Of a DNA stretch of 64,000 bases, positions 1 through 64,000 are shown one piece after another. Source of the DNA: Escherichia phage vB_EcoM_AYO145A; the sequence record KR014248; one strand, written 5' to 3'. Numbering within the stretch: position 1 is the first letter of the stretch; each line of letters starts with the position of its first letter. Below the pieces are notes generated by a model. That model saw only the letters and a list, made by a program, of their open reading frames with translations. It was not told the origin of the DNA and did no database searches. The translations under genes were made by a program, and so were the position numbers.

Positions 1-2292
1 ATGACACCTGAAATGTTCAGCCTTCTGAGTTCTGGTGTATATACATTTAAAGAGCGAGCAGTGATTCGTGAACTGTCATGTAACGCAGTAGATGCTCAGA
101 AAGAAGCTGGAAAAGAGAACATCCCATTCCATGTGCATTTACCTACTCGTTTTGAGCCTTACTTCGAAGTTCGTGATTTTGGAACTGGATTGACTCATGA
201 TAAAGTTATGAGTTTGTATCTGAACTACGGAGCTTCTACGAAGAATGACTCTAATGATTACATTGGTGCAATGGGTATCGGCTCAAAGTCACCATTTGCA
301 ATTGCTCAGTCATTCACAGTATCTAGCTATGTTGATGGTGTTGTTAATAAGTACTCTGTTTATCTTGAGAATGGTATTCCTCAAGTAACTAAGCTGACAA
401 CTAACCCAACAAAAGAACCTAATGGTTTAGCTGTACGTGTGGCAGTTGCTGACCACCGTATCTCAAAGTTCTTTGAAGAAGCTGGGAATGTGTACTCATA
501 CTTTGCTGTAAAACCAGAAAGTAATATTGTGTACGACGATGTATTAGCAGATATGAACGTCATTGCCCGTGAAGAGGGTGTTTATGATGCCATGATTCAT
601 AAGCAAAGCTGGCGTTCTAGTGGTAACAGGACAGAATTTAATGTGGTGATGGGTAACATTGCCTACCCTGTTAACATGGAAGCATTACTTGGTGATGATT
701 TCTTCAAAATCTTGCCAGAATTTTTCCGTAGGAGCGTAGACCTTGTAAACATCTACATGCCTATTGGTTCAGTCGCTATTGCAGCTTCTCGTGAAGCATT
801 GCAGATGAATGACACGACAAAAAATGTCATCATTGAGGCTACCAAAAAGATAACTGAAGCAATTACAAGGGATGTTATTAAGGGAGTTAATAGCCAACCT
901 ACACTTATGGATGCTGCACAGGCTTATGCAGAGTTACGTTTGAACTCACGAGAGATGTTTAATGCTGTGTGTCCAAAGCTAGAGTGGGGAGGTGTTAAGC
1001 TTGACTCTCTGGAAGAAGAATTGTTAAACATTCGTCGTGGAATTATCTACGCAGAAGACGGCTCAGTCATCTATGAACGTGACGGCAAAGGTAATATTAA
1101 GGTTGACAGTAAAGGAAACAACATTCCTAAAGTGGACTACCTATACAATCCAGTTGCTTATGTTAAGTTCAACTCTTTAGAGAGTAAGATTCGTGCAACA
1201 GCACTTTCCTACACTCAAGAGGCGAGCATGTTCAATATCTTTGGTGCAATGCGTAAAAGCCAAATTGAACAGTTTTTGTTTGTGATTAATGACCGTCGCA
1301 ATAAAAACGGAACTGAGAAGACTGTAGGCCGCAATCAGATTCTGCGTGGTGCATGTCGAGACTACGCCAGTGAGTCAAGCCTGTTTCACAGATACAATGG
1401 TATTGTGTTTGTATTCTCGACTGAAAAAGAGTTAGATGACTTAATCAATCTGCACAAACTTGATAAAAGCTTGTTAAAGATTGTGAAAATGTCTGATAAG
1501 GAACACCATTACCAGCGTAAAGAAGCTGTAAGAGGTGTTGTAAAACTCTGGAAAGCTGTTCCAGCAGAAGGTGTAGCCTCCTACAAAGAGGTGTCAGAGG
1601 ACTTAGACACAATTGAAGAGTCTCAGCTTTATATTAAGGCAGTAGGTGACACAGTTGATGGTAGATGTTTTTGCTCATCTCCAGAGGATGTAGCTAAGTC
1701 AGTTGCTAATGTTATTGGGAAGACAGTCTATGTTTTCCGAAAAGCAAATTGGAAAAAGATACCAGAAGACTGGATTGAAGTAGATGAGAAGCTCTTGAAC
1801 GACAGCTTAACTGATGTTCATTGGATTAATCATAACAGGTATATGACACGCATCTACATGAATGGTGTTCTTGACCTTACAAGTAGCTGGATTATTGCCA
1901 GAAACTTTACATTCAATAATAGGAAGATTTCTCGTGGTTATTGCTATTCACGGGATACAAACAAAACTATCTTCCTAGAAGGTAATGAAGAGGCTGTAGA
2001 GGCAATGTTCGGTAAAATCCAATACGTTGCTGCACAGTTTGCATACACTTACACTATTAGTCGGTTGCAAACTTTGAAAGAGTGCCTTGACAATGATACA
2101 AAGCTGTACAAGAAAATTAAGAAAGCTGGTGACCGTATGGTTATTAAGGTGACAAACTACCTTTCAAAAAGAAAACAAGAAAACTTCTTGCTTTCTCATT
2201 TAGATTGGAATAAAGTGTCACCCATCGAAGTGAGTAAGTTCTTAGGCTTTGATGTGAAGTGTGTTCCAGAAGGGACTACAATTTACGATTAA
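1..2292 (+). CDS. rIIA: rIIA-like protein (GHKL-type ATPase fold); may be 5'-truncated at window edge
   Basis: 763-aa ORF starting at base 1; N-terminal GHKL-like boxes (ELSCNAVDA, DFGTGL, GIGSKSPF); followed by an rIIB-like gene. Confidence 0.75.
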   Translation: MTPEMFSLLSSGVYTFKERAVIRELSCNAVDAQKEAGKENIPFHVHLPTRFEPYFEVRDFGTGLTHDKVMSLYLNYGASTKNDSNDYIGAMGIGSKSPFAIAQSFTVSSYVDGVVNKYSVYLENGIPQVTKLTTNPTKEPNGLAVRVAVADHRISKFFEEAGNVYSYFAVKPESNIVYDDVLADMNVIAREEGVYDAMIHKQSWRSSGNRTEFNVVMGNIAYPVNMEALLGDDFFKILPEFFRRSVDLVNIYMPIGSVAIAASREALQMNDTTKNVIIEATKKITEAITRDVIKGVNSQPTLMDAAQAYAELRLNSREMFNAVCPKLEWGGVKLDSLEEELLNIRRGIIYAEDGSVIYERDGKGNIKVDSKGNNIPKVDYLYNPVAYVKFNSLESKIRATALSYTQEASMFNIFGAMRKSQIEQFLFVINDRRNKNGTEKTVGRNQILRGACRDYASESSLFHRYNGIVFVFSTEKELDDLINLHKLDKSLLKIVKMSDKEHHYQRKEAVRGVVKLWKAVPAEGVASYKEVSEDLDTIEESQLYIKAVGDTVDGRCFCSSPEDVAKSVANVIGKTVYVFRKANWKKIPEDWIEVDEKLLNDSLTDVHWINHNRYMTRIYMNGVLDLTSSWIIARNFTFNNRKISRGYCYSRDTNKTIFLEGNEEAVEAMFGKIQYVAAQFAYTYTISRLQTLKECLDNDTKLYKKIKKAGDRMVIKVTNYLSKRKQENFLLSHLDWNKVSPIEVSKFLGFDVKCVPEGTTIYD

Positions 2293-2295
2293 AGT

Positions 2296-2330
2296 ATTTG
2301 ACAAGGGGCTTCAAAGCCCCTTAGAATAAC
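2296..2330 (+). promoter_or_regulatory. sigma70-like promoter with palindrome in spacer (TTGACA-N18-TAGAAT)
   Basis: TTGACA followed by hairpin AAGGGGCTtcaaAGCCCCTT then TAGAAT, about 40 nt upstream of the rIIB start. Confidence 0.45.
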
Positions 2331-2371
2331 CTCACAAAATGATTTATTAACTAACAAGAGAGAGTAACAAG

Positions 2372-3481
2372 ATGACTACTAAAACTAAAGCACAGATTGA
2401 CGCAGAAATTTACAAACTGGTTAAAGAAGGCAAGCTGACTAAAACAGCTATTGCACAGAAGTTCAATACTTCAACCCGTTCAGTTGGTCGTGCTGTAGAG
2501 CGTCATGAAGCAACCTTAAAGGGTAAGAAAAAGGCAGCTTCGACACCAGCTACGAAGACTTTGAAGCAAGTTGCTAAGACCTTTAAGAAGAAAGCTGGCA
2601 AACCAGTTGAAAAGGTCGTTAAAGACGCTGTACAGAAAGCTCCAGTAAATAAACTGCATGAAGCTATGCAGAAAGATGACAAGATTGAGTACATGATTAC
2701 TGGTGACTCTGTAATTATGACTTACGGTTCAGAGTCTGAAATTGTTGAATCTACTCATCCGAACTATCAAGAGATTGTAGTTCATGTTGTGAAAGGTGAG
2801 TTTAAGAAAGCCTTTGAACTGATGAACATTCGTAAGTCTATCGAAAACTTCACTCAGGGTGCTATCACAATCAAAGGTGACAAACTATTCTACGGTGCTG
2901 TTGAGATGCGTTCTACTCTGGTTGACCGTATTCTTCACATGATGAAGACTGGAGATAAAGGTTTTGAACGCCTTGTAATGTTCTTTGAAAAACTGATGGA
3001 AAACCCATCTAAAGATTCTGTAGAACAACTTTGGGGCTTCGTATCTCACCTTGATGTTGAAATTGATGAAGAAGGCTACATCATTGGTTGGAAGAAAGTA
3101 TCTACTCGTGAAGGCAAGCTGGTTGACTCCCACACCTACAGAGTACCTAATGATTTAGGTAACATTGTAGAAATGCCACGTTGGATGGTTGATAATAACC
3201 GTAACGTGACTTGCTCTCAAGGTCTTCATGTTGGTGCTTGGGATTATGTTCGTTGCTTCTCAGGTGATACAATTCTGAAGGTTCGTGTCCATCCACGAGA
3301 TGTTGTATCTGTTCCGACTGATTACAACGATATGAAGATGCGTTCATCCCGTTATGAAGTTGCAGCAATCGTTGATAATCAACGTAAAGTGCTGGAAGCA
3401 TGGGATGGTAAGACTGAAGCTTTGCATGTCATCGTTGGCACTGCTGGAGAACTCATCTCCCAACGTAAACGTGAAATCTAA
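2372..3481 (+). CDS. rIIB: rIIB-like protein
   Basis: 369-aa ORF directly downstream of rIIA; C-terminal VHPRDVVSVPTDYND region matches my recollection of rIIB; synteny. Confidence 0.6.
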   Translation: MTTKTKAQIDAEIYKLVKEGKLTKTAIAQKFNTSTRSVGRAVERHEATLKGKKKAASTPATKTLKQVAKTFKKKAGKPVEKVVKDAVQKAPVNKLHEAMQKDDKIEYMITGDSVIMTYGSESEIVESTHPNYQEIVVHVVKGEFKKAFELMNIRKSIENFTQGAITIKGDKLFYGAVEMRSTLVDRILHMMKTGDKGFERLVMFFEKLMENPSKDSVEQLWGFVSHLDVEIDEEGYIIGWKKVSTREGKLVDSHTYRVPNDLGNIVEMPRWMVDNNRNVTCSQGLHVGAWDYVRCFSGDTILKVRVHPRDVVSVPTDYNDMKMRSSRYEVAAIVDNQRKVLEAWDGKTEALHVIVGTAGELISQRKREI

Positions 3482-3499
3482 TAAGTAATTTCTTAAAAG

Positions 3500-3528
3500 G
3501 CTGCTTCGGCGGCCTTTTTATTTGTATT
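3500..3528 (+). terminator. rho-independent terminator
   Basis: AGGCTGCttcgGCGGCCT hairpin followed by TTTTTATTT, just after the rIIB stop. Confidence 0.6.
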
Positions 3529-3580
3529 TTGTGCAGAGTGCTGTATAATTGTTGTCACGATAAACTAAACAGGAGAACCA

Positions 3581-4129
3581 ATGAAGAAGTTGATTCTAGG
3601 TTTGTGCTTAATGTTTACAGCACACTTATCTTATGCAGTTGACTGCCCAGAGCTATCAATTAGCCAAAAAGTAAACATGTTAAAAGCTTACCAGTATGGT
3701 GAGAATAACATGGGCAAAGGTTGGGGTATCACTCTAGCTGCTATAGCCTTACAAGAGTCAGAGTTAGGTCTGAAGGTAGAGAATAAAAAGACACACGATT
3801 ATGGTATTTTCCAGAATCACTTGAAGACTGTTGTAAAGCGTAACAAAATTAGCCCTAATGTGGCTAAAAAGAAACTCTTAAGAGACTTTGATTATGCTGC
3901 GAAGGAAACTCACAAAGAGCTTGAGTTTTGGACGAAGGTACATGGTCAACCAAAGTCAAAGAAGACTTTACAAAAAGTTTTAGCATCATATAATGCTGGG
4001 TATTCGTACAAAATTCCTAAAGCTAAGAAATACTCTCAAGATGTCTATAACAATATGAAAGTTATTGCTCAATGTGAATTTGCAACAAACATTTCTAAGG
4101 TAAATCATGAAAAAATTAAGAAAGTCTGA
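3581..4129 (+). CDS. secreted lytic transglycosylase (SLT domain)
   Basis: N-terminal signal peptide MKKLILGLCLMFTAHLSYA; SLT motifs AIALQESELG (catalytic Glu-Ser) and SYNAGYSY. Confidence 0.6.
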   Translation: MKKLILGLCLMFTAHLSYAVDCPELSISQKVNMLKAYQYGENNMGKGWGITLAAIALQESELGLKVENKKTHDYGIFQNHLKTVVKRNKISPNVAKKKLLRDFDYAAKETHKELEFWTKVHGQPKSKKTLQKVLASYNAGYSYKIPKAKKYSQDVYNNMKVIAQCEFATNISKVNHEKIKKV

Positions 4130-4802
4130 TGAAGTCCTGTGTCATGCTTACGACTTGCATCCTCATGAGTTAGGTCTTGATTCCTGTGTATGGACTCCAG
4201 AACAGTGTAGGGATTTTGAAGATACTGCAAGAGAAGTTGTATGTTCACTTGAAGAGTTCCACACATCAGAACCAATTGTGAACGTTGTGGACAAAGAGAC
4301 TGGACAATCTATAGGTGTAAGACGTGACAGCTTAGTCATAGTCAATAAAGACCTTGTAGAAAAAGGTAACCTTATCTTAGCAGACATTGATGGTGTTCTT
4401 ACAAATTTTAATCACGAAGATTACTCAACGGAATTGATTGATGGGTCATTTTCACAGTACACTAATTTGCTTGACTCTGTAAGTGCAAAGCCAACGTATG
4501 TTTTCAATATCATTGATGCAATTGCTAATCATGCTGCCATTGGACTCTTGACAGCTAGAGGTGAATCTCAGAGAATCCCTACTGAGATGTTTTTAAGGCA
4601 TTACATAGAGCATGATTACATGCTTTTTATGCGTGGTTTTGGAACTAACTCTATAAATGCAGAAAGTTTGAAAGTGAGGATGATTCAGTCTTGCATTCTT
4701 CCTTACTTTAATATAGTATGCTTTATAGAAGATACAGAGAAGAATGTTCAGAAGGTAAACAGAATCCTTCCACACATTAAAACCATGTTAGTTAAACATT
4801 GA
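4107..4802 (+). CDS. HAD-like hydrolase, possible nucleotidase
   Basis: 231-aa ORF; LILADIDGVLT resembles HAD motif I (DxDGT/V), but the motif sits unusually far from the N-terminus. Confidence 0.35.
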   Translation: MKKLRKSDEVLCHAYDLHPHELGLDSCVWTPEQCRDFEDTAREVVCSLEEFHTSEPIVNVVDKETGQSIGVRRDSLVIVNKDLVEKGNLILADIDGVLTNFNHEDYSTELIDGSFSQYTNLLDSVSAKPTYVFNIIDAIANHAAIGLLTARGESQRIPTEMFLRHYIEHDYMLFMRGFGTNSINAESLKVRMIQSCILPYFNIVCFIEDTEKNVQKVNRILPHIKTMLVKH

Positions 4803-5278
4803 GAGAAGAACTTATGAACAATATCATTACGGTAGCACTGGACGATACGGCAAACAAATCTGAAGTAGTTCGTAAAATGATTCAAGGTAACTTTGAAGGT
4901 AAAATTTTCCGTGCTGTTAATGTAAAAGCTGATGGTAGCATTCGTGAATATCGTGCATTGTTGAACGTTAAGAAGCACGTAAAAGGTGTTGGTTCAACGA
5001 CTGCACACAAAGAAAACCTGATGACTATCTATGATATGGGTAAGGCTTCAGAGTTAGGTGCTGAAGGTATCGTTAAAGAAGGTGCTCCGTATCGCTCTTT
5101 CAATCTGGAAACTGCTCTTATGCTTTCCTTTACAAGTGGTTCCAAAACAATCACTTATCTCTTTACTGATGCTGCAACGGTATCTGCTATTAAGGATAGC
5201 ACTGTCAAAGCTGGCGTAGTTGCTGCTGCAAAAGCTTCTTCGATGGCTGCGAATATCCTTGCTAAAGTCCTCGGTTAA
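4799..5278 (+). CDS. hypothetical protein
   Basis: 159-aa ORF in co-directional gene string; the start may be the ATG at 4814. Confidence 0.5.
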   Translation: MREELMNNIITVALDDTANKSEVVRKMIQGNFEGKIFRAVNVKADGSIREYRALLNVKKHVKGVGSTTAHKENLMTIYDMGKASELGAEGIVKEGAPYRSFNLETALMLSFTSGSKTITYLFTDAATVSAIKDSTVKAGVVAAAKASSMAANILAKVLG

Positions 5279-5290
5279 GGTTAAGATACA

Positions 5291-5312
5291 GGCTCCTTCG
5301 GGAGCCTTTTTC
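5291..5312 (+). terminator. rho-independent terminator
   Basis: GGCTCCttcgGGAGCC hairpin followed by TTTTT. Confidence 0.65.
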
Positions 5313-5330
5313 ATTTCAGGAGATTGTTAA

Positions 5331-5678
5331 ATGACATTTAAAGAGTTTTGTCAAGCTACTTTCATAATTGTTTTCTTAGTTGGGGCAGGTGTCTGGGGAG
5401 GATACTCTTACAGAGACTACCAAGTTGCTGAAACTGAGCTAAATAATGAGAAACTAATAAGTGTTGCCAAAGATGCTTATCAGGAAGGTTTAGCCACACT
5501 CAGCACCAATTACAAAAATGATTTGAAAGACGTGCTTGCTAAGAATAAGCATACAAAAGAGGTACTAACGTATGAAAAGACTAAGCCAGAGTTTTATAAT
5601 GTTTGTGTTACTGATAATTATGTCAGGGTGTTCAACGAACAAAGTGAACAGTACATTCAAAAACTCCCAAGTAAGTGA
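5331..5678 (+). CDS. i-spanin-like membrane protein
   Basis: 115 aa; N-terminal hydrophobic TM segment (FIIVFLVGAGVWGG) then a polar/coiled region; its 3' end overlaps the next lipoprotein ORF in another frame. Confidence 0.4.
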   Translation: MTFKEFCQATFIIVFLVGAGVWGGYSYRDYQVAETELNNEKLISVAKDAYQEGLATLSTNYKNDLKDVLAKNKHTKEVLTYEKTKPEFYNVCVTDNYVRVFNEQSEQYIQKLPSK

Positions 5679-5841
5679 GAGTGACAAGTACACTCAAGAA
5701 GAGTCAAGATTCACTGTCAAAGGTAATACTGGTAGTGATGTGGCAGCAGCCCTTGAGTTTTATCGTGATGGTTTTTACCAGTGCACAATCAAAGCTAATA
5801 ACCTTATTGATATGATTTTATTAGGAAACAAACAGCAATGA
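5572..5841 (+). CDS. o-spanin-like lipoprotein
   Basis: signal peptide ending in lipobox-like IMSGC; the start may be the internal ATG at 5599; overlaps the upstream membrane-protein gene (Rz/Rz1-like arrangement). Confidence 0.4.
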   Translation: MKRLSQSFIMFVLLIIMSGCSTNKVNSTFKNSQVSESDKYTQEESRFTVKGNTGSDVAAALEFYRDGFYQCTIKANNLIDMILLGNKQQ

Positions 5842-6107
5842 CAGAGAATGAAGACACTTTCTATGTAGAAGGGTACTTACTGCTACCACGACCAAAAGAA
5901 ACTTATATGCGGGTTGATTTCTCACCAACCATTATGGATAACGTGATGTGTCATATCTTTATGCAAGGTGTCACAGCACAGCTTAAGCATGTTGGTAAAG
6001 AGTGCAAAATAAAGGTTGACACTCATCCAGAAATCAAAGAGAATCACTACACATGGTTCTTACCAGACTCTAAAGAAATCTTAGCAGTTCTTAAAACGAG
6101 GAAATGA
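5838..6107 (+). CDS. hypothetical protein
   Basis: 89-aa ORF, start overlaps upstream stop. Confidence 0.5.
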   Translation: MTENEDTFYVEGYLLLPRPKETYMRVDFSPTIMDNVMCHIFMQGVTAQLKHVGKECKIKVDTHPEIKENHYTWFLPDSKEILAVLKTRK

Positions 6108-6415
6108 TTATGCAATTCCAGCCAACAAATCGTGGATTTTCTTATGCAGAATTTAAAGATGCTAAAGGGGAAATTTGTACTTTACAAGAGAGTTCATCAT
6201 ATGAACCATGTATCTGGTTAGGTGCTAAAGAGGTCTCTGTTCAGTACCTAGATGGTGGCTGGAAAACACTTGATATCCCAGCATTAGTAGGCAAAGATTT
6301 TGTAGGTAACCAAAGAATGAAACTCAATCAAGAACAGGTAAAAGAACTGTTGCCGTACCTTCAATACTTTGCTGAAAATGGTGAATTACCAACAGAGGAA
6401 CTTACAAATGGGTGA
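6104..6415 (+). CDS. hypothetical protein
   Basis: 103-aa ORF, coupled ATGA overlap with upstream gene. Confidence 0.5.
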   Translation: MIMQFQPTNRGFSYAEFKDAKGEICTLQESSSYEPCIWLGAKEVSVQYLDGGWKTLDIPALVGKDFVGNQRMKLNQEQVKELLPYLQYFAENGELPTEELTNG

Positions 6416-6812
6416 CTGTGCAGATGATGCAGACCGTTGGGCTGAACTTCAAGACTTAAGAGCAGAGTTTAGAGACATCTTAGTGAGGTCTTCTAAAACA
6501 AATGTAGAGTACACACAAAAGGATTTTCCAAAGGTTCCTTTGTATGTTATACACCAAAATAATCTAATGAACTCTGGATTAAGTTTGCAACAAAGGATGG
6601 AAATTTGCCTAGCAAGGTATTACATTAATGTTGACGCCAAAGTTGGTGAATTGATTAAGTGTCCGTGCTGTAATCTTGAATTTAAGAAGAAGACATACCA
6701 ACAAAAGTTTTGTGGAGTTAAAAAGAGAGGTCGCTCTAACTGTAAAGACTTCTTCTTTAATTTCACTGACTTAAAAAGAAATAACAGAGCTAAGTTCTTT
6801 ATTGTGGGGTGA
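6369..6812 (+). CDS. hypothetical protein with CPCC/CxxC motif
   Basis: 147-aa ORF; start more likely the ATG at 6405 (GAGGA RBS); contains CPCCN...C. Confidence 0.45.
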   Translation: MLKMVNYQQRNLQMGDCADDADRWAELQDLRAEFRDILVRSSKTNVEYTQKDFPKVPLYVIHQNNLMNSGLSLQQRMEICLARYYINVDAKVGELIKCPCCNLEFKKKTYQQKFCGVKKRGRSNCKDFFFNFTDLKRNNRAKFFIVG

Positions 6813-7141
6813 TTATGGAAGTGAACGGTAAAACCATTGTAGCTGTCATCCAAGATAGTGAAAAAGATATTGGTGTAGCACAAGTCACATATGGTAACGG
6901 TAAGTTCCTATATGGTGTTGTGGCAATGGTAGGGACAAGGGGTGATACAAAAACTTTCAAAGATTGTGTTGACCTTCTTGAAGAATCCATCCATAATCAT
7001 TGGTGTCTGATATGGATGACTGACAACGAAGTGATAGAACGCTTCAAAAAGATTGGTATCAACATTGATGGTATTGAGCATGTTGATTTATACGAACTAA
7101 CTGAGAAGGTAAACTATGAAAGTAATACTAGCCAGAGATAA
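6809..7141 (+). CDS. hypothetical protein
   Basis: 110-aa ORF with coupled start. Confidence 0.5.
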   Translation: MIMEVNGKTIVAVIQDSEKDIGVAQVTYGNGKFLYGVVAMVGTRGDTKTFKDCVDLLEESIHNHWCLIWMTDNEVIERFKKIGINIDGIEHVDLYELTEKVNYESNTSQR

Positions 7142-7343
7142 AAAGACACGAAAACTTATCAGGTCAGCAGTGTTCATTGGACGAAATGAGGTCATCCCAT
7201 TTACAGCAAATGATGTGATAGCTTACAGGAAGAACTTAGTATTCACTGACTGCTTACGTGGCTTCATCTCTGAACCATTGGAAGACTTTAAAAGTCGTTG
7301 TGGTAAAGGCATCATCATTCAAGAGGCAATTATTCATGGCTGA
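7116..7343 (+). CDS. hypothetical protein
   Basis: 75-aa ORF. Confidence 0.4.
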   Translation: MKVILARDKKTRKLIRSAVFIGRNEVIPFTANDVIAYRKNLVFTDCLRGFISEPLEDFKSRCGKGIIIQEAIIHG

Positions 7344-7536
7344 CTTCTGTAAAGACTGTTCTATCGAAATGTTCGGACGTGATACAGGTGACTTAAAAGG
7401 TCTCATCACTGAAGATGACTTTAAAGCTGGTTATGCAATGCCAGTAATCTGTGAAGGTTGTGGGTGTATCTGGGTAGACCACAAAGGGCAACGTGTAAAA
7501 CCTTCAGAAGACAAAGAATCTTGGGAGAGATGTTAA
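7336..7536 (+). CDS. small zinc-ribbon-like protein
   Basis: internal ATG of the 7258 ORF with AGAGG RBS; CKDCS...CEGCGC cysteine pairs. Confidence 0.4.
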   Translation: MADFCKDCSIEMFGRDTGDLKGLITEDDFKAGYAMPVICEGCGCIWVDHKGQRVKPSEDKESWERC

Positions 7537-8322
7537 ATGGGTATTGTAAAAATTATCAATGGTAATATCTTTGACGCATTTGATAAAGGTAAGTTTGACA
7601 TCATTGGTCATGGTTGCAACTGTATGAATTTCATGGGTGCAGGTATTGCAGCAACTATTTCTAAGCGTTATCCAAAAGTGTATGATACTGATACAGAAGT
7701 TTACCTGTTTGCAGGTGGCATTCGTCACAAACCCTGTGAAAATTTACTAGGTAATTTCTCTGTAGCACGTTTAAAACAAGGTCGTATAGCTAACCTTTAC
7801 ACCCAACTTCATACTGGTAAAGATGCCCGATACAGTGCTTTAGAGTCATCTTTGAAGCAGCTTAACAGATACTGTGAAGTCAATCAGTTGAAGAAAGTTG
7901 GGTTACCTATGATTGGTGCAGGTATCGGTGGGCTAGACCCTCAAGCCGTCACAGTTATCATCAATCAGGTGATGAAGAGTGTAGATGTTTATCTATATGT
8001 CTATGAAGGAGAGATGTACCACAAGTTACGCTCAGGTTGGAAGAACTACTGTGAACCAGAATACTTTGCAGGTGTAGTTGTGTTCACGGATAATGCAGTT
8101 ACCCTCTTCAGACGAAGAAAAGGTAAGATACATCAAAGTAACCCTCCGGTTGAAAAGATGTCTCTAAGTAACGCTCTAGTTACCCACCTGTCGAAGAGCA
8201 ATCACGGGATTGCAGTAACATTTGGCAGTGATGCAGATACTTACATCTATGCAAGAACTGATGAGGATATCGAGACAGTTTTCTCTTCGCCAGAAGTTAC
8301 CTTCTTAGACGCAAAGAACTAA
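7537..8322 (+). CDS. macro-domain protein (TARG1/OARD1/DarG-like ADP-ribose hydrolase)
   Basis: IIGHGCNCMNFMGAGIAATI and GLPMIGAGIGGLDP resemble the TARG1/DarG-type macro signature (H-C-x-x-C...MGAGIA, P-x-IGCG-x-D) as I recall it. Confidence 0.6.
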   Translation: MGIVKIINGNIFDAFDKGKFDIIGHGCNCMNFMGAGIAATISKRYPKVYDTDTEVYLFAGGIRHKPCENLLGNFSVARLKQGRIANLYTQLHTGKDARYSALESSLKQLNRYCEVNQLKKVGLPMIGAGIGGLDPQAVTVIINQVMKSVDVYLYVYEGEMYHKLRSGWKNYCEPEYFAGVVVFTDNAVTLFRRRKGKIHQSNPPVEKMSLSNALVTHLSKSNHGIAVTFGSDADTYIYARTDEDIETVFSSPEVTFLDAKN

Positions 8323-8351
8323 GAAACTTCGTAGGATATTCACAATAGACT

Positions 8352-8398
8352 AAGCCTTTCTTATCTGGTAAATTTTTCAGGTAAGGAGGGCTTTTTCA
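8352..8398 (+). terminator. imperfect hairpin plus T-run
   Basis: AGCCTTTCTTATCTGG ... CAGGTAAGGAGGGCT followed by TTTTT. Confidence 0.4.
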
Positions 8399-8590
8399 TT
8401 TCAGAATTGTGCAGGTATATTTCTATAGAGAAATCTGTAGAGAAAATTTTGAACTCCAAAGAGAAAATTCATTTTCAAACTGTGCAGGTAATCTCCAAAG
8501 ACCTTTTTCATTTTCAAAACGTGCAGAGAAAAATCAGGTCGGGCAAGAAAAATCATTTTAGAATTGTGCAGGTAGGTGGGTGCAGGTGGG
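8397..8590 (+). repeat. four direct repeats CATTTTCARAAYTGTGCAGGTA
   Basis: copies at about 8397, 8470, 8509, 8554, plus GGTGGGTGCAGGTGGGG; non-coding. Confidence 0.6.
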
Positions 8591-8750
8591 GATGTCGCCA
8601 TTTCTCACAAGGCTACCACATCTGAAAAGAAAAGTCAACAGAAAAATTTGTAGCGGATTGAAAAATAATTCTTGATTGTAGTTCTGTTTTGTGGTAGTCG
8701 CGCGCACCCGTTTCATTACAATCTTTGCAAAAATATTTTTAAAATTTTTC

Positions 8751-8779
8751 TTGACTCTTTGAACGGGGTTATCTAGTAT
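8751..8779 (+). promoter_or_regulatory. sigma70-like promoter (TTGACT-N17-TAGTAT)
   Basis: upstream of the first small-ORF cassette. Confidence 0.45.
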
Positions 8780-8842
8780 TTGCATCAACGGGGAGGGAAT
8801 GACCTTCCCCACTAAATAAAGTCCTAAACTGGAGATTCAAAA

Positions 8843-9223
8843 ATGAAATACCGTGCACCTAAATTCATCAACAAAGACAACTTTCGCAACGCACTGGAGA
8901 AGTCACTTGATGAAAATTTTAAAGGTAATGTTATTGTTGTTCACTCGTTTAATTTTAAGTATGATGTAAACGGGAATAGAATCAACCATTACACGGCAAC
9001 CATGTTAGATGGTACACTTTCAAGTGAAAAAGCCATTTTACATGCACTTGCAGGACGTGGTAAAAACCTGATAAGATGCGATAAGAGACGTTATCAGGGT
9101 GGCGCATATGGTTATGATGATGCTGTTTATCATCTTGAAAATATGGGCTATTCAGTGGAAAAAGCTGGAGTGTCTCAAATAATCGGCAGTGACGGCTATG
9201 TGACAATTTTCAAAATTAACTGA
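8843..9223 (+). CDS. hypothetical small protein (leader-cassette gene 1)
   Basis: 126-aa ORF with type A leader. Confidence 0.6.
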   Translation: MKYRAPKFINKDNFRNALEKSLDENFKGNVIVVHSFNFKYDVNGNRINHYTATMLDGTLSSEKAILHALAGRGKNLIRCDKRRYQGGAYGYDDAVYHLENMGYSVEKAGVSQIIGSDGYVTIFKIN

Positions 9224-9311
9224 TAAAGTACTTTACAAGGGGCTTATAGTTCGATAAAGTAAGCCCCAGATAAAGAGCTTTACCACTAAATCCTAAATTG
9301 GAGATTCAAAA

Positions 9312-9569
9312 ATGGCTATTATCAAAAACGTTGTAATTCCTGCAAAAACTCGTGATGACGCTCGCGTTATGGCTAAAAAGTTATGCGGGAAAGTGGTTGA
9401 CAACGGAAAAACATCTGCTGTAAGATGGGGTGTAAAGGCTGATAAACAACTAACCTTAAAACGCAGTTCAAACAACCTTTTTAAAGGTGTAAAATCACTC
9501 GGTAAAGTGAACGTCTTTACCAAAAAAGGCTATAAAATGCACTTATCATTAACTGGCAATTTAATCTGA
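9312..9569 (+). CDS. hypothetical small protein (cassette gene 2)
   Basis: 85-aa ORF with type B leader. Confidence 0.6.
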   Translation: MAIIKNVVIPAKTRDDARVMAKKLCGKVVDNGKTSAVRWGVKADKQLTLKRSSNNLFKGVKSLGKVNVFTKKGYKMHLSLTGNLI

Positions 9570-9657
9570 TAAAGTACTTTACAAGGGGCTTAAAAGTTGA
9601 TATCTTAAGCCCCAGATAAAGAGCTTTACCACTAAATCCTAAACTGGAGATTCAAAA

Positions 9658-10170
9658 ATGAAAACTGTAGATGCTACCTTTGAAGTTGTAAAAGAAAAAT
9701 TCACCATTATTTATGAAGCTGTCAATTGCTTTGAAGCAAGCCATAGCCTTGATAATTGGGAGTTTACAGATGACCATCAAGGCGGCGTGACGATTAAAAA
9801 TCCTAACTATCAGCGTAATGAATTTAAATATGCAATCCCTTTGCATTACAGCCTTAAACAGCTTTCAAGTGACTATGCAAAACAAGGCCGCGATAACCCA
9901 TCGAAAGAGGCTTACACGAGCTTACAGAAAGAACTAGAAAGAGATTTAGAGGCTTCAGAGTATAACCTTGCCGCGAAAGTTGTGGATGCAAACGGTAGCA
10001 CGGTTTTAGAAAGTTTTTATCTTGGTTATGCTTTCGATTGGTGCTATCGTGACGGCGATGATTTAGAGGATAGACTAAAAGAAGAGGTGAACAACGCAGA
10101 CGCAGAATCTGAAGTTTTAGAACGTTTGGAAGCATTAAAAGATTCAGTGATGAATATCTTTAAGAACTAA
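9658..10170 (+). CDS. hypothetical protein (cassette gene 3)
   Basis: 170-aa acidic ORF with type B leader. Confidence 0.6.
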   Translation: MKTVDATFEVVKEKFTIIYEAVNCFEASHSLDNWEFTDDHQGGVTIKNPNYQRNEFKYAIPLHYSLKQLSSDYAKQGRDNPSKEAYTSLQKELERDLEASEYNLAAKVVDANGSTVLESFYLGYAFDWCYRDGDDLEDRLKEEVNNADAESEVLERLEALKDSVMNIFKN

Positions 10171-10261
10171 ATAGATTTCTTTACACGGGGCTAACAAGCG
10201 GATATGATAGCCCCAGATAAAGAGATTTATCAAATTAACCCTTAAACTAGGAGATTCAAAA

Positions 10262-10558
10262 ATGAAATTATCAAATAAAGTTAGGGAAAACCTTAGCAAA
10301 TTACTCAACAAAATTGATTTTATAGAGACATCAAGGAATAGTCATGATGTTATGGAATGGTTACACGGCAAAATAAAAGGCCGTCGTGTAGTGATTTGCT
10401 TATGGAATAGTTGCAGGGAGTATAAAAAACCTGTATTGCAAGTCAATATCTATGATGATACTTTTAAAAGTCCTGTAAAGTCTAAAAGTGATTTATTAGA
10501 ATCCTATGAGATAACTGTAAATGGCAAAGTATCACGTAAAGAGGAAACACCATGTTAA
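10262..10558 (+). CDS. hypothetical small protein (cassette gene 4)
   Basis: 98-aa ORF with type B-like leader. Confidence 0.55.
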   Translation: MKLSNKVRENLSKLLNKIDFIETSRNSHDVMEWLHGKIKGRRVVICLWNSCREYKKPVLQVNIYDDTFKSPVKSKSDLLESYEITVNGKVSRKEETPC

Positions 10559-10884
10559 TGACTGGTATCACTGCAATCATTGCCATTTTCGCGCTATATA
10601 AGGCATATAAAGCCTATAATCTAGCAAACAAGGCAATCACACAGCAGGTTAGTAATAGCCTTGTAGAGAGCTTTCTAGGACGTTTAAGTGATGAGCAAAT
10701 AAAGCGGCTAGAGATGAGCTTCAGATATAAAGCGAAAACCTATCAGATAAGTGACATCTTCAAAGATAATTTTCAGCTTGTCGATGATTATAACTCTCTG
10801 ATAAATGCTTTAAATATCAGTGACTTAAAAGACTATTACGCTGTAATTGTCCAAGAATTGAACAAACGAAAAAATTTCTCTTGA
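10552..10884 (+). CDS. hypothetical membrane-associated protein
   Basis: 110-aa ORF, start overlaps upstream stop; N-terminal hydrophobic segment. Confidence 0.5.
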   Translation: MLMTGITAIIAIFALYKAYKAYNLANKAITQQVSNSLVESFLGRLSDEQIKRLEMSFRYKAKTYQISDIFKDNFQLVDDYNSLINALNISDLKDYYAVIVQELNKRKNFS

Positions 10885-10974
10885 TTTTGGTTTTTAAAAC
10901 AAGTAAATTACTAATCAACGGGGAGGGAATGACCTTCCCCACTAAGCAAAGTCCTTAAACTAGGAGATTCAAAA

Positions 10975-11247
10975 ATGTATACTACTAACAACGGTCGCAC
11001 CTTAAACGTAACCCTGCGCCACTATGTGAACGGTGTAATGCACTTCGAGGATTTACAAGCTGAACAACACATTCTGAATTGGCAACTTGCAGGACTGCAA
11101 AAAACTGCTACAGGATACGGGAAAAAGATTCCAACCAGTTGGAAAGTATACTACGAAGGCCGTTTGCGCAGAATTTATCAAGATGTATACAGCAACAGCG
11201 CAACAAGTTACATTATAGTAAAAGGCAAAAAACTGCATTTAATGTAA
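10975..11247 (+). CDS. hypothetical small protein (cassette gene 6)
   Basis: 90-aa ORF with type A leader. Confidence 0.6.
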   Translation: MYTTNNGRTLNVTLRHYVNGVMHFEDLQAEQHILNWQLAGLQKTATGYGKKIPTSWKVYYEGRLRRIYQDVYSNSATSYIIVKGKKLHLM

Positions 11248-11333
11248 AGTACTTTACAAGGGGCTTATAGTTCGATAAAGCAAGCCCCAGATAAAGAGCT
11301 TTACCACTAAACCCTAAATTGGAGAACTTAAAA

Positions 11334-11738
11334 ATGGCTATTAATAACCGTGAATTATCAATCTTAAAAGCACGTTTGACCGTCAATCGAATCAATGTTA
11401 TCACATCATCAGCACCGGACGAGACATTGCACAACATTATCGGAAAGATTCAAAGCGTTATTTTAGACGTTGAAAACGTAAAAAGCTCATTGGCTGACGT
11501 TGCAGCAGGTATCACACTAGATGGCGCACAATATGAAATGTGCGACATGTTAGGCAAATCAAAGGTAATGAATAAAGAGCTTGATTTAAAGATGTTCCGA
11601 TTTGCTGTTAAAGTATGGCTATCCGTTGAGTATGACGCTAATTTTGCAATCGCTGATTTCTTTGCCACTTGGTTACAACGTAATTTGACAAATCACGATT
11701 TTCGTGGTATCTGCGATGCAATTTATGCAGAACTTTAA
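11334..11738 (+). CDS. hypothetical protein (cassette gene 7)
   Basis: type B leader then GGAG-N9-ATG at 11334; the ORF-track start 11319 is a TTG inside the RBS. Confidence 0.55.
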   Translation: MAINNRELSILKARLTVNRINVITSSAPDETLHNIIGKIQSVILDVENVKSSLADVAAGITLDGAQYEMCDMLGKSKVMNKELDLKMFRFAVKVWLSVEYDANFAIADFFATWLQRNLTNHDFRGICDAIYAEL

Positions 11739-11838
11739 AAATTTTTGTTGACACTGGTTTTTAGATAGGCTAAATTGCACATCAACGGGGAGGGAATGAC
11801 CTTCCCACTAAATAAAGTCCTAAACTGGAGATTCTAAA

Positions 11839-12042
11839 ATGGCTATTATTAACGGCTTAACCATTGAAACTACACACATCAAAGATATCAAAGTTGGTGA
11901 TATAGTCCTTTCCCACGGCGTAGAAAAAACTGTCACTGCAAAGGATATCAAAGAGGATTCTTTCATGGGTAGGACTCTTTTCGGTGATTCTTATTGCTTA
12001 GGTTACCTTGCAGTGTTAAAAGTTGTCAAAAATAACAAATAA
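11839..12042 (+). CDS. hypothetical small protein (cassette gene 8)
   Basis: 67-aa ORF; type A leader preceded by TTGACA promoter-like box. Confidence 0.55.
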   Translation: MAIINGLTIETTHIKDIKVGDIVLSHGVEKTVTAKDIKEDSFMGRTLFGDSYCLGYLAVLKVVKNNK

Positions 12043-12127
12043 AGTACTTTACAAGGGGCTTATAGTTCGATAAAGTAAGCCCCAGATAAAGAGCTTTACC
12101 ACTAAATCCTAAACTGGAGATTCAAAA

Positions 12128-12691
12128 ATGAAATGCTATCACGGTACTACCATCAAAAACTTTGTAAACCTGCTGAATGGTGGCGACAAGCCGGAAGGAA
12201 TCTGGAACTGCTCCTACATGGACGATTGTTTTTACGTTTACCCAATGAGCAAGATTATCAAAACGGAATGTCTGGAAGATGAGGAAGATTCTTACATTCG
12301 TGAACGCTGCATTCAAAACGCCTTAGAGTCTGGACTTATTACGGCAGCTTTCCAAATGGAAACGCAGGACGTAATTGTCATTGAAATGGATATCCCAGAG
12401 GAAGAACTAGAGGACGATTATTCTTGCGACAACATGAGCGATATCGCCAGCTTTACCGGATACTTTGATAAAGATTGGATTATCGGCATTCACTCCGCGA
12501 AATTTAGTGCGATGTATGCACCTTTCTTTTTACCTGATACAACTAACCGCAATTTAGGCTATGTTGACGATGATTTGTTAAGTCTGGCGAAAATTGTACA
12601 GAATAGCGGTGATAGTTCCGTGTTTTGTGACTTGCTGGATAAAATCACGGCAAACATCACAGAACGCAATTTAAAAGACTTTTTAGGTTAA
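12128..12691 (+). CDS. hypothetical protein (cassette gene 9)
   Basis: 187-aa acidic ORF with type B leader. Confidence 0.6.
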   Translation: MKCYHGTTIKNFVNLLNGGDKPEGIWNCSYMDDCFYVYPMSKIIKTECLEDEEDSYIRERCIQNALESGLITAAFQMETQDVIVIEMDIPEEELEDDYSCDNMSDIASFTGYFDKDWIIGIHSAKFSAMYAPFFLPDTTNRNLGYVDDDLLSLAKIVQNSGDSSVFCDLLDKITANITERNLKDFLG

Positions 12692-12754
12692 TCAGTACAA
12701 AGACACCAACTTCCAACTTAAGGCCCATACAGGGCCATTTAAAGGGCTTAAATC

Positions 12755-12988
12755 ATGCTTACAACCGTTTATCTTATCCTTTCTATTTGTAACGGTCATT
12801 CATGCGATTTTAAAGGGCTTGAGGAGTTTACAGGGAGTAAAGAAAATGCTGTTCAAGTGTGCCAGATAGCAAGGCAAGACTATCCCGCCAGTGATGATAT
12901 ACAATGTTACTTTAAGACAGAAGATGAAGACGGCATCTATTTTGACAGCGTAGATGGTCAGTATGAAATTATCATTGAAAAAGACTAG
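12755..12988 (+). CDS. hypothetical small protein
   Basis: 77-aa ORF; different leader (GGCCCatacaGGGCC hairpin). Confidence 0.5.
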   Translation: MLTTVYLILSICNGHSCDFKGLEEFTGSKENAVQVCQIARQDYPASDDIQCYFKTEDEDGIYFDSVDGQYEIIIEKD

Positions 12989-13078
12989 ACAAGCCTGATA
13001 AAAATCTGTAAATTGTCAATCAACGGGGAGGGAATAACCTTCCCCACTAAATAAAGTCCTAAACTGGAGAATCTAAAA

Positions 13079-13420
13079 ATGGCTTATGTAACCGTAATTA
13101 CCGATAAAGCTGGCGCATCTTGGTCAACTCAGGTCAGTGATAAGATGTCACCCATGCAGTGCCTAAAATACTTTGAACAGTGGAATAAAGGCGAGGACAC
13201 AAGCCCCTTTCAAGTGATGCAGATTATCCATGTAGACAACGAAGGGAATAAAACGACGCTGAATAGTGAGTACTATGCAAGCCGTTTTGAAACGAGAAGT
13301 AAAACAATGAAACTTTTACGTGAATCCGGTTATGTCCATATCGCCGCGTTAATCTGGGATGACCTGCTAAAAAGTCAGCGTATCAGCTATGTAAAACCTG
13401 AAAAAATATTCATCAGTTAA
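13079..13420 (+). CDS. hypothetical protein (cassette gene 11)
   Basis: 113-aa ORF with type A leader. Confidence 0.6.
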   Translation: MAYVTVITDKAGASWSTQVSDKMSPMQCLKYFEQWNKGEDTSPFQVMQIIHVDNEGNKTTLNSEYYASRFETRSKTMKLLRESGYVHIAALIWDDLLKSQRISYVKPEKIFIS

Positions 13421-13639
13421 TCAATAACTTACAAAAAACTTTCAAAAAAGTATTGACAACGCCCCTTGACATTGGTAACTTTGTTCGAGGGGGTTTATCT
13501 AAAAGGGATTAACTTAAAAGATTCTTTATAGATAAGCTTAAAAAATTGCTTGCAATCAGCTAACAAAACAAGTAAATTACTAATCAACGGGAGGGATAAC
13601 CTCCCCACTAAGTAAAGTCCTTAAACTAGGAGATTCAAA

Positions 13640-14170
13640 ATGAACAAGTTCAAAGCTATCAACTTCATTCGTTCAAATGCTGTAATGTCAAAGCCTGTTA
13701 AAGATACCTATGAATTTCGTTGCAATGGTGTACACTTTGCAACCATCACTAAATCAGAAAACGGGGCTTATTACGTCCATCGTCGTAATGTTTCTACTGT
13801 TGTAGTTTCTCATTTTATGCAAGCTGTCGCGGAACTTCTCCCGATGTTTTTAGGTCTTTACTTAGATGAGTGTAAAAACGTTCACAACCACGTTAAAAAC
13901 CTTTTAAACGGTTATAAAATGGCTTATGAACGTTCTATCAAGTCACTAAACAAGTTTTACAACGCACCTAAAAATACTGTATCAATAGCCTATGCTGCAA
14001 ATGGTGAGATGGTAAACTTATCCAATGTGGAAGAAATCAAGCTGCATGATTTACGCCCTAGTGGTTACTCTAAGACTCTCGGTGAAGGTTTAACGTTCAA
14101 TATCAAGAACTTAGAAAAAACTTTAAAAGATATTGAAAAAGATATTGACGAGACAATCAAAAGTCTGTAA
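13640..14170 (+). CDS. hypothetical protein (cassette gene 12)
   Basis: 176-aa ORF; type A-variant leader; upstream TTGACA boxes. Confidence 0.6.
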   Translation: MNKFKAINFIRSNAVMSKPVKDTYEFRCNGVHFATITKSENGAYYVHRRNVSTVVVSHFMQAVAELLPMFLGLYLDECKNVHNHVKNLLNGYKMAYERSIKSLNKFYNAPKNTVSIAYAANGEMVNLSNVEEIKLHDLRPSGYSKTLGEGLTFNIKNLEKTLKDIEKDIDETIKSL

Positions 14171-14236
14171 ATTGTCAATCAACGGGGAGGGAATAACCTT
14201 CCCCACTAAATAAAGTCCTAAACTGGAGTTATCAAG

Positions 14237-14500
14237 ATGGAAAACGTAGAATTAACCACACTTTTACAAATCGCAACCGACAAAGAAAACGTAGCATTAT
14301 TACACCGCATTGAAAGCGATTTGTTCAATGGTGAAATCATCAAAGAGTCTTATGAAGTTGTAGGATTCAAAGACGGTAAAGCGTTTGGATTCTTTGACCT
14401 CGAAAAAGGCAACGCTGTTACAAATTACGATGTTTTATCTTGTGAGATTCTTACAAAATACAACGAAAAAAGGCTTGCAACATACGCCAACATGCAGTAA
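14237..14500 (+). CDS. hypothetical small protein (cassette gene 13)
   Basis: 87-aa ORF with type A leader. Confidence 0.6.
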   Translation: MENVELTTLLQIATDKENVALLHRIESDLFNGEIIKESYEVVGFKDGKAFGFFDLEKGNAVTNYDVLSCEILTKYNEKRLATYANMQ

Positions 14501-14565
14501 ATTACTCATCAACGGGAGGGATAACCTCCCCACTAAGTAAAGTCCTTAAACTAGGAGATTCAAAA

Positions 14566-14814
14566 ATGGCAACTATCCGCGCAATTGTAAATTCTTATGG
14601 CTGCTACACTCTGGACGTTAAATTTGATATCGGTGGAACTGATGAATGTTTTTCATTAGTGAAGACAGTTATCAAACAAGTTATCCCAGATTATAACCCT
14701 ACTGATGACTTCTGGAAAGATGCAGTAAAAGAGGCGTTGAACGATGAATATCATTACCATTATTGGGGTGATTTGATTGTCTCCCTGTACTACAATAAAC
14801 AAGGTTACAACTAA
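14566..14814 (+). CDS. hypothetical small protein (cassette gene 14)
   Basis: 82-aa ORF with type A-variant leader. Confidence 0.6.
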   Translation: MATIRAIVNSYGCYTLDVKFDIGGTDECFSLVKTVIKQVIPDYNPTDDFWKDAVKEALNDEYHYHYWGDLIVSLYYNKQGYN

Positions 14815-14852
14815 TCGACGCAACGGGGCTAAATAGCCCCAGATACCTTTAT

Positions 14853-14879
14853 AGCCCCTTTCTCATAGGGGCTTTTTTA
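14853..14879 (+). terminator. rho-independent terminator closing the small-gene array
   Basis: AGCCCCtttctcatAGGGGCT followed by TTTTTT. Confidence 0.7.
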
Positions 14880-14880
14880 C

Positions 14881-16470
14881 GTCTATCCAATCCTTATACA
14901 ATCCCTTTCCCTTTCCTTTCCAGAATCTTATCAGACCTTAAAAGCAATAACTCTATAGTCCACTCTATAACCTTTTATCAAATCAACTTAAATATAAGCC
15001 CATAACCCGAAAGGGAAGGGCAACCATTTAAACGCTCTATAAAGCTCTATAACAGCCTTATCAACCTAACTTAAGGGATTGCATTAACTCACCCTAAAAA
15101 GCTCTTTATAAAGCTTCCTAGAGCCTTAAAAGAATCTTATAAGGGTGTAAGCTTTATCATCTCGTTAGTTCCTTGTGAACTACTAAAAAGGGCTTGTTAG
15201 TGTCTTAAAAGTATGTTATAGGGGCTATAAAGTTACTTCAAAGTTACGTAAAAGAGGCTATAAAGTTACGTAAATGCTAGCCCCCTTAACATTCTCTTAA
15301 CAAATTCTTAACAATCCCTACATAGTTATGCTTGCTAGAGACTTGTTAGCCCCTTGTTAAATCTCTGTTAAAACCACGTAAAAGCCTTGTAAGAGTCTTT
15401 GACATAGCCTTTAAAGCTCCTGTAAAGCCCTATAAAAAGGTATCTGTACAGTTGGGGTGTAATTACTAGGAAGAGGTTTAAGAGAGCTTACAAAGAGCTA
15501 TAGAGAGCTTTTAAGAGGTATGTTTAGAGAATCACTAAGAAAGAGAGGGAACGATAAGAAAGAGATAGTGACCATGTTAATAGCTTGTTAAAAAGATTAA
15601 ATACTTGTTAGAAACTTGTTAATTATCTTAACAAAATAACTCTTAAAAATTAACTTGTTAGCTCTTGTTAGTCATCTGTTAAGCCTCTGTAAAGACTATG
15701 TATTGACTGTTAAGAACTTGTTACAGCCTTGTTAGTTCTGTTAAGAATCTGTTAAGACCTCTGAAGAGATGTTAAGAGCTTGAGAGAGTTGTTAAGAGAT
15801 TGTTAAGGATATTTTAAAATTCTGCAAAGGGGGTGTTACAGGGATGTTAAGGGCTACCAAGCAGATATACATCTTCTACAGATATTTTTGAGTTCCTTCA
15901 AAGACCCTAAAAAATGACTTGATAGTCCTATTTTATAAAAATTTTAAAATTCTGAATAATTACCTATACAGTCTTTTAAAAATACAGGTAGAAACAGGCT
16001 TATAAGATACCTTGTTAGTACCGTGTTAGACCTTGTGAGATAAGGTCTGTAAAGATATTCCTGTTAAGTTTGTTAAAACAGTCTATATAGAGGCTTAGTA
16101 ATACCTAGTGAACACCTATAGAGAGTGTCATAGCTGACATAGAGATTAAGAGGTGTATAGGAGCTTCTAAGAGGGTGTAGAGGAATGGTTAAGGTGATTG
16201 TATAGGTTGTTAAGAGGGCTTGTTAGAAGAGTGTTTAGAAGGGTTATACAGAGGGGCTATTAAGACCACTAGATAGTTACTAAGATACTATATAGTACTA
16301 TATAACTATATAGAGAGTAAGATTAAGAAGGTTGTTAAGAAGGATAGATATTTTGTTCACATATGATGGTGACCCAGAGGTTGGGACAACCGATGAAATT
16401 TTATAAAAAATATAAATTTCGTAAATTTTACTCAATAAAAAGCCCCCAATTAAGGAGGCTCTTAAGATAT
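14881..16470. repeat. 1.6-kb non-coding region with about 30 short YTTGTTAR / GTTAAGAG repeats and AT-rich tracts
   Basis: no ORF of 60 aa or more on either strand; many CTTGTTAG/CTGTTAAG/GTTAAGAG copies; duplicated CTATAAAGTTACGTAAA; AT-rich blocks near 15900 and 16400. Confidence 0.7.
16436..16466 (-). terminator. rho-independent terminator (minus strand)
   Basis: reverse complement reads AGCCTCCttaattGGGGGCT followed by TTTTTATT, just downstream of the 16472 gene end. Confidence 0.5.
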
Positions 16471-16471
16471 T

Positions 16472-17095
16472 TTAAACCAGTGTTTCCAGAACTGTTTTTA
16501 ATGATGACTTAGTTGTCTGATAAAAATGAGTAAATCCATTGTTGTTATCGAATATCTGCATCATAACAGCATCTCCCTTGATTGGATACACTCGGATATC
16601 ATAGTGAAAACCATTAAAGACACAAGAGCCATTACAGAATGCACTAAAGTCATCCACTGAGATATACTCTTCATGCCCTGTGATTTTTATACAAACACCT
16701 TTACTCAGTCTCTTAGGGTTGATATCTTCCATCACAGACATACTCTGTCCACCAAGAGATACCATAGTGACCACTTTACGGTTCTTCTGTTTAAAGTACA
16801 TCTTAACTTTCTGTAAAGTATCTTCATAGAACGGATAAGACTTCTCTACAAAGATTCCTTCAAGTGGCTCTTTACCATTTTCAACTTCTCTGTTATGCCG
16901 TACTGCAAAGATAATTTGTTCGAACCAGTCAAGATTTTCTTCGGAGAGTGCTTCCCGAATATCACCCCAGTCAAGTACTAAGTAGTTACCTTCAACTTCT
17001 TTTAAGTTATCTTTTTCCATAGCTATCACACCATTATCGTAAAACTTGATATTCTGGTACTGCGAATTTATTACTATTGTTCTTGATGAGGTCAT
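16472..17095 (-). CDS. hypothetical protein
   Basis: 207-aa ORF; overlaps upstream gene by about 60 nt, so the true start may be internal. Confidence 0.5.
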   Translation of the reverse strand: MTSSRTIVINSQYQNIKFYDNGVIAMEKDNLKEVEGNYLVLDWGDIREALSEENLDWFEQIIFAVRHNREVENGKEPLEGIFVEKSYPFYEDTLQKVKMYFKQKNRKVVTMVSLGGQSMSVMEDINPKRLSKGVCIKITGHEEYISVDDFSAFCNGSCVFNGFHYDIRVYPIKGDAVMMQIFDNNNGFTHFYQTTKSSLKTVLETLV

Positions 17096-17498
17096 CCTCT
17101 GAAACTAAAAATGTAATACCACATAAGTGTCTGTAACGACTATCATACTCGAATATCTTAAACAGATATTTACCATCATGATAAACCTGTTGCACTTCAC
17201 CTTCTGCAACAATCTCGCCTGTAATAAAATTTTTTAGTTTATACACATTACCAACTTTAGGTACTGTTTTCATCTCAGGCTCTTTTAGTGCTACACCTAT
17301 TTTTGCATCACCGAGTAAATGAGAACTCTCAAAAGCTACGTGTTTCATATAAGCTTCTGAGCATTCCCAGATAAAACAATGTACAAGAACCTTAGCAGCA
17401 TGTCTTGAACAGTTCAACTTATCACAAATTTCTGTGTACATCTCATCTTTAGTAGAATTGTCAAGCATTGCTCTTTGCACTACTTCTTTAATTTTCAT
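17034..17498 (-). CDS. hypothetical protein
   Basis: 154-aa ORF. Confidence 0.5.
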   Translation of the reverse strand: MKIKEVVQRAMLDNSTKDEMYTEICDKLNCSRHAAKVLVHCFIWECSEAYMKHVAFESSHLLGDAKIGVALKEPEMKTVPKVGNVYKLKNFITGEIVAEGEVQQVYHDGKYLFKIFEYDSRYRHLCGITFLVSEDDLIKNNSNKFAVPEYQVLR

Positions 17499-17916
17499 AA
17501 GCTCTCCGAATAACCCTATTAAGCATCTCTAAAGTCAGCTTTCCAGATTCTAAATGTGGCATGATGAGTTTTAAAGCTTTTTCAACATCATTCACAACAT
17601 CTATTATACCTTCTGCATAGGCTTCTACAAGGATATCTTTTACGTTTTGTTGGTTACCTTTTTGTGGTATCACTAGACGCATATCAAAATCATTTGCTTG
17701 AGGATGGTCACTGCCACGCCAATAACCCTCTTTGTTAAAGCTGATGTAGTTACCGTGGTAAAAGTGTATACCATTAACTTTAAACTTTTCCAGTACAAGG
17801 CATTGAATGGGGTATTCAGTATCCCAATCCCTGACTCCTAGAGCCTTCACTGTTGCGATATACTTCTGTGTTTTTGCATCTATGATGTCAAGTTCTTGAC
17901 CAGCAATGATTTGCAT
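17488..17916 (-). CDS. hypothetical protein
   Basis: 142-aa ORF. Confidence 0.5.
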   Translation of the reverse strand: MQIIAGQELDIIDAKTQKYIATVKALGVRDWDTEYPIQCLVLEKFKVNGIHFYHGNYISFNKEGYWRGSDHPQANDFDMRLVIPQKGNQQNVKDILVEAYAEGIIDVVNDVEKALKLIMPHLESGKLTLEMLNRVIRRAYEN

Positions 17917-17969
17917 ACTCGCTACCTTCTAAGTTTCTACAAAGGGGCTATCAAGTAACCCCTAAGTTA

Positions 17970-18194
17970 TTACTCAGACTTTTCAGTCTTCTTATCGGAT
18001 TTCTTACTAGTCTTCTTCTCAGCTTTCTGCTCAGGTTCCTTCTCAGAAGTTGCCTTGATAACCATATCAAGAAGTTCTGACAAGTCACTCTTCAGCAAAG
18101 TAACAGGCTGCTCGTTGTAGAAGTTTTTGTCAAGATAAACTTTGAACTCTTCAATAGATGGAAATCCAAAAATTGGTACAGGTGTCTTAATCAT
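17970..18194 (-). CDS. hypothetical small protein
   Basis: 74-aa ORF, lysine-rich C-terminus. Confidence 0.4.
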   Translation of the reverse strand: MIKTPVPIFGFPSIEEFKVYLDKNFYNEQPVTLLKSDLSELLDMVIKATSEKEPEQKAEKKTSKKSDKKTEKSE

Positions 18195-18270
18195 TACTTA
18201 GTTTCTCCATAGGCATCTTTTAAGATTGCCTTGTTAATCATTTCAGCGATTGCAAAACGAACACATACAG

Positions 18271-18804
18271 CTATAATTGTAGGTTGCATTCTTTACTTAC
18301 CTCTTCAAGTTTAACCTCAGAGTCCTTGAGTCGTTTCTTATGAACTCTGAATCTTAGTAGTGAGATGATGATACCAGCTAAAGGAACAGCATACAAGTAC
18401 CAGATATCATGCACCTTTGCAGTAATCTGTGTAATGGTCAAATCTTGAGCTATGCAGCTAATTGCTGATACTGTCAGTAACATTGCTAAGAAGAACGCCA
18501 GTACCATAACAATACTCAGGCAGCCTCTGGCATGGTGTTCATGCTTAATGCACTTATTCTTTTCGTCAACAACCCTGTTGTAGTCATTTGTAAAGTCTCT
18601 GTAGAAAGCTTTTAAGTATTCTTTATTGTAGCCTTCAAAGCAACCTGTACCGTACCAATAATCACCACCAAAATGAGCTATAATACCGGTATCTCCATTT
18701 GGTTTCGTCACTCTTAAAGAAGTGTGATGGCGAGTATCCTGAAAATCTATCTTGTATCTTTCTTCGTAAATCATTTCCCAACCCCTCTCAATCTTTTGTT
18801 CCAC
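18271..18804 (-). CDS. hypothetical membrane protein
   Basis: 177-aa ORF with two hydrophobic segments. Confidence 0.5.
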   Translation of the reverse strand: MEQKIERGWEMIYEERYKIDFQDTRHHTSLRVTKPNGDTGIIAHFGGDYWYGTGCFEGYNKEYLKAFYRDFTNDYNRVVDEKNKCIKHEHHARGCLSIVMVLAFFLAMLLTVSAISCIAQDLTITQITAKVHDIWYLYAVPLAGIIISLLRFRVHKKRLKDSEVKLEEVSKECNLQL

Positions 18805-19004
18805 TCAAGGTCAACAAGTCTTTGCAGGACTTTCCCTCTAGGTGTTACACCTTTTAAATCTGCATCATAGCAACGGTAAAAGTCACCTTCAGCGTGTTTA
18901 CCATAGCATTTTCTGATATTCTGGCTCCTACGATACTGTTCTAACAGGGACAGCTTGTAGTAGTCTTCAACTGTAGTTAGCTTTTTCATTCTTTTACCAC
19001 GCAT
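18771..19004 (-). CDS. hypothetical small protein
   Basis: 77-aa basic ORF. Confidence 0.4.
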   Translation of the reverse strand: MRGKRMKKLTTVEDYYKLSLLEQYRRSQNIRKCYGKHAEGDFYRCYDADLKGVTPRGKVLQRLVDLEWNKRLRGVGK

Positions 19005-19072
19005 CTTCTTAATAAACTAAAAAGGGAACTACCTCTCGATAGCTCCCATCATAGTTAACATTGTATATTCGG

Positions 19073-19654
19073 TCAAGAGTATTTTTTAGGCAGTAATGCG
19101 CTACGTTTGTTACTCTCTTCACTCAACAGTGCGATGAAGTCATCCCCTTTGCCTTTCCACGGGCTGAATGAAGGGATATGCTCACGAATAGCTTCAATCA
19201 CTGTCTTCAGTGCTGTATTTTTCATCCACCAGTCAGAATCTGCTGATGCTACAACATAGTAGCCACCTTCATCAGTCAGAATTGGCTCTGAGATACATGG
19301 TGAAATCAGAGTGGTGACGATTGAACCATTATTCATGTAGTATGTGCGCTTCATAACCTTTTCAAGAAGCTTGTGAAGGTCACCAAACAGTGTTACAAGT
19401 TCTTTATGGTCAATGTCTTTTTCGAGATTTGCTCGATACTTCAACAAAGCTGCATCAACTTCTCTGTCATTGAACTTGAAGTACTGAACTTCATCAACAA
19501 GGCAAACACTGATATTGTTAACATTCATAGTCAACTTGCAAACTTTTGCGGGAGAGTTAATACTTGGTTGAAAAAGTGCAATACACCCTTCAATATTTCC
19601 AAAGTGTTGTACCAGTGTTACTTGTGGAGTAATATTCTGTTGCTCTTCGGACAT
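19073..19654 (-). CDS. hypothetical protein
   Basis: 193-aa ORF. Confidence 0.5.
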   Translation of the reverse strand: MSEEQQNITPQVTLVQHFGNIEGCIALFQPSINSPAKVCKLTMNVNNISVCLVDEVQYFKFNDREVDAALLKYRANLEKDIDHKELVTLFGDLHKLLEKVMKRTYYMNNGSIVTTLISPCISEPILTDEGGYYVVASADSDWWMKNTALKTVIEAIREHIPSFSPWKGKGDDFIALLSEESNKRSALLPKKYS

Positions 19655-19998
19655 TACAGTTTCCTCATTAAATACTTTTTAAGTTGTGTGTTAGGTTTCT
19701 CAAAAACTTCTATAGAAGATATCTTGACAGATTCACCACGCATACCTGTATGTTTGAATATATAGTACTCTAACATCCCTATATACTTTGCTGGTAAGTC
19801 ATGCTTGACATACACCGTTACAGAATCTTCAAATTCAACAACCTTTGTACCATCTTTGTAGTTAAACTCTTTAGGATGGTCGTAGTTGTCGATATCGTAC
19901 ATTAAAAAGAGTCTTTTCCGTTGCATATCAAGCTTATTAGTTAAAGACTCTTTGATATCTGAGAAGTTTTTGTACACTATGACATGGAGCTTACTCAT
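19654..19998 (-). CDS. hypothetical protein
   Basis: 114-aa ORF, coupled with neighbours. Confidence 0.5.
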   Translation of the reverse strand: MSKLHVIVYKNFSDIKESLTNKLDMQRKRLFLMYDIDNYDHPKEFNYKDGTKVVEFEDSVTVYVKHDLPAKYIGMLEYYIFKHTGMRGESVKISSIEVFEKPNTQLKKYLMRKL

Positions 19999-20284
19999 CG
20001 TTAAACTCTCTGACGAAGAAATAATTGACTTTGTTATTACCTACCATAAGGTCAAAGCAGGTGTTCTCAAAAGGTTTGTTGTAGGCATCATATGAAGTGT
20101 ACGTATCAGCTACTTGTTTAGTGTTGAGCTTTTTACTTGATGGGTTTAAGAGGCCACCATACAGTTTCTTGATAGCCTCTTCTACAACAGACCAGATGAT
20201 TTCGTCAGTAATTTCTTCGTACAGGTCAAGTTCACGCTCTAGTGAGAAGTCACAAATAGGGAAAATAACCTGTACTTTACTCAT
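19991..20284 (-). CDS. hypothetical protein
   Basis: 97-aa ORF. Confidence 0.5.
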   Translation of the reverse strand: MSKVQVIFPICDFSLERELDLYEEITDEIIWSVVEEAIKKLYGGLLNPSSKKLNTKQVADTYTSYDAYNKPFENTCFDLMVGNNKVNYFFVREFNDE

Positions 20285-20682
20285 TAACGAATAACCTGTG
20301 TGACTTGAATTGCTTCAGTTACGGACAATTCACCTACTTTCTCTTCTTTGATAAAAGTGAAGGTGAGTTCAACAGGTTCTTCCTCTTCTTCTTCTTCTTG
20401 CTCAACTGGAACACCATTAAGCTCATCAAAGATTGATTGAGTTGTCCAGTCTTCTCCACCATCTGGGTAGTGGATTGCATAAAGAGGAAATTCCACGTCA
20501 TACCAACCAAATACGGGGCAACCATCTGCATCATCACGTACTCGTCGAAGAGTGTTGCCTGATTCTGTAAATCGAAGGCTGAGATTACCATTACACTCAA
20601 AAATTACTGCATCAGCAGGCCCAACATTTTCTCGACCATCATGACCAAATGTGTCAACCTTTACTTGAATCTCGTTATTCAT
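20284..20682 (-). CDS. hypothetical acidic protein
   Basis: 132-aa ORF with EQEEEEEEEP acidic tract. Confidence 0.5.
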   Translation of the reverse strand: MNNEIQVKVDTFGHDGRENVGPADAVIFECNGNLSLRFTESGNTLRRVRDDADGCPVFGWYDVEFPLYAIHYPDGGEDWTTQSIFDELNGVPVEQEEEEEEEPVELTFTFIKEEKVGELSVTEAIQVTQVIR

Positions 20683-21073
20683 AAAAACCTCTCTCTGCTT
20701 GTTCGATTTTTGCTCTTAAAATTTCGCAATGTTGTAAATGGTAGTTAGCTTCTTGTTCATGTGTTGCTAACTGCCTTTCAAGAACAGTTTTATAATAACT
20801 TGCGAGTTGCTCTTTTGTCAATGGGTGTTCTGAAATAATATCAAGTCCACTTTCGCCAAGAGGGTTGAATTGTCCATGTTCATTGACATTGTAAGTCTCA
20901 AACTTGAAGAGGCCATTGTTCACAGACTCAATAGGCGACAGCTCAACAAGCTCTACAGTAAACCGTGTATATACCTTGTCACCTCTTGAAACCACATTGT
21001 TTCCGACAATGCGTACAAGCGAGCCATTACGAGTGTACTTAAAAGTTCCAAAGTCACTAGCCCAAAGTTTCAT
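20675..21073 (-). CDS. hypothetical protein
   Basis: 132-aa ORF. Confidence 0.5.
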   Translation of the reverse strand: MKLWASDFGTFKYTRNGSLVRIVGNNVVSRGDKVYTRFTVELVELSPIESVNNGLFKFETYNVNEHGQFNPLGESGLDIISEHPLTKEQLASYYKTVLERQLATHEQEANYHLQHCEILRAKIEQAERGFYE

Positions 21074-21087
21074 AGTTTTCTCCTTAG

Positions 21088-21114
21088 AAAATAAAAAAGG
21101 CTCCCGAAGGAGCC
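21088..21114 (-). terminator. rho-independent terminator (minus strand)
   Basis: GGCTCCcgaaGGAGCC hairpin; on the minus strand it is followed by TTTTTTATTTTC. Confidence 0.6.
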
Positions 21115-21124
21115 TATGAAGATA

Positions 21125-21589
21125 TTACTTTGGATATACACTGTCAAGATAAATGTCAGCTTCCATTCTACGTCTGTTTTTCAGGCCGTTTGAAGTGACC
21201 TTCTTACCTTTGACTGTAACCTTGTTCCACCACTGCATAGCTTCTGCACAACCGACCTTATTACCAGCATTGTGGCGCTTGATAAATGTGGAATCCTGCA
21301 TAGCCGTGATACCAATGTTGTATGTTTCACTTACCAGTGCATCAAACTCATTCTGAGAAGTTGGAACCTTGATAGATTTGTTCACTGCTGCGACAAACTT
21401 TTCAACATCTGCAAGAAGATACTGTTCAGCCTGTTCAGCAGTAATTTTCATGCCCATCTTAACAGGTTTTCCGTCAATACGGATTGTACCATACCCGATT
21501 GTTGGGATTCCGGCAGAGTCTTCGTAAGCCTCTAACTTCAGACCTTCAAAGAACTTAATAGCTTCTAAACCTTTTCTTGAGAGTTGCAT
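21125..21589 (-). CDS. lysozyme (GH24, T4-lysozyme-like)
   Basis: 154 aa; N-terminal signature LEAIKFFEGLKLEAYEDSAGIPTIGYGT. Confidence 0.8.
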   Translation of the reverse strand: MQLSRKGLEAIKFFEGLKLEAYEDSAGIPTIGYGTIRIDGKPVKMGMKITAEQAEQYLLADVEKFVAAVNKSIKVPTSQNEFDALVSETYNIGITAMQDSTFIKRHNAGNKVGCAEAMQWWNKVTVKGKKVTSNGLKNRRRMEADIYLDSVYPK

Positions 21590-22722
21590 TATGCCTCCCC
21601 TGCTGGGTTAACTGTAACTGTTGCCGCATTAGATGTTACAGAGCCACCTGCACCAGTAACTACACAGGTGTAGCTTCCTGCGTCAGCAGTGATTGCACCT
21701 TCTTTGGTGTAAGTTGCAGTAGTTGCGTCTAGGATGTTTTCCTCACCCTTCTTCCACTGATAACCTGTCGCACCAGTAGCCACAACACTTAGTGTCAAGG
21801 TATCACCTTCAGTGATTTCTTGATTGGTTGGCTGCTGAGTGATTACCGGAAGTGCATTCACAGTAACTGTTGCAGGGTTAGAAGTAACAGAACCACCTGC
21901 ACCTGTTACAACGCAAGTGTATGAACCTGCATCTGCTGGCAGTGCACCAGACTTGCTATAGGTAGCGTTTGTAGCTGAAGGGATGTCAGAGCCATCTTTC
22001 TTCCACTGGTAACCTGTTGCACCTGTTGCAGTCACTGATAGACTGATGTTTCCACCTTCATTAATGGTATGGCTAGAAGGTTGCTGTGTAATCACAGGCA
22101 GTGCGTTCACAGTCACTGTTGCTGCATCTGAGGTAACACTTGTTCCACCCTCTCCAGAGACAACACAAGTGTATGAACCAGCGTCAGAAGGTGCTACTGA
22201 CTGTTTTGTGTAAGTTGCAGAATTGGCACTAGGGATATCCTCACCATCCTTCTTCCACTGATATCCAGTGGCGTTAGTTGCTAGAATGCTTAGAGTAAGT
22301 GTGCCACCCTCATTGACTGTTTGACCTGTTGGTTGCTGAGTAATTGCTGGTGGCTTAATAGCATCCTTCAACTTAGCATTCAACATTGAGAACGGCTTAA
22401 CTCTTGCCAACCATTCACAGTAAATTGTGTCAACATCTTTACCATTGATGATTGCATACTGCAAATCCATGAAGAAATCAGCAGTTCTCATCTGTGCACC
22501 AACACTGTAAAGGAGTTCATCACTAAAAGGAACTTTGTAGTCTGGTTTGTAGTCAAACTTCTTAACTTCTGCAATATCAGCTTCAGGCCAATACGAGCTA
22601 TAGGTGAGTGGTAAAATAGCCTCTTGATATGTTCTAAAGTCATATCTCTTACCAGCTTTTACATTTGCAATGAAGCCCTTCACAAACTCTTTGAAGTCTG
22701 GGTAAGTCTTTGCTTTAATCAT
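21589..22722 (-). CDS. protein with three tandem Ig-like domains
   Basis: 377 aa; N-terminal domain paralogous to the next gene; three near-identical repeats of about 83 aa (PVITQQP...GATGYQWKKDG...DAGSYTCVV.GAGGSVTSN.ATVTVNA). Confidence 0.7.
   Translation of the reverse strand: MIKAKTYPDFKEFVKGFIANVKAGKRYDFRTYQEAILPLTYSSYWPEADIAEVKKFDYKPDYKVPFSDELLYSVGAQMRTADFFMDLQYAIINGKDVDTIYCEWLARVKPFSMLNAKLKDAIKPPAITQQPTGQTVNEGGTLTLSILATNATGYQWKKDGEDIPSANSATYTKQSVAPSDAGSYTCVVSGEGGTSVTSDAATVTVNALPVITQQPSSHTINEGGNISLSVTATGATGYQWKKDGSDIPSATNATYSKSGALPADAGSYTCVVTGAGGSVTSNPATVTVNALPVITQQPTNQEITEGDTLTLSVVATGATGYQWKKGEENILDATTATYTKEGAITADAGSYTCVVTGAGGSVTSNAATVTVNPAGEA
21592..22350 (-). repeat. three tandem repeats of about 250 bp encoding Ig-like domains
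   Basis: seen at protein level inside the 21589..22722 CDS. Confidence 0.7.
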
Positions 22723-23090
22723 TTCTTTTTAGCCTCTAAATGTGCGTTTAGTCTAAAATAGCCTTTGTGATGCGGAGATACATCACCAACAACAATACCT
22801 TTAACCTTATAACCTTTACCAATTACATACTGGATATCCATAAGGAATCTTCCAAGACCAACAATATGGAACATTGGATATAATAGATTCTCAGAATCTG
22901 GAATATTGATTTCAGGTTTGTAGGTGCGTTGTTCGCTTGTTGGTGTAATATCTTCTTCAGGCCATTTACTGAGTCTCCATGTCAAAGGTGTTGGGATAAC
23001 ATCATTAAGGTTGTACCTTTCACCATTTTGCACGGAATTGATATAGGATTGTAGGAAGCAATAAAAGTCTTTTGCACTCTTAGCTTTCAT
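22719..23090 (-). CDS. hypothetical protein, paralog of the N-terminal domain of the Ig-repeat protein
   Basis: 123 aa; shares Y..D..Y/F..MDLQY.I..GK pattern with the 21589..22722 N-terminus. Confidence 0.55.
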   Translation of the reverse strand: MKAKSAKDFYCFLQSYINSVQNGERYNLNDVIPTPLTWRLSKWPEEDITPTSEQRTYKPEINIPDSENLLYPMFHIVGLGRFLMDIQYVIGKGYKVKGIVVGDVSPHHKGYFRLNAHLEAKKK

Positions 23091-23137
23091 TAAATATCCT
23101 TATAAATAATTAAAGGGGCATCAGCCCCTATTCACAC

Positions 23138-23728
23138 TTAAGCTTTAGTCTTAAGTAGGTTCTTAAGTTTTTTAAGATTCATACTCTCATCAAACTTAAA
23201 ACCAAATCCATTGACATAATCAATGAACTCGGATTTCTTACTGAGTGACAATGCGTAACTCATATCAAAGTTCTTACTTGTTTCTGCGTCTGGACTAGAG
23301 TTCACATCAAATGAAATTTCTGTAGGTTCTTGCTTACTTTTCCTAATATTATCAACCAACAAGCATGTATAGTTTGCTGGATAGAAATTTACACTACCAT
23401 CAACGTAGCTGTACTTATTATTATGGATAAGGTTGGAAAATACCTTAAGGAATGTTTCTGAGTCGTGGCAAACAAGTTTGAATTGGCTGCTCTCTCCAAG
23501 CGCAACTAATGAGTACGGACTTTCACTATCAAAGTCATAATTTGGATTTGATGTTGTAACCGTCACACGCATTAGGTTATTGGCAATAGTCTTCTGCTTG
23601 AAAGAATTTGGAACATAGTGAAGACCTCTATCGCACTGATTAACTAATTCTTTTAATAGGTCATTTGCATACGGTGAATTAATTGATACAGAGCCATCAC
23701 TATTGTAATTAAAACTTACTGTTAACAT
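23138..23728 (-). CDS. hypothetical protein
   Basis: 196-aa ORF. Confidence 0.5.
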   Translation of the reverse strand: MLTVSFNYNSDGSVSINSPYANDLLKELVNQCDRGLHYVPNSFKQKTIANNLMRVTVTTSNPNYDFDSESPYSLVALGESSQFKLVCHDSETFLKVFSNLIHNNKYSYVDGSVNFYPANYTCLLVDNIRKSKQEPTEISFDVNSSPDAETSKNFDMSYALSLSKKSEFIDYVNGFGFKFDESMNLKKLKNLLKTKA

Positions 23729-23955
23729 TTTTCAGTTCTCCTGCGGTTTATAATTTTGCTGCAATAGAGAAACGAAGTAAACTCACTGGAAGAAACCACT
23801 AAGTGTTGTTCACTAGATTGAGCCATTGCCCTGAAATACATTCCAGTCAAAGCATCATAGTGACTATTCTTTCCAATTGAGGTTATATAGCCATGACTCT
23901 TTGCAGTTTGATATAAATCTATAATATCTGCGATTTCTAATTGGGAACTACACAT
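23722..23955 (-). CDS. hypothetical small protein
   Basis: 77-aa ORF. Confidence 0.4.
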   Translation of the reverse strand: MCSSQLEIADIIDLYQTAKSHGYITSIGKNSHYDALTGMYFRAMAQSSEQHLVVSSSEFTSFLYCSKIINRRRTEKC

Positions 23956-24119
23956 AGATAATCCTCTTGTCTTCTGTAATTTTGAAAGAACAGGTACAGA
24001 CCAATTTCAGAGGACGAATAGTAGATTAATTCTACCCTTTTTGATTCCTTACAGTGATTGGTATTCTTACCTTTCTTCGGTTTATTTGATTTTCTCATTA
24101 AGTCTCCTTTGTAGAACAA
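23937..24119 (-). CDS. hypothetical small basic protein
   Basis: 60-aa ORF. Confidence 0.35.
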   Translation of the reverse strand: MFYKGDLMRKSNKPKKGKNTNHCKESKRVELIYYSSSEIGLYLFFQNYRRQEDYLCVVPN

Positions 24120-24347
24120 GGCAGACCTACAGCTTTAAGTAAGATGGTACAGTAATCCATACAACAAGTCAAGAACTATTGCAAGTTAAAAAAGTTGTTG
24201 ACAAAGGACTTGACAAGGTGTAGGCTTATAAATACTTAGAAGATAACTTAAAAGGTTCCTCTAAAAAGGCTATTTAAACAGATATCTTTCTGGATATCTA
24301 TCTTTTATCTTAAAAGCCTTTTAAGAGGTCTTATAAGAGGCATACCA

Positions 24348-24719
24348 ATGAAAAACAGAACAAACAAAGGCCAGTTTAAAAAAGGCCAGTCTGGAAACCC
24401 ATCTGGAAGACCAAAAGGCTCTCGTAACAAAAGCTCACTCGTAAAAGCTCAACTGACCATTGATAATTCTGCTGAGTTCGCTGCAAAGCTGTTTGAGGCG
24501 ATTGTTACAAGGGACGCGGCTAAGCTTGCAGAGTTCGGGTTAAACACAGATGACGTAACCATCAAGAGTATGATTGAGGTCGGTAAAACTATCTTTACTC
24601 ACTCAGCAGGTGAGATGAAAGCACTTGCAGCAGACACTAAGAAGACTCCTGATAATGGTGGTCAACAACAGACAGATAACAAACCAACGTTCTCTGCTGT
24701 AGCGACTCTCAAAAAATAA
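24348..24719 (+). CDS. hypothetical protein with basic Gly-rich N-terminus
   Basis: 123 aa; KGQSGNPSGRPKGSRNK N-terminus. Confidence 0.5.
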   Translation: MKNRTNKGQFKKGQSGNPSGRPKGSRNKSSLVKAQLTIDNSAEFAAKLFEAIVTRDAAKLAEFGLNTDDVTIKSMIEVGKTIFTHSAGEMKALAADTKKTPDNGGQQQTDNKPTFSAVATLKK

Positions 24720-24731
24720 TTTTAAAAGGTG

Positions 24732-24768
24732 TTGACAGACTCTACAAAGTTGCTCTAAAGTCTGTCAC
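24732..24768 (+). promoter_or_regulatory. promoter TTGACA-N18-TAAAGT overlapped by a 9-bp inverted repeat
   Basis: TTGACAGACT ... AGTCTGTCA; -10 TAAAGT; upstream of the Ro60-like gene. Confidence 0.45.
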
Positions 24769-24800
24769 ATCAAACAACAAATGAGAGAAGAGAGTAAAAT

Positions 24801-26216
24801 ATGAGCGAATTATTTAAACATGCGCACCTTCATGCAGGTCGAACTGAAAATGGTGCTGTAAACCATACTTCATCAATGTCTGCTCTTGTAGACTTTTACA
24901 AAGCTGCTGGTTCTAGCCGTAGCAATGTAGGAATCTTACCAGACCTGTTCTACAAAGCTTTGCGTGAGGATGTTGATGTTGCAGTTCGTATTTTGCTTCA
25001 TATGCGAGATGTACGAGAAGGTATGGGTGAGCGTAAAGCTTTCCGAACTGTTTTACTTCAAGCGATTGAAGATAAAGTTTTAGAGCCTACGCAGGTTCTT
25101 CGCATTATGGATAAGATTGCAGAGCTTGGTCGTTTTGATGACTTCAAAATCTTCGTGGGTACTCGTTTCGAGACAGATGCCTTCAAACATTTAGAAGCAG
25201 CATTACTAGACCCTGCAACAGCAGGTTTGGCAGCTAAGTGGTTACCACGAGTCAAACCACGTCATAAGCAGTTTGTAAAACGTTTCTGCAAGTTTGCAAA
25301 CTTGAGTGAGAAAGAGTACCGCACACTGTTGTCTGCACTATCTGATACAGTTGAACAAAAAATCTCTGCTAATGAGTTTGGTAAGATTGACTACAGTAAG
25401 ATTCCTTCACTTGCTGCTGCACGTTACCAAAAACTCTTTAACCGTAAAGATGGAGAACGCTACAAAGCTTACATCGAGTCACTCTCAAAAGGTGAGGCCA
25501 AGATTAACGCTGGTGCTGTTTACCCATACGATGTGATTAAATCTATCAAGTATGGTAATGCAGATGTTGCTAATGAGCAGTGGAAAGCACTACCAAACTG
25601 GATGGTAGAAGGTGAAAACATCCTGTGTATGACTGATGTTTCAAGCTCAATGTCTTGGGTGAATCTTGGTTCAATCACTGCCCTTGATATTGGTGTATCC
25701 CTTGCCTTGTATGTAGCAGAACGCAATACAGGTTGTTTTAAGAATGAGTTAATGGTTTATTCAACAAACCCTCATTTCATCGAATTGAGTGGTGATTTAC
25801 GAAACCGTCATCGTCAGATAATGCGTCATGTTGAATATGGCTCAACTAACTTACAAGCAGCTTTTGACCGTATTCTTGAAATAGGCAAGAGAAACAACTT
25901 GACTCAGAAAGATATGCCAAGTAAGCTTATTATCTTCTCTGATATGGAGTTCAATCAGGTTGATGGAGCTAACGGTCGTACAAACTTTGAAGCAATTCAG
26001 AGTAAGTACAAAAAAGCTGGATATGAGATGCCACAACTGGTATTCTGGTACTTAGCAAACCGTAATGGTACTTGCGAAGTATCTGTTAAGGATAATGGTG
26101 TAGCAATGGTATCAGGGTTCTCTCCAGCCACTTTAAAAGCTCTGCTTGGTGGTGAGAAGTTTGACCCAATCAGCGTAATGCTCAAAGCAGTAATGATTGA
26201 CCGTTATATCTGGTAA
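24801..26216 (+). CDS. Ro60-like TROVE + vWA protein (Rsr-like)
   Basis: 471 aa; vWA MIDAS-like ILCMTDVSSSMSW and LIIFSDMEFNQ; central VYPYDVIKSI and C-terminal NG...GF..ATL resemble Ro60 as I recall it. Confidence 0.55.
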   Translation: MSELFKHAHLHAGRTENGAVNHTSSMSALVDFYKAAGSSRSNVGILPDLFYKALREDVDVAVRILLHMRDVREGMGERKAFRTVLLQAIEDKVLEPTQVLRIMDKIAELGRFDDFKIFVGTRFETDAFKHLEAALLDPATAGLAAKWLPRVKPRHKQFVKRFCKFANLSEKEYRTLLSALSDTVEQKISANEFGKIDYSKIPSLAAARYQKLFNRKDGERYKAYIESLSKGEAKINAGAVYPYDVIKSIKYGNADVANEQWKALPNWMVEGENILCMTDVSSSMSWVNLGSITALDIGVSLALYVAERNTGCFKNELMVYSTNPHFIELSGDLRNRHRQIMRHVEYGSTNLQAAFDRILEIGKRNNLTQKDMPSKLIIFSDMEFNQVDGANGRTNFEAIQSKYKKAGYEMPQLVFWYLANRNGTCEVSVKDNGVAMVSGFSPATLKALLGGEKFDPISVMLKAVMIDRYIW

Positions 26217-26234
26217 AAAGTTTTAAAAAGGGTA

Positions 26235-26263
26235 TTGACAATGTGTTTGATACCCTTTAATAT
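26235..26263 (+). promoter_or_regulatory. sigma70-like promoter (TTGACA-N17-TAATAT) inside the GGGTAT/ATACCC inverted repeat
   Basis: consensus boxes read by eye. Confidence 0.45.
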
Positions 26264-26325
26264 GTTCTACATAGAAACAAAATGAGAGCTTTTCTAAGAT
26301 ACTGAAAAATATTTTAAAAAAGTTC

Positions 26326-26355
26326 TTGACAACCACTAAAAAATAATGTTAAAGT
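26326..26355 (+). promoter_or_regulatory. promoter TTGACA-N18-TAAAGT upstream of the first tRNA
   Basis: TTGACAACCACT...AGTGGTT inverted repeat spanning the -10. Confidence 0.45.
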
Positions 26356-26381
26356 GGTTACATAGAGTTTGAAAAGTTTAT

Positions 26382-26458
26382 CTCTGTTTAGCTCAGCTTG
26401 GTAGAGCGTTCCGTTTGGGGCGGTAAGGCCGGAGGTTCAAGTCCTCCAACAGAGACCA
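26382..26458 (+). tRNA. tRNA-Pro(TGG)
   Basis: cloverleaf by eye; anticodon loop TTTGGGG; D- and T-arms close to E. coli tRNA-Pro; CCA encoded. Confidence 0.75.
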
Positions 26459-26465
26459 AATTAAT

Positions 26466-26543
26466 GTTCCAGTAGACAAAATGGTAAAGTCACCACTCTT
26501 TCAAAGTGGATATTTGAGGGTTCAAATCCCTTCTGGAACGCCA
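26466..26543 (+). tRNA. tRNA-Glu(TTC)
   Basis: acceptor GTTCCAG/CTGGAAC; anticodon loop CTTTCAA; T-loop TTCAAAT; CCA. Confidence 0.7.
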
Positions 26544-26550
26544 GTTTTGA

Positions 26551-26623
26551 CAGAAGACCAATTACAGCAAACTTAATCTTATTCATCTGACACGAAATCG
26601 GACAAAGAAGAGATTTGGTCTGG
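26551..26623 (+). ncRNA. structured spacer RNA candidate (CAGAAGACC...GGTCTGG family, copy 1)
   Basis: 5' CAGAAGACCA and 3' TGGTCTGG form the terminal helix; shared internal CAGCAA box. Confidence 0.3.
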
Positions 26624-26634
26624 TCATTAAGAAT

Positions 26635-26711
26635 TGCGGGTATAGAGAAAGGGCGTCTCACATGTCTCATTAGCATGGTATCGGCAGGTTCGACTCCTGC
26701 ACCCGCCTCCA
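26635..26711 (+). tRNA. tRNA-Met(CAT), or Ile2/fMet
   Basis: anticodon loop CTCATTA; T-arm GCAGGttcgactCCTGC; CCA. Confidence 0.55.
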
Positions 26712-26717
26712 ATTTTG

Positions 26718-26777
26718 CAGAAGACCGTATGCAGCAATAAACTACTTTTTGCGGATAAAAGAAAAAACACGGTCTGG
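26718..26777 (+). ncRNA. structured spacer RNA candidate (same family, copy 2)
   Basis: CAGAAGACCG ... CGGTCTGG; compensatory G:C where copy 1 has A:T. Confidence 0.3.
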
Positions 26778-26788
26778 CAATGTATTAA

Positions 26789-26865
26789 GGTTAGGAAGCA
26801 CATAAGGTATGTGCGGTCGCCTGTTAAGCGAATGGCACAGGGTTCGAATCCCTGACTAACCGCCA
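26789..26865 (+). tRNA. tRNA-Asn(GTT)
   Basis: anticodon loop CTGTTAA; T-arm CAGGGttcgaatCCCTG; CCA. Confidence 0.65.
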
Positions 26866-26874
26866 AATTTAAAT

Positions 26875-26962
26875 GTGTCGTTATCCCGTAGATGGTAGCG
26901 GTGGGGACTGTAAATCCCTTGTCATTGAGACTCGGTAGGTTCGACTCCTACACGGCACACCA
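26875..26962 (+). tRNA. tRNA-Tyr(GTA)
   Basis: 88 nt with long variable arm; anticodon loop CTGTAAA; CCA. Confidence 0.7.
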
Positions 26963-26968
26963 AATAAA

Positions 26969-27046
26969 GGTTATGTAGTTTAATCTGGTTAAAATACTCC
27001 CCTGTCACGGGAGATGATGAGGGTTCAAATCCCTTCGTAACCGCCA
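26969..27046 (+). tRNA. tRNA-Asp(GTC)
   Basis: anticodon stem CTCCC/GGGAG, loop CTGTCAC; CCA. Confidence 0.75.
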
Positions 27047-27133
27047 AATTATAATAAGTATTCCAAGATGATGTTTTGAGAGGGCTATTTAGCCCCTCCC
27101 TTAAAGAGTTCTTACGAGTATTCTTTAAAGGAG

Positions 27134-27210
27134 CAGAAGACCAAATTCAGCAAGTACGTATGATATTTTCAAGCCAATTTAATTTTGAAAAAATTTAAAA
27201 CTTGGTCTGG
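27134..27210 (+). ncRNA. structured spacer RNA candidate (same family, copy 3)
   Basis: CAGAAGACCAA ... TTGGTCTGG. Confidence 0.3.
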
Positions 27211-27223
27211 CTCAACAAATTTA

Positions 27224-27355
27224 CAGAAGACCGTTTACAGCAAAACTTAAACAATCTATTTCTCCGGTAAAGAAAAGGCGAAGGTTCGATTCCTTCACTC
27301 GGCAGATGTCGAGTTGGTGTAATGGTAGCACTTAAGATGATAAACAACGGTCTGG
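27224..27355 (+). ncRNA. Y-RNA-like RNA candidate (YrlA-type, permuted tRNA-like module)
   Basis: terminal helix AGACCGT/ACGGTCT; inside, T-arm GAAGGttcgattCCTTC, then ACTCGGC-agat-GTCGAGT acceptor-like hairpin, then TG and D-arm GTGTaatggtaGCAC; about 1 kb downstream of the Ro60-like gene. Confidence 0.45.
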
Positions 27356-27357
27356 TA

Positions 27358-27500
27358 ATTATCTTTGTAGATAAGTTATTAAGCTTACCTGTGAGTATGC
27401 GACCACAAAGGGTGAAAGGGTAAATTCTAGATTTAAACCCAACAAGGCACATCGCTACAGACCTTAAGCAAGTCTGGGTAGCTTATCTACAAAGATAATT
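27358..27500 (+). ncRNA. structured RNA candidate closed by a perfect 19-bp inverted repeat
   Basis: AATTATCTTTGTAGATAAG (27358-27376) is the exact reverse complement of CTTATCTACAAAGATAATT (27482-27500); internal CAGACcttaagcaaGTCTG hairpin. Confidence 0.35.
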
Positions 27501-27505
27501 TTAAT

Positions 27506-27581
27506 GGAAGTGTAGCAGAATGGTGATGCGGCAGACTTTTAATCTGACAGGCGATGGGTTCGAATCCCTCCACTTCTACCA
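27506..27581 (+). tRNA. tRNA-Lys(TTT)
   Basis: anticodon loop CTTTTAA; T-loop TTCGAAT; CCA. Confidence 0.65.
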
Positions 27582-27585
27582 ATAT

Positions 27586-27662
27586 GGTTCAGTCGCAGAT
27601 AAGGTAATGCAGGGGTCTCATAAGCCCTATGAATGTGGGTTCGATTCCCATCTGAACCTCCA
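27586..27662 (+). tRNA. tRNA-Met/Ile(CAT)
   Basis: acceptor GGTTCAG/CTGAACC; anticodon loop CTCATAA; CCA. Confidence 0.65.
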
Positions 27663-27663
27663 A

Positions 27664-27739
27664 GCTGGTATAGTTAAGAAGGTTATAACACTCCCCTGAT
27701 AAGGGAACATCGGTGGTTCGATTCCACCTACCAGTACCA
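27664..27739 (+). tRNA. tRNA-Ile(GAT)
   Basis: D-stem GTTA/TAAC; anticodon loop CTGATAA; T-arm GGTGGttcgattCCACC; CCA. Confidence 0.65.
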
Positions 27740-27754
27740 ATTTCAATAAAGTTG

Positions 27755-27783
27755 TTGACATTGAGATGTGACTACTTTATAGT
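27755..27783 (+). promoter_or_regulatory. sigma70-like promoter (TTGACA-N17-TATAGT)
   Basis: internal promoter inside the tRNA island. Confidence 0.5.
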
Positions 27784-27987
27784 AACCTTAGTTTTCGTTG
27801 CGTAGCGTCTATTTTGCAAATTTAAAATAAATGCAAACGACAATGTTTTTCTGGCAGTAGCTTGATAGGCTAAACACCAGTGAGGTCTTCCAATCCCTCA
27901 TCAAAGAATTTGGCGTACTCGCCCACGGTATGATTAATAAGGTGGGCATCTTTAAGGGCTTTCTAAGAGAGTCTTTAAAGATAATTA

Positions 27988-28069
27988 CGGGGCGTATCTC
28001 AGCGGTCTTCTAAACCGCCGTTAACCGAGTAAGTGGAGTATGCGGGTTCGAGTCCTGCCGCCTCGACCA
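27988..28069 (+). tRNA. tRNA-like, possibly Arg(TCT); non-canonical D region
   Basis: good acceptor (CGGGGCG/CGCCTCG), T-arm and CCA; GCGGTcttctaaACCGC fits an anticodon arm but leaves no room for a normal D-arm. Confidence 0.35.
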
Positions 28070-28211
28070 AATAGTTAGCAGATTACTTAGACGGTCTTAG
28101 CGGGTCTTCCTGTAGGGAGGTGGTCTGTATCTCATGTTTTCCAGAACATGTAAATAATCTGAGAAGGGGCTTTACAGTGTTGAGATAATACGGTAAGCTT
28201 CGAATTATAGT

Positions 28212-28294
28212 GTGGGACGATGTTAAGACTCTAAGGCATGAGCAACGGCTTCCAACACCGTTTCAAAGGGGTTCAACTCCTCCGTCCCATGCCA
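28212..28294 (+). tRNA. tRNA-like, possibly Trp(CCA); enlarged D region or anticodon loop
   Basis: acceptor GTGGGAC/GTCCCAT, T-loop TTCAACT, CCA; AACGG-cttccaaca-CCGTT contains CCA in a 7- or 9-nt loop. Confidence 0.35.
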
Positions 28295-28307
28295 AAGTCT
28301 TATTAGG

Positions 28308-28395
28308 GGTAGGTAGCGGCTAATGGTAGCCAAACTGTCTTGAAAACAGTTGCCACTGTAGAGATACGGTGAGGGTTCGACTCCTTTACTTACCG
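28308..28395 (+). tRNA. tRNA-Ser(TGA)
   Basis: class II: anticodon stem ACTGT/ACAGT, loop CTTGAAA, long variable arm; 3' CCA not encoded (GCCT). Confidence 0.65.
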
Positions 28396-28652
28396 CCTAA
28401 TAAGATTTAAAGCCAAGCTTCATTCGGATGTTGCTTTGGTATACCGCGTGTATTGTTGTACGCACTGATAAAGCACCTAGTAGGTGTCACGGAGAAGAGA
28501 TAATATCAAGCTCTCCAAAGGTTCTAGTCACCGGATTAAACAAGACTATGCAAAGACCTTTTTAGGTCTTTTTAGAGGGCTTCTAAGGTTATTACAGCTT
28601 GTTGTGGAACCTTGTTGCTTAGGTTCTTAGAAGTTCTCTAAAAAGACTTAAT

Positions 28653-28730
28653 GGGAGATTGACGGTAATTGGTAAACCTATCTCGCTTAGAACGAGATGT
28701 TTGAGGGTTCGAATCCCTTGTCTCCTACCA
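28653..28730 (+). tRNA. tRNA with anticodon TAG (Leu by anticodon; class-I-like shape)
   Basis: anticodon stem TCTCG/CGAGA, loop CTTAGAA; T-loop TTCGAAT; CCA; short variable loop. Confidence 0.5.
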
Positions 28731-28737
28731 AATTAAT

Positions 28738-28813
28738 GCAGGTGTAGCAAAATGGTTATGCGGCTGACTCTTAATCAGTAAGACGATGGGTTCAATTCCC
28801 TCCACCTGTACCA
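28738..28813 (+). tRNA. tRNA-Lys(CTT), tentative
   Basis: acceptor GCAGGTG/CACCTGT; anticodon loop CTCTTAA; weak T-stem; CCA. Confidence 0.5.
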
Positions 28814-28819
28814 AACAAT

Positions 28820-28895
28820 GGGGATGTAGTTTACATGGTTAAAACATAAGTTTTGCAAACTTAAGTACAGGGTTCAATTCCCTGCTTCTCCACCA
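28820..28895 (+). tRNA. tRNA-Ala(TGC)
   Basis: anticodon stem TAAGT/ACTTA, loop TTTGCAA; T-arm CAGGGttcaattCCCTG; CCA. Confidence 0.65.
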
Positions 28896-28901
28896 ATTAG
28901 T

Positions 28902-28976
28902 GCATCCATAGTTTAAACGGGAAAATTACAGTCTTCCAAACTGAGGTTGAGGGTTCGATTCCCTCTGGATGCTCCA
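28902..28976 (+). tRNA. tRNA-Gly(TCC)
   Basis: acceptor GCATCCA/TGGATGC; anticodon loop CTTCCAA; CCA. Confidence 0.7.
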
Positions 28977-28982
28977 AACAAT

Positions 28983-29059
28983 GCTGCTTTCGTATAATTG
29001 GCTATTACACATCCCTTGTAAGGATGGAAATGCAGGTTCGAGTCCTGTGAGCAGCACCA
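28983..29059 (+). tRNA. tRNA-Thr(TGT)
   Basis: anticodon stem CATCC/GGATG, loop CTTGTAA; CCA. Confidence 0.7.
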
Positions 29060-29062
29060 ATT

Positions 29063-29150
29063 CAGAGGTCAAGTGAAAGACCGCTTTGAGTCAACTGAAG
29101 ACCGTAACAAATTCCACGGAGTTGAGTTAGCGGCACAACTCCAGACCTCT
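29063..29150 (+). ncRNA. structured spacer element
   Basis: outer helix AGAGGTC/GACCTCT enclosing GGAGTTGagttagcggcaCAACTCC hairpin and a GAAGACCG box. Confidence 0.25.
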
Positions 29151-29155
29151 TTCAT

Positions 29156-29230
29156 ACTCGCTTAGTTTATATGGTAAAACATCACCCTTACAAGATGAAG
29201 AAAAAGGTTCAAGCCCTTTAGTGAGTACCA
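29156..29230 (+). tRNA. tRNA-Val(TAC)
   Basis: D-stem GTTT/AAAC; anticodon loop CTTACAA; CCA. Confidence 0.65.
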
Positions 29231-29231
29231 T

Positions 29232-29309
29232 GTTCCAGTATCCCAATTGGCAGAGGATGCAAGCTCAAACCTTGTATTAGTGACGGTTCGAATCCGTCTT
29301 GGAACACCA
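29232..29309 (+). tRNA. tRNA with anticodon CAA (Leu by anticodon)
   Basis: anticodon stem GCAAG/CTTGT, loop CTCAAAC; T-arm GACGGttcgaatCCGTC; CCA. Confidence 0.55.
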
Positions 29310-29314
29310 ATTTT

Positions 29315-29390
29315 GCAGGATTAGTTCAAATGGAAAGAGCAACAGTCTACGAAGCTGTTAATAGGGGTTCGAATCCCTTATCCTGCGCCA
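29315..29390 (+). tRNA. tRNA-Arg(ACG)
   Basis: acceptor GCAGGAT/ATCCTGC; anticodon loop CTACGAA; CCA. Confidence 0.7.
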
Positions 29391-29409
29391 ATTTAAAGAG
29401 GCTATTTAG

Positions 29410-29967
29410 ATGAGATATTTGAAGTATGCTTCATGGATTTTCTTAGCTTTGTTAGAGCCATTTGCAGCAATCTTAGCAGTTATCTTAGCACCTTTCGTAG
29501 TTCCATTCTACAGTGAGAAGAAAGGCCACTTACCTTTCGGATTTAGATGGATGGAGACCTATGACAACCCGATTGATGGTGATGAAGGCCACGTTAAAAG
29601 ATGGGCTAAGATTAGAAAGATTGGTAAGCTCGGTGTTTATATGCAGAGAGTTGGATGGCTCTGGAGAAACAAAGCTTATAACTTCTCTTACCATGTATTA
29701 GGAAGAGATGTAAAAGATGTTACTAAGTGGAAAGGTAATATCAACGTAAGTTCTAACCCTGAAGATAATCAGACAGGTTATCTCCTAATGTGGAACAGTA
29801 ATGCTTGGGGATTATTTGCTTTTATCCCATCTATTAAAGTCTTTGGTAAACAATTCTACTGGAGAATTTATGTTGGGTGGAAACTAAAAAGTGTTGTCCC
29901 AGAAGAAAGAGCATTCTCAAGGGAAAGAGTTATGTTGGCATTCTTTATTCATCCACTAAGAAAATAA
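29410..29967 (+). CDS. hypothetical membrane protein embedded in the tRNA island
   Basis: 185-aa ORF with N-terminal hydrophobic segment; flanked by tRNAs. Confidence 0.5.
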   Translation: MRYLKYASWIFLALLEPFAAILAVILAPFVVPFYSEKKGHLPFGFRWMETYDNPIDGDEGHVKRWAKIRKIGKLGVYMQRVGWLWRNKAYNFSYHVLGRDVKDVTKWKGNINVSSNPEDNQTGYLLMWNSNAWGLFAFIPSIKVFGKQFYWRIYVGWKLKSVVPEERAFSRERVMLAFFIHPLRK

Positions 29968-29975
29968 AGATTTAA

Positions 29976-30051
29976 AGGGGATTAGTTTACAAGGTTAAAA
30001 CCTCGGTCTTTGAAATCGAAGAAGTTGGTTCAATTCCAACATCCCCCGCCA
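29976..30051 (+). tRNA. tRNA-Gln(TTG)
   Basis: anticodon stem TCGGT/ATCGA, loop CTTTGAA; T-arm GTTGGttcaattCCAAC; CCA. Confidence 0.65.
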
Positions 30052-30053
30052 AT

Positions 30054-30132
30054 GCTCCATTACTCCAATTGGCAGAGAGGCCAGACTTAAAATCTGTGTT
30101 ATGTATCGGTTCGAATCCGATATGGAGTACCA
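30054..30132 (+). tRNA. tRNA with anticodon TAA (Leu by anticodon)
   Basis: anticodon loop CTTAAAA; T-arm ATCGGttcgaatCCGAT; CCA; 7-nt variable loop. Confidence 0.55.
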
Positions 30133-30137
30133 AATTT

Positions 30138-30213
30138 AGCGGTATAGCATAACTGGCAATGCAACAGTCTCTGAAGCTGTCCTATTAAGGTTCAAATCCT
30201 TATGCCGCTGCCA
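30138..30213 (+). tRNA. tRNA-Gln(CTG)
   Basis: anticodon loop CTCTGAA; T-arm TAAGGttcaaatCCTTA; CCA. Confidence 0.65.
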
Positions 30214-30244
30214 CTTCTAAGGGTTCTTACGAGAGTCCTTAAAT

Positions 30245-30320
30245 GTGGCCTTATCATAAAAGGTAATGACCCATGCTGTGAACATGGTCTATACGGGTTC
30301 AAATCCCGTAGGTCACCCCA
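30245..30320 (+). tRNA. tRNA-His(GTG)
   Basis: anticodon stem CCATG/CATGG, loop CTGTGAA; CCA. Confidence 0.7.
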
Positions 30321-30326
30321 ATTTAT

Positions 30327-30402
30327 AGTCCAAGTAGCTTATATGGTTAAAGCGCGTGTCTGAAAAACATGAGAAGAGGGTTCAAATCCCACTGGACTAC
30401 CA
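30327..30402 (+). tRNA. tRNA-Phe(GAA)
   Basis: D-stem GCTT/AAGC; anticodon loop CTGAAAA; T-loop TTCAAAT; CCA. Confidence 0.65.
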
Positions 30403-30418
30403 ATTTCAAAGGTGCTTA

Positions 30419-31153
30419 ATGAAAGAGATGACAGAACAAGGTAAGGAGATTTTTAATCTCTTAAAAACCGGTAAAGGGTTCTCTAACCCGCTTATTACTG
30501 GTGCAGCAGTTCTCGGTGGAACCGTAGCTGCTTCTACATCACTTGTAAGCTCTATTAGTTCTGTAACAGACCCTACAATGAAGGAGAAACTTGTTGCTGC
30601 TGGACTTACAACAGTCCTTTTAAACAGCTTTACAACAAGCCTTACAAGCACTACAGCAACTACTAAGACCCTAACAGACTACGGTCAAAAGTCTATTGAT
30701 GAGTTTTCATCACGTATGCAGGTAGCAAAGGGATACTCCAATGTTATGGGTGCAGTAGGAGAACAAGTTGGTTGTACACCATTCAGTGGTATTATGGGTG
30801 TTGCTACAGAGTATGGTCAAAAAGCTATTGACACAATTAACAGTGCACTAGACGGTGTTAATGATGTATTAAGTGACTTACAAGATGCTATTGATAAAGG
30901 TCTTGATACTGTTTCTGATTTAGCTAACCAAGCTGTTAGTAAGATTAATGAAGGTATCTCAAAGATTACAGCTTATGCAGATGAAGTTGTGCAGATGATT
31001 GAAGAAGAAGCTGCCCTTATTGCAGAGTACCTTAAAACAAATATCAATGGGTTCTTAGCAGGTATCTTACCAGACTGGTTTGATGATGCTTGTAAAACTG
31101 GTGTGATTGATACTATTGCAACACCAGAAATGAAGAACGCATTACAGAAATAA
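30419..31153 (+). CDS. hypothetical Ser/Thr/Ala-rich protein
   Basis: the ORF-track start at 30356 lies inside tRNA-Phe; first ATG after the tRNA is 30419; low-complexity N-terminal half. Confidence 0.5.
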   Translation: MKEMTEQGKEIFNLLKTGKGFSNPLITGAAVLGGTVAASTSLVSSISSVTDPTMKEKLVAAGLTTVLLNSFTTSLTSTTATTKTLTDYGQKSIDEFSSRMQVAKGYSNVMGAVGEQVGCTPFSGIMGVATEYGQKAIDTINSALDGVNDVLSDLQDAIDKGLDTVSDLANQAVSKINEGISKITAYADEVVQMIEEEAALIAEYLKTNINGFLAGILPDWFDDACKTGVIDTIATPEMKNALQK

Positions 31154-31154
31154 T

Positions 31155-31247
31155 GGAAGATTAACCCTAAAAGGTAAGGGAGCAGTTTGCTAAACTGCCA
31201 GTAGCTGAGAAATCGGTGTACCAGTTCAAGTCTGGTATCTTCCTCCA
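31155..31247 (+). tRNA. tRNA-Ser(GCT)
   Basis: class II, 93 nt: acceptor GGAAGAT/ATCTTCC, anticodon stem GCAGT/ACTGC, loop TTGCTAA, long variable arm; CCA. Confidence 0.65.
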
Positions 31248-31251
31248 ATTT

Positions 31252-31327
31252 GAATCCGTGACAGAAATGGCTATGTGCCTGTCTGCAAAACAGGTTTATA
31301 AGGGTTCGAGTCCCTTCGGATTCTCCA
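31252..31327 (+). tRNA. tRNA-Cys(GCA)
   Basis: acceptor GAATCCG/CGGATTC; anticodon stem CCTGT/ACAGG, loop CTGCAAA; CCA. Confidence 0.7.
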
Positions 31328-31489
31328 AGTTATTTTACTCTCTCTCAATTAAAATAATAATAATGCCCTGCTATAAGTATTCTTCCTTTCGCTACCGAAG
31401 AGTATTTTTAGACAGGGCTTTTTTACAGAGTTATACTTTATAGGAAGACTTATACAGTATGTCTCTGACGTACATTGTGGTTTCTCCTT

Positions 31490-31513
31490 GACGGTCTCTG
31501 TGCCGTCTTTTTT
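31490..31513 (+). terminator. rho-independent terminator
   Basis: GACGGtctctgtgCCGTC followed by TTTTTT. Confidence 0.6.
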
Positions 31514-31549
31514 AAGGGGAAACAATATTAATTATTTGGAGAAAACATA

Positions 31550-31750
31550 ATGAGTGAGAACGTTTATAAAGAACTTTATGAAGCTAACAAAAAGCTGGAA
31601 TTTATGCAGAACACTATCATGGCAATTGCAGACAGATTATCTGTAGCAACAGGTATTGATATCAAAGAGGCATCTATGGATGCACTTCTTGATGCTGTTG
31701 ATGCAAAGTTCGAAGTTAAGAAAGAAGAGACTGCTACAGACTCTGAATAA
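31550..31750 (+). CDS. hypothetical small protein upstream of terminase
   Basis: 66-aa ORF with GGAGAAAACATAATG RBS. Confidence 0.45.
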   Translation: MSENVYKELYEANKKLEFMQNTIMAIADRLSVATGIDIKEASMDALLDAVDAKFEVKKEETATDSE

Positions 31751-31771
31751 TTCTATTTGCGGAGGTGCTTA

Positions 31772-33373
31772 ATGGACTTAAATGCTGTTAAGCAGAAGCG
31801 AGTGGAAGATGTTAGGAAAGTCCTAGCTGGAGAGTTGGGGCTTTCTGATGAAGTAAAAGAAATTATCAAATCATTCGGTAAAGACCCCTCTAAATTCCTT
31901 CCAACTCAAATTCTGACTTTATTAAGATACACACCAGACCAAGTTAGACTTATCTTCAAATTGATGACTGATAAGAACTATGTAGCCCCTCAGCCGGGTT
32001 CTCAAGAGGTGTTTTTAAATACTAATGCTGACTTGGTTTTATATGGTGGTGCTGCTGGTGCTGGTAAAACTGCTGCATTGTTAATGGACTCTTTAAGATT
32101 TATTGAAGACCCTAACTATAATGCTGTATATTTCCGTCGAAATACAACACAGCTACAAGGTGGTTTATGGCCTGCTGCAAAGAAACTATTTGGTAAGTTT
32201 GGTGGGGTTCCTCACGAGCAGAAGATGACTATCACATTCCCTTCTGGGGCAACTATCAAGTTTACTTATTTAGAACTTGAAAAACACGCTGAAGGTCATC
32301 AGGGTATTGAATACTCAGCTATCTACTTTGACGAAGGTACACACTTCTCTGCCTCACAGATTTCATACCTACAGACCCGTCTACGTTCTGGTGCTGAAGG
32401 TGATTCATACATGAAGATTTCCATGAACCCAGACAGAGACCACTTCATTTATGATTGGGTAGAGCCATTCTTAGATGAAGAAGGTTACCCAGACCCTGAG
32501 AAATGTGGTCGTATTCGTTGGTATGTTATGAATGATGGTGTGATGGTTTCTGATTGGGAGAGAGACAAGATTCTTGAAATGTTTCCTCTTGAGATTCCTC
32601 AGACATACACCTTCATCTCTGGTACGATTGATGATAACCCAATTCTTGACTTCTTAGAACCTAAATATCGTGGTAAGTTGGAAAACAACACACCTGTAAA
32701 CGTTGCAAGACTTCGTTTCGGTAACTGGAAGGCTCGTGCAGAAGGTTCAAACTATTGGCAAAGACAATGGTGTGAGATTGTTGATTCACTCCCAGAAGAT
32801 GTGTTTGATGTCAGAGCATGGGACTTAGCAGCGACTTTACCATCTGAAATTAACCCTAACCCAGACTGGACAGCGGGTGTTAAGATGGGTAAATCTAAAA
32901 AAGACGGTTGCTATTATATCATTGATGTAGTAAGATTTAGAGATAGACCCTCTGGAGTCGAAACACAAATTAATTTGACTGCTGAAAGTGACGGTAAGCG
33001 AACTGGTATTTTTATCCCTCAAGACCCAGGCGCTGCTGGTAAATCCTATGCAACATCCCTCATCAGGAAACTTGCCGAGAAAGGTTATCGCGCAAGAGCT
33101 AAACCAACAAATAAAGATAAAGTTACCCGCTTTGCGGGATTTTCTGCTGCTTCTGAAGCTGGACTTGTAAAAGTCTTGAGAGGTAGTTGGAACGAAGCTT
33201 ACTTTCAAGAACTTGAAGGTTTTTGTGGTGATGGTAAAACTAAAGATGACCAAGTGGATGCTACCAGTGATGCTTTCAACAGTCTTAACGAAGTTAAATT
33301 ATTCAAGCCACCATCAATGGGTGCTCACACAGACTTAGTGAGAGGAAACCCATATGAGGGGCTTAGACGTTGA
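31772..33373 (+). CDS. terL: terminase large subunit
   Basis: Walker A LYGGAAGAGKTAA; GGAGG RBS before the ATG at 31772 (ORF-track start 31757 is a TTG). Confidence 0.8.
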   Translation: MDLNAVKQKRVEDVRKVLAGELGLSDEVKEIIKSFGKDPSKFLPTQILTLLRYTPDQVRLIFKLMTDKNYVAPQPGSQEVFLNTNADLVLYGGAAGAGKTAALLMDSLRFIEDPNYNAVYFRRNTTQLQGGLWPAAKKLFGKFGGVPHEQKMTITFPSGATIKFTYLELEKHAEGHQGIEYSAIYFDEGTHFSASQISYLQTRLRSGAEGDSYMKISMNPDRDHFIYDWVEPFLDEEGYPDPEKCGRIRWYVMNDGVMVSDWERDKILEMFPLEIPQTYTFISGTIDDNPILDFLEPKYRGKLENNTPVNVARLRFGNWKARAEGSNYWQRQWCEIVDSLPEDVFDVRAWDLAATLPSEINPNPDWTAGVKMGKSKKDGCYYIIDVVRFRDRPSGVETQINLTAESDGKRTGIFIPQDPGAAGKSYATSLIRKLAEKGYRARAKPTNKDKVTRFAGFSAASEAGLVKVLRGSWNEAYFQELEGFCGDGKTKDDQVDATSDAFNSLNEVKLFKPPSMGAHTDLVRGNPYEGLRR

Positions 33374-33389
33374 TAGCTAGGTGAGAAGA

Positions 33390-34856
33390 ATGGCAGAAAT
33401 TACAGAAACACAAGAAAGCTTACCACCATTTAGAATGGGTGAAGTAGGTTCTTTGGGTCTGAAGGTTAAGAATGGAAGAATCTATGAAGAACCTCGTCAG
33501 GCACTAAGGTTCCCTGAAAGTATTAAAACTTTCCAATTAATGATGCGTGACCCTGCTGTAGCAGCATCTGTAAATATTATTAAGATGTTTGTTAGAAAAG
33601 TTAACTGGAGATTTGTACCTCCAAAGGGAAAAGAGCAAGACCCTAAAATGCTTGAAAGAGCAGACTTCTTTAATTCTTTAATGGATGACATGGAGCATGA
33701 TTGGGCAGATTTTATTAATTCTGTAATGTCATTCTGCACTTATGGGTTCTGTGTTAACGAGAAAGTTTATAAGAAGCGACAGGGTAAAAAAGGAAAGTAC
33801 CAGTCAAAATTTGATGACGGTCTAATTGGGTGGGCTAAATTACCAATCAGAAATCAATCAACGCTTGATAAGTGGTATTTTGACGAAGACTTTAGAAAAG
33901 TTACTGGTGTCAGACAAAATCTAAGAAATGTTTCACATATTGCTGGAGCAATTAATCTTGGAGAAAGACCACTAACAAGAAAACTCCCACGAGCTAAATT
34001 CATGCTGTTTAAGTATGATGATGAGTATGGTAACCCAGAAGGTCGTTCACCATTACTTAATGCTTATGTACCGTGGAAGTATAAAGTACAGATTGAAGAG
34101 TATGAAGCTGTTGGTGTTTCAAGAGACTTAGTAGGTATGCCAAAGATTGGTTTACCACCAGATTATCTGGATGAAAATGCAGAACCTGAAAAGAAAGCTT
34201 TCGTACAATACTGCAAAACTGTTGTCAACGATATGATTGCTAATGACAGAGCAGGTTTAATCTGGCCTAGATATATCGACCCAGATACTAAAGAGGATAT
34301 TTTCGAGTTCTCATTAGTTTCTAGACAGGGTGCTAAAGCATACGATACAGGTTCTATTATTGACAGGTATTCCAAGCAGATTATGATGGCATTTATGTCA
34401 GATGTTCTTGCTATGGGTCAGTCAAAATACGGTTCATTCTCTCTTGCAGATTCTAAGACAAGCTTATTAGCGATGTCAGTAGATATTCTGCTGAAGCAAA
34501 TTAAGAACGTAATTAACCGTGACTTAGTTGCACAGACTTATGCTCTTAATATGTGGGATGATGAAGAACATGTACAAATCACATATGATGATATCGAAAC
34601 TCCAGACCTTGAAGCAATTGGTTCTTATATTCAGAAGACTGTTGCAGTAGGTGCTTTGGAAGTTGACAAAGAGCTATCTAACAAGCTTAGAGAGCATATT
34701 GGTCTTCCTCCTGCTGATGAGTCTCAACCAGTATCTGAAAAGCTTTCTCCAAATAGCCAAAGCCGTTCAGGAGATGGTTATAAGACCGCTGGAGAAGGTA
34801 CTGCAAAGACACCTTCAGCGAAAGACCCAAGCACAGCAAATAAGGCAAATAAATAA
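33390..34856 (+). CDS. putative portal protein
   Basis: about 490 aa immediately downstream of terminase; ATG at 33390 preferred over the GTG at 33381. Confidence 0.55.
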   Translation: MAEITETQESLPPFRMGEVGSLGLKVKNGRIYEEPRQALRFPESIKTFQLMMRDPAVAASVNIIKMFVRKVNWRFVPPKGKEQDPKMLERADFFNSLMDDMEHDWADFINSVMSFCTYGFCVNEKVYKKRQGKKGKYQSKFDDGLIGWAKLPIRNQSTLDKWYFDEDFRKVTGVRQNLRNVSHIAGAINLGERPLTRKLPRAKFMLFKYDDEYGNPEGRSPLLNAYVPWKYKVQIEEYEAVGVSRDLVGMPKIGLPPDYLDENAEPEKKAFVQYCKTVVNDMIANDRAGLIWPRYIDPDTKEDIFEFSLVSRQGAKAYDTGSIIDRYSKQIMMAFMSDVLAMGQSKYGSFSLADSKTSLLAMSVDILLKQIKNVINRDLVAQTYALNMWDDEEHVQITYDDIETPDLEAIGSYIQKTVAVGALEVDKELSNKLREHIGLPPADESQPVSEKLSPNSQSRSGDGYKTAGEGTAKTPSAKDPSTANKANK

Positions 34857-35356
34857 TGGCTGAAGTTATCTCTATTTCAAATGCTACACGAGTGCATTCG
34901 TATAGAGGTGTTCTTATCGTCACTGACAAATTATCTGTAGAGGCTGGCTCAAGGGTCAGCCTTTCAGGTTATGTAAGTGATGGTGGAACCTCTGACGTTT
35001 TCACTATTTGTAGGTTACTTGATGCACCAATGAGTGGAAAACCGTTTATTTTAGGAAATTGTAGTGAAATTGTTAAAATTCCATTTGACAGTTCATGCCT
35101 TTTGGGTGTAAAGTTATATAACTGCGAGAATAAACGTATCAATGTTAATAGCATTGAAGCCGCTTTCATTATCCTCGATACTGCATTTCAATCTCCAATG
35201 ACAGTTAATAAAGAAACAAACAGACTTGAATACATTTTTTCACAAAATGATTACAAAGTACTTGTCAAAGGTAAAGTATATGATATGATTGTAAATGTGG
35301 TAGATGAATCTGGTAACCATTCAACAGTCCTTAAACAAAAAGTAAGGTTTAATTAA
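34856..35356 (+). CDS. hypothetical protein
   Basis: 166-aa ORF, ATGA-coupled to portal. Confidence 0.5.
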   Translation: MAEVISISNATRVHSYRGVLIVTDKLSVEAGSRVSLSGYVSDGGTSDVFTICRLLDAPMSGKPFILGNCSEIVKIPFDSSCLLGVKLYNCENKRINVNSIEAAFIILDTAFQSPMTVNKETNRLEYIFSQNDYKVLVKGKVYDMIVNVVDESGNHSTVLKQKVRFN

Positions 35357-35688
35357 TGGGAACATTAACTATTGATGGTAAGAATAAAATCCTCGCCACG
35401 CTAACCCCAACGACTATTATTTTACACAATGTAGACCCAACGGCAGACCCTACAGCAAATAAGGTTACTCAGCCAGTGGCTATTTATTTTTCTGAACCGG
35501 ATAATGGCTTAATTGCCTCAGAAGATACAGTTAACATTACTGTTCCAGCTTCTGCAACGGTCTCACACTATAGCTTGTGGGATGCTAACGATAAATGCGT
35601 GGCAACTGGTGCTCTTAGCAAACCTCAATTCTTTGCTGAAGAAGGTATCTATGTTATCTCTTCAGTCTCTGTAGATTTAAACAAATAG
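35356..35688 (+). CDS. hypothetical protein
   Basis: 110-aa ORF. Confidence 0.5.
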   Translation: MGTLTIDGKNKILATLTPTTIILHNVDPTADPTANKVTQPVAIYFSEPDNGLIASEDTVNITVPASATVSHYSLWDANDKCVATGALSKPQFFAEEGIYVISSVSVDLNK

Positions 35689-35699
35689 GGTGAGTAAAA

Positions 35700-37046
35700 A
35701 TGAGTTCGAATATCTTCAGACTTGCTGATAGATTATTCAACCAACCTTTACTAGCCACTGAATCATTAGCTCACTCAGCAGCAACTTATGTGAATAACAG
35801 ATTGCTGGGTGATGTCCAAGCAGCAGTAAACTTTGATAAACCCAAAGGTGAAGCAAGAAGTCTTTTAAAAGTAAAAGATGACATTGCTATTATCCCTATT
35901 ATGGGTGGTTTAACTCATCGTATGACATTCATTGATGCAATGTGTACAGGTGGTCTAAGCTCTTATGAAGGTTTACGTAGAGGCTTTGACGAAGCTTTAG
36001 CAGATGAGTCAATTAAGACTATTGTTCTGCATATTGATTCTGGTGGTGGTGAAGCTTCAGGTTGCTTTGAATTAGCACGTCACATCATGGCTTCAAGAGG
36101 CCAAAAGAAAATTATTGCTTATGTAGATGAGTTCGCTTGTTCCGCTGCATATGCTCTTGCATCTTCTGCTGAAGAAATTATTGCATCACCAGATGCAGAT
36201 GTTGGTTCTATCGGTGTAATCATGGTTCATCAGGAATTAACTAAGGCATTTGAAAAGAATGGCGTAACAATTAACGTCATTAAAGCTGGTGAGTTTAAAG
36301 GTATGGGTTCACCATTCCAAGCACTTTCAGAAGAAAGCAAAGAAAGACTTCAAAAGAGGATTAATGATACCTACGCAACCTTCACAGGTTTTGTAGCTGA
36401 ATCTCGTAATCTCTCTGAAGAAGCTGTAAAGAATACTGAGGCGAATGTTTATTCTGCTCAGGAAGCTCTTGAACTTGGTTTAATTAACTCAATCATGTCT
36501 CAAGATGATTTCTTAAATTACTTACAAGGTTCTGAAGAGGCTCCTGTAAGTTTAAACGTTAACAATTCAGGTGAAGAAATGACTGAACAAGAAAAGCAAG
36601 AACTAGAAGCTTTGCGTCTTCAGGTTGCTCAAATGAAAGCTAAAGAACAGGAAGCTGCTTTGTCAGATTTGACTAATAAGATTTCTGCTTCTGCTGAAGC
36701 TTTTGGATTTGATGCAAAAGAAGCTGCAACGACTATTTTAGGTGCTGGTCTTGATAACCCTCTGAGTGTTCTGTTTATGAATGCTATGGAAGGTGCTAAC
36801 CAGAAACTTAATGAAACTATCGCGTCCCATGCTTCTGCAATGGAAGAAAAAGAATCAGAAATTACCAAGCTGAAAGAAACTGCTGGTGCTGTTCTTGAAC
36901 ATTCCAACGCTATGGAAGAAATGGGTAATGACGGCGAAGCTGATTTGGTTGAAGAAGAAAAAGAACCAGCTAAGAATGCTTCCGAAGACACCGCTGAACA
37001 ACGCAAACTGGCTCTCCAGAATGCTCTAAAATCTCTTATCAAATAA
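35700..37046 (+). CDS. prohead protease (S49/ClpP-like) fused to scaffold-like coiled-coil
   Basis: S49-like VLHIDSGGGEASGC...FACSAAYALASSA...GSIGV; C-terminal Glu/Ala-rich coiled-coil. Confidence 0.7.
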   Translation: MSSNIFRLADRLFNQPLLATESLAHSAATYVNNRLLGDVQAAVNFDKPKGEARSLLKVKDDIAIIPIMGGLTHRMTFIDAMCTGGLSSYEGLRRGFDEALADESIKTIVLHIDSGGGEASGCFELARHIMASRGQKKIIAYVDEFACSAAYALASSAEEIIASPDADVGSIGVIMVHQELTKAFEKNGVTINVIKAGEFKGMGSPFQALSEESKERLQKRINDTYATFTGFVAESRNLSEEAVKNTEANVYSAQEALELGLINSIMSQDDFLNYLQGSEEAPVSLNVNNSGEEMTEQEKQELEALRLQVAQMKAKEQEAALSDLTNKISASAEAFGFDAKEAATTILGAGLDNPLSVLFMNAMEGANQKLNETIASHASAMEEKESEITKLKETAGAVLEHSNAMEEMGNDGEADLVEEEKEPAKNASEDTAEQRKLALQNALKSLIK

Positions 37047-37057
37047 GGAACACAATA

Positions 37058-37435
37058 ATGGCATATCAAGGTTTTACTAAGTTAGGTAAAAGAGAACCTC
37101 TGAATGATATCATTCTTTGGGAACAGATTACCCCAACAGGTCACTCTCGTAAAGAGTACACTCCAGTTGCTTCAACAGAATACCGTGTAGGTGAAGTTCT
37201 GAAAGCAGACGGTACTAAAGTTGCAGCAGGGGAAGAAGCTCAGGCTGACTCTGTATGTATCGTTAACTTCTACGCAGACTCACAACTGTCTTATCATGGT
37301 CAGTTGAAAGTGGTAGGTATCTACCGCGATGCAGAACTGAAAGACATGCTTACTCTTGAAGCAAGTGTTAATGCTGATAGTGTTAAGGCAGCTCTGGCTG
37401 CTAAAGGTATTGATTTCGTACCAACTGGCCTGTAA
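37058..37435 (+). CDS. putative head decoration protein
   Basis: 125 aa between protease and major capsid gene; assigned by position and size only. Confidence 0.35.
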   Translation: MAYQGFTKLGKREPLNDIILWEQITPTGHSRKEYTPVASTEYRVGEVLKADGTKVAAGEEAQADSVCIVNFYADSQLSYHGQLKVVGIYRDAELKDMLTLEASVNADSVKAALAAKGIDFVPTGL

Positions 37436-37468
37436 TAACAATAATAAGACATTCTGGAGAATTTTACA

Positions 37469-38572
37469 ATGTTGACTAATTCTGAAAAAAGCAGATTTTT
37501 CCTTGCTGACCTGACTGGTGAAGTCCAGTCTATCCCAAATACTTATGGGTATATTTCCAACTTAGGTCTGTTCCGTTCAGCACCAATCACCCAAACTACT
37601 TTCCTGATGGACTTGACTGATTGGGATGTTAGCTTGCTTGATGCGGTAGACCGTGATAGCCGTAAAGCAGAGACTAGCGCACCTGAGCGTGTTCGTCAAA
37701 TCAGCTTCCCAATGATGTACTTCAAAGAAGTTGAAAGCATTACTCCTGATGAGATTCAGGGTGTACGTCAGCCAGGCACTGCAAACGAACTGACTACTGA
37801 AGCTGTAGTACGTGCTAAGAAGCTGATGAAGATTCGTACCAAGTTCGATATTACTCGTGAGTTCCTGTTTATGCAAGCTCTGAAGGGTAAAGTTGTTGAT
37901 GCTCGTGGTACTCTGTACGCTGACCTGTACAAGCAGTTCGATGTTGAGAAGAAGACTATTTACTTCGACCTTGACAACCCTAATGCTGACATCGACGCTT
38001 CTATTGAAGAACTGCGTATGCACATGGAAGACGAAGCTAAGACTGGCACTGTAATCAACGGTGAAGAGATTCACGTAGTTGTTGACCGTGTATTCTTCAG
38101 CAAACTGACTAAGCATCCTAAGATTCGTGATGCTTATCTTGCACAGCAGACTCCGCTGGCTTGGCAACAGATTACTGGTTCTCTGAGAACTGGTGGTACT
38201 GACGGCGTTCAGGCTCATATGAACACCTTCTACTACGGTGGTGTTAAGTTTGTCCAGTACAACGGTAAGTTCAAAGACAAGCGTGGTAAGGTTCACACTC
38301 TGGTTAGCATTGATGGTGCAGCAGCAACTGTTGGTGTTGGTCATGCCTTCCCTAACGTTTCTATGCTGGGTGAAGCAAACAACATCTTCGAAGTGGCATA
38401 TGGTCCATGCCCTAAGATGGGTTATGCAAATACACTTGGTCAGGAACTGTACGTATTCGAATACGAAAAAGACCGTGACGAAGGTATTGACTTCGAAGCT
38501 CACTCTTACATGCTGCCATACTGTACTCGTCCTCAGTTGCTGGTAGATGTTCGTGCTGACGCCAAAGACTAA
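37469..38572 (+). CDS. major capsid protein
   Basis: 367 aa directly after protease/decoration genes; assigned by position and size. Confidence 0.6.
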   Translation: MLTNSEKSRFFLADLTGEVQSIPNTYGYISNLGLFRSAPITQTTFLMDLTDWDVSLLDAVDRDSRKAETSAPERVRQISFPMMYFKEVESITPDEIQGVRQPGTANELTTEAVVRAKKLMKIRTKFDITREFLFMQALKGKVVDARGTLYADLYKQFDVEKKTIYFDLDNPNADIDASIEELRMHMEDEAKTGTVINGEEIHVVVDRVFFSKLTKHPKIRDAYLAQQTPLAWQQITGSLRTGGTDGVQAHMNTFYYGGVKFVQYNGKFKDKRGKVHTLVSIDGAAATVGVGHAFPNVSMLGEANNIFEVAYGPCPKMGYANTLGQELYVFEYEKDRDEGIDFEAHSYMLPYCTRPQLLVDVRADAKD

Positions 38573-38593
38573 TATTCTTAAGGAGGGTTATGA

Positions 38594-39043
38594 ATGTGTT
38601 ATACAGGCGACCCAGCCAATAACCCTCTTGATAGAGTAAGAATCCTCTGCACAGACACTAATAATGATGAAATTCTTATTGAGCAGTCTGTGCTAGAGTG
38701 GTTCTATCTAGAATCTGGAAAGGATGAAAAGAAAGCAGCCATCAAAGCTCTTAAATATTTACTCTTTCAAGTAGCCAAGATGGGAGATGAGAAGGTTGGT
38801 GGTGTTTATTTACGTAACTCTTCCAGATTCAAATCTCTGAAAGCTGTTTATGACGACCTTGTTAAAAGCTCTGTTTCAGGACTACCCTATGCAGGTGGTA
38901 TTAATCAGTGTGATATTGACATGCGTCGTCAGAATCCTTGCTCTGTCAAGAAATACACAGAATATGGTGATGCTGCCAGATACGAGGGCAGAGATTACTG
39001 CAACCGTGTTAATGGCGTATTTATTATCGAGCGAGATGAATAA
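38594..39043 (+). CDS. putative head-tail connector protein
   Basis: 149-aa ORF, by position. Confidence 0.35.
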   Translation: MCYTGDPANNPLDRVRILCTDTNNDEILIEQSVLEWFYLESGKDEKKAAIKALKYLLFQVAKMGDEKVGGVYLRNSSRFKSLKAVYDDLVKSSVSGLPYAGGINQCDIDMRRQNPCSVKKYTEYGDAARYEGRDYCNRVNGVFIIERDE

Positions 39044-39525
39044 TGGTTAAAAGGGTTATTCACCCCGCTAGAGCAAAATTAGTCGGGGCTATGAAGAACT
39101 TGCAAACGGCTAATGCTCAAGTTGGGTATTTTCAAGAACAAGGTCAACATAGCTCTGGTTTTTCTTATCCTGCTTTAATGTATTTACAAGAAGTTATTGG
39201 AGTCCCTTCAGCTTCTGGTAAAGTATATCGTAGGTTGTTTGAAATCACTATGATGCTAAACAAACAGACCTTGTTAGAGCAGACTAAGAAGAATCTATAT
39301 AAGCAACTTAGCAGTCTCAACACAGACCCTTCAAATACCTTAGAAGCATTTGCAAAGAATGCTCAAAAGGCAATTAAAAAGGGTTTTGGTAATTCTGCTA
39401 TCCTCCCTCCTAACGCACCTTCCACAGTCAAGAAAAAAGGCTTTAATGCACCTCTTGTTGAGACAGGTGACTTAAGAGATAACCTTGCTTATAAAATTTC
39501 TACTAAGAAGGGTATTAAGAAATGA
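39043..39525 (+). CDS. putative head-tail joining protein
   Basis: 160-aa ORF, by position. Confidence 0.35.
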   Translation: MVKRVIHPARAKLVGAMKNLQTANAQVGYFQEQGQHSSGFSYPALMYLQEVIGVPSASGKVYRRLFEITMMLNKQTLLEQTKKNLYKQLSSLNTDPSNTLEAFAKNAQKAIKKGFGNSAILPPNAPSTVKKKGFNAPLVETGDLRDNLAYKISTKKGIKK

Positions 39526-39923
39526 GACTCTTAAACAGACACAGCTTTGTAGTAAAGCGTAAAGTCTCTGAAGACGGTTATTATAACGATGATGGTGATT
39601 GGGTAGCTTCACAAGATATTGTAGAGGTTAACTGTAAAGGTAATATCCAGCCATATATCAAAGGTTCTGTAAAGAATGGTACACAGATTGCTTTACCGGA
39701 AGGTATTAGACTTACTGATACAAGAATCCTGTATACCACATATAAGCTTAGGACTTCAGATGATGTAGAGTGGAATGAGTCTGACATTGTTATGATTGAT
39801 GGTCATGAGTATGAAGTATTTATGACTATGGATTGGTCACAGCAATTAGCCCATACGTCCCATTATGAATATATCATTATTAGAAGGGATAAAATGAATG
39901 CAGTTAGAAACAGCAGAACTTGA
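39522..39923 (+). CDS. putative head completion protein
   Basis: 133-aa ORF, by position. Confidence 0.35.
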   Translation: MRLLNRHSFVVKRKVSEDGYYNDDGDWVASQDIVEVNCKGNIQPYIKGSVKNGTQIALPEGIRLTDTRILYTTYKLRTSDDVEWNESDIVMIDGHEYEVFMTMDWSQQLAHTSHYEYIIIRRDKMNAVRNSRT

Positions 39924-40374
39924 AAAAGGTCTAGTTAGAACCTTAGTGGATGTTATTGGTCACAGATTAGCTCGTGATAAAAATAATAGGCCAAACGTAA
40001 TTAGAGCTTACCCTTCTGATAACTCAAATGACAAAGGTTTAAAACCTGACCAGCCATTTATTACCGTATATTGTCAAGATGCTGCAACACCTTATGGTTG
40101 GGTTCTTGATAAGTTTGTTGAGGATGATGTAGTTTGCTACAGAATTGCTTTTCAGATTCCAGTATTAATTACGGTGAATGGTAAAGGTGCTCACAGTATT
40201 ATGCTTGAGCTTAAACAACGATTAGAGATGAGTTCAGTCAGAGATTTAATCCTTGAAGAAACAGGGGCTACAGTACTAGACACTGGAGCAATCCCTAATG
40301 ACTATACTTATCTCAATACAGATTTCGAAAATTCTGCACCTCTTGTTGTAACTCTTGTAAAAATTCAGTCCTGA
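39898..40374 (+). CDS. putative tail completion protein
   Basis: 158-aa ORF, by position. Confidence 0.35.
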   Translation: MQLETAELEKGLVRTLVDVIGHRLARDKNNRPNVIRAYPSDNSNDKGLKPDQPFITVYCQDAATPYGWVLDKFVEDDVVCYRIAFQIPVLITVNGKGAHSIMLELKQRLEMSSVRDLILEETGATVLDTGAIPNDYTYLNTDFENSAPLVVTLVKIQS

Positions 40375-40496
40375 AAGATGAACGTGGAAGTATTATTGAG
40401 CGTGTCATTGTTGATGGTGAGTTGGTTTACGAAGAAGGACAAGAGCCACCAGAATATACTATCCATCTAGATGTAGACTCCAAAGGGGTAAAATAA

Positions 40497-41849
40497 ATGT
40501 GGAATCCAATTGTTAATGTAGATATTACATTGAACACCGCAGGAACTACAAGAGAAGGTTTTGGTTTGCCACTATTCTTAGCTTCAACAGATAACTTTGA
40601 AGAGAGAGTTCGTGGCTACACTTCCTTAACTGAAGTTGCTGAAGACTTCGATGAGAATACTGCTGCATATAAGGCTGCTAAACAACTTTGGAGTCAGACT
40701 CCTAAAGTAACTCAGCTTTATATTGGTAGACGTTCTATGCAGTACACTGTATCAATTCCTGATGCCGTTTCCGAAAGTACAGACTACTCAATTACTGTAG
40801 CTGTTGGTGGTGGAATCTCTCAACCATTCCAGTACACAGCACAAAGCTCAGACACTGCTGAGGTGGTTTTGCAACAGTTTAAAACACAGATTGAAGCTGA
40901 CCCAACAATCAAAGATAAGGTTTCTGTGAACGTAACTGGTAGTGCTGGTTCTGCCACAATGATTATTACTAAAGCTGGTGATAATGACTTTGTGAAAGTA
41001 ACAACCACAGCACAGACTGTATATATTGCAGGTACAACTGCCGATACAGCATCAACTGCTCTGGCAGCCATTGAAGCTTATTCTACTGACTGGTATTTCA
41101 TTGCAGCGGAAGACAGAACTCAACAGTTTGTCTTAGCAATGGCTTCTGAGATTCAGGCTCGTAAGAAAATCTTCTTTACAGCCAACTCCGATGTAACAGC
41201 ACTACAAGGCACGGAGTTAGCCAGTGCAAATGATGTTCCAGCACAGCTTGCTAAGGGTATGTATACTCGCACAGTTTGCTTGTGGCATCACGCAGCGGCA
41301 GAAGACTATCCAGAAATGGCATACATTGCTTATGGTGCTCCATATGATGCAGGTTCAATTGCTTGGGGTAATGCTCAGCTAACTGGTGTAGCTGCTTCTC
41401 TACAGCCAGCTAATAAGAGACCTCTGACAAGTATTCAGAAGTCAGCTTTAGATGCACGTCACTGTAACTTTATCGACCTTGATGGTGGTGTTCCAGTGGT
41501 TCGTAGAGGGATTACTTCTGGTGGGGAATGGATTGATATCGTCCGTGGTGTTGACTGGTTAGAATCAGACCTGAAAACTTCTCTGAGAGACTTGCTAATT
41601 AACCAGAAGGGTGGTAAGATTACTTATGATGATACTGGTATTACCCGTATTCGTCAAGTCATTGAAACCTCTCTACAAAGAGCAGTCAACAGAAACTTCC
41701 TGTCATCTTACACAGTTAATGTTCCTAAAGCCTCTCAAGTTGCTTTGGCAGACAAGAAAGCTCGTATCCTGAAAGATGTTACCTTCGCAGGTATCTTAGC
41801 AGGGGCTATCTTGGATGTTGACTTGAAAGGTACAGTGGCTTACGAATAA
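40497..41849 (+). CDS. putative tail sheath protein
   Basis: 450 aa, followed by a 148-aa gene, a frameshift chaperone pair and the tape measure (myovirus order). Confidence 0.45.
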   Translation: MWNPIVNVDITLNTAGTTREGFGLPLFLASTDNFEERVRGYTSLTEVAEDFDENTAAYKAAKQLWSQTPKVTQLYIGRRSMQYTVSIPDAVSESTDYSITVAVGGGISQPFQYTAQSSDTAEVVLQQFKTQIEADPTIKDKVSVNVTGSAGSATMIITKAGDNDFVKVTTTAQTVYIAGTTADTASTALAAIEAYSTDWYFIAAEDRTQQFVLAMASEIQARKKIFFTANSDVTALQGTELASANDVPAQLAKGMYTRTVCLWHHAAAEDYPEMAYIAYGAPYDAGSIAWGNAQLTGVAASLQPANKRPLTSIQKSALDARHCNFIDLDGGVPVVRRGITSGGEWIDIVRGVDWLESDLKTSLRDLLINQKGGKITYDDTGITRIRQVIETSLQRAVNRNFLSSYTVNVPKASQVALADKKARILKDVTFAGILAGAILDVDLKGTVAYE

Positions 41850-41864
41850 TAGAGGTAAATTGGA

Positions 41865-42311
41865 ATGGCTATGTATCAGCAATATTCCCCTAAAGACGTT
41901 GTATGTAGCTGGAATGGTATTGCCATTGAAGGCTTTGCCCCAGACTCATTCTTACGTCTACAGAGAACATCACCACTTGTGACACCAGTTGTTGGTGCAG
42001 GTGGTCAGGTTGCTCTGACAAGAAATGCAGACAAGACAGGTACTATTGAGATTGAGTTAATGCAGACTTCTCTCTCTAACCAGATGCTTTCTGCAATTCA
42101 AGCTAAACAAGACAATATGGAACTTGAAGAAGATATCTCTTCTAACTTCGTAATCTACGACCCATCAGGCTCTGTTCTGGCAACTGGTATTAATGCTTGG
42201 TTGCAGGAATTACCACAGATTGAACTTGGTCGTGACCAGAACTCTAAAACTTGGATTTTTGGTTGTGAGAAGCTAGACTACACTTCTACAATTCCAGCGT
42301 CAAGTGTTTAA
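41865..42311 (+). CDS. putative tail tube protein
   Basis: 148 aa between sheath candidate and chaperones; strong terminator follows. Confidence 0.45.
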   Translation: MAMYQQYSPKDVVCSWNGIAIEGFAPDSFLRLQRTSPLVTPVVGAGGQVALTRNADKTGTIEIELMQTSLSNQMLSAIQAKQDNMELEEDISSNFVIYDPSGSVLATGINAWLQELPQIELGRDQNSKTWIFGCEKLDYTSTIPASSV

Positions 42312-42323
42312 TAAATCCTATAA

Positions 42324-42356
42324 GGGGGAGACTTTAAAAGGTCTTCCCCTTTTTTG
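42324..42356 (+). terminator. rho-independent terminator
   Basis: GGGGAGACtttaaaagGTCTTCCCC followed by TTTTTTG. Confidence 0.65.
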
Positions 42357-42383
42357 TTTCTTTTAAAGTATTAAGGAATCACA

Positions 42384-42782
42384 ATGAAAACAGAATCTAG
42401 AGTAATTAATGGTAAAAAAGTAAATATCATTCTGCTTGGGGCAAGAGATGGTATTAAGATGTCTATGAAGTTGGGTAAGATTGTTGTTCCAACCTTTGCA
42501 CAGATGCTATCAAGTCTGACTGATAAAGATAAGAAAGAAGCTCCAATGGTTCCGTTTAAAGAACTTGTTGAAGCTTGCTTTGACAGAATTGAAGAAATTA
42601 ACCTTGAAGAAATGGCTACCATGTTATTTCAAGGGGCAACTGTTGATGACTTCCCACTTAATATTGATACATACTTCCAAGCAAACTATGGTGAATTTAT
42701 TGATTACTTAGCATTTGCGCTGGAGGCAAACTTCGGAAGTTTTTTCGAAGCAAGCATTTTCAAAAGCCTAACTTCTCAGTAA
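42384..42782 (+). CDS. tail assembly chaperone (G-like)
   Basis: 132 aa upstream of tape measure; in-frame T_TTT_TTC heptamer near its 3' end. Confidence 0.6.
   Translation: MKTESRVINGKKVNIILLGARDGIKMSMKLGKIVVPTFAQMLSSLTDKDKKEAPMVPFKELVEACFDRIEEINLEEMATMLFQGATVDDFPLNIDTYFQANYGEFIDYLAFALEANFGSFFEASIFKSLTSQ
42740..42746 (+). promoter_or_regulatory. candidate -1 frameshift slippery site TTTTTTC
   Basis: heptamer in the zero frame of the chaperone ORF; the -1 frame continues into ORF 42785..43024. Confidence 0.5.
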
Positions 42783-42784
42783 AC

Positions 42785-43023
42785 ATGGGTAACACTCTAC
42801 AGACACCACTAACTGATGCTGCTGTAGAGGCAACCTATGAAGAAGCAGACGAGATGAAATTTGTGCTTGCTATTTATGGTATGGAAGGGTGTAAAGAAAC
42901 ACTTGACCAACTCTTTGCTATGACATTCTCTGATTTATTATCATTGAGACAATTTCTTGAAATTCAGAGGTCGTATAAAGAGGAAATTGCTTACAACGAA
43001 CTTAGAAGAGCAGGAAAAATGTA

Positions 43024-43024
<1 letters not shown>
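42785..43024 (+). CDS. tail assembly chaperone extension (GT-like), likely made by -1 frameshift
   Basis: 79-aa ORF in the -1 frame relative to 42384..42782. Confidence 0.5.
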
Positions 43025-51040
<8,016 letters not shown>

Positions 51041-51042
51041 TA

Positions 51043-52215
51043 ATGGCAGTAGGTGAAATTCAAATTAGTGCCTTGCCTCAAGCAGCTTTACCAATTGACC
51101 TTAGTGATATCTTCCATCTTAAGCAGGGTATTGAGGATAAGAGATGCACTCTTGAGCAATTGCTTGCTCCACACTCAAGCCTAAGAAATAACCCTCATGG
51201 TGTTACTAAAACACAAATTGGTTTAGATAATGTTATTAATGCTCTTCAGTTAGTTGCTGCAAATAACTTATCAGATATTGTTAATGTAGCTGAGGCAAGA
51301 GCAAATCTACAGATTATGTCTTCCGAAGAGGTTAATAGTCTTGTTCAACAGCATATTAATGATAAGAGTAATCCGCACAATACAACTAAGGCACAGGTAG
51401 GGTTGAGTAATGTCCAGAACTGGACAACATCTAACCTTTATAATGAAGATGCAGATAAGTATGCTACAGCGAGAGCAGTAAATAACTTGTACAAGGCTGT
51501 TCAGGCTTCCTATCCAGTAGGTACTATCCATCTTTCCATGAACTCTGCAAACCCTTCTACATATTTAATTTGTGGAGGAACTTGGGAGTTAGTTTCAAAA
51601 GGTAGGGCATTAGTTGGTTATGACTCTGACACAAGACCAGCAGGTTCTGTATTTGGTGCTTCAACTGTCACTTTATCAGTTAATAATATGCCTCAACACT
51701 CTCACTCTGTATCTCTTAGTGGTGGTGGTCATACCCATAATGCAACTGTGTCAATTTCAGCTTTTGACTATGGAACTAAGACTACCAACTCTTTTGACTA
51801 TGGAACAAAGGGTACTAATACAACAGGTAACCATACGCACAACGTATCAGGTAACACAAGTACAAATGGTACTCACAACCACGATGTGTACCCTAGAGAA
51901 AATGATGGTACTGGTAATGCTGTAGCTGACTCCGATGGTGGTGGTGCAAGAAGAACATCAAGGACATCGAGTGATGGTGCACACTCACATAGTTTTAATG
52001 TTACATCTGGTGCATCCGGTGACCACAGCCACACAGTCGGTATTGGTGCTCACAGCCACACAGTCGGTATTGGTTCACATACACACAGTGGTACTGTGAC
52101 AGTTTCTTCTTCTGAGCATACACATAGTGGCAATACAAATAGTGTTGGTGGAGGTCAGGCGGTTAATATTGAACAGCCATCCTTCGTACTGTATGTATGG
52201 CAGAGAACAGCTTAA
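51043..52215 (+). CDS. tail fibre protein with His-rich C-terminal repeats
   Basis: 390 aa; C-terminal [17 protein letters not shown]...[16 protein letters not shown] repeats; C-terminus homologous to the next gene. Confidence 0.6.
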
Positions 52216-52261
52216 TTTCTTTACAGGGGCTATCAAGCCCCTTTTAAGAGGAAAATTTACA

Positions 52262-54625
52262 ATGGCAGATTACAAGTTGAGTGAATTAAACTCAATCGAT
52301 ACAATCCGTTCAGATGACCTTCTTCATGTCAGAGTTAAAAAGAGACCTGAAATGCTGGGTGATGAAGACCGTCGAATGACCTATCAAGACTTCTTAGCAT
52401 CTTTTAATCTTGAAAGATTTGTTCAGATTGCTGGTAGCACTATGACGGGTGACTTAGGGATTGTTAAGTTACTTTATGGTGGTAAGGCAGTCTTTGACCC
52501 AACAGGCTCTTCTGAGATTAATATTGGGGATGTTTTAAAGACTTTTAAAATTAACTCAAACGGTCTTAGACTAACTATTGCAGATGCTTCAAGGTCAGCA
52601 ACTGTTTATCATACCCTGAATAAACCAAGTCCTAATGAGCTTGGGATGAGAACTAATGAAGAGAATGATGCAAGATATGCAAGACTTGCTGTTACAAACT
52701 CATTCCAAGCTAAACAGAGTGTCGTAGCAAATGGCGAGCAGTTGACACTGAAGACCCCTGCTGGTGCAAGTGAGGCATACTCCGCTATTGTAGGTCGAAA
52801 TGCCAATAATGATAAAACTTGGGCTGTTGGGAATCTAACTCAAGGAAGTCTTGATGTTCATCTCGAAAACAGCAGAGGTTCAAGAATCACTCTAGGTGCA
52901 ATTGTGTCTGTTAATAAGGCTCTTGCTATTACTGGACAGGTTCAACCTTCTGACTTCTCTAACTTAGATGCTAGATATTTTACTCAGGCAGTTGCTAACC
53001 AGAGATTTGCACAGTTAGCTGCTAATAACACTTTTAGTGGTGCAAACACATTCACTAATTCCGTCAGTGTGAACTCTGATGCTGCTGCTATCATTCTCAA
53101 AAATAAAACTGTTAATGATAATTTGTTCATCCTAGCAAGAGACAGTGAAAACAATAATTTGTGGTATATTGGTAAAGGTGATACAAACTCTAATGTCACA
53201 TTATATGATTATAAGGGTGGTACTTCTATTAAATTAGACTCATCTGGTGTAACATTTAATAAGGTTGTAAAAATCATTGGTCAAGTTCAACCTTCTGATT
53301 GGGCTAACATTGACTCTAGATACATTCCAGCAGCTACTTTGAATAATCTTGCTAAGATTAATGTATCTAATACATTCACGAATACACAAACTATTGTTGC
53401 TAACAATGAAGGGTTGATTGTAAAGAATTTAACACAAAATCAGCCTTTGTATATCCGTGGTGTTGATACCACAAACACCTCTAGATGGTGGATTGGTGTA
53501 GGAGGGAACAATTCTAACGTGGTTACTTGGAGCAACAGCTACTCTGGCACAGCAATTGCCCTTGAACAATCAGTAATTGTGGCTAACAAGAGTCTTGCTA
53601 TCGCTGGTCAAGTTCAACCTTCTGACTTCTCTAACTTAGATGCTAGGTACTATACGCAATCTGTTGCGAACTCTAGGTACATGCTTGCAAGCCTCACTGG
53701 TTCAGCTTCTGAAAAGGATGGTGGGAATGGGGTTGCATGGAATGCTAGAACAGGGCTATACAATGTTACCAACACTACTGGTGGAGCATCTTTTCTTGTA
53801 TCTCATATGTTTTTAGGTGCTGGCTCTACACCATCTGCACAATTAAAATTTGAATACAGAAATGGTGGGATGTGGTATAGAACATCAAGAGATGCCTATG
53901 GCTTCGAAGTTAATTGGTCTAAGGTTTACACGGAAGCACAAAAACCAACCCCTTCAGATATTGGTGCATACACTAAAGCTGAAACTGACCAGAAGATTGC
54001 ACAGGCAGTAAGTGACTCTACAGACCTTAATAAAATCTATCCAGTAGGTATTGTAACGTGGTTTAACAGCAACGTTAACCCTAATACAGCACTTCCTGGT
54101 CTAACTTGGACGTACCTGAATAATGGTGTTGGGAGAACTATTAGAATTGCAGCAGCAAATGGTTCAGATGTTGCTACAACTGGTGGTTCAGATTCTGTAA
54201 CGTTAGCTGTTGGTAACTTACCATCACACACTCACAGCTTCTCTGCTACCACTTCATCTTTTGATTATGGTACGAAGGGGACTAATAGTACTGGTGGTCA
54301 CACTCACTCTGGTAGTGGTTCTACCAGCACAAATGGTGAGCACAGCCACTACATCGAGGCATGGAACGGGACTGGTGCAGGTGGTAGTAAGATGTCATCG
54401 TATGCCGTAGCATATAGGGCGGGTGGGAGTAACACTAATGCAGCAGGAAACCACAGCCACACTTTCTCTTTCTCAACTAACAATACTGGCGCTCACACAC
54501 ACTCTGTAGGTATTGGTGCTCACAGCCACACAGTTAGTGGTAACACTGGTGGTACAGGCTCTGGTTCAGCATTTAGTGTTACTAACCAGTTCTACAAATT
54601 AATGGCTTGGGTAAGAACTGCTTAA
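52262..54625 (+). CDS. long tail fibre protein with internal repeats and His-rich tip
   Basis: RBS + ATG at 52262 (ORF-track start 52127 overlaps upstream gene); three [15 protein letters not shown] repeats; C-terminal GxHSHT repeats. Confidence 0.6.
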
Positions 54626-54703
54626 TCCCTTATTGACTGATTGTTAAGATGGTGTTAATATCTTTATGGGTATTCTCACCATCTTGGCTGATGAGGTGAT
54701 TAA

Positions 54704-54898
54704 ATGCCTACAATCCTAGCAATTCTTCTAAAAAATCTAGGTAGCTTCTTCTGGAAACTCATTTTATCCCTTCTAAGTGAATACATGATTGAGAAAGTGT
54801 TCTTTAGGCTTGCAAGATACCTTGCGAGTAAAACAGACACACCTATTGATGATGAGTTCGTAGATAACTTAGAAAAAGCTTTTAAGGGGGAGAAGTAA
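54704..54898 (+). CDS. small membrane protein (holin-like candidate)
   Basis: 64 aa with N-terminal hydrophobic segment and charged C-terminus, after the tail fibre genes. Confidence 0.35.
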   Translation: MPTILAILLKNLGSFFWKLILSLLSEYMIEKVFFRLARYLASKTDTPIDDEFVDNLEKAFKGEK

Positions 54899-55270
54899 AT
54901 GAAGTGGTTAGAGGAAGCTTTTAAAAATAATATTGGTGCAATTGTTGTTGGTATTTTTAGTGTTATTGGGATGTATACCACTATGCAAGTTTCAAGTGGT
55001 AAGCAAGAAGTGTCTATCACAACAAAGTTACAACAGTTAGATAATTATTCCAAAAGTAATTATTCAGCTATTCGTGATTTACAGTCTGATATGAGGCTGC
55101 TTCAGCTAGGGATGGAGAACCAGAAAGTCCAGTTAGAGAATGTTAAGGGTGAGAACGCAAAACTTACTAAGACTCTTGATAAGTTCTCTGATAGTGTGAA
55201 CAATCTGGCTCAATCAGTATCAGCCCTCCAAGCTATTACTGAAAAGAACACAAAGAATACTGAAAAGTAA
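54899..55270 (+). CDS. membrane-anchored coiled-coil protein
   Basis: 123 aa; TM segment IGAIVVGIFSVIGMY then helical region. Confidence 0.4.
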   Translation: MKWLEEAFKNNIGAIVVGIFSVIGMYTTMQVSSGKQEVSITTKLQQLDNYSKSNYSAIRDLQSDMRLLQLGMENQKVQLENVKGENAKLTKTLDKFSDSVNNLAQSVSALQAITEKNTKNTEK

Positions 55271-55274
55271 AGTT

Positions 55275-55306
55275 TAAGGCTCCTTTTTACGGGAGCCTTT
55301 TTTGTT
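55275..55306. terminator. bidirectional rho-independent terminator
   Basis: AAGGCTCCtttttacGGGAGCCTT with T-runs on both sides, between convergent genes. Confidence 0.65.
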
Positions 55307-56206
55307 TTATTTACCTACTGACAAAGGTGCTTCAATCTTTCCTGCATGTTGATAGTTGCTAATACCACCGATAAAGTCACTTGCAGTAAGATGTTTCAGG
55401 TCACTTAAAGTATTAAGTTGTAGACCAATCTCAAAAGTAGGTGCATGGAACTCTTCATTGCTCATCAGTTCATAAACCTGCTTCATATGGTTCTGGTAAA
55501 TCTGAGTATCCCCAAAGACACCTATCAAGTACCGTGGAGTGTATCCAGTCATCTTACAAAGAACTTCCAGAATAAAACCATAAGACGCAATGTTAAAGGG
55601 AAGTCCTAAAAAGGTATCTACAGAACGCTGATACCATTGTAAGTCAACTTCACCCTCGTTAGTAATATAAATCTGAAACAGAACATGACAAGGTGCTAGA
55701 GCCATTGAGTTTGCTGCAATATCTGCTGCATTCCAAGCATTAACAAGCATGTAACGGTCTGTAATATCACCCTTCATCTTCGTTACTAAGGTTTCTAACT
55801 GGTCTACAACACAACCATTATGACCTTCAAAGTTTCTCCACTGAACCCCATAGATTCTCCCACCTGCATCTTCTAACCAATCTTGTTCAGAAGAATAGTT
55901 AGAACTTAACCAGCGTTTAAAATCATCTGACCAGATAGTCCAACGTTCTCCGTCATTTTCACCCCAAGTGCGGTAACGGAGTTCACCAAGCTTATTCTCG
56001 CCATTCAGGAACCATAAAGCTTCCCCAATAACTTGCCGTGTAAACACCTGTTTAGATGTTAAAAGCGGGAAACCAGTTCGCATATCAAAACGAAACTGAG
56101 GTGGAGCAAATGCAGAGATAACATCTCCAGTTCGTGTAGTACGCAGTTCACCAACTGATAAAACATGGTTCAGGATATTTTTGTAACTTGAATCTGCTTG
56201 TGACAT
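55307..56206 (-). CDS. thyA: thymidylate synthase
   Basis: 299 aa; N-terminal YKNILNHVLSVGELRTTRTGDVISAFAP matches the ThyA N-terminal signature. Confidence 0.75.
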   Translation of the reverse strand: MSQADSSYKNILNHVLSVGELRTTRTGDVISAFAPPQFRFDMRTGFPLLTSKQVFTRQVIGEALWFLNGENKLGELRYRTWGENDGERWTIWSDDFKRWLSSNYSSEQDWLEDAGGRIYGVQWRNFEGHNGCVVDQLETLVTKMKGDITDRYMLVNAWNAADIAANSMALAPCHVLFQIYITNEGEVDLQWYQRSVDTFLGLPFNIASYGFILEVLCKMTGYTPRYLIGVFGDTQIYQNHMKQVYELMSNEEFHAPTFEIGLQLNTLSDLKHLTASDFIGGISNYQHAGKIEAPLSVGK

Positions 56207-56207
56207 A

Positions 56208-56753
56208 TCAAAAGTGTCCTTTTACTTGTGGAACATAAATTTCAAAAGTTGCTTTACCATCCTCTGATGGTTTTGACTGTACCTTTGTAAATACACGGTT
56301 ATCATACAGCTTCTCAAAGAAGTTTTCAAAAGGTAAATGCACAGTGGCCTCTTCAGTAACTTTATGGAAAACAGTATGGAACACCACACTAGCATACGGT
56401 AAAGCATCGACAAGGACACCTGCGCCACCAATTACAAAGACATCTTCATCAATAGAGCTATCAAGATACTTCAAAAATGCTCCAAAGGACTCTTTACTAG
56501 CTTTAGCAAACATAACATCATCTTTACCAAAGTCTATACCATAATAAGGTACAGAGTTTGTTAAGATGAGGTTTGCACGTTCTGGTAAAGGCTTACTCCC
56601 CAGAGTCTTGAAAGTCTCATTACCCATCACTACTAAGTTGTTTTTAGTGAGTCTCTTAAACTCTTGCATATCTTGCTTATGTCGAGGCCACGGCATACCA
56701 GTCGGTGTACCAAATTCACCGTTTTCACCACTTGCAAATATTAGTTTAATCAT
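56208..56753 (-). CDS. frd: dihydrofolate reductase
   Basis: 181 aa; MIKLIFASGENGEFGTPTGMPWP is the DHFR N-terminal signature; adjacent to thyA. Confidence 0.75.
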   Translation of the reverse strand: MIKLIFASGENGEFGTPTGMPWPRHKQDMQEFKRLTKNNLVVMGNETFKTLGSKPLPERANLILTNSVPYYGIDFGKDDVMFAKASKESFGAFLKYLDSSIDEDVFVIGGAGVLVDALPYASVVFHTVFHKVTEEATVHLPFENFFEKLYDNRVFTKVQSKPSEDGKATFEIYVPQVKGHF

Positions 56754-57010
56754 TTTGTAAACCCTTTCTTAATGAACCAGTTGATGACACTCTTCACAAC
56801 TTTACTACGATGGTAGATAAAATGTGGAGATGGTTGGTATGAACCATAAGCCCAGAAAGCGATAATTTCATTACACCCTGTGCATCGGGTACTTTCTTCA
56901 GCAATATGACCGTTGACTATTTCACTTACCTCACCTTGTAAGTCTGTACACCCACAATGTGGACAACGGATAGGTGTTCCATCAGACTCATAGCAGTGTT
57001 CAATTTTCAT
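56750..57010 (-). CDS. zinc-ribbon protein
   Basis: 86 aa with CPHCGC ... CTGC. Confidence 0.45.
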   Translation of the reverse strand: MKIEHCYESDGTPIRCPHCGCTDLQGEVSEIVNGHIAEESTRCTGCNEIIAFWAYGSYQPSPHFIYHRSKVVKSVINWFIKKGFTK

Positions 57011-57526
57011 CTATTTAACCTCAAAAACTGGCTCAAGAACCAATATAAAGTCTACACAGTCATCTTCTTCATCCAGAATACCATCAAAGTTCTTAGGAAC
57101 AAAGTCGAAGAGGCTCATAACAAAACAGTCAGAAGTGACCTTGATAGTTCCTCCCATGTTCTCTACAGTTAACACTGTACGACTTTCTTTTACCTCCCTC
57201 AGAAGATTACCCACAAAGTCATCTAAGAAGTACTTCATCAGTGACTTGAAACCTTTAGGGTAATCTGTACCAGAGTATGTTTCAATCTGAGGCACAAGCT
57301 TAACATTTATACTAGTCTTTGTTAAGAACGTGTTAGAGAACATGCTATCAGGTAGCTTACAAACAGTCTTTCCAGTACCTTCATGCTCAATCTCAACAAA
57401 ACCAGCTTCGTCACCACATGTAACTATTTTAAAAGATGCTTCATTCTCATACTGTGAAGCCATAAACTTTTTAAGCATCTCTTTAAGGAAATCTGCATGA
57501 GCATCTTGTAAGTAGACATCAATCAT
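57011..57526 (-). CDS. hypothetical protein
   Basis: 171-aa ORF. Confidence 0.5.
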   Translation of the reverse strand: MIDVYLQDAHADFLKEMLKKFMASQYENEASFKIVTCGDEAGFVEIEHEGTGKTVCKLPDSMFSNTFLTKTSINVKLVPQIETYSGTDYPKGFKSLMKYFLDDFVGNLLREVKESRTVLTVENMGGTIKVTSDCFVMSLFDFVPKNFDGILDEEDDCVDFILVLEPVFEVK

Positions 57527-57539
57527 AGTTAATCACCTA

Positions 57540-57899
57540 TTATGGGAACAGACACTTAATGTCATCGTTTTTGAAGACAAAACTTGTGTAGTTGTGACCA
57601 TCAACATCTAGCCAAACAGCCTGAACATCTACACCATCAAGATTCTGGTAAAGCTCTTTGATGAAGTGGTCTTTCACAATCTGGCTGCTAGTTGTCTCCA
57701 GCTTAATGTTCGAGATTGCTGAACCTACAGCCATATAACCCATGACACGTTTCTTCTCAGTATGCTTAATCTTACCATCTTTGTAAGCCATAATGAGATT
57801 GGAAAGAATCTTCACACCGTAGTACTTTTCAAGGTGAGTAGGTACACCATAAAATCCTAATGCGAAGTTTTCAGAGTGGATAATGTTTTCACGTTTCAT
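57540..57899 (-). CDS. hypothetical protein
   Basis: 119-aa ORF. Confidence 0.5.
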   Translation of the reverse strand: MKRENIIHSENFALGFYGVPTHLEKYYGVKILSNLIMAYKDGKIKHTEKKRVMGYMAVGSAISNIKLETTSSQIVKDHFIKELYQNLDGVDVQAVWLDVDGHNYTSFVFKNDDIKCLFP

Positions 57900-57900
57900 A

Positions 57901-58230
57901 TTAGTCTGCCAACCTTAAATTGAAATTAACACCAAATTTTTCACATACTTCCAACATAAACTCAAGAGAGACATTACCAGTGAGATTGATTATGTTGGAT
58001 ACACGAGCCTGAGATATACCACAAATTTTAGCAACTTGCTCTTGAGAAAGACCTCTGGATTTAATCTCTCTCTTAAAACGATGTGCAACGAAGTCTCTCA
58101 TTTCGTCTACATCCATTGGACAAATATAACTCTCCATTTCAGCCTCTCTATCAGCCTCCCAATCATCTTGTGGGGCATAAGGGTCAAAAACCTCATTCAT
58201 CTTTCTTCTTCCGTTTGCGTGAAGTGTCAA
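57901..58230 (-). CDS. HTH (XRE-like) DNA-binding protein
   Basis: 109 aa; C-terminal GLSQEQVAKICGISQARVSNIIN helix-turn-helix. Confidence 0.55.
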   Translation of the reverse strand: MTLHANGRRKMNEVFDPYAPQDDWEADREAEMESYICPMDVDEMRDFVAHRFKREIKSRGLSQEQVAKICGISQARVSNIINLTGNVSLEFMLEVCEKFGVNFNLRLAD

Positions 58231-58414
58231 TCAATGAATCTATGTTTGTAGCCCTAACCTTTTCACGTTCATCGTTAAGATAATCATCAAGAGCCTTCTC
58301 AATCTGTGAATCATCTTGACAGATAACTGTAAAGACTGTAAAGCCGTCTGTATCGTCAATTATCTTACCATAACCGCTTCTGGGATGTAACTTTTTAAGA
58401 GCCATATCAGACAC
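58193..58414 (-). CDS. hypothetical small protein
   Basis: 73-aa ORF. Confidence 0.4.
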   Translation of the reverse strand: MSDMALKKLHPRSGYGKIIDDTDGFTVFTVICQDDSQIEKALDDYLNDEREKVRATNIDSLIDTSRKRKKKDE

Positions 58415-58790
58415 CTGTGCAGCTTCTGTTTTCTAAGAAATACTCAACACCGTACATAGCTTTTTGCATCAAATCTTCTTTAAACTGGATACGGTGGTTG
58501 AGCATAGCCTGTACATCAATATCATCACGGTGTTTCTCTTTAATATTTGCAGATTGCAGGAAATACTCTGCAAGAACGCGATACTGATAGTCAGTTACCT
58601 TATCAGTCATCTCTGTCAAAGACTCTTCAGAGATTGGTTTAAGTAACTCACCATTAGCTAGAGCAACACCTTTAACAATCTGGCAAGTGTCTTCTGGAAC
58701 ACCTGATAAGTCCACATTTGGAAGTTCTGTTGCATTGACTGGTAAATTCATTGCCATAACCATTGCAGAAGCTAATAAAATCTTTTTCAT
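58407..58790 (-). CDS. secreted/periplasmic hypothetical protein
   Basis: 127 aa with signal peptide MKKILLASAMVMAMNLPVNA. Confidence 0.5.
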   Translation of the reverse strand: MKKILLASAMVMAMNLPVNATELPNVDLSGVPEDTCQIVKGVALANGELLKPISEESLTEMTDKVTDYQYRVLAEYFLQSANIKEKHRDDIDVQAMLNHRIQFKEDLMQKAMYGVEYFLENRSCTGV

Positions 58791-58892
58791 AATGACCTCA
58801 AAGTTATATTAAATTTTGTATTACATTGAGTATAAAAATAAGCTATAACACCTGACTTGTCAACAGATTTTATAGCTTATTTGGCAGATTTT

Positions 58893-59175
58893 TTATAAGG
58901 CTACTGCCATCCTTCCATACCTTACCTTACCACACCTAACCATACCTAACCAAACTACACCATACAATACCTTGTTAAAAGACCCTTTTAAAGACCTTTT
59001 AAAAAGGTAAGTCTCATTTTAATGTAGTTGAGACTAGCTACCCATACTTTACCTTACCATACCAGACCTCACCCCGCCTTACCGCACCAGACAGCACAAT
59101 GCAGTACAGTACCTTATTAAAAGACCCTGTTTAAAGACATTTTAAAAAGGAGCCTCCGAAGAGGCTACCTAGTCA
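58893..59175. repeat. direct repeat A: C/A-rich CCTTACC-type tracts plus conserved hairpin core
   Basis: about 60 nt (AGACCTTTTAAAAAGGTAAGTCTCATTTTAATGTAGTTGAGACTAGCTACCCATAC) nearly identical to the core of repeat B. Confidence 0.7.
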
Positions 59176-59177
59176 AC

Positions 59178-59618
59178 TTAGAAAGGTTTTCTACGTTGCT
59201 TGTTAATATTAGCTTTCATAGCAGCTAAATGGTTTTGCTGTTCAATTAGTCGTGAACGTTCTTGATGACTAAGTGCCATAGTGTTCACATTCTCAATTGC
59301 TTGAGTGGCTTGCTTTAAAGCGCGACCAATCTTACCAGACATTTTACGTTTTGCAATAGTTGCTTGATGCTTAGGTTCGACAACACGATAACCAACACCC
59401 ATTGAAGCAACCAGATAAATCTTCTCTTCTTTAAGAAGCTTCTCAATAAACTTCTCAAGTCGATTTAAGCGTGTAAGTGCGTAAGCTTTCATTTCATCTT
59501 CGTACTTAACAATGTCACCTTGATAAGTTGGCTTCACAATACCTAAGAAGGTATCCATCTCAGAGTGTGATACAGTGTCACCGTAACTAAACTTTGCTGC
59601 TAATGCTTTTGTATTCAT
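59178..59618 (-). CDS. hypothetical protein
   Basis: 146-aa ORF between the two direct repeats. Confidence 0.5.
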   Translation of the reverse strand: MNTKALAAKFSYGDTVSHSEMDTFLGIVKPTYQGDIVKYEDEMKAYALTRLNRLEKFIEKLLKEEKIYLVASMGVGYRVVEPKHQATIAKRKMSGKIGRALKQATQAIENVNTMALSHQERSRLIEQQNHLAAMKANINKQRRKPF

Positions 59619-59620
59619 AA

Positions 59621-60226
<606 letters not shown>

Positions 60227-60298
60227 TTAGTTGATTGTTAAGTTGTTTGTAAAGAACCCTCAACAGAAGACTCTTTAGAAACTTGGTAGATTTTTAAC

Positions 60299-60560
60299 GT
60301 GGCTACTACCATCCACCCATACCATACCGAGCCTTACCTTACCAAACCAGACCGCGCCTTACCAAACCAGACCAAACATTACTTTACCCTACCTCATTAA
60401 AAAACCCTCTTAAAGACCTTTTAAAAAGGTAAGTCTCATTTTAATGTAGTTGAGACTAACTACCCATACCGAACCTCACCGCACCATACTACACCTGACA
60501 CCACCTTACACCACCTTACACCACCGCACCATACCTGACCGAGCTACACATCACTTAAAA
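60299..60560. repeat. direct repeat B (partner of repeat A)
   Basis: GTGGCTACTACCATCC start, CCTTACC/CACCTTACA tracts and the same hairpin core. Confidence 0.7.
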
Positions 60561-60609
60561 ACCCTCTTAGAAGACTCTTAAGTGATGCTGGTGAGTACCC
60601 GTTGGTTTA

Positions 60610-60645
60610 TGCTGCTCAGTATACTCACCAAATTTTCTATGTCAA
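60610..60645 (-). promoter_or_regulatory. sigma70-like promoter on minus strand (TTGACA-N16-TATACT)
   Basis: reverse complement reads TTGTTGACATAGAAAATTTGGTGAGTATACTG. Confidence 0.45.
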
Positions 60646-60652
60646 CAACTTT

Positions 60653-61789
60653 TTACTCATAATCCCTAATAACTAACCCAACAGGGAACTGTAAAGACCC
60701 CTTACGAGTCATCTTCTGGAACTGAACCGTTAAAGGCTTCCCGATAAACTCTTCAGGATGCTCAGCCAGATACTGCTTTTTCTCATGAGTGGTTTTCCAT
60801 GAGACATCTACAAAGACGTTAGGAAGAGTCTCTACAACGAACTTACCATGACCACGTTTATCAGTCTTTACACCAGTTACTTTAAACTCTTCAGTGTGCA
60901 TCTTCTTGTGCTTAATCAAGAAGTATGAACGGTGACAACACTCGTAGAAGGAGTCTTCAGAGATTGAACGGTACATTGCACCTTCAAACTTAGCTTCAAC
61001 CCACTTATCATGAGCTTCATCAAACTCTTCCCAAGAATTTACACGGATAGTCTGCACAGGAACAACTCTACAGGTATCCCCAAGCTCAACAATAGGTGAG
61101 TTATCAATAACTTCACGACGCTCAGGCCAAGATTTTGAATTGTCGCAGATATCATACCAGTAGAATTTAAGAAGGTGACGGTCTGGATTGTCAGCATTCT
61201 TAATCATAGATACAATATCTTCTAAGTCCCAACCATGAGCATAAATCTCACCATCAAAGTCTTCAACTTGTGGATGTAATTTAAGCAACAAAAGCAAATC
61301 TGGAATTAGTTCTGCTGGAACGTTGTAAACAGTATTCTCACGAGAATAAGCCGTAAAACTAACTAAATCAGCATCTCTTGAAATCCTACAACGGACACCA
61401 TCAAGTTTTGGTTGAGCATCAGCAGGGAACTTCAGATACTTTGCATGGCTAACCTTTGCAGCATCATGAGCAAGCTGTACACCTACCTTCTCAGTATTCT
61501 GTGCAGACTCTTTTGTGTAAGCATAACCTTTGCGGTCTACTTGCTTTTTATACTTAGCAGCAACTTCAAAGAGAGCTTGTTGTTCAGCGTTACGCTCATT
61601 CTTTTTACCGATGTTTTTAGGCTCTGCTGTGTACTCTTCAAACATCATCTTGCCATTTTCTTTACCGTAGGTTGTAATAACTTTGTCACCTACAGCAACA
61701 CATGACCAGACGTTGAAGGAACCATCTTTATTTTGTTTGTACAGAATTGTCATTTTATTCCTCTGAATGATACCAAGTATTGCAAGCAT
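60653..61789 (-). CDS. ATP-dependent DNA ligase
   Basis: 378 aa; adenylation motif I AQPKLDGVRCRI (KxDGxR). Confidence 0.7.
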   Translation of the reverse strand: MLAILGIIQRNKMTILYKQNKDGSFNVWSCVAVGDKVITTYGKENGKMMFEEYTAEPKNIGKKNERNAEQQALFEVAAKYKKQVDRKGYAYTKESAQNTEKVGVQLAHDAAKVSHAKYLKFPADAQPKLDGVRCRISRDADLVSFTAYSRENTVYNVPAELIPDLLLLLKLHPQVEDFDGEIYAHGWDLEDIVSMIKNADNPDRHLLKFYWYDICDNSKSWPERREVIDNSPIVELGDTCRVVPVQTIRVNSWEEFDEAHDKWVEAKFEGAMYRSISEDSFYECCHRSYFLIKHKKMHTEEFKVTGVKTDKRGHGKFVVETLPNVFVDVSWKTTHEKKQYLAEHPEEFIGKPLTVQFQKMTRKGSLQFPVGLVIRDYE

Positions 61790-61946
61790 TACATGCGTAA
61801 AGCTCTAAGTCATTTTTATCTGGTTTATGAAAGCAGTTTGCTCCGCAGTGGCAACGGAATGGCTTTCCACCAACTGTCAGGGTGAATGATTGAATCTTCC
61901 CATCAGGAGTTCGTACAGCATTTTTATGCTTATCTTCTTTGTTCAT
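61755..61946 (-). CDS. small Cys-rich protein
   Basis: 63 aa; CHCGANC ... CNAC. Confidence 0.4.
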   Translation of the reverse strand: MNKEDKHKNAVRTPDGKIQSFTLTVGGKPFRCHCGANCFHKPDKNDLELYACNACNTWYHSEE

Positions 61947-62164
61947 TTTCTCTTACCACCAATCTCTACGTCAATCACTTGAACATCACCAGCAACATCA
62001 AACTTATGAATGATGCTTTCCACAGTGTAAGTCCAACCCTCAATGCGAACCAATTCACCTTCTCGCGGTACGATTGGGTTACGTTGAGCTATGGTTGTAG
62101 TGGAGTGAACAGTATCATAACGGTAGATATAGTTTACTAAGACTTGCATCTTGAAAAACCTCAC
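61943..62164 (-). CDS. hypothetical small protein
   Basis: 73-aa ORF. Confidence 0.4.
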   Translation of the reverse strand: MRFFKMQVLVNYIYRYDTVHSTTTIAQRNPIVPREGELVRIEGWTYTVESIIHKFDVAGDVQVIDVEIGGKRK

Positions 62165-62397
62165 TCAATAACAGTAGTGTGTGATTGACTATTTTTACCA
62201 TAACGATAAGATGTTGTCGTTTGAGAGTTTGGACATCTTACAACAACAATATCTGTGCTTATTGCATCCTCATTCAGCTTATAGACTTTACAATCTTGCA
62301 TCTCTGGTGGGAGACTATAAGAAGCATTTTTATCTTCATAAGAAGGGTTGCAGCCAGATAGAAAAATAACACCAAGCACAATTACTGATTTCCACAT
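62161..62397 (-). CDS. small lipoprotein
   Basis: 78 aa; signal peptide with lipobox FLSGC. Confidence 0.5.
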   Translation of the reverse strand: MWKSVIVLGVIFLSGCNPSYEDKNASYSLPPEMQDCKVYKLNEDAISTDIVVVRCPNSQTTTSYRYGKNSQSHTTVIE

Positions 62398-62554
62398 AAT
62401 ACTTCTCCTGTCTGTTGTTCACGATACTCAAGCTCTCTGAAAGTTTTGTAGTAATGAATTTTGTAGTACGCTATCTCATTACTTTTTACATTTGTTTTGA
62501 GCAGATTCCAGTCAGAATCTTTACCCATCCTTCCCCAGAGACTATATAACTTAT

Positions 62555-62788
62555 TCATAACAATTCCAAGATATCAATACGTTCACCCTTAAGAACACCT
62601 GTACGGTCTTTTGCAATCTTACCTTCAACAATAAGAATGTGTGCAGACCTTAAAGTGTCACTGTTAAAGGCTTTTACGAACTTGCTAGGCATCACTACAA
62701 TACACATCTCCTGAATCAACTCTGGGGTATAGCAGTTGTCGTGAAGTTGCTGAATAACGTCTGCAAGTGTCATTTTTGATGTCTCCAA
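62555..62788 (-). CDS. hypothetical small protein
   Basis: 77-aa ORF. Confidence 0.4.
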   Translation of the reverse strand: METSKMTLADVIQQLHDNCYTPELIQEMCIVVMPSKFVKAFNSDTLRSAHILIVEGKIAKDRTGVLKGERIDILELL

Positions 62789-62979
62789 TACTCAATGTCA
62801 ATAAGTTCTTGTGCAATGCTTTTCAGATTACCTTTCAAGAAAACCTTCTCAGAACCTGAAAGAGATGAGTTGTCAATTAACCTGTTCATTCTCTCAAACA
62901 ACTTCTGCTTACGATTTTTGATAGTCTCCTTTGAAGCACCTTTCATCATCGCTGCATGGGTTCTTCCACGGTGGCTCAT
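62770..62979 (-). CDS. hypothetical small basic protein
   Basis: 69-aa ORF. Confidence 0.4.
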   Translation of the reverse strand: MSHRGRTHAAMMKGASKETIKNRKQKLFERMNRLIDNSSLSGSEKVFLKGNLKSIAQELIDIEYWRHQK

Positions 62980-63040
62980 AAGCCCTCCTATATAAGATAT
63001 AGTATAAGGTACTCTTCCATGAGCACCCTGTCAACACTAA

Positions 63041-64000
63041 TTAGTGAACCTCAAGCCAGCTTTTACCAACCTTACCAGTACCTGTAACAAGCGTTTCTTT
63101 CTTAAGACCTAAGTTCTTAGAAGCTTGTCCATAATACCAGTCAGTAACTGCTTTCACTTCTGCCGTCATACTTTCTGGACATTCCCAACTCGTCTCGTCG
63201 TGATATGCGCAGAGTAAACGAGCACCAATAGCTGGTTTGCGACCATTCAACTTCATCAAGCCTTCGTCAATCATACGACGACAAGCAAGGTTAATCGCCT
63301 CATTTTGAATCTGAGCCTCCGAACCCATGAGCAAATAATTCAATAACTTGTGTGGAGATTTACACCACAACCAAGCTCCAGCAACCTTTACAAAACCCCC
63401 TTTAGAGATTGCAGCGGTCTTACCAAACACCTCTTCAAGTGCCTTTTTAGTTGCTTTGTAGTCAGCTTCCAAGTTATCTAATAGTTTCTTAATCTTTGGC
63501 AAACGCACAAAGTAAGTCTGTTTAGTTAATGCACCTTCCTGAGTAGTGGCTGCCTTAATAGTTTTAGCAAACTTCTCATCACCTGCACCAAACAGTAGTG
63601 CATAGATACCATTCTTAGCTTTCTTACGACCTTTGCTAATCTCATGAAGAAGATTCTCATCCTGAGTAGCTCGACAAGTCAAGATATCCTGCTCATCATT
63701 CAAGCTAAAGTAAATACTGTTCAGTGTGTGTGCATCAGTCCCTGAATAGACAACGTAAAGGTCATTCTCAGAGTCATAGCGAAGGTACTTATCAATCTCT
63801 GGATTGAGGTACTCATCAAAGTGTTTGCAGTAATAACGTCCGTCTTCTTGACGAATAAATTCAATCTCTTCTTTACCTTGCGTTACCGCTTTGGTGAAGT
63901 CTTTATCACCCATAAAGTTACAAAGAAGAACTAGCTGAGCTGAGTTCATATCTACAGAGACAACGTTAGTACCTTCCTCACAAATCCACACTGCCCTCAT
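63041..64000 (-). CDS. family-A DNA polymerase, C-terminal polymerase domain (N-terminus beyond window)
   Basis: motif A-like VDMNSAQLVLL, motif B-like GRKKAKNGIYALLFGAG, motif C-like AYHDE; ORF runs to the window edge. Confidence 0.7.
   Translation of the reverse strand: MRAVWICEEGTNVVSVDMNSAQLVLLCNFMGDKDFTKAVTQGKEEIEFIRQEDGRYYCKHFDEYLNPEIDKYLRYDSENDLYVVYSGTDAHTLNSIYFSLNDEQDILTCRATQDENLLHEISKGRKKAKNGIYALLFGAGDEKFAKTIKAATTQEGALTKQTYFVRLPKIKKLLDNLEADYKATKKALEEVFGKTAAISKGGFVKVAGAWLWCKSPHKLLNYLLMGSEAQIQNEAINLACRRMIDEGLMKLNGRKPAIGARLLCAYHDETSWECPESMTAEVKAVTDWYYGQASKNLGLKKETLVTGTGKVGKSWLEVH

Follow-up and report, generated by a model that had tools for sequence, protein, structure and literature searches.

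Organization of the locus

The analyzed DNA is a window of 64 kb (64,000 nt) of Escherichia phage vB_EcoM_AYO145A (KR014248), a Felix O1-type myovirus of the genus Felixounavirus. ARAGORN identified 25 tRNA genes within this window, all on the + strand, between positions 26382 and 31327. Four spacers of this array contain related elements, each closed by a terminal helix, and a protein gene lies directly upstream. The following features were distinguished:

24801-26216, + strand, gene of a predicted Ro60-like ring protein (471 aa; DUF2828 and DUF7788/vWA), directly upstream of the RNA unit
26235-26263 and 26326-26355, + strand, two tandem sigma-70-like promoters (each 10/12, consensus match only)
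26551-26623, + strand, copy 1, short type, 73 nt, between tRNA-Glu and tRNA-Met; helix 26555-26561 with 26615-26621 (AGACCAA/TTGGTCT), CAGCAA box 26565-26570, trailing GG
26718-26777, + strand, copy 2, short type, 60 nt, between tRNA-Met and tRNA-Asn; helix 26722-26728 with 26769-26775 (AGACCGT/ACGGTCT), box 26732-26737
27134-27210, + strand, copy 3, short type, 77 nt; helix 27138-27144 with 27202-27208 (AGACCAA/TTGGTCT), box 27148-27153
27224-27355, + strand, copy 4, tRNA-mimic type, 132 nt; 8-bp helix 27228-27235 with 27346-27353, box 27238-27243

All four copies start with CAGAAGACC, end with GGTCTGG and carry the CAGCAA box exactly 3 nt past the 5' strand of the helix. The exact sequence CAGAAGACC occurs four times in the window when both strands are counted, and these occurrences are the four copies. 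The coordinates, start, box and end that a preliminary description had given for the four elements were all confirmed on the + strand. An explanatory context that this description did not have is provided by the Ro60-like gene next to the RNAs and by the linkage to this gene throughout the family, both described below. The copies follow the Ro60-fold gene on its own strand, at distances of 335-1140 nt. A 1.6-kb query spanning the four spacers matched 299 phage records (identities from just over 80% to above 99%), 236 of which cover at least 80% of the query.

Predicted transcription and processing

Past the two promoters that follow the protein gene, the next promoter-like site of the + strand scoring at least 10/12 is located at position 27755, beyond tRNA-Ile, and the scan found no terminator-like site on this strand between 26355 and 27755. 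The four RNAs would therefore share a transcript with nine tRNAs. A gap of 6-7 nt separates copies 1 and 2 from the tRNA 3' end before them and one of 11 nt from the tRNA after them; RNase P together with 3' trimming enzymes would free both of them almost at the terminal helix. Phage T4 species 1 and 2 (rnaC/rnaD) are small, stable non-tRNA RNAs that are co-transcribed and co-processed with phage tRNAs. We know of no Ro-like partner of these RNAs; the comparison with the window RNAs concerns location in a tRNA cluster and processing.

The upstream gene encodes a predicted Ro60-like protein

Ro60 proteins and their Y RNAs are known from animals, approximately 5% of bacteria and a few phages. 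Pfam analysis of the 471-aa protein revealed DUF7788 (2e-43), DUF2828 (9.6e-29) and a weak VWA_2 match, and did not detect the TROVE domain; PHROG 850, which covers the protein, is named "RNA-binding protein." Ro60 was found among PDB sequences neither with the single sequence (phmmer) nor with a 42-member profile (hmmsearch).

An AF2 model built on the homologue alignment (pLDDT 87, pTM 0.87) was compared with the PDB by Foldseek. The top 12 matches, all full-length, are Ro60, Rsr or phage Ro60 structures (E 2e-8 to 4e-6; TM 0.40-0.63), including Ro60 of Thermus phage phiLo, Xenopus Ro60 and Rsr of Deinococcus radiodurans. Members of this family are the sole matches below E 1e-3; isolated vWA domains come next in the list, only at E > 3e-3. 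The best structural match is phiLo Ro60 (PDB 9kop). The MIDAS residues D279, S281, S283, T349 and D381 (DxSxS...T...D) are invariant in 42 homologues. The DUF2828 protein is thus predicted to adopt a Ro60-like fold, i.e., a helical-repeat ring closed by a vWA domain with a MIDAS; taken with the failed sequence searches, the full-length structural match indicates a Ro60 fold without detectable Ro60 sequence similarity.

DUF2828 proteins were found by tblastn in at least 708 phage records, whose hosts include Escherichia, Mycobacterium, Salmonella, Vibrio, Listeria, Staphylococcus, Campylobacter, Enterococcus, Bacillus, Aeromonas and others. The homologues of Mycobacterium phages are annotated as "Ro-like RNA binding protein."

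Conservation and covariation of the terminal helix

Within the window the helix has two states: copies 1 and 3 have AGACC+AA/TT+GGTCT, copies 2 and 4 AGACC+GT/AC+GGTCT. Two base pairs thus covary among the four paralogues, which, with only two states, is suggestive and weak evidence by itself. Single-sequence folds of all four copies are closed by the terminal helix, with unremarkable z-scores (-0.7 to -2.1).

Far stronger covariation was revealed by the homologues. In Ounavirinae-like relatives whose proteins share 63, 53, and 47% identity with the window protein, the helix is kept in the same spacers, e.g., as AGAGCAC/GTGCTCT, AGGACAC/GTGTCCT, AGACTCT/AGAGTCT or GGACTGT/ACAGTCC, and distant loci contain AGATTAG/CTAATCT, TGGTTCC/GGAACCA, AGGATCG/CGATCCT, AGAGTGG/CCACTCT and many more. 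Of the seven pairs, pair 2 is G-C without exception in 66 distinct non-Felix examples, and each of the remaining six has changed on both sides. RNAalifold, applied to 25 full-length short members, predicted exactly the terminal helix and nothing else. Since both sets were chosen for perfect pairing, they tell how diverse the pairs are rather than how often pairing occurs. The sequence of the helix is different at nearly every locus and still pairs, which constitutes strong covariation. The preliminary description had proposed four paralogous structured RNAs with a covarying terminal helix, and both parts of this proposal are borne out by homologues that keep the element with compensatory changes. 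The consensus of the conserved part, hereafter the handle, is 5'-[A/U]G[R]NNNN-N-U-W-CAGCAA...NNNN[Y]C[U/A]-G-3'.

A test free of such selection used every CAGCAA of the tRNA-array spacers of five Ounavirinae-type genomes, picked by position alone. A perfect helix at the 3-nt linker was present for 13 of the 21 boxes, vs. 26 of 420 with shuffled downstream sequence, and several of the remaining 8 boxes miss a perfect helix by one pair.

The copies were also recovered independently of the Felix sequences. With a score model trained on non-Felix loci only, copies 4, 1, and 2 score highest (30.2, 28.9, and 23.2 bits, respectively) of all sites on both strands of the window, and the maxima in three shuffled windows are 16.0-21.8 bits; copy 3 is not among the top 16 window sites. 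A covariance model of 25 non-Felix short RNAs recovered copy 2 (27.2 bits, E 8e-4), copy 1 (25.5 bits, E 1.9e-3) and, weakly, copy 3 (19.1 bits, E 0.054), with E values that are rough; copy 4 is too long for this short-RNA model. A chance origin of the four copies is excluded by the relatives.

Several other leads were rejected. A strand bias of CAGAAGA in distant loci, considered as a conserved Felix 5' motif, reflects coding bias (Q-K/E-E codons) and has no closing helix; one CAGAAGA site lies inside the DUF2828 gene itself. A mini covariance model made from joined handle halves cannot span the variable interior and found nothing useful, and a weight matrix of the 5' half alone holds too little information to pick the copies from 128 kb, so that pairing must be co-scored. 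Two handle-like sites were treated as chance: 57678-57737 (- strand; 21.4 bits, 5-nt linker), inside a 119-aa ORF, and 29455-29661 (+ strand), inside a DUF7338 ORF (Pfam 8e-62).

The tRNA-like module of copy 4

The interior of copy 4 has the arms of a tRNA in permuted order. Its components are:

27246-27336, + strand, permuted tRNA-like module inside copy 4
27246-27250 with 27332-27336, anticodon-stem equivalent
27259-27275, V hairpin
27280-27296, T arm (GAAGG-TTCGATT-CCTTC)
27297-27314, closed 7-bp acceptor (ACTCGGC-AGAT-GTCGAGT)
27317-27331, D arm

The minimum free energy fold of copy 4 is a four-way junction. The tRNA family of Rfam (RF00005) matches it only in part (positions 7-64; 22 bits vs. 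a gathering score of 29). In the native order ARAGORN called no tRNA at 27224-27355; after circular permutation and addition of CCA, it found a full cloverleaf, in which the handle is a 40-nt insert in the anticodon loop. Fold and permuted ARAGORN search agree with the earlier statement that only the fourth copy carries a tRNA-like module.

The architecture is that of YrlA, with a T arm, a closed acceptor and a D arm joined to the terminal stem via the anticodon-stem equivalent, and the arm order V-T-acceptor-D is the same in both (PMC4201824). A search of positions 26540-27510 with the YrlA model (RF02553) gave no match even at E <= 10, and the gathering score (69 bits) was not reached.

Association of the handle with DUF2828 genes

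The distribution of the handle was analyzed in 80 viral contigs encoding homologues of the 471-aa protein (5 are Felix-like; the homologue has 47% identity in one and 39-45% in the others). A strict scan demanded CAGCAA separated by a 3-nt linker from a perfect 7-bp helix whose complementary strand lies 20-260 nt downstream and is trailed by a G. Of the CAGCAA boxes that entered it, 421 are on the gene strand and 346 on the opposite strand; the scan returned 120 matches on the gene strand vs. 15 on the opposite one. Within 1 kb of the DUF2828 gene lie 83 of the 120 gene-strand matches, with at least one in 51 of the 80 loci. The other 29 loci have no strict match within this distance, and the covariance model detected weaker or variant handles in about 6 of them.

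Approximately half of the loci have no tRNA nearby. In several of these (L009, L010, L013, L016, L017, L020, and L023) the handle RNA is located 27-35 nt past the stop codon of the gene. The handle is therefore linked to the DUF2828 gene and not to tRNAs. The same arrangement occurs in isolate phages of other hosts: (i) Listeria phage List-36, with three tandem handle RNAs directly upstream of the gene (L082, 3620-3885); (ii) Mycobacterium phage LeBron, with three tandem handle RNAs directly downstream (L083, 4428-4676), where CAGCAA is kept in spite of the GC-rich genome; and (iii) Campylobacter phage F368, with two handle RNAs upstream of the gene (L084, 2865-3016). No handle was found on the opposite strand of these three loci. 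Tandem arrays of 2-4 copies beyond tRNA clusters were found in L059, L068 and the isolate phages.

Close relatives of the phage in which the handle RNAs likewise lie inside the tRNA array, with other helix sequences, are L085 (63% protein identity), L086, which is Yersinia phage P778, and L087 (both 53%), and L006 (47%). Of these, L087 and L006 still have the tRNA-mimic copy, L086 has a reduced form of it and L085 lacks it.

Since the same handle stands beside the same gene in very different phages, the RNAs are most likely partners of the DUF2828 protein.

Modularity and leader handles

A single type of handle closes short AU-rich RNAs (44-75 nt), tRNA mimics and several larger conserved domains. 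Many short members contain 2-3 further AGCAA motifs, approximately 12-14 nt apart. Mimics with a T arm and a closed acceptor are present in window copy 4, L006 (9106-9224), L019, L026, L043, L068 and others.

In ten loci (L008, L012, L015, L025, L029, L038, L051, L057, L060, and L074) a minimal handle, i.e., a helix with CAGCAA, or CAGCAT/CCGCAA, in its loop, is followed within a few bases by the Shine-Dalgarno sequence of the DUF2828 gene, and many other loci have a full handle RNA whose 3' end adjoins the ribosome-binding site of this gene. No minimal handle was found in the Felix leader of the DUF2828 gene. A minimal handle in the gene's own 5' leader suggests translational feedback on the DUF2828 mRNA: the layout is typical of an RNA-binding protein that feeds back on its own message, and it hints at direct recognition.

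Comparison with known Ro60-Y RNA systems

Bacterial Ro60 loci encode a minimum of two Y RNAs, of these one being tRNA-like (PMC4201824), and the three short RNAs and one tRNA mimic of the window follow the same pattern. The YrlA and YrlB RNAs bound by Rsr are encoded within approximately 1-2 kb of the Ro60-fold gene, on the same strand, with several per locus (RF02553; PMC4201824; Wang et al., 2018, 10.1101/312249), as are the elements described here. The layout is also shared, with paired ends as the presumed protein-binding module and a variable interior as the effector. YrlA can be present as one tRNA mimic per locus, with a closed acceptor stem and no free CCA, and the same holds for copy 4; YrlB is short, like copies 1-3.

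The differences concern the handle and the protein. The YrlA handle is GNCGAAN0-1G (RF02553 consensus cggCgaAUGCu), in contrast to the 7-bp helix with invariant G-C at pair 2, 3-nt linker, CAGCAA and trailing G found here. Metazoan Y RNAs carry GGUCCGA in the end stem, whereas the terminal stem of the phage elements, which is present and covaries, is accompanied by CAGCAA instead. GCAGAAG, present in copies 2 and 3, agrees with GNCGAAG at 6 of 7 positions but is absent in relatives. The partner of YrlA, Rsr, is a TROVE protein, whereas the putative partner here is a DUF2828/DUF7788 protein without Ro60 sequence similarity and the RNAs are embedded in a tRNA array. Since the protein has no Ro60 sequence similarity and the handle is unlike the Ro60 motif, the analogy to Y RNAs rests on fold and gene context. 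Some tRNA-mimic members resemble YrlA more closely, i.e., that of LeBron (39.8 bits over the whole RF02553 model, below the gathering score of 69) and a member from L068 (26.7 bits). A YrlA-like interior combined with a different protein-binding end is what would be expected if a different protein family reads the handle.

Systems of this kind have been described in phages. Thermus phage phiLo encodes a Ro60-fold protein and adjacent small RNAs, Yrl1 and Yrl2, proposed or shown to bind it (PMC12135203), and Y-like RNAs occur beside a Ro60-fold protein in TROVE-encoding mycobacteriophages, CcrColossus and Bacillus phage G (PMC4201824); the RNAs described here are candidates. These phages have recognizable TROVE proteins and CGAA-motif RNAs, whereas the DUF2828 protein and the CAGCAA handle occur in a much wider set of phages. 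The search of Chen et al. (2014) covered only genomes annotated with a TROVE domain (PMC4201824).

The PhageMaP preprint (PMC11482910) describes gp130 of phage Bas63 as structurally Ro60-like and encoded directly before tRNA genes. Deletion of gp130 sensitizes Bas63 to the Ppl defence; the authors guess that "some tRNA genes" may be Y RNAs, and it is the protein alone that they characterized, with no RNA identified (PMC11482910). In the Bas63 genome (MZ501086), gp130 is 97.5% identical to the window protein, and its gene occupies the same place in front of tRNA-Pro. This genome contains all four RNAs, none of them annotated; antisense "hypothetical protein" calls (bas63_0137 and bas63_0138) overlie two. 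The proposed Ppl link concerns the protein, not the RNAs. In a study of Listeria phages (PMC12282133), an Rsr-like protein was detected in virions and lies near highly expressed unannotated regions, for which Y RNAs were raised as one possibility. The Ppl phenotype of Bas63 and the RtcB ligase encoded in the neighbourhood in Listeria phages are hints of an anti-immunity role.

No Rfam family covers the window copies, and in the literature on DUF2828, Felix O1 small RNAs and phage Ro60 no description of the handle RNAs was found.

Proposed role of the handle RNAs and alternative explanations

The elements are best explained as a widespread new variant of Y-like RNAs paired with a DUF2828-type Ro60-like protein, whose accumulation, protein binding and role we infer from the genomic evidence. 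In the window, the four spacers probably encode Y-RNA-like small non-coding RNAs, in which the handle would dock the upstream Ro60-like protein and variable modules would act as effectors in RNA metabolism or anti-defence during infection. According to this model, the candidate RNAs would be transcribed with the tRNAs from the promoters just past the Ro60-like gene and excised by tRNA-processing enzymes. The ends of each RNA would pair into a helix of 7-8 bp, after whose 5' strand come 3 nt and then a CAGCAA box in single-stranded form, and this handle is, judging from gene linkage, the putative docking site of the ring protein encoded immediately upstream. The interior enclosed by the handle may serve as a variable effector module, of which three are short and AU-rich and one is a tRNA mimic; the latter, with its closed acceptor, might attract tRNA-binding factors or divert them. 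The ribonucleoprotein is likely to act on RNA metabolism during infection and to assist in countering host defence, given that the Ppl system is countered by the Bas63 orthologue of the protein. The minimal handle in the protein's own 5' leader, as found in some other phages, may provide feedback control of translation.

It is unlikely that the RNAs, real and structured, have a different partner, such as a host RNA-binding protein (of the Hfq, ProQ or CsrA type, titrated by CAGCAA/AGCAA), a ribonuclease or another phage protein, in which case the linkage to DUF2828 would reflect shared regulation or a shared pathway. The regularly spaced extra AGCAA motifs of many short members are sponge-like and would suit a titrated factor, and the handle differs from known Ro60 sites. 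However, the association with one gene spans phages of Proteobacteria, Firmicutes, Actinobacteria and Campylobacterota as well as phages with Bacteroidota-type promoters, among which host factors differ. Moreover, minimal handles occur in the leader of the DUF2828 gene, and the protein is predicted to fold as an RNA-binding ring, the cellular relatives of which bind RNAs encoded next to them.

We consider it improbable that the elements act solely in cis, as processing, spacing or stability signals (e.g., RNase III/E sites) for the tRNA precursor or the DUF2828 mRNA. The copies do lie between tRNAs of one transcription unit, 6-13 nt from tRNA ends, and some phages have a handle in the 5' leader of the gene, but the handle also stands beside the gene in loci without any tRNA, forms tandem arrays of 2-4 copies outside tRNA clusters and surrounds conserved modules of a complexity that processing signals do not call for, among them complete tRNA mimics with T, D, and acceptor arms. 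Hardly credible is an origin as remnants of a small mobile or recombination element or as chance repeats in AT-rich spacers: the termini are inverted repeats, several copies share one region and homing endonuclease genes interrupt this region in some relatives (H48 and H51), but the arms differ between copies and genomes with complementarity kept, the matches are strand-specific (120 vs. 15), an asymmetric conserved box with a fixed 3-nt linker always accompanies one gene family in unrelated phages, and scores exceed those of all shuffles.

The Y-like RNA model can be extended to a more general proposal, for which we see slightly less than an even chance. DUF2828 proteins could represent a second, sequence-unrelated lineage of Ro60-like rings, distributed in hundreds of phages infecting at least five bacterial phyla, that uses one universal handle for swappable modules, from tRNA mimics and AGCAA-repeat RNAs to several larger conserved domains, autoregulates its own mRNA and serves as a general tool against RNA- or tRNA-directed immunity.

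The handle RNAs provide concrete candidate partners for a protein encoded by at least 708 sequenced phages, including well-used or therapeutic types (Felix O1-like phages, P100-like Listeria phages, KVP40-like Vibrio phages and Campylobacter phages). They define a new candidate handle for protein recognition, whose box, linker and helix lend themselves to a clear mutational design, and they would explain "empty" spacers of phage tRNA arrays that are now unannotated or mis-annotated as antisense ORFs. The tie to an anti-defence phenotype (gp130 vs. Ppl) makes the role of phage Ro-like proteins and tRNA mimics approachable.

Candidate structured elements within the tRNA array

Two predicted structured elements flank the pair of candidate small RNAs designated copy 3 and copy 4, which belong to the four spacer RNAs (copies 1-4) sharing a handle composed of a terminal helix and a CAGCAA box:

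27047-27133, + strand: two or three hairpins 5' of copy 3 (predicted fold, z = -3.55)
27356-27505, + strand: hairpin element of about 145 nt between copy 4 and tRNA-Lys (predicted fold)

The upstream hairpins (GGGCU..AGCCC, plus CUUUAAAGA...UCUUUAAAG) resemble hairpins with altered stem bases in L085, an Ounavirinae-like relative; they could serve copy 3 in processing or as a 5' extension. The downstream element is predicted to form a multi-branch structure inside a 24-bp terminal stem (MFE -48.3 kcal/mol, z = -6.06) and also has a counterpart in L085 with changed stem bases. An Rfam search with this element gave no match; it may be an additional structured RNA.

In the GenBank record of the Felixounavirus Bas63 (L093, MZ501086), two small "hypothetical proteins" are annotated on the opposite strand of this region (roughly 27190-27470 of the window):

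L093 5249-5401, opposite strand: bas63_0137, overlapping copy 4 as well as the end of copy 3
L093 5413-5523, opposite strand: bas63_0138, overlapping the hairpin element 3' of copy 4

Several other records carry a similar antisense ORF annotation, and all of these ORFs are probably spurious.

A further spacer may represent a degenerate fifth paralogue of copies 1-4:

29060-29155, + strand: tRNA-Thr/tRNA-Val spacer with closing helix AGAGGUC/GACCUCU (z = -3.81)

It has the same type of start as the handle (AGR...), but carries UGAAAG in place of the CAGCAA box.

The Rfam tRNA model also matched positions 27988-28066 (+ strand) with 31.7 bits against a gathering score of 29, and ARAGORN called no tRNA at this site. 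In the equivalent section of the Bas63 array, between tRNA-Ile and tRNA-Ser, a tRNA-Arg is annotated that may be its counterpart. Upstream of the site are found (i) a strong (11/12) promoter-like site at 27755 and (ii) weak tmRNA-like matches (27755-27990; Rfam, 16-29 bits).

Gene neighborhoods and handle RNAs in other phages

The Ro60-like (DUF2828) gene, encoding the proposed protein partner of the handle RNAs, is directly preceded by a further gene, which occupies this position in every Ounavirinae-type relative fetched:

24348-24719, + strand: DUF5681 gene (123 aa)

In Listeria phage List-36 (L082), two features accompany the handle RNAs and the Ro-like gene:

L082 2426-2977: ROOL RNA (RF03087; score 91.5 bits, gathering score 99.1; E 4e-17), situated some 650 nt 5' of the three handle RNAs
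L082 6810-8021: gene for an RtcB-type "tRNA splicing ligase", 1.3 kb 3' of the Ro-like gene

This layout recalls the rsr-yrlA-rtcBA gene order of bacteria. The "highly transcribed unannotated regions" reported for phage CKA15 (PMC12282133) may include ROOL.

In a handle RNA of Mycobacterium phage LeBron (L083 4495-4617), the 3' strand GGAGUCCA has two possible partners, the handle 5' strand UGGACUC or AACUCC, which lies directly 3' of the CAGCAA box and whose pairing with GGAGUCCA is the one picked by the Rfam YrlA model; an alternative-pairing switch is conceivable. Many short handle RNAs (L013, L016, L017, L020, L023, L059 and others) contain 2-3 additional AGCAA motifs in their loops, spaced about 12-14 nt apart; such repeats would fit a role as a sponge or in multivalent binding. 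The short copies of the window are without them.

Minimal handles in DUF2828 gene leaders

Felix-type phages are without a minimal handle in the DUF2828 gene leader. At other loci (L008, L012, L015, L025, L029, L038, L051, L057, L060 and L074), a minimal handle hairpin, composed of a helix and a loop with CAGCAA or a one-base variant, has its 3' end a few bases 5' of the Shine-Dalgarno sequence of this gene, for example:

L012 1760-1799: minimal leader handle
L015 2855-2894: minimal leader handle
L074 5735-5776: minimal leader handle

This position just upstream of the Shine-Dalgarno sequence suggests translational autoregulation of the DUF2828 gene via the leader handle.

Follow-up and report, generated by a model that had tools for sequence, protein, structure and literature searches.

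Bacterial Y RNAs have been defined as RNAs encoded on the same strand as a Ro60 orthologue and within about 4 kb of it, and the same study described the Ro60-binding motifs GNCGAAN0-1G and GGUCCGA (the latter in a bulged helix) and the layout of YrlA, with a T arm, an acceptor-like hairpin and a D arm (Chen et al. 2014, PMC4201824). Known members are YrlA and YrlB in Salmonella, Yrn1 and Yrn2 in Deinococcus, and Yrl1 and Yrl2 in Thermus phage phiLo, whose Ro60 binds these two phage-encoded RNAs and complexes with host PNPase (PMC12135203). Phage Ro60 and Y-like RNAs were also proposed in a Listeria phage study, where the best HHpred match of the protein was Deinococcus Rsr (PMC12282133). A phage Ro60 served by several phage-encoded Y-like RNAs is already a known kind of system. 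Stable RNAs of about 120-140 nt, rnaC and rnaD (species 1 and 2), also lie among the tRNA genes of phage T4 according to the annotation of its record, and are cut out of the tRNA precursor. RNase III stems, in which sequences flanking an RNA in a polycistronic precursor form about 20 bp of near-perfect double-stranded RNA, occur in rRNA operons and in the early mRNAs of phage T7.

The locus described here lies in Escherichia phage vB_EcoM_AYO145A (KR014248), of which a stretch of 64,000 nt (the window) was analysed; coordinates count from its first base. This is a Felix O1-like phage (Felixounavirus, Ounavirinae). Members of the group count among those most often employed for typing and biocontrol of Salmonella and E. 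coli, and our literature search found no paper tying them to Ro60 or Y RNAs. The window carries 25 tRNA genes on the + strand (26382-31327). A gap of about 460 nt in this Felix O1-like tRNA array, previously left unannotated or labelled 'hypothetical protein', holds a conserved pseudoknotted RNA.

The tRNA array is headed by a gene (24801-26216, + strand) for a 471-aa protein with Pfam DUF2828 and DUF7788/VWA domains, a member of PHROG 850 ('RNA-binding protein'). An AlphaFold model built from 32 homologues reached a pLDDT of 85.8 and a pTM of 0.86, and the 12 best Foldseek matches to it in the PDB were all Ro60/TROVE structures (E 1e-8 to 1e-6, TM 0.46-0.65), Xenopus Ro60, Deinococcus Ro60 and Thermus phage phiLo Ro60 among them. 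The protein is predicted to fold like Ro60, as a helical-repeat ring with a VWA domain; the similarity is one of predicted fold only, with 13-16% identity and a Pfam assignment to DUF2828, not TROVE. Its homologues were found in 691 phage records, from Vibrio, Listeria, Staphylococcus, Mycobacterium and other phages. DUF2828 homologues are present in Listeria phages related to that of PMC12282133, and those of mycobacteriophages are annotated as 'Ro-like RNA binding protein'. In Ounavirinae-like contigs (L032, L033 and L114-L117) a DUF5681 gene always precedes the DUF2828 gene and the tRNA array follows.

Between the tRNAs we found four Y-like modules on the + strand (26550-26624, 26717-26778, 27133-27211 and 27223-27356), which share the arrangement GCAGAAG-stem-N3-4-CAGCAA...stem-UGG. 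Their stems covary across the window and its relatives (AGACC/GGUCU, GUAUC/GAUAC, GUGUC/GACAC), and a 2-bp lower stem, G-C or A-U, covaries as well around an AGA/G internal loop. The fourth module (27223-27356) is a YrlA-like tRNA mimic by its sequence and minimum free energy (MFE) fold, in which T arm, acceptor-like hairpin and D arm stand in the permuted tRNA-like order of YrlA; it has a partial Rfam tRNA match of 22 bits. None of the four modules reaches a match with the Rfam YrlA model. In mycobacteriophage Gabriela (L245 5440-5710), three modules with the same CAGCAA core and signature come right after the Ro-like gene, and the interior of the first, CAGCAACUAACUGUUUGCGGAUAACAAGAAAA, is strikingly like that of the window's second module, CAGCAAUAAACUACUUUUUGCGGAUAAAAGAAAA (26717-26778), despite the distant hosts. 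Two more conserved hairpins, GAGAGGGCUAUUUAGCCCCUCCC and then UUAAAGAGUUCUUACGAGUAUUCUUUAAAGG, lie in 27060-27132 between tRNA-Asp and the third Y-like module, and are also kept in Mooglevirus, Suspvirus and L032.

Directly after the fourth module, which ends at 27356, and before tRNA-Lys(UUU) (27506-27581, + strand), the initial annotation had noticed a perfect 19-bp inverted repeat, and this placement is as it described. The repeat is indeed perfect over 19 bp and its second arm is 27482-27500. The first arm had been put at 27358-27376, which fails a complementarity check; it starts one base further left, at 27357-27375 (AATTATCTTTGTAGATAAG), so that 106 nt are enclosed. The repeat had been judged unlikely to arise by chance, and we agree: among the perfect inverted repeats of the 64-kb window whose loop is no more than 200 nt, none is longer, and the longest in any of 200 first-order Markov simulations of the window reached 15 bp. 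The arm sequence has only two sites in the window, even when up to three mismatches are allowed (expected matches, 0.06).

When G.U pairs are included, the arms extend to a helix of 23 bp (P1), with 27357-27379 as its 5' strand and 27478-27500 as its 3' strand; the first 19 nt of the former and the last 19 nt of the latter are the perfect arms. The 19-bp repeat is the outer part of the closing helix of a 144-nt non-coding RNA domain (27357-27500) on the + strand of the tRNA operon. MFE folding, covariance and pair counts give this domain the helix P1, three hairpins (P2, P3 and P4) and a pseudoknot between the P4 loop (L4) and the strand J1/2. Hairpin P2 (27390-27407) has the stem UGUG/CACA and a loop that starts with GAGU; P3 (27418-27440) has an outer stem GGGU/ACCC and an apical UUCUAGA; and P4 (27458-27476) has a 9-nt loop, CUUAAGCAA (27463-27471). 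The stem of P4 is the CAGAC...GTCTG hairpin already seen inside the repeat, located at 27458-27462 and 27472-27476, and P4 ends one base short of the 3' strand of P1. Fold prediction, proposed earlier as a check, gave -48.3 kcal/mol for 27350-27505 (z = -5.2), and none of 200 shuffles was equally stable. In the MFE fold of 27218-27505, the YrlA-like cloverleaf and the 144-nt domain are two independent units of one structure, the closing stem of the former abutting P1 with no spacer.

Absence of the repeat from close relatives had been named as evidence against a structured element. A homologue search found it instead in about 246 enterobacterial (Ounavirinae) phage records, close to the 248 records in which the upstream DUF2828 gene is at least 80% identical. 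The region 27000-27800 is 99.5% identical to Escherichia phage EF202P1, and 237 phage records match it over most of its length. The homologues fall into seven sequence types of nearly equal length and one architecture, a long closing stem with the P4 hairpin, which lies 1-2 nt before the P1 3' strand in each type. Type A comprises this window and most Felixounavirus; type B, Mooglevirus, Suspvirus and some Felixounavirus such as Seyj1-1; and type C, L032 and L116, where the upstream protein is 63% identical. Types D, E, F and G are represented by L033, L117, L115 and L114 respectively, with an upstream protein 52-56% identical. Types C to G were reached through homologues of the upstream protein in assembled (metagenomic) contigs. 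A covariance model built on types A and C (R1) finds type B with about 50 bits (E about 1e-10) and type D with E = 0.015; types E to G were detected by a scan for the P4 hairpin plus closing stem. Apart from type D, every type has a closing stem that is a simple helix of 17-25 bp.

Neither model R1 nor the hairpin-plus-closing-stem scan found a member at 80 more distant DUF2828 loci, so the element is lineage-specific and not an obligate partner of the protein family. Viral contigs scanned with the pattern GAGTANGC...CCTTAAGCAAG gave seven new loci, all of them stemless chance matches, and a metagenome scan with TTAAGCAAG...GCAGAANGG gave only chance matches among the matches listed; model R1 recognised no member in the 80 loci of that listing.

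Some GenBank records place a CDS 'hypothetical protein' over this region, and the minus strand of the window carries an 85-aa ORF (27195-27452), so a small protein-coding gene was considered. In close type A variants (L006, L007 and L021), indels of 1-3 nt remove or shorten the ORF; no type B or type C sequence has it, and it crosses the YrlA-like RNA in antisense. We regard a coding origin as wholly implausible.

The helices are maintained by compensatory changes in the seven types, which bears out the earlier description of a structured element. To that description, which offered a second Ro60 ligand, an RNase III substrate or a processing scaffold as candidate roles, the present analysis adds the pseudoknot, the two exchangeable alleles A and B, and the constant place before tRNA-Lys(UUU). 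Since MAFFT over all types misaligned the interiors, counts for P1, P4 and the pseudoknot were made by register and per type. Between types A, B and C, 13 of the 23 positions of P1 show compensatory double changes, and 472 of 483 cells are paired. In the alignment of types A and C (A3), 99.3% of cells are paired and eight pairs have changed on both sides; shuffles of this alignment averaged 2.3 double-change pairs, with 0 of 500 as high as eight, and slid controls were only 36-43% paired. Type B taken alone is 98% paired and has five double-change pairs, of which the 7-bp outer stem of P3 holds three. Comparison of type A with type C gives one compensatory pair in P3, and U-A to G-C and U-A to G.U changes in P2. 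The GAGU at the start of the P2 loop is kept across types A to D; in type B, P2 is ambiguous between two possible pairings, CAU/AUG and UCG/CGA. The stem of P4 occurs in six versions (CAGAC/GUCUG, CAGUC/GACUG, CAAACC/GGUUUG, UGUUC/GAACG, AGAGAC/GUCUCU and AAAGUC/GACUUU), and while it covaries across types its loop stays constant as CYUWWGYAA. That 27357-27500 is a real, conserved and previously unannotated structured RNA is well supported.

The same pair counts bear on whether the repeat acts as DNA, be it as a site for protein binding or recombination, as a cruciform of the kind found at origins, or as a miniature mobile element with terminal inverted repeats. The perfect 19 bp of the repeat are what such a palindrome would offer. 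There is also an exchange to account for: in Felixounavirus genomes of type B the flanks are 95-99% identical to those of type A phages, so that A and B behave as interchangeable alleles, and the interior has been swapped with a crossover within the outer part of P1. Wobble pairs are nevertheless biased to one strand, with 51 G.U cells against three A.C cells in P1 and all wobble pairs of P2 to P4 consistent with the + strand, which favours an RNA read in the direction of the tRNAs over a DNA cruciform. The interior hairpins and the pseudoknot covary too. Finally, the window has a single copy, E. coli genomes and plasmids have none, and no target-site duplication flanks it; on these last grounds a mobile element or host origin was rejected. 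A role for the palindrome at the DNA level seems to us very improbable.

The nine bases of the P4 loop are nearly invariant, and they are complementary to a strand that begins 0-4 nt after the 5' strand of P1, with runs of 5-7 Watson-Crick pairs in six of the seven types. In type A, as in the window, loop bases UAAGC (27465-27469) face J1/2 bases GCUUA (27383-27387). The corresponding strands are UUAGC and GCUAA in types B and G, UAAGCAA and UUGCUUA in type C, AAGCAA and UUGCUU in type D, and UAGUAA and UUACUA in type E; type F gives no run of five or more between loop and J1/2. Two positions covary across types. When all loops were set against all J1/2 strands, each cognate pairing was the best or tied for best, and shuffle probabilities were 0.006-0.08 in the six types with a run of at least five. 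The evidence is good, from few independent lineages, and L4 and J1/2 appear by their sequences to form a pseudoknot that locks the junction. A second tertiary contact, between L2 and J3/4 (GCGA/UCGC in type A, GCGG/CCGC in type C and GAGU/ACUC in types B and D), is only suggestive.

Upstream of the first tRNA there are two sigma70-like promoter matches (26235 and 26326, spanning 26235-26355, + strand). The next promoter match is at 27755, past tRNA-Ile, and a consensus scan gave no + strand terminator match in between, so the element would be co-transcribed with the first nine tRNAs. The upstream neighbour of the element differs with type, being a YrlA-like RNA, a short Y-like module or tRNA-Ala. 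Downstream, tRNA-Lys(UUU) follows directly in all seven types, 0-17 nt away.

This fixed spot before tRNA-Lys(UUU), the only invariant neighbourhood in the seven types, is a point in favour of a purely cis-acting processing or insulating device. P1 would then be a stem for RNase III or another nuclease that parts the Y-like RNAs from tRNA-Lys(UUU), or would control RNase P maturation of that tRNA, or both, and the excised RNA would have no function of its own. RNase III stems of similar flanking kind are found in rRNA operons. Like those stems and the ones of T7 early mRNAs, P1 is a duplex of at least 20 bp (23 bp, 19 of them perfect) that is formed by sequences flanking the domain inside a polycistronic tRNA precursor, and in type C it reaches the first base of tRNA-Lys. 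Unlike them, the element has an interior with conserved loops of its own and a pseudoknot, and its cleavage is putative. Processing in cis leaves unexplained the near-invariant 9-nt loop of P4, the covarying pseudoknot and the GAGU kept in types A to D. Elsewhere in the array, spacers are 1-10 nt long and contain nothing comparable. We consider a purely cis-acting role unlikely, if the most serious competitor.

The linkage to tRNA-Lys(UUU) also fits a stand-alone non-coding RNA unrelated to the Ro60-like protein, either a decoy or regulator tied to that tRNA, which host anticodon nucleases often attack, or an RNA that binds a ligand or is catalytic. The complexity of the fold, in which a pseudoknot locks a junction of several helices and loops are conserved, would suit such a function, and the element is absent from most other DUF2828-bearing phages. 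In the window, moreover, P4 (CAGAC-CUUAAGCAA-GUCUG) resembles the anticodon stem-loop of tRNA-Lys, CAGA-CUUUUAA-UCUG (27532-27546). This likeness may be coincidence, because in the other types the stem of P4 does not follow that of the anticodon arm. The pseudoknot is also predicted to occupy the P4 loop. Any target is putative. Rfam searches with 4227 families (at the gathering threshold and at E <= 10; 64 kb, 5.2 kb, 311 nt and the type B locus) gave no match to the element, and no riboswitch or ribozyme appeared even at E <= 10 in the 311-nt search. A function of this kind, independent of the Ro60-like protein, strikes us as rather doubtful.

We tentatively prefer a third reading, which we rate at somewhat below an even chance: the domain is a stable non-coding RNA of the Ro60-like protein and Y-RNA-like system, an extra RNA partner in the role of ligand or adaptor. 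Position speaks for it, since the element lies on the same strand as, and about 1.1-1.2 kb from, the Ro60-like gene (1.1 kb downstream of 24801-26216), well inside the 4 kb by which bacterial Y RNAs are defined; the comparison depends on the modelled likeness of that protein to Ro60. So does form, since a long stem joining the 5' and 3' ends is a hallmark of Y RNAs and the element has such a stem in P1, with 13 of 23 positions covarying. As in the Y RNAs of Salmonella, Deinococcus and phiLo, the end-paired stem surrounds a structured 'loop' domain and the locus has several different RNAs, here with a YrlA-like mimic adjoining the element. The Ro-like annotation of the mycobacteriophage homologues, the modules that follow the Ro-like gene of Gabriela and the two Y-like RNAs bound by phiLo Ro60 point the same way.

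The type D homologue in L033 gives a further link to the Y-like modules, in that its closing stem carries the module signature GCAAAGAAUC-UUU-CAGCA...GAUUCCCUGCAAG. Apart from operon and strand, what the window's own element shares with its Y-like modules is the P4 loop, where UUA-AGCAA is like the module core stem-UAA-CAGCAA. Where the modules have the conserved C of CAGCAA, P4 has A or U, and this difference (xAGCAA against CAGCAA) counts against the preferred reading. Types A to C and E to G also differ from the modules in having neither the AGAAG internal loop nor the UGG 3' signature; only type D has a module signature of the AAAGAAUC type.

Outside type D, P1 likewise contains none of the published Ro60-binding motifs and no bulged helix, and their absence from the window's element, along with that of the module signature, tells against an Ro60 partner. 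The tRNA-like domain of YrlA (Rfam RF02553) was not found in 27357-27500 at E <= 10 in the 5.2-kb and 311-nt searches; the tRNA-like domain of the locus belongs to the neighbouring RNA, 27223-27356. With both binding motif and tRNA-like domain missing, the element is not filed under YrlA. It further differs from Y RNAs in having no T or D arm, in a junction locked by a pseudoknot and in a DUF2828 partner whose binding is putative. Three more points weigh against an RNA partner of the Ro60-like protein: the element is lineage-specific; tRNA-Lys(UUU) is all that stays beside it in every type, unlike the Ro60-like gene or the Y-like modules; and a perfect 23-bp duplex should suit host RNase III, in keeping with a mere processing role. 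By analogy, the element would still work most like a Y RNA-type partner.

Transcription and processing of the element, and any binding by the Ro60-like protein, are inferred. The domain would be read on the + strand within the first transcription unit of the tRNA array. P1 would join its two ends and enclose the lineage-variable hairpins P2 and P3, and the near-invariant loop of P4 would pair with the strand immediately 3' of the first strand of P1, in a pseudoknot that locks the junction. In cutting at the 5' end of tRNA-Lys(UUU), which lies 5 nt downstream, RNase P would set the 3' end of the domain; on its 5' side the domain abuts the closing stem of the YrlA-like tRNA mimic. The RNA may then serve as a partner alone, or as a composite RNA joined to the adjoining YrlA-like RNA.

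If the RNA does partner the Ro60-like protein, it would extend the Y RNA repertoire by a new architecture, and offers a genetically tractable E. coli and Salmonella phage system in which the roles of Ro60-Y RNA particles during infection could be asked about, such as RNA quality control, hijacking of PNPase or the countering of tRNA-directed defences. A bolder proposal, to which we give little credence, is that the element founds a new class of pseudoknotted RNA with an activity of its own, either as an effector or adaptor RNA of the Ro60-like protein or as a device that controls or protects tRNA-Lys(UUU). In both cases a multi-RNA, Ro60-like ribonucleoprotein system would sit inside the tRNA operon of Felix O1-like phages, and an RNA acting on tRNA-Lys(UUU) would bear on the conflict between phage and host over tRNAs.

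Several other identities were tried and rejected. An intrinsic terminator does not fit, there being no + strand terminator-like site in 26382-27739; P1 is A+U-rich and a tRNA gene follows. A hammerhead-like core, CUGUGAG...GAAA, noticed by inspection in type A, is without the essential A6 and has no counterpart in type B. A repeat resembling a1/a2 of a retron msr/msd is present, but the annotated relative has no reverse transcriptase close by.

The element is a positional analogue of T4 rnaC and rnaD, not their homologue. Model R1, run with filters off, gave no match to them (L246 1909-2172), and the folds differ: rnaC ends in a tRNA-like T arm, unlike the element, and the T4 stretch examined has no adjoining Ro60-like gene. 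T4 species 1 RNA (rnaC, L246 1909-2047), with its paired ends and its 3' tRNA-like T arm CCGGGUUCGAAUCCCGG, is nearer to the YrlA-like layout than the element is.

Further along the array, 28562-28651 forms a second long hairpin (26-nt arms, 88% complementary, with a 38-nt loop) that ends 2 nt before tRNA-Leu(UAG); its Rfam scores are all weak and of the microRNA-precursor kind, and it may likewise be a structured spacer set immediately before a tRNA. The promoter match at 27755-27783 is a strong one (TTGACA-17-TATAGT) and is followed by about 200 nt with no called gene. Weak tmRNA-like Rfam matches fall in 27740-27990, the best of them, at 29 bits, under threshold. At 27988-28066 there is a tRNA-like sequence (Rfam, 31.7 bits) that ARAGORN does not call and where relatives annotate tRNA-Arg(UCU).

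Follow-up and report, generated by a model that had tools for sequence, protein, structure and literature searches.

Conserved tRNA-like RNAs with non-canonical cores and short-armed leucine tRNAs in the tRNA cluster of a Felix O1-like phage

The tRNA cluster and its atypical members

The window analysed here, a stretch of 64,000 nucleotides from Escherichia phage vB_EcoM_AYO145A (sequence record KR014248), contains the tRNA cluster of a Felixounavirus, or Felix O1-like phage. ARAGORN in bacterial mode finds 25 tRNAs in the window, which cover 19 amino acids and leave Trp as the sole absentee. Two other tRNA-like sequences, element 1 (27988-28069) and element 2 (28212-28294), lie exactly where a sequence-only reading of this DNA had placed them, and both have the acceptor stem, T arm and encoded CCA which it described (Table 1). 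It had also observed that element 1 has no space for a D-arm, and indeed a D hairpin cannot fit there because only 7 nt separate the acceptor and anticodon stems. The 9-nt anticodon loop that it ascribed to element 2 is likewise real, in that the loop is kept across lineages in which the stem, here AACGG/CCGTT, has changed. The outcome it had named as its refutation, an ordinary class I or class II fold by standard tools, was obtained for neither element with ARAGORN or the Rfam tRNA model. Both elements are conserved RNAs.

The same reading remarked on short variable loops in three tRNAs with the Leu anticodons TAG, CAA and TAA, and ARAGORN bears this out (Table 1). These tRNAs, of 78, 78 and 79 nt including CCA, resemble class II bacterial tRNA-Leu in their anticodons, in A73 and in the AAUUGG-type D-loops that all three possess; unlike it, none has a long variable arm, the variable region being 4-7 nt. 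According to PMC9976931 the long arm of tRNA-Leu is universal save in animal mitochondria, and E. coli LeuRS requires A73 and the D/T tertiary interactions, the long arm being dispensable. In Sf14, a phage of the genus Mooglevirus in the same subfamily, the Leu isotype model of tRNAscan-SE is the best-scoring one for the tRNAs that share these three anticodons (PMC12482277). Short Leu tRNAs are also present at phage loci L006, L008, L022, L036, L061, L067 and L083 (three copies). The three in the window are probably true leucine tRNAs minus the long variable arm, a lack that E. coli LeuRS would tolerate.

Table 1. Positions, in window coordinates, of the parts of elements 1 and 2 and of the short-armed leucine tRNAs
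Feature	Position	Strand	Pairing, conservation or source
Element 1, acceptor 5' strand CGGGGCG	27988..27994	+	Pairs with 28059-28065, including the G3:U70 wobble; compensatory changes at 7/7 pairs, 43 homologues
Element 1, linker UAU (analogues of U8 A9, plus U)	27995..27997	+	TAT invariant in alignment A4; TAC in the short-linker subfamily
Element 1, D-like helix 5' strand CUC	27998..28000	+	Partner GAG 28027-28029; helix encloses the anticodon arm
Element 1, anticodon arm GCGGT/ACCGC, 5 bp, 7-nt loop CUUCUAA	28002..28018	+	Anticodon UCU 28009-28011; 5/5 pairs covary
Element 1, 8-nt linker CGUUAACC, anticodon stem to D-like helix 3' strand	28019..28026	+	CGTTAA invariant in A4
Element 1, D-like helix 3' strand GAG	28027..28029	+	Covariation with the CUC strand
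Element 1, D-loop-like connector UAAGUGGAGUAU	28030..28041	+	GG then A, like G18 G19 A20; abuts the T stem directly
Element 1, T arm GCGGG / UUCGAGU / CCUGC	28042..28058	+	Canonical G53-C61, TTCRA loop; 3/5 pairs covary
Element 1, acceptor 3' strand CGCCUCG, discriminator A73, encoded CCA	28059..28069	+	Sequence
Element 2, acceptor 5' strand GUGGGACG, 8 nt	28212..28219	+	Pairs with 28283-28290; 100% paired
Element 2, linker AUGUUAAGA, 9 nt against the usual 2 nt (positions 8-9)	28220..28228	+	Invariant in Felixounavirus and Mooglevirus
Element 2, D arm, 3-bp CUC/GAG, 8-nt loop UAAGGCAU containing GG	28229..28242	+	Middle pair UA 5, AU 5; third pair CG or UG
Element 2, anticodon arm AACGG/CCGUU, 9-nt loop CUUCCAACA	28244..28262	+	CCA 28252-28254; double changes at 4/5 pairs
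Element 2, T arm, 4-bp GGGG/CCUC, loop UUCAACU	28268..28282	+	Outer pair GC to UA in Shigella phage Sf14
Element 2, acceptor 3' strand CGUCCCAU, G73, encoded CCA	28283..28294	+	Sequence
tRNA-Leu(UAG), class I shape, 4-nt variable region, A73	28653..28730	+	ARAGORN; Rfam tRNA 44.5 bits
tRNA-Leu(CAA), class I shape, 5-nt variable region, A73	29232..29309	+	ARAGORN; Rfam tRNA 44.0 bits
tRNA-Leu(UAA), class I shape, 7-nt variable region, A73	30054..30132	+	ARAGORN; Rfam tRNA 47.5 bits

Fold, distribution and amino acid type of element 1

ARAGORN does not call element 1 in bacterial mode, with lowered thresholds or in mitochondrial mode. The Rfam tRNA model (RF00005) matches 27988-28066 at 31.7 bits, against a gathering score of 29, in an alignment that collapses the D-arm to 4 nt and inserts 20 nt in the variable region. 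Taken at face value this alignment describes a class II tRNA in which the D-arm is missing and the variable arm is long, a fold that we rejected for leaving a CNC/GNG covariation unexplained. In other respects element 1, which is 79 nt long without CCA, has canonical cloverleaf features: a 7-bp acceptor, A73, CCA, a 5-bp anticodon stem and a 7-nt loop. The D-arm hairpin (positions 9 to 26) is absent; the CUC that follows the linker finds its partner 3' of the anticodon arm, within the 23 nt that come after it, and the two strands covary.

The evidence for this fold is comparative. Across 43 distinct homologues, 99.1% of the cells in the helices of element 1 are paired, with double (compensatory) changes at 16 of the 20 pairs; sliding the partners as a control lowers pairing to 34-46%. 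For the D-like helix we used 65 variants that had been extracted without a pairing or anticodon filter. All 65 lack the D hairpin and all 65 have Watson-Crick pairs at 3/3 positions of this 3-bp helix, in which pair 1 does not vary and the other two covary (pair 2: UA 43, GC 11, AU 10, CG 1; pair 3: CG 54, GC 7, UA 4). RNAalifold did not predict the D-like helix, and element 1, folded as a single sequence, is no more stable than shuffled sequences (z = 0.04). Its single-sequence minimum-energy fold contains a CCG/UGG hairpin in the variable region. This mini-hairpin (alignment columns 38-40 with 47-49) has 90% of its cells paired and 13 unpaired over the 43 sequences; it was rejected as the conserved fold because it has no compensatory change and clashes with the fully covarying D-like helix. 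A descriptor of the fold retrieves nothing but family members from 1.57 Mb of phage DNA, both strands, and a covariance model gives the family 52-102 bits against 32 bits or less for every ordinary tRNA. Covariation thus supports the fold of element 1, as it does that of element 2.

The connector segment TGGAGTAT is invariant in the 43 sequences and is similar to the D-loop AACTGGACA in the canonical tRNA-Arg(UCU) that phage REP7 carries at this locus, from which we infer a D-loop-like role. The linker CGUUAACC is replaced in divergent members by 3-4 nt (AGYN, TCA).

The family is widespread and hardly ever annotated: 65 distinct variants are present in 261 GenBank phage records, where they have no label, are called 'tRNA-OTHER' or are marked pseudo. 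They sit within the tRNA clusters of a T5-like Klebsiella phage, Justusliebigvirus, Mydovirus, the jumbo Asteriusvirus, and Streptomyces and Pseudomonas phages, and occur also in Felix O1, phi92 and several jumbo phages. Unrelated phage families share element 1 at 82-90% identity, the reach extending to Streptomyces phages. None of 5,426 complete E. coli genomes contains it, and a survey of one genome per species, for 185,579 species, gave only 7 matches; 4 of these fit the fold, and those 4 are on metagenome-assembled contigs. The sequence-only reading was right about the oddity of the D region, and had missed both the helix that encloses the anticodon arm and this phage-wide family. Homing endonuclease genes often adjoin element 1. 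One copy, at L081:1458-1540, is interrupted.

All 65 variants carry an Arg anticodon (UCU in 62, and UCG, CCU and ACG in one each), and the anticodon loop reads YUUCUAM in nearly all. No non-Arg member of the rewired fold was found by an anticodon-agnostic pattern scan, a covariance-model search or the structural descriptor over 1.57 Mb. In 63 variants the discriminator is G in 36, A in 24 and another base in 3 (purine in 60/63), and CCA is encoded in 46/63. The determinants of E. coli-type ArgRS are A20, C35, U or G at 36, and A or G at 73 (PMC9976931). Every one of the 65 variants has C35, followed by U36 (UCU/CCU) or G36 (UCG/ACG), and an invariant A follows the GG of the connector (UGGAGU, 43 sequences), which by its place in the sequence would be the analogue of A20. 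C35, position 36 and the purine at 73 match the ArgRS determinants and are counted for Arg identity, with the invariant GGA as a putative match to A20. The window copy has G2-C71, G3:U70, G4-C69 and A73, and its charging identity is not certain because G3:U70 with A73 is an AlaRS determinant.

In phage REP7 (L007:549-625) and Citrobacter phage Michonne (L009:730-805), a canonical tRNA-Arg(UCU) occupies the exact slot of element 1, with identical flanks. Element 1 shares with it the CUUCUAA loop, the T-arm type, the 7-bp acceptor, a purine discriminator, CCA and the GG-then-A of the D-loop. It differs in the absent D hairpin, in a D-like helix closed on the anticodon side, in the position of the D-loop-like segment 3' of the anticodon arm, and in the 8-nt (or 3-4 nt) linker that replaces the variable loop. 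ARAGORN finds no other AGA-reading tRNA in the window, where AGA is the commonest Arg codon (256 of 616 in 57 long ORFs).

Animal mitochondrial tRNAs that lack the D-arm, such as tRNA-Ser(AGY/UCU) (PMC7609411), resemble element 1 in having no conventional D hairpin between the stems and an effectively extended helix below the junction, and in being missed by the bacterial mode of ARAGORN. Unlike them, element 1 has a canonical T-loop and a GG connector, is not truncated, is bacteriophage-encoded and of Arg type, and is missed by the mitochondrial mode also. We also considered element 1 as the tRNA-like domain of an adjacent tmRNA-like RNA. With such a domain the window copy has G3:U70 in common; it differs in having an anticodon arm, which is complete, and an acceptor stem closed within the element. 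For these reasons the assignment was rejected, and further because element 1 occurs without the tag-coding RNA in other phages and because the same upstream RNA precedes the canonical tRNA-Arg in REP7 and Michonne.

Fold and amino acid type of element 2

Element 2 departs from the cloverleaf at other points. Its acceptor, GTGGGACG/CGTCCCAT, has 8 bp where a strict cloverleaf has 7, its anticodon loop, CTTCCAACA, has 9 nt where the canonical loop has 7, and its variable loop is the 5-nt UCAAA. ARAGORN does not call it in bacterial mode, and the Rfam tRNA model gives no match even at E<=10; the metazoan-mitochondrial mode of ARAGORN reports it as Trp(cca) with a 9-nt loop. The T-arm register given by ARAGORN (5-bp stem, 5-nt loop) was rejected since the Sf14 variant breaks it; that variant keeps the 4-bp/7-nt register. 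A promoter-like site at 28180-28208 was likewise rejected as the promoter of element 2, within which its transcription start would fall.

Element 2 is present in 234 records across Ounavirinae, Felix O1 included, and is annotated as a tRNA in none. Its conservation alone proves little, because the flanking spacer is also highly conserved. In 10 homologues, from only about four independent lineages, 100% of the cells in its helices are paired, with double changes at 8 of 20 pairs and in all four helices. Across Ounavirinae the acceptor has AU, GU or GC as its first pair and UA or CG as its second. The anticodon stem takes the forms AACGG/CCGTT, GTAAG/CTTAC and GTAGG/CCTAC, so that variants differ at up to 4/5 pairs, and the 9-nt loop persists throughout because the closing bases (31-39) are permanently unpaired, always mismatched as C-A or C-C. 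The linker grows to 11 nt in Pectobacterium phage Arno162. There is no variation in the CCA anticodon, in G73, in the T-loop or at the CCA end. No copy was found outside Ounavirinae by a pattern scan of viral contigs or by BLAST with the Arno162 copy, and blastn gave no match in 5,426 E. coli genomes. Among the phage loci examined, the only other tRNA with a 9-nt anticodon loop is a Leu tRNA at L067, with a 31-39 mismatch.

The Trp identity elements, namely discriminator, anticodon and 1-72 pair, are present in element 2, the first pair being A1-U72 in 7/9 sequences, G1-U72 in the window and G1-C72 in Arno162. It resembles E. coli tRNA-Trp in its loop core CUCCAAA (Michonne and L051 variants), G73, A1-U72 and CCA end, and differs in the conserved 31-39 mismatch, the 7 extra nt before the D-stem, the 3-bp D-stem and the 8/4 arrangement. 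The loop of the E. coli tRNA is symmetric about U-CCA-A as in element 2, with a closing pair instead of the C-A mismatch. In having an 8-bp acceptor and a 4-bp T stem, 12 bp in total, element 2 is like the 8/4 tRNAs and allo-tRNAs of Mukai et al. (PMC5389517), of which the 8/4 tRNAs have also been reported from phage tRNA clusters. The reported 8/4 species are of Ser, His, Cys or Sec type, the allo-tRNAs having long variable arms, and the main text of that paper does not mention Trp. Unlike those species, element 2 combines a 5-nt variable loop with a CCA anticodon, a 9-nt anticodon loop and a 9-nt linker.

Proposed function and alternative explanations

On the evidence of sequence, we consider it likely that both elements are functional non-canonical tRNA genes, element 1 for Arg and element 2 for Trp, and that the Leu tRNAs are genuine. 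The three-dimensional arrangement, processing, charging and decoding described here are what we infer for these RNAs. Both elements would be transcribed inside the phage tRNA cluster. Element 1 would be an Arg tRNA with anticodon UCU that reads AGA through a rewired core: what is normally the 3' half of the D-stem, CUC, would stand right after U8-A9-U and run into the anticodon stem, its partner GAG and the D-loop-like UAAGUGGAGUAU being placed 3' of the anticodon arm and leading directly to the T stem. Because the strands are rewired and not lost, so that only chain order differs, the helices of an ordinary tRNA can still stack; the acceptor and the T arm would form one stack, the D-like helix and the anticodon stem the other, and the GG of the connector could still dock on the T-loop. 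The host ArgRS would probably charge it via the A after GG (as the A20 analogue), C35, U36 and the purine at 73, and element 1 would then supply the AGA decoding that the phage needs in quantity. Element 2 would be a phage tRNA-Trp, with anticodon CCA, G73 and, in most relatives, A1-U72, built on an 8/4 acceptor/T arrangement with an enlarged linker and a short D-arm.

It is possible, though we hold this only tentatively, that element 1 represents a new class of tRNA architecture, one that ArgRS still charges and the ribosome still uses, in which the D-stem strands and D-loop are reordered and a three-way junction takes the place of the four-way cloverleaf. This class has possibly spread among unrelated phages by being carried along with neighbouring homing endonuclease genes. 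The altered core might have favoured this by evading a host activity directed at the body of ordinary tRNA-Arg, for instance a defence nuclease or a checkpoint that depends on modification. In a bolder form of the proposal, the copies with G3:U70, including that of the window, may have a dual Arg/Ala identity. No published account of element 1, element 2 or a short-armed phage tRNA-Leu was found in full-text searches of a literature that takes in only a minority of subscription journals. A candidate motif, 'DNAVirus_2961', overlaps tRNA-Arg predictions (PMC10690425).

Odd phage tRNAs, pseudogenes and mis-folds were the three options of the sequence-only reading, and it is the first that is supported. 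That the elements are instead decaying pseudogenes, a broken tRNA-Arg and a broken tRNA-Trp carried as passive passengers in the cluster, is barely credible. Annotators did choose 'tRNA-OTHER' or pseudo for element 1, the genome paper on Mushroom gives 'two pseudo tRNA genes' (PMC4392139), standard tools miss both elements and there is an interrupted copy; however, compensatory changes have kept every helix intact in element 1 (65 variants) and in element 2 (about four lineages). The odd features are themselves conserved, which also argues against mis-folding, and element 1 retains its 82-90% identity in unrelated phage families and is found also in Streptomyces phages. We think it unlikely that element 1 is a non-decoding tRNA-shaped RNA, either a decoy or sponge for a host nuclease or modification enzyme that acts on tRNA-Arg, or a regulator that mimics tRNA-Arg. 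Such a role would be in keeping with phage tRNAs known to counter host tRNA nucleases (PMC10264068, and work on OLD and PARIS), with an odd core that could spoil use by the ribosome and EF-Tu and spare the anticodon loop, and with the canonical tRNA-Arg(UCU) that adjoins element 1 at two loci (L036, L047). Yet the four Arg anticodons, all with C35, fit codon-specific decoders better than a decoy for a single nuclease; the acceptor stem, T arm, CCA end, U33 and A37 are as in working tRNAs; the Felixounavirus copy replaces a canonical tRNA-Arg(UCU) and is no addition to it; and no Arg-specific tRNA defence nuclease was found in the papers on OLD and Schlafen that were consulted.

The acceptor of the window copy raises another question, since G3:U70 is a major and transplantable AlaRS determinant (PMC9976931). 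Element 1 here might be charged wholly or partly with Ala, which would make AGA ambiguous, or it might be the partner of an upstream tmRNA-like, tag-coding RNA. Its second to fourth pairs and A73 fit, G3:U70 is kept in Felixounavirus, T5-like Roth39, KPP-1 and Ecwhy_1 despite differing pairs 1 and 2, and a tmRNA-like tag ORF (27833-27865) lies directly upstream. We nevertheless regard either version as highly improbable: G3:U70 occurs in only 7 of 63 variants, with G3-C70 in the close relatives PHB05, L048 and L018, sister phages pair the same upstream RNA with a canonical tRNA-Arg bearing A3-U70, and the anticodon arm, unlike that of a tmRNA tRNA-like domain, is complete. As for element 2, its 9-nt anticodon loop and 9-nt linker could hinder ordinary decoding. 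Engineered tRNAs with 8-9-nt loops read extended codons, and UGA is read by a D-arm mutant of E. coli tRNA-Trp. Element 2 might read a four- or five-base codon, promote frameshifting, read UGA or be a non-decoding tRNA-like RNA; the 31-39 mismatch is found in every lineage though the neighbouring stem has been replaced, and the enlarged linker and 8/4 geometry are unusual. We judge this distinctly unlikely, in that the loop is symmetric around U-CCA-A, as in E. coli tRNA-Trp, all Trp identity elements are in place and Trp is the only amino acid that the called tRNAs leave uncovered. The reading we prefer is that of two working tRNAs, for Arg and for Trp.

The cloverleaf is usually taken as near-universal outside animal mitochondria. 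If the structure proposed for element 1 is true, a D-arm wired in another order means that the L-shape is attainable by a different chain topology, and this Arg-specific family, present in hundreds of sequenced phages, would be a natural test of what ArgRS, RNase P, EF-Tu, modification enzymes and the ribosome require. The short-armed Leu tRNAs, for their part, run against the textbook generalisation on class II tRNAs. Phage tRNA inventories are on this evidence systematically incomplete, and analyses of codon compensation and of phage tRNAs that counter host defence are distorted as a result. Felix O1-type phages, for which 22-23 tRNAs and no Trp tRNA have been reported, appear to carry a full 20-amino-acid set.

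The tRNA cluster and its two irregular genes

The window comes from a Felix O1-like phage (Ounavirinae, Felixounavirus); over positions 27740-28660 it shares 99.2% identity with Escherichia phage humlepung, and hundreds of related records also match. The 25 tRNA genes that ARAGORN identifies in the window serve 19 amino acids, with Trp the sole absentee and Arg supplied by ACG only. In bacterial mode ARAGORN called neither of two tRNA-like genes, element 1 (anticodon UCU) and element 2 (anticodon loop centred on CCA). The Rfam tRNA model accepts 27988-28066 of element 1 at 31.7 bits (gathering score 29) with the D-arm squeezed to 4 bases and 20 bases inserted in the variable region. Element 2 has no Rfam tRNA match even at E<=10, and is reported as Trp(cca) when ARAGORN is run in its permissive mitochondrial mode. 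The sequence-only reading had described one gene without room for a D-arm and one needing a 9-nt anticodon loop. Since ARAGORN's bacterial mode is silent on both and Rfam skips the D-arm of element 1, that description was accurate. The observation is confirmed, and of the explanations offered (odd phage tRNAs, pseudogenes or mis-folds) the first is supported. Function is inferred from sequence logic and genomic substitution. Genome papers on Felix O1-type phages report 22-23 tRNAs, and one paper counts two "pseudo" tRNAs; full-text searches that took in few subscription journals turned up nothing on the rewired Arg family, element 2 or short-armed phage Leu tRNAs.

Coordinates of the features discussed (L numbers denote other phage or contig loci compared)
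Feature	Locus	Position	Strand	Remark
tRNA cluster	window	26382-31327	+	ARAGORN
Promoter-like site	window	27755-27783		near-consensus sigma-70 (TTGACA-17-TATAGT)
tmRNA-like RNA	window	27790-27987		directly upstream of element 1
Tag ORF	window	27833-27865		second stop to 27868
Element 1	window	27988-28069		tRNA-like, UCU
D-like 3-bp helix of element 1	window	CUC 27998-28000 with GAG 28027-28029	+	encloses anticodon arm
Pair 3-70 of element 1	window	27990/28063		G3:U70
Spacer	window	28070-28211		142 nt, between elements 1 and 2
Mini-ORF	window	28134-28157		MFSRTCK
Element 2	window	28212-28294		tRNA-like, CCA
tRNA-Ser(UGA)	window	28308-28397		
Hairpin	window	28558-28657		just upstream of tRNA-Leu(UAG)
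Element 1 family, UCG	L039	3788-3865		
Element 1 family, ACG	L067	2689-2763		
Element 1 family, CCU	L047	12999		
Element 1 family, divergent	L047	13348-13426		D-like helix could not be placed
Element 1 family, interrupted	L081	1458-1540		unrelated sequence in place of T arm
HNH gene	L002 (Roth39)	1598-2107		directly downstream of element 1
HNH gene	L174 (Felix O1)	1652-2096		directly downstream of element 1
tRNA-Leu(CAA)	L067	1076-1152		31-39 mismatch
"tRNA-???" calls	L004	1036-1110; 2739-2808		ARAGORN
"tRNA-???" call	L014	262-337		ARAGORN
"tRNA-???" call	L067	1770-1845		ARAGORN
Mini-helix-like unit	L175 (KP13-27)	~820-880		downstream of tmRNA-like core

The weakest canonical call is tRNA-Ser(UGA), at 33.2 bits with the Rfam tRNA model; the tRNA-Sec model scores it higher, at 39 bits, under the gathering score of 47. 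Rfam matches the long, near-perfect hairpin farther downstream to plant microRNA precursor models at 34.6 bits, under the gathering score, surely by coincidence of shape; the hairpin may be a structure for processing or termination.

Element 2, the tRNA-Leu genes and a tmRNA-like RNA

Element 2 occurs only in Ounavirinae, namely Felixounavirus (including Felix O1), Mooglevirus and Arno162-type Pectobacterium phages, and none of the 234 records that carry it annotates a tRNA there. The acceptor stem has 8 bp; a linker of 9 nt, AUGUUAAGA, leads to a D-stem of 3 bp, whose loop UAAGGCAU contains GG. A single unpaired base separates this arm from the 5-bp anticodon stem with its 9-nt loop. After a variable loop of 5 nt come the T arm, with 4 bp and a canonical loop, then G73 and CCA. 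Because independent lineages are few and the adjacent spacer is also highly conserved, the case for element 2 rests on compensatory changes: among 10 sequences the fold is 100% paired, with double changes in 8 of 20 pairs and in all four helices. The anticodon stem has three main versions (AACGG/CCGTT, GTAAG/CTTAC and GTAGG/CCTAC) around a loop that stays C-Y-U-C-C-A-A-M-M, its two closing bases mismatched in every case. CCA, G73 and, in most relatives, A1-U72 are Trp identity elements.

The spacer itself hardly differs between Felixounavirus and Mooglevirus. It contains a Shine-Dalgarno-like GGGAGGTGG and then a mini-ORF (ATG TTT TCC AGA ACA TGT AAA TAA), which has one AGA codon and its start codon inside a 6-bp hairpin, CATGTT/AACATG.

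The short variable loops that the sequence-only reading had noted in tRNA-Leu(UAG), (CAA) and (UAA) are real: ARAGORN gives regions of 4, 5 and 7 nt, along with 3-bp D-stems, AAUUGG-type D-loops and A73 in all three, and Rfam scores them at 44-47.5 bits. For tRNAs with the same three anticodons in Sf14, a Mooglevirus of the same subfamily, the top tRNAscan-SE isotype model is Leu (PMC12482277). The long arm is kept everywhere but in animal mitochondria according to one review, which also notes that E. coli LeuRS relies on A73 and D/T-loop tertiary contacts rather than on that arm (PMC9976931). Several other phage loci compared have short Leu tRNAs of 75-80 nt, and the short-armed tRNA-Leu looks like an under-reported phage trait. 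A tRNA-Leu(CAA) at L067 has, through its 31-39 mismatch, a 9-nt loop as in element 2. Further non-canonical phage tRNAs are the "tRNA-???" genes, called by ARAGORN with two-base anticodons, meaning short anticodon loops, and found in clusters that also carry element 1.

Upstream of element 1, a promoter-like site precedes a tmRNA-like RNA containing UAAAUAAAU and then a tag ORF (GCA AAC GAC AAU GUU UUU CUG GCA GUA GCU UGA UAG), which encodes ANDNVFLAVA and two stops; the E. coli ssrA tag is ANDENYALAA. The Michonne copy differs by one synonymous and one stop-to-stop change only, and a helix downstream covaries. Rfam tmRNA models match weakly (16-20 bits), and no tRNA-like domain was detected in 27790-27987. 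The core recurs, unannotated, in 626 phage records that span several families (Ackermannviridae, Schitoviridae, and a number of Klebsiella and Escherichia phages of 48-60 kb), with the related tags ANEEMYLAVA, ANDNTFLAVA and ANDDVVLMAA. ARAGORN called a tmRNA in none of these phages; according to two genome announcements, it predicts an ssrA in Felix O1 and Moogle. In Klebsiella phage KP13-27, a unit of GCACAC, 8 nt, the T arm GGCGG-TTCGAAT-CCGC and GTGTGC, with CCA not encoded, may represent the tRNA-like end that the RNA otherwise lacks there.

Fold of element 1

Element 1 is the more striking of the two. We tested its fold (7-bp acceptor, 5-bp anticodon stem, 5-bp T stem, and a 3-bp helix of columns 11-13/40-42) on an alignment of 43 distinct sequences, where 99.1% of positions pair and 16 of 20 pairs show both-sided changes; sliding the partners by 1-3 columns reduces pairing to 34-46%. 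The 3-bp helix matters most, since the anticodon arm lies within it. In a recount over 65 variants, with no filter on pairing or anticodon, all 65 have three Watson-Crick pairs: the first is C-G without exception, the middle U-A (43), G-C (11), A-U (10) or C-G (1), and the third C-G (54), G-C (7) or U-A (4). One subgroup could form a fourth pair. A competing mini-hairpin is 90% paired with zero compensatory changes. RNAalifold recovers the three long stems and leaves out the 3-bp helix, and the folding energy of the single sequence does not improve on that of shuffled sequence. With a covariance model of the 43 sequences, searched against 681 kb, family members reach 52-102 bits while no ordinary tRNA exceeds 32 bits, and the window has exactly one copy (99.3 bits). 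All 44 matches of a hand-written structural descriptor in 1.57 Mb are family members.

Downstream of the D-like helix, an invariant UAA(N)UGGAGUAU runs directly into the canonical T arm. This segment resembles the D-loop AACUGGACA of the canonical tRNA-Arg(UCU) of sister phage REP7, including the A after GG, which suggests that the 5' strand of the D-stem, together with the D-loop, was relocated as a block to a place 3' of the anticodon arm. In that case the usual helices could still stack and the GG still meet the T-loop, the chain traversing the helices in another order than in an ordinary tRNA.

Range and probable arginine identity of the element 1 family

By BLAST, the 82 nt of element 1 match 261 GenBank phage records, almost all unannotated at the site and a few labelled "tRNA-OTHER". 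They include unrelated lineages: Felixounavirus, T5-like Klebsiella phages (Roth39, Sugarland, Spivey), Justusliebigvirus (phi92, PHB05), Mydovirus (KPP-1), jumbo Asteriusvirus (Ecwhy_1, PBECO4) and Streptomyces phages (BoomerJR, Yaboi); divergent queries also reach Pseudomonas, Proteus and Agrobacterium phages. Two IMG/VR pattern scans, both leaving the anticodon unspecified, added many more copies, giving 65 distinct variants after de-duplication. Across 185,579 bacterial and archaeal species (one genome each) only 7 stretches match the pattern. The 4 that fit the fold all lie on metagenome-assembled contigs, three with more tRNA genes close by (14 in L083) and the fourth, L086, with a single one at a distance of about 580 nt. 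Element 1 is absent from every complete E. coli genome searched. An interrupted member and a divergent one are listed in the table.

HNH endonuclease genes often adjoin element 1: directly downstream in Roth39 and Felix O1, between the two elements in warpig, bumzen and Alf5, immediately beside it at L015, L055, L038, L061, L066, L082, L121 and L125, and, in several unrelated contigs, as homologues no more than 1 kb from it. As an association only, this fits spread by homing-associated recombination. The annotated ORF45 of Felix O1 begins within the T arm of element 1, its MRVRVLPPRP being the translated 3' half of the tRNA, so its start codon was probably mis-called.

The anticodons of the family are all Arg: UCU in 62, and single cases of UCG, ACG and CCU. 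C35 is kept throughout, the GGA motif is invariant, and 60 of 63 variants have a purine discriminator. These features match ArgRS determinants listed as A20, C35, position 36 and A/G73 (PMC9976931), with the A after GG as the candidate for A20, which argues for arginine identity. The acceptor of the window copy (G2-C71, G3:U70, G4-C69, A73) corresponds to the alanine (AlaRS) determinant set. The G3:U70 set is shared with the Roth39, KPP-1 and Ecwhy_1 copies but not with PHB05, L048 or L018; G3:U70 occurs in only 7 of 63 variants, and close relatives have C70. We treat it as an oddity rather than a family property.

Genomic context bears on the arginine reading as well. In Felixounavirus and Mooglevirus, element 1 is allelic with ordinary tRNA-Arg(UCU); REP7 and Michonne carry the canonical gene in its slot between identical flanks. 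Many records match the query from base 66 onward only, several annotating tRNA-Arg there, a pattern consistent with the canonical allele that REP7 shows directly. In other phages, tRNA clusters house element 1 usually without a canonical tRNA-Arg(UCU) nearby, L036 and L047 being exceptions. The window has no other AGA-reading tRNA, and AGA is the commonest Arg codon in its 57 long ORFs (256 of 616 Arg codons, 17.3 per thousand). In sum, element 1 is conserved across phages, restricted to arginine anticodons and wired differently in its core; it would act as a tRNA specific for arginine.

Follow-up and report, generated by a model that had tools for sequence, protein, structure and literature searches.

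The stretch of DNA analysed here, 64,000 nucleotides of Escherichia phage vB_EcoM_AYO145A (sequence record KR014248; hereafter the window), raises the question of how a short open reading frame lying directly before the tape measure protein gene is expressed: as a protein of its own, or as the C-terminal extension of the chaperone encoded just upstream, reached by a shift of the ribosome into the −1 frame. The window comes from a Felix O1-like myophage of the genus Felixounavirus, and its segment 41865-43100 has 98.3-98.8% DNA identity to many Escherichia and Salmonella Felixounavirus genomes, e.g. SP22, pSJ21 and Meda. From sequence comparison we consider it very probable that a programmed −1 ribosomal frameshift makes a fusion of the two frames, which are called ORF1 and ORF2 below. 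The locus is set among the following features.

Positions 40497-41849: tail sheath (phrog_205).
Positions 41865-42311, + strand: tail tube gene (PDB 9mt4_P, phrog_280, Pfam KPP10_Orf10).
Positions 42322-42361 (or 42322-42351), + strand: strong intrinsic terminator in the gap between the tube and chaperone genes, a stem-loop followed by TTTTGTTTCT.
Positions 42384-42782, + strand: ORF1, tail assembly chaperone of 132 aa, the product of normal translation (open reading frame list, Pfam, PHROG).
Positions 43024-45252, + strand: tape measure protein gene (phrog_4036, Pfam TMP_3, PDB 9ndy_F).

The initial annotation had placed the pair of frames between a tail-tube candidate and the tape measure gene, and both neighbours are borne out by matches to PDB chains. 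The tube gene product aligns with PDB 9mt4_P, 'Tube protein', over 148/148 residues (E = 2.9e-96), and the tape measure protein aligns with PDB 9ndy_F, 'Tape measure protein (gp017)', over 742/742 residues. The gene order is tube-chaperone-tape measure, and the site is indeed, as had been claimed, the usual G/GT location in tailed phages. The terminator that precedes the chaperone gene has a stem of 13 bp with 6 G-C pairs and a 4-nt loop, and the Meda record has a terminator at the corresponding position. It would reduce transcription into the chaperone and tape measure genes.

The reading of the upstream frame as a tail assembly chaperone also holds. ORF1 matches Pfam PF21822 (Phage_TAC_15) with 71 bits, the gathering cut-off being 22 (E = 1.7e-19); the alignment covers ORF1 residues 9-124 and profile positions 1-124 of 127. 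It also matches phrog_1613, 'tail assembly chaperone', at 2.3e-49. ORF1 is the counterpart of lambda gpG and P2 gpE, and its Shine-Dalgarno sequence, AAGGA, forms an anti-SD duplex of −6.1 kcal/mol. The downstream frame, ORF2 (42785-43024, 79 aa), matches phrog_4963, which carries the same label, 'tail assembly chaperone' (2.8e-55), and has no Pfam match in a scan at E ≤ 0.1. Three further features link the two frames.

Positions 42740-42746, + strand: slippery heptamer T_TTT_TTC, in phase with ORF1 (AG-T TTT TTC).
Positions 42746-43024, + strand: −1-frame extension, the T-like part, an open frame of 92 codons and a stop that includes the annotated ORF2.
Positions 42384-43024, + strand: predicted frameshift fusion, GT-like, 213 aa, built by slipping on the heptamer.

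The in-frame T_TTT_TTC heptamer had been assigned to 42740-42746 and lies exactly there, the sequence of 42738-42749 being AG T TTT TTC GAA. ORF1 codons begin at 42384 + 3k, and 42740 is the third base of Ser119 (AGT), which gives the X_XXY_YYZ phase; the TTT and TTC of the heptamer encode Phe120 and Phe121. The site is thus near the end of the chaperone frame, as proposed, at Ser119-Phe120-Phe121 of 132 aa. The −1 frame, said to run on into ORF2 at 42785-43024, stays open throughout 42704-43024. The ORF1 stop codon, TAA at 42780-42782, lies upstream of the −1-frame stop, and the two frames overlap without an intervening stop; a −1 shift would permit fusion anywhere within 42704-42782, a stretch of about 26 codons that contains the heptamer. 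At the far end, the −1-frame stop and the tape measure ATG share bases (TAATG). The predicted fusion consists of frame-0 residues 1-121 followed by RSKHFQKPNFSVNMGNTLQ...RRAGKM from frame −1. Its junction falls between ...EANFGSFF and RSKHFQKPNFSVNMGNTLQ..., i.e. ...NFGSFF–RSKHFQKP..., and would be spanned by the peptides ...EANFGSFFR and SKHFQKPNFSVNMGNTLQ....

How much weight the heptamer carries depends on how often it would occur by chance. Among ORFs of the window that reach 150 aa or more, the frequency of in-phase X_XXY_YYZ heptamers is 0.0034 per codon, and from this base rate the probability of at least one in 26 codons is 8.5%, or 4.1% for A/T-only heptamers. Taken from one genome alone, the heptamer is only suggestive. 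It might be a by-product of encoding the conserved Ser-Phe-Phe in AT-rich DNA, with ORF2 expressed by another route or silent; the single-genome chance of 4-8% gives this some room, NF-x-SFF is conserved in the protein, and the commonest third base in this genome is T. However, the spelling of the motif here is unusual for the genome. The 68 putative genes of the window contain 23 Phe-Phe dipeptides, and the N-NT_TTT_TTY spelling is used only in the chaperone: T_TTT_TTY for x-Phe-Phe would be expected from codon usage at about 0.23, and it is seen at 0/22 of the other sites in the window, yet it occurs at this position in six lineages. Moreover, a by-product would not account for a −1 frame whose sequence and length are conserved, which in every case closes where the tape measure gene begins, and which has a PHROG family to itself. 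Taken together, we find the by-product explanation scarcely credible.

The six lineages were established by comparison with relatives of decreasing similarity. Chaperone identity to the window is 82% in SUSP2, 76% in Moogle, 51% in Yersinia phage P778 and 42% in Erwinia phage phiEa21-4. In all four, and in Meda, T_TTT_TTC is in phase at the homologous Ser-Phe-Phe, and in the same four the −1 frame is open from the heptamer to the tape measure gene. For remote relatives, IMG/VR was scanned with the chaperone alignment, which gave 35 loci. Loci L037-L041, with identities of 27-35%, have T_TTT_TTT in the corresponding NF-x-(S/T)-FF motif; their −1 extensions of 91-98 codons end at the start of a long tape-measure-like ORF, whose N-terminus, …F[IV][IV][DE]LGFS…, resembles that of the window's tape measure protein. 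The length of the −1 extension is 91-98 codons across all lineages. An in-phase T_TTT_TTY combined with such an extension is found in the six lineages down to 27% identity, and the only lineage examined that lacks a heptamer at the homologous position is the GC-rich L042, at 25% identity. Because the heptamer is in phase in every examined lineage except L042, chance does not explain it, and we take this comparative evidence to decide the case for a predicted frameshift site. Ser-Phe-Phe is also a conserved protein motif, so the conservation of the T-run is partly due to the protein.

Conservation extends beyond the heptamer into a block that we list separately.

Positions 42738-42768, + strand: nearly invariant 31-nt block, the dual-coding zone, consisting of the heptamer and the next 22 nt.

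The block reads AGTTTTTTCGA-N-GCAAGC-W-TTTTCAAAA-R-CC (42738-42768). In a DNA alignment of five genera whose chaperones are 42-82% identical, 28/31 of its columns are invariant, and the full conserved block is present in 36/42 loci compared. When the predicted fusions are aligned by codon and scored in 9-codon windows, the share of third positions that are invariant is 1.00 just after the slip site vs 0-0.38 elsewhere. Similarly, when the window is compared with Erwinia phages by blastn, only query 346-386 (window 42729-42769) aligns, at 92.7%. This is how a slip site followed by a segment read in two frames should look, and the pattern matches what would be expected of a dual-coding zone.

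The same conservation bears on whether ORF2 could be a separate gene. In that case the ribosomes would terminate at TAA 42780-42782 and re-initiate at the ATG that follows, giving a free 79-aa protein and leaving the heptamer without function.

Positions 42785-42787, + strand: ATG of the annotated ORF2, probably not a main initiation site.

This ATG sits 2 nt past the ORF1 stop, a spacing that would suit re-initiation, and two genes are annotated in most GenBank records. In Moogle, the corresponding ATG stands behind AGGAAGG, with an anti-SD duplex of −7.2 kcal/mol. In the window, however, ATG 42785 has no Shine-Dalgarno sequence: the best anti-SD duplex, scored on the 20 nt before the ATG, is +0.2 kcal/mol vs −5.1 to −7.9 kcal/mol for 11 neighbours. 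SUSP2, Moogle and Yersinia P778 do not keep the ATG at one position. In phiEa21-4 and in loci L038, L040 and L041, the first 40 codons of the −1 frame contain no ATG, GTG or TTG, and the extension is still conserved in both length and sequence. Furthermore, the −1-frame peptide is conserved from the heptamer onwards (RSKHFQKP), upstream of any candidate start, and a separate gene would give no reason for the −1 relationship, or for the in-phase heptamer, to persist at 27-42% identity. We therefore regard a separately translated ORF2 as distinctly improbable as the only route of expression; some independent translation of ORF2 may occur in some lineages, e.g. Moogle.

The programmed −1 ribosomal frameshift put forward in the initial annotation is thus supported by the chaperone family, the in-phase heptamer, the conserved −1 extension and the missing ribosome-binding site of ORF2. 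A shift in frame could also originate in the mRNA, by stuttering of RNA polymerase on the T6 run (42740-42745) and insertion of one extra U, so that a minority of transcripts would encode the fusion in frame. One inserted U changes the frame just as a −1 shift does, the run is extended to T7 in the remote relatives, and a weak hairpin at 42720-42736, directly before the T-run, could pause the polymerase. Nevertheless, the hairpin upstream of the T-run is not conserved in Yersinia P778 or phiEa21-4, and the T6 run is short. Productive transcriptional slippage in bacteria is said (Baranov et al. 2005; review PMC5009743) generally to need about 8-9 or more identical bases. The phase of the run is also informative: in every T6 lineage it is in the X_XXY_YYZ phase (AGT TTT TTC), and NNV TTT TTT, which is also T6, is never seen. 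We consider transcriptional slippage very improbable. A terminator-like call made up of 42720-42736 and the T-run was set aside as an artefact of the slippery T-run with a weak, unconserved hairpin.

With ribosomal frameshifting as the preferred reading, we examined what might stimulate it. All 64 heptamers have been measured in E. coli (Sharma et al. 2014; PMC4066793). Both U_UU.U_UU.C and U_UU.U_UU.U gave more than 0.10% −1 frameshifting without stimulators, and H_HH.U_UU.Y belongs to the most efficient heptamer class in that host (PMC4066793). A downstream stimulatory RNA structure was looked for and rejected for this clade: the 84-nt fold has z = −0.98 and the 54-nt fold, at −3.4 kcal/mol, has z = +0.93, no better than shuffled sequences. 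Across five lineages, RNAalifold gives a consensus of −1.44 kcal/mol, and neither covariation nor compensatory pairs support it. An 8-bp hairpin at about 42795-42830 was rejected as a stimulator, being 48 nt downstream and not conserved. The GGAGG at 42722-42726, 13 nt before the heptamer, was considered as an SD-like stimulator and dismissed, since it is absent in Yersinia P778 and phiEa21-4. An Rfam scan of 42300-43100 gave sub-threshold matches only, on the terminator region. Two of the remote loci, L037 and L038, do have small hairpins, 1-4 nt beyond their T7 run. As no stimulatory structure was found, the efficiency of the frameshift is probably low, in keeping with P2 E / E+E′ and with the low-level shift of lambda G/GT.

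The 22 nt after the heptamer (42747-42768) read CGA-N-GCAAGC-W-UUUUCAAAA-R-CC and form no fold. Beyond their dual coding, they might act as a linear, hairpin-free modulator of the frameshift that sets the ratio of short to long chaperone, an idea that we rate as improbable and offer as a long shot. Such a modulator could work by contacts between mRNA and rRNA in the entry channel, for example, or by way of the nascent peptide, SFF-EASIFK or SFF-RSKHFQKP. In engineered phages, insertions or synonymous codon changes near 42738-42768 would probably upset the chaperone ratio and tail assembly.

The following sequence of events would account for the two products. The majority of ribosomes would terminate at TAA 42780-42782, yielding the 132-aa chaperone. 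In a minority, the tRNA-Phe paired with UUU (P site) and that paired with UUC (A site) would both slip back by one base on U_UUU_UUC and re-pair with UUU UUU, a tandem −1 slippage. Decoding would then continue in the −1 frame with CGA AGC AAG... as far as TAA 43022-43024. The slip product would have 213 aa, comprising 121 chaperone residues and a T-like domain of 92 residues. If lambda gpG/gpGT and P2 gpE/gpE+E′ are a guide, the N-terminal part common to the two products would coat the tape measure protein, and the tube protein would be recruited by the C-terminal extension, the rarer of the two parts. Both chaperone products would leave before the virion is completed, again as proposed from lambda and P2. 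Our comparison shows the anatomy of the site, the protein families, the synteny, the conservation and the missing initiation signals of ORF2; that slippage takes place, that it is inefficient and what the products bind is inferred, the last of these by analogy. For Felix O1-like phages, no experimental detection of the fusion was found in the literature, and the papers on the Bas63 cryo-EM structure and on PhageMaP essentiality do not address the frameshift.

The PDB was searched as well. The predicted fusion has no match to PDB chains at E ≤ 1 except one that is spurious, and a profile of five ORF1 homologues found nothing among PDB sequences. For the tube and tape measure proteins there are solved chains (9mt4/9mt5, 9c39, 9ndy), and for the predicted fusion there is none, as would be expected if the chaperones leave the virion; absence from deposited models is indirect evidence of this.

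The frameshift feature is already known, and the same junction is annotated in near-identical phages. A joined CDS at this junction has been deposited for Salmonella phage Meda and for Citrobacter phages Moogle and Michonne; in Meda, whose DNA is 98.7% identical to the window over 41865-43100, it is labelled 'Tape measure chaperone frameshift product'. Fusions that we built by a slip on T_TTT_TTC are identical, residue for residue, to the deposited proteins AXY86324.1 of Meda and YP_009145710.1 of Moogle, and Michonne YP_009177317.1 is in the same protein cluster as these two. The genome announcements of Moogle and Mijalis mention the frameshift, citing Xu, Hendrix and Duda 2004 (PMC4319497, PMC5543628). 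The predicted fusion of the window differs from that of Meda in four residues, including S5F, D49G and M80L in the shared part. An exact-sequence lookup of the window's 213-aa fusion in the protein collection found it absent, because in most records of the genus the two ORFs are annotated separately. The phiEa21-4 record has no annotation for the extension, and in some Felixounavirus records ORF2 is labelled 'head closure protein'. What we describe is thus an annotation gap rather than a discovery: automatic calls give two small ORFs, the biologically relevant product is most likely the 213-aa −1 frameshift fusion, and the joined CDS should be annotated.

Finally, we compared the locus with two of the closest known systems. 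It shows the features of the G/GT class of Xu, Hendrix and Duda, namely the gene position, the −1 overlap, an in-phase heptamer, conservation and an ORF2 without initiation signals. Lambda gpG/gpGT was reportedly studied by Levin et al. 1993 and by Xu, Hendrix & Duda 2004, 2013 and 2014. Lambda and the window phage share the logic of two products with a common N-terminus (predicted, in the case of the window), of a −1 shift placed late in the first ORF, and of a location just before the tape measure gene. However, lambda is a siphovirus that slips on G_GGA_AAG, whereas the window belongs to a myophage with T_TTT_TTC, and the proteins of the two are not detectably homologous. For lambda, both the product ratio and the binding partners are known; for the window phage they are inferred. 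In lambda, a low-level −1 shift gives a product ratio of about 30:1, and neither product is found in the virion (PMC5009743), which the lack of ORF1 and ORF2 among the solved virion chains of the PDB would fit.

P2, like the window phage, is contractile-tailed and carries its chaperone gene between the tube and tape measure genes. The programmed −1 frameshift of P2 E / E+E′ was reportedly described by Christie et al. 2002. In P2 the −1 shift occurs on TTTTTTG, with no hairpin (PMC3091744), and the window has TTTTTTC; both heptamers lie near the end of a short ORF, and both are without a downstream hairpin. The products are 91 and 142 aa in P2, compared with 132 and a predicted 213 aa in the window. 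Homology to the P2 gpE family was not detected in the Pfam scan of ORF1 (E ≤ 0.1), which returned Phage_TAC_15 and one spurious match. The P2 frameshift was demonstrated experimentally, whereas that of the window is predicted from sequence. The locus adds nothing new on recoding; it is probably one more conserved tail chaperone frameshift on a U-run that does without a stimulatory structure, as in P2.

In the 68 putative genes of the window, Phe-Phe dipeptides occur 23 times, and the spelling N-NT_TTT_TTY is used in only one of them, that of the chaperone, compared with approximately five expected from codon usage. This deficit suggests that the rest of the genome avoids the U-run heptamer, which is likewise under-represented in E. 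coli genes (PMC4066793). In the slip site, T_TTT_TTC, both codons are read by tRNA-Phe(GAA), a species that the phage itself encodes within a tRNA cluster.

26382-31327, + strand: cluster of 25 tRNA genes
30327-30402, + strand: tRNA-Phe(GAA), a member of this cluster

Two further features flank the proposed frameshift unit, one at each end.

42322-42361, + strand: predicted intrinsic terminator (13-bp stem with 6 G-C pairs, T-rich tail)
43022-43026, + strand: TAATG overlap of the stop of the -1-frame extension with the ATG of the tape measure gene

The predicted terminator, a strong one, lies between the tail tube and chaperone genes, and a terminator is annotated at the equivalent position in phage Meda. 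Its effect would be to make transcription weaker over the chaperone and tape measure genes than over those for sheath and tube. At the downstream end, termination at the very start of the tape measure gene is confined to frameshifted ribosomes; those that stay in frame 0 stop 242 nt before it. Meda, Moogle, SUSP2 and Yersinia P778 share the stop/ATG overlap, and phiEa21-4 has a 3-nt gap between the extension stop and the tape measure start.

Felix O1-like chaperone sequence is found in GU169904.1, 'Staphylococcus phage SA1' (147 kb; 74360-75000), and likewise in the 'Staphylococcus hyicus' protein WP_252560994.1, the similarity being 97% DNA identity or membership of the same 90% cluster; these two records are most likely chimeric or contaminated. 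Homologues of the downstream ORF (42785-43024) carry different labels in public records: 'hypothetical protein', 'tape measure chaperone' and 'head closure protein', the last wrongly, in Salmonella phage SUT_S820 and Escherichia phage C600M2, and the feature labels of LR597658.1 are shifted out of register with its genes.

Remote chaperone loci from IMG/VR differ at the slip-site position; the first below is a GC-rich relative with 25% identity to the chaperone of the window.

UViG_3300035050_000006, 1197-1810: L042 locus

L042 retains a -1 ORF of 138 codons, which runs up to the start of the tape measure gene. The heptamer is absent at its homologous NFGDLF position, and its sole in-phase heptamer, CCCTTTC (1469-1475), lies far upstream of that position. 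In L038, a hairpin is located 1 nt past a T7 run. L037 (UViG_3300025655_000030) carries two in-phase slippery heptamers at 1848-1863, T_TTT_TTT followed 2 nt on by G_GGA_AAG, and a hairpin begins 4 nt past the T-run (fold -13.5 kcal/mol, z = -1.8). The second of these heptamers, G_GGA_AAG, is that of lambda G-T.

Follow-up and report, generated by a model that had tools for sequence, protein, structure and literature searches.

The question raised by this locus is what two consecutive tail fibre genes with His-rich tips stand for: whether the HxH pairs in their C-termini form a metal-binding needle, how the two tips are related to each other, and whether they may differ in specificity. We analyse a window of 64,000 nucleotides from Escherichia phage vB_EcoM_AYO145A (KR014248), in which a short fibre gene (P1) is followed by a long one (P2); the features are collected in Table 1. 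On the whole, P1 and P2 are very probably the short and long fibres of a Felixounavirus, with tips of the T4 gp37 type, a modular shaft in the long fibre, and a cassette shared with T4.

The phage itself is readily assigned to Felixounavirus as a Felix O1-like coliphage, and its structural module has about 97% nucleotide identity to VpaE1 and related Felixounaviruses over the 20 kb compared. The fibre pair is preceded by Baseplate_J-like, DUF2612-like and platform genes, and followed by two small ORFs and then by thyA (thymidylate synthase) and DHFR on the opposite strand. This layout, from the baseplate wedge genes through platform, short fibre, long fibre and two small ORFs to thyA, is identical in L27, Bas63, VpaE1 and REP8, and the N-terminal 100-150 residues of both fibres are 92-100% identical to those of the same four phages. 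The platform protein matches PDB 9ndy_S, the "LTF platform protein (gp025)" of Bas63, over its full length (phmmer E 1e-64). The Bas63 protein is a homologue of T4 gp9 (PMC12609058), and the protein here is taken as the baseplate attachment point of the long fibre. The downstream ORFs (54704-55270) encode small, membrane-like proteins, which PHROG lists as of unknown function with a faint Rz-like match and without any tail-fibre-assembly annotation. Overlapping or antisense ORFs within the fibre genes, for example 51614-51925 (+) and 54210-54410 (+), are taken as chance products of repeat-rich sequence.

Table 1. Features of the fibre locus, in coordinates of the window
Feature	Residues	Position	Strand	Basis or relation
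Long-fibre platform protein, 100 aa		50738..51040	+	immediate 5' neighbour of the fibre genes
P1, short tail fibre gene, 390 aa		51043..52215	+	orthologue of Bas63 gp26 / VpaE1 gp74
P1 collar domain	~154-217	51502..51693	+	gp10/gp11/gp37-collar fold
P1 needle-head-needle	218-365	51694..52137	+	phmmer to 2XGF
P1 variable head	~282-312	51886-51978	+	least conserved stretch in 65-sequence alignment
Stem-loop between the fibre genes (7-bp stem, 4-nt loop, then three further T)		52225..52242	+	conserved
P2, long tail fibre gene, 787 aa		52262..54625	+	orthologue of Bas63 gp27 / VpaE1 gp75
P2 modular shaft		52679..53692	+	Pfam gp37_trimer, 3 stretches, E 9e-62
P2 Mu-S-like domain (Pfam gp37_C)	479-587	53696..54022	+	Pfam and phmmer
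P2 gp37-type tip (collar, needle, head, C-terminal strand)		54029..54622	+	BLASTP, phmmer, Pfam
P2 T4-like mosaic cassette	665-737 (T4 gp37 900-972)	54254..54472	+	near-identity to T4
P2 head	698-724	54353-54433	+	

The two genes are separated by a stem-loop, with a folding energy of -16.6 kcal/mol (z -2.5), whose stem is identical in L27, Bas63, VpaE1 and REP8 and whose loop varies. A consensus terminator scan calls no intrinsic terminator at this position, and the element is recorded as a conserved hairpin only; it is possibly a weak terminator or an RNA-stability element. P2 starts at the ATG at 52262, with AAGAGGA directly before it. A longer start at GTG 52127 (832 aa) is rejected: the gene would then overlap P1 at its 3' end, the ATG is the start used in the relatives, and the conserved hairpin and the ribosome-binding site lie between the genes.

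The short fibre matches the tail fibre family phrog_2097 (E 6e-138) and has 98.5%, 97.4% and 76% amino acid identity to its counterparts in REP8, VpaE1 (gp74) and Bas63 (STF), respectively. Its residues 146-362 align with residues 18-228 of the 2XGF chain, the T4 gp37 tip (phmmer E 1.4e-29), and its nine HxH pairs are divided into an outbound (aa 219, 230, 264, 278) and a returning series (aa 314, 328, 337, 346, 359). The long paired strands of the AF2 monomer (222-241 and 346-364) are consistent with an out-and-back needle, in a model whose confidence is low in the His-rich region and whose pLDDT is below 50 in the head. The long fibre matches phrog_4277 over its full length (1345 bits); its closest GenBank phage match is L27 (84.5% amino acid identity), and relative to REP8 and L27 it is a block mosaic. 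Its tip consists of a collar (about aa 590-652) and a needle (aa 653-757) with three outbound and three returning HxH pairs (aa 656, 680, 694, 731, 745, 754). Residues 587-783 are 52% identical to T4 gp37 807-1019 (BLASTP E 2e-56), the phmmer match to 2XGF has E 1.5e-49, and Pfam finds the Phage_fiber repeat and Gp10_C. The FDYGTK boxes are present in both C-termini, as FDYGTKTTN (aa 241) and FDYGTKGTN (aa 251) in P1 and a single FDYGTKGTN (aa 667) in P2. Thus the sequence-only reading, which had proposed two fibre genes with HxH-rich tips, FDYGTK boxes in both, and a likeness to metal-binding HxH tips of long fibres, is right in its coordinates and borne out on each of these points, the homology to 2XGF and the kept HxH spacing giving the likeness. 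For the N-terminal halves of both proteins, a PDB search returns no meaningful match.

The same reading had also described a triple repeat as a feature of the long fibre gene. Three boxes indeed exist, and only two of them are exact: the 15-mers at aa 225 and 449 are identical, while the copy at aa 340 has diverged. In DNA the GQVQPSD box appears as three copies of a direct repeat of 88 nt, with spacings of 345 and 327 nt, copy 3 being 83% and copy 2 being 64% identical to copy 1. In the shaft, a copy of the beta domain only (aa 140-223) is followed by two full modules, at aa 225-339 and at aa 340-448 (43% identical to each other), and by a last GQVQPSD linker box (aa 449-477), and the triplicated box is best read as the conserved head, about 30 aa long, of a shaft module of 110-115 aa. 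Nor is the repeat peculiar to this gene, since the modular shaft is conserved across the genus: in each of the five Felixounavirus long fibres compared, an HMM made from the two full modules detects four domains, and their positions agree. In the preferred reading, the long-fibre shaft is a series of modules some 110 aa in length, every one opening with a linker box GQVQPSD(F/W)xN(L/I)DxRY, and the modules recombine block-wise between related phages. In addition, P2 aa 276-343 weakly match T7 gp17 (4A0T). Next to the shaft, Pfam gp37_C covers aa 489-587 (E 3.5e-20), and aa 479-579 match aa 330-426 of the Mu tail fibre S (8JU3; phmmer E 4.8e-24).

The distal needle and head of the long fibre form a cassette that it has in common with phage T4. 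Only 4 of 73 residues are substituted (V941A, N944S, I951V and S952A in T4 numbering), giving 94.5% amino acid identity. The nucleotide identity to T4 is about 91-92%, with codon windows of 0.83-0.97 inside the cassette and 0.23-0.50 outside; in blastn, T4 gene 37 (92.5% over 212 nt) ranks second, behind phage L27. All 11 T4 residues reported as essential (H929, H931, I933, W936, N937, G938, G940, G942, G943, S947 and Y949) are kept, among them the histidines H929 and H931, whose substitution by alanine is lethal in T4; I951, a member of the OmpC patch of T4, is Val here. We lean towards the view that this cassette, about 220 nt long, was recently exchanged between two myovirus families that are unrelated to each other, one represented by T4 gp37 and the other by a Felixounavirus subset (this phage, L27, VpaE1 and REP8), and we favour to the same degree that His-box/FDYGTK repeats flank the exchanged segment. 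If the exchange is true, P2 would share the LPS-glucose pocket of T4. As the VpaE1 paper called the proteins "only distantly related" to gp37 (PMC4690856), the near-identity of the head may have gone unremarked so far.

Whether both tips recognise receptors depends on how P1 is understood. Two-step adsorption is the standard scheme for T4-like phages, and accordingly only the long fibre might recognise the receptor, with the short fibre as the equivalent of T4 gp12, that is, a secondary irreversible LPS binder or a baseplate trigger and no host-range determinant in its own right. The naming of the Bas63 protein as a short tail fibre and its attachment to a wedge domain (PMC12609058) fit this, and so does the P1 collar, which matches the gp10/gp11/gp12-type fold. 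However, the P1 tip is gp37-like: no gp12 chain is among its PDB matches, and PF07484 (Collar) matches neither P1 nor P2, which instead match Gp10_C and gp37 models or chains. Besides, the short fibre of Bas63 is long (430 A) and, just as the long fibre does, lies against the sheath (PMC12609058), and among relatives the P1 head is hypervariable, which is what one would expect of a specificity determinant. We therefore consider the gp12 equivalence rather unlikely, and prefer the reading in which both fibres carry receptor-binding tips. As a separate remark, a gp12-like role and a host-range role of the short fibre can coexist.

The two tips are indeed homologous, as the earlier suggestion of duplicated tips implied. 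The C-termini of P1 and P2 are 38% identical (E 3e-30 with composition adjustment), the homology covers the collar, the needle and the C-terminal strand, and the two genes have short DNA repeats in common near their His boxes and FDYGTK box. A recent duplication within this genome, with the copies diverging in place, would account for these facts, but it does not agree with the 38% identity, to be compared with the 94.5% between P2 and T4 gp37 over 73 aa. Moreover, all Felixounaviruses compared, and more distant Ounavirinae as well, have the two fibre types as separate conserved orthologues, phages exchange tips horizontally, and the pairwise identities already indicate that P1-type and P2-type tips of one phage do not cluster. 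So homology stands, and recency is highly improbable. As the head segments, which in T4 contact the receptor, cannot be aligned, a difference in receptor specificity, also raised before, is plausible, and this phage plausibly carries two receptor-binding specificities on its unrelated heads.

As for the HxH pairs themselves, their number and spacing are far from random. In 20,000 residue shuffles each, P1 gives a mean of 1.4 and a maximum of 7 against the 9 observed, and P2 a mean of 0.3 and a maximum of 4 against 6. The spacings are 32-14-37-14-9-9 in T4, 24-14-37-14-9 in P2 and 11-34-14-36-14-9-9-13 in P1, so that the register 14-37-14-9 (36 for 37 in P1) is common to all three, at counts of 7 (T4), 9 (P1) and 6 (P2). 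Hence the view that the His-rich runs are simply of low complexity and form no defined metal-binding structure, which could appeal to the Gly/Ser/Thr/His composition bias and to the low confidence of the monomer model, is effectively refuted by these counts and spacings, by a homology to an iron-bound crystal structure that survives composition correction, by the conservation of several HxH pairs (at least 90% in 65 homologues), and by the lethal H929/H931 substitutions in T4.

The preferred architecture, two gp37-type fibres, leads to the following picture of assembly, metal binding and receptor binding, drawn from the homology to T4 and Bas63. Each fibre protein would form a homotrimer whose N-terminal domain docks on the baseplate, in the case of the long fibre through the platform protein encoded just upstream. 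In the tip, a collar would lead into a beta needle of six strands, each chain extending to a small head domain and returning from it. At every HxH level, six histidines from three chains would coordinate a single metal ion (in T4, Fe2+), which predicts as many as 9 metal sites for the short fibre and 6 for the long one. The distal head would make the receptor contact. Folding of T4 gp37 requires gp38 and gp57A. No homologue of either is found in the window, where tblastn of the T4 proteins gives chance matches (E 5-7), and no Felixounavirus record of about 87 kb is among the T4 gp38 matches listed from the phage collection; as the window takes in about 64 kb of a genome of about 87 kb, the absence is limited to it and is unproven genome-wide. 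If the cassette exchange is true, folding of a T4-type tip would be possible in a genome apparently without gp38 and gp57A. The receptor of VpaE1 lies within the truncated LPS core of E. coli B (PMC4690856), and the most likely target of the long fibre here, by analogy with T4 and VpaE1 on this host, is a glucose-terminated, truncated LPS core. The use of OmpC is uncertain. VpaE1 has a similar T4-like head and does not infect K-12 (PMC4690856), so similarity of the head is no guarantee of the full receptor range of T4.

The fibre pair illustrates modular tail-fibre evolution in textbook fashion and leaves the current understanding unchanged. Its P2 head is nearly identical to the T4 gp37 tip, the best-mapped receptor-binding surface in phage biology, so its LPS specificity should be predictable and engineerable from the T4 mutational map. 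Block recombination of shaft modules and tips is also relevant to engineering the host range of Felix O1-like therapeutic and diagnostic phages.

The arrangement is already known, the gp37 homology from VpaE1 in 2015 and the collar, needle and head architecture from Bas63 in 2025. In Bas63, cryo-EM shows both fibres with a collar, an HxH needle and a head like T4 gp37 and a shaft of repeat domains, at a fibre density too poor for atomic modelling (PMC12609058); the PDB holds no solved Felixounavirus fibre structure, the Bas63 platform protein alone being deposited. Bas63 (Escherichia phage JohannRWettstein) belongs to the same genus, and its gp26 and gp27 share the gene order, the tip architecture, the baseplate-binding N-termini (94-100% amino acid identity over the first 100-150 residues) and the module shaft, whose GQVQPSD boxes have matching positions. 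It differs in its short fibre, with 7 HxH pairs against 9, and in its long-fibre head, which is unrelated and not T4-like (38% in the 73-aa core); overall the short fibres are 76% and the long fibres 69% identical. In VpaE1, homology of the gp74 and gp75 C-termini to the T4 gp37 adhesin was reported in 2015 (PMC4690856). Its short fibre is 97.4% identical to P1 and its long-fibre head is T4-like (93% in the core), differing at T4 positions 941, 944, 952 and 955, whereas the long-fibre shaft and Mu-S-like domain fall to 20-48% in several windows of 50 aa, the long fibre as a whole being 70% identical. The Mu tail fibre S has the gp37_C-type domain in common with P2, where, unlike in Mu, the domain is internal and followed by a gp37-type tip, with no Mu-type or Tfa-type chaperone gene downstream. 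With T4, whose tip crystal (2XGF) has HxH motifs coordinating seven iron ions, the likeness extends over a homologous collar, needle and head, the HxH spacing and the cassette, while beyond the cassette the sequences have only a distant relationship. P2 lacks the seventh HxH of T4 and P1 has two more than T4; and here one gene makes each fibre (787 or 390 aa), set directly on the baseplate, whereas T4 gp37 is the distal half of a four-protein fibre.

The products of the short tail fibre gene (P1) and the long tail fibre gene (P2), which lie on the same strand, end in a common His-rich tip. P1 has nine HxH motifs (aa 219-361), two FDYGTK boxes and no GQVQPSD box; P2 has six HxH motifs (aa 656-756), one FDYGTK box (FDYGTKGTN) and GQVQPSD boxes at aa 225, 340 and 449. 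Residue shuffles yield on average 1.4 (P1) and 0.3 (P2) HxH and never reach the observed numbers, and the two C-termini align with 38% identity (E 3e-30, composition-corrected). This bears out the HxH-rich tips and FDYGTK boxes that a sequence-only reading had assigned to both fibres. Its likening of the tips to metal-binding ones is also supported, as both are homologous to the T4 gp37 tip 2XGF (P1 aa 146-362, E 1.4e-29; P2 aa 654-766, E 1.5e-49), with 52% identity between P2 aa 587-783 and gp37 807-1019. The HxH spacings are 32-14-37-14-9-9 in T4 gp37, 24-14-37-14-9 in P2 and 11-34-14-36-14-9-9-13 in P1; as judged from sequence, the spacing is preserved among the three. By Pfam, both fibres carry Gp10_C (collar fold), and P2 also has the Phage_fiber His-box repeat. 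In the T4 needle, formed by six strands from three chains that run out to the head domain and back, every HxH level coordinates a single iron ion (PMC12609058, citing Bartual et al. 2010); by homology, up to nine metal sites would be expected in P1 and six in P2. The head, namely the segment from the third or fourth outbound HxH to the first returning one, covers aa 282-312 in P1 and aa 698-724 in P2. No alignment is obtainable between the two heads, and across 65 homologues of P1 no stretch is less conserved than its head. The AlphaFold2 monomer of P1, whose predicted intertwined trimer lies beyond a monomer model, has an overall pLDDT of 68.5, with a good collar (pLDDT 77-91), long paired strands at 222-241 and 346-364, and a head of low confidence; Foldseek of this model against the PDB gives no significant match, the top ones being gp10-type chains. 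Model and Foldseek outcome fit the homology but do not decide the matter.

On the whole, the HxH-tip finding is correct and its interpretation supported, but it was already known. In VpaE1 (2015), homology to the T4 gp37 adhesin was reported for the C-terminal parts of gp74 (aa 146-362) and gp75 (aa 584-780), which were also proposed as host-recognition determinants (PMC4690856). In the Bas63 cryo-EM paper (2025), both fibres are visible on the virion, their tips being described as collar, HxH needle and head, along with a repeat-domain shaft (PMC12609058), and the Sf14 paper (2025) reports two fibres in a related phage.

The surroundings of the pair are shared as well, the gene order of the fibre region being the same in L27, Bas63 (JohannRWettstein), VpaE1 and REP8. 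The baseplate genes 5' of P1 encode a Baseplate_J-like, a DUF2612-like and a 100-aa protein, the last of which is, by its homology, the putative gp9-like platform to which the long fibre attaches. A GTG start at 52127, giving a longer P2, overlaps P1 and is unused in annotated relatives. The hairpin between the fibre genes has an identical stem and a different 4-nt loop in the same four relatives, which suggests a conserved RNA element that may terminate weakly or stabilise the transcript; no terminator is called there by the consensus scan. On the 3' side of P2 are two small ORFs, beyond which the opposite strand carries thymidylate synthase and dihydrofolate reductase. PHROG places the ORFs in families without an assigned function, with a faint Rz-like spanin match, and they could be candidates for a lysis or fibre chaperone role. 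Folding of T4 gp37 requires gp38 and gp57A. By tblastn, these two have only chance matches in the window (~64 of the ~87 kb genome), and no ~87-kb Felixounavirus is among the listed gp38 matches in the phage collection, which are T-even, lambda-like and P2-like phages; no fibre chaperone homologues were reported for a related ounavirus in the Sf14 paper (2025). The P2 tip is almost the same as the T4 tip, which depends on gp38, yet gp38 and gp57A homologues are not found by tblastn within the window.

Features of the tail fibre region
Feature	Position	Strand	Description
LTF platform protein orthologue	50738-51040		100 aa; no Pfam match; PDB 9ndy_S (Bas63), E 1e-64
P1	51043-52215	+	390 aa
Stem-loop between P1 and P2	52225-52242		7-bp GC-rich stem, then three further T
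P2	52262-54625	+	787 aa; ATG start, AAGAGGA just before
P2 shaft	52562-54022		aa 101-587
Mu-S-like domain	53696-54022		P2 aa 479-587, after third box; Pfam gp37_C; Mu fibre S (8JU3), E 4.8e-24
Distal needle and head cassette	54254-54472		P2 aa 665-737 vs T4 gp37 aa 900-972; ~91-92% nt, 94.5% aa
Promoter-like site	54633-54661		precedes the small ORFs
Two small ORFs	54704-55270		64 and 123 aa; directly 3' of P2; hydrophobic N-termini
Strong hairpin terminator	55276-55299		after the small ORFs, facing convergent thyA

Three internal repeats had also been claimed for P2. The three boxes stand, and the first and third 15-mers are identical, but the second has diverged. In DNA the GQVQPSD box corresponds to three copies of an 88-nt direct repeat, at spacings of 345 and 327 nt, and it supplies the ~30 residues with which a module of 110-115 aa begins; Pfam labels the modules gp37_trimer in three stretches. 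An HMM built from P2 aa 225-339 and 340-448 (43% identical mutually) also finds a beta-domain-only copy at aa 140-223 and a lone linker box at aa 449-477, and these four matches recur, equally placed, in each of the five Felixounavirus long fibres. In a published evolution experiment with a Salmonella Felixounavirus, the gp37-like fibre acquired variants at aa 497 and 534; if the numbering is comparable, both fall inside the Mu-S-like domain, which may therefore also influence host range. Many Felixounavirus genomes, VpaE1 and SUT_S720 among them, share ~97% identity over a 20-kb part of the structural module, whereas the fibre region is the variable part, with 80-93% nucleotide identity and incomplete coverage. 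P1 shares 98.5% identity with the protein of REP8 and 97.4% with VpaE1 gp74; the best match of P2 in the phage collection is L27 (84.5%). The P2 shaft is a block mosaic: aa 101-200 are 100% identical to REP8 (201-250, 92%) and 30-74% to L27, Bas63 and VpaE1, aa 251-350 are 98-100% identical to L27 and 40-54% to REP8, and other blocks match neither. This matches the unexpected variability of long-fibre repeats reported for Bas63 (PMC12609058). As a tail-fibre pair, P1 and P2 are ordinary for a Felix O1-like phage and well explained.

The distal needle and head of P2 are nearly those of T4, with four substitutions in 73 residues (V941A, N944S, I951V and S952A). Codon-window nucleotide identity to T4 is 0.83-0.97 within this cassette and collapses to 0.23-0.50 on both flanks. 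By blastn of the P2 core, T4 gene 37 (92.5% over 212 nt) is second only to L27 and closer than most Felixounaviruses (REP 89%, phiWec172 84%), implying a probable recent cassette exchange between two phage families. This head type is also present in VpaE1, REP8 and L27, but absent from Bas63. All 11 residues essential in the T4 tip (H929, H931, I933, W936, N937, G938, G940, G942, G943, S947 and Y949; Islam et al. 2019) are kept in P2; a T4-like pocket is therefore predicted that would accept the terminal glucose of truncated LPS core, in agreement with the restriction of VpaE1 to E. coli B (PMC4690856). In the OmpC patch (K945, I951 and Y953) the sole change is I951 to Val, and OmpC use by P2 is uncertain. 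T-even adhesins are known to evolve by exchange at His-box motifs, as reported by Tetart, Krisch and colleagues. The near-identity of the head cassette to T4 is the one point of which no statement was found in the papers compared here, the VpaE1, Bas63 and Sf14 papers among them; it adds a modest case to a fibre mosaicism that is well known.
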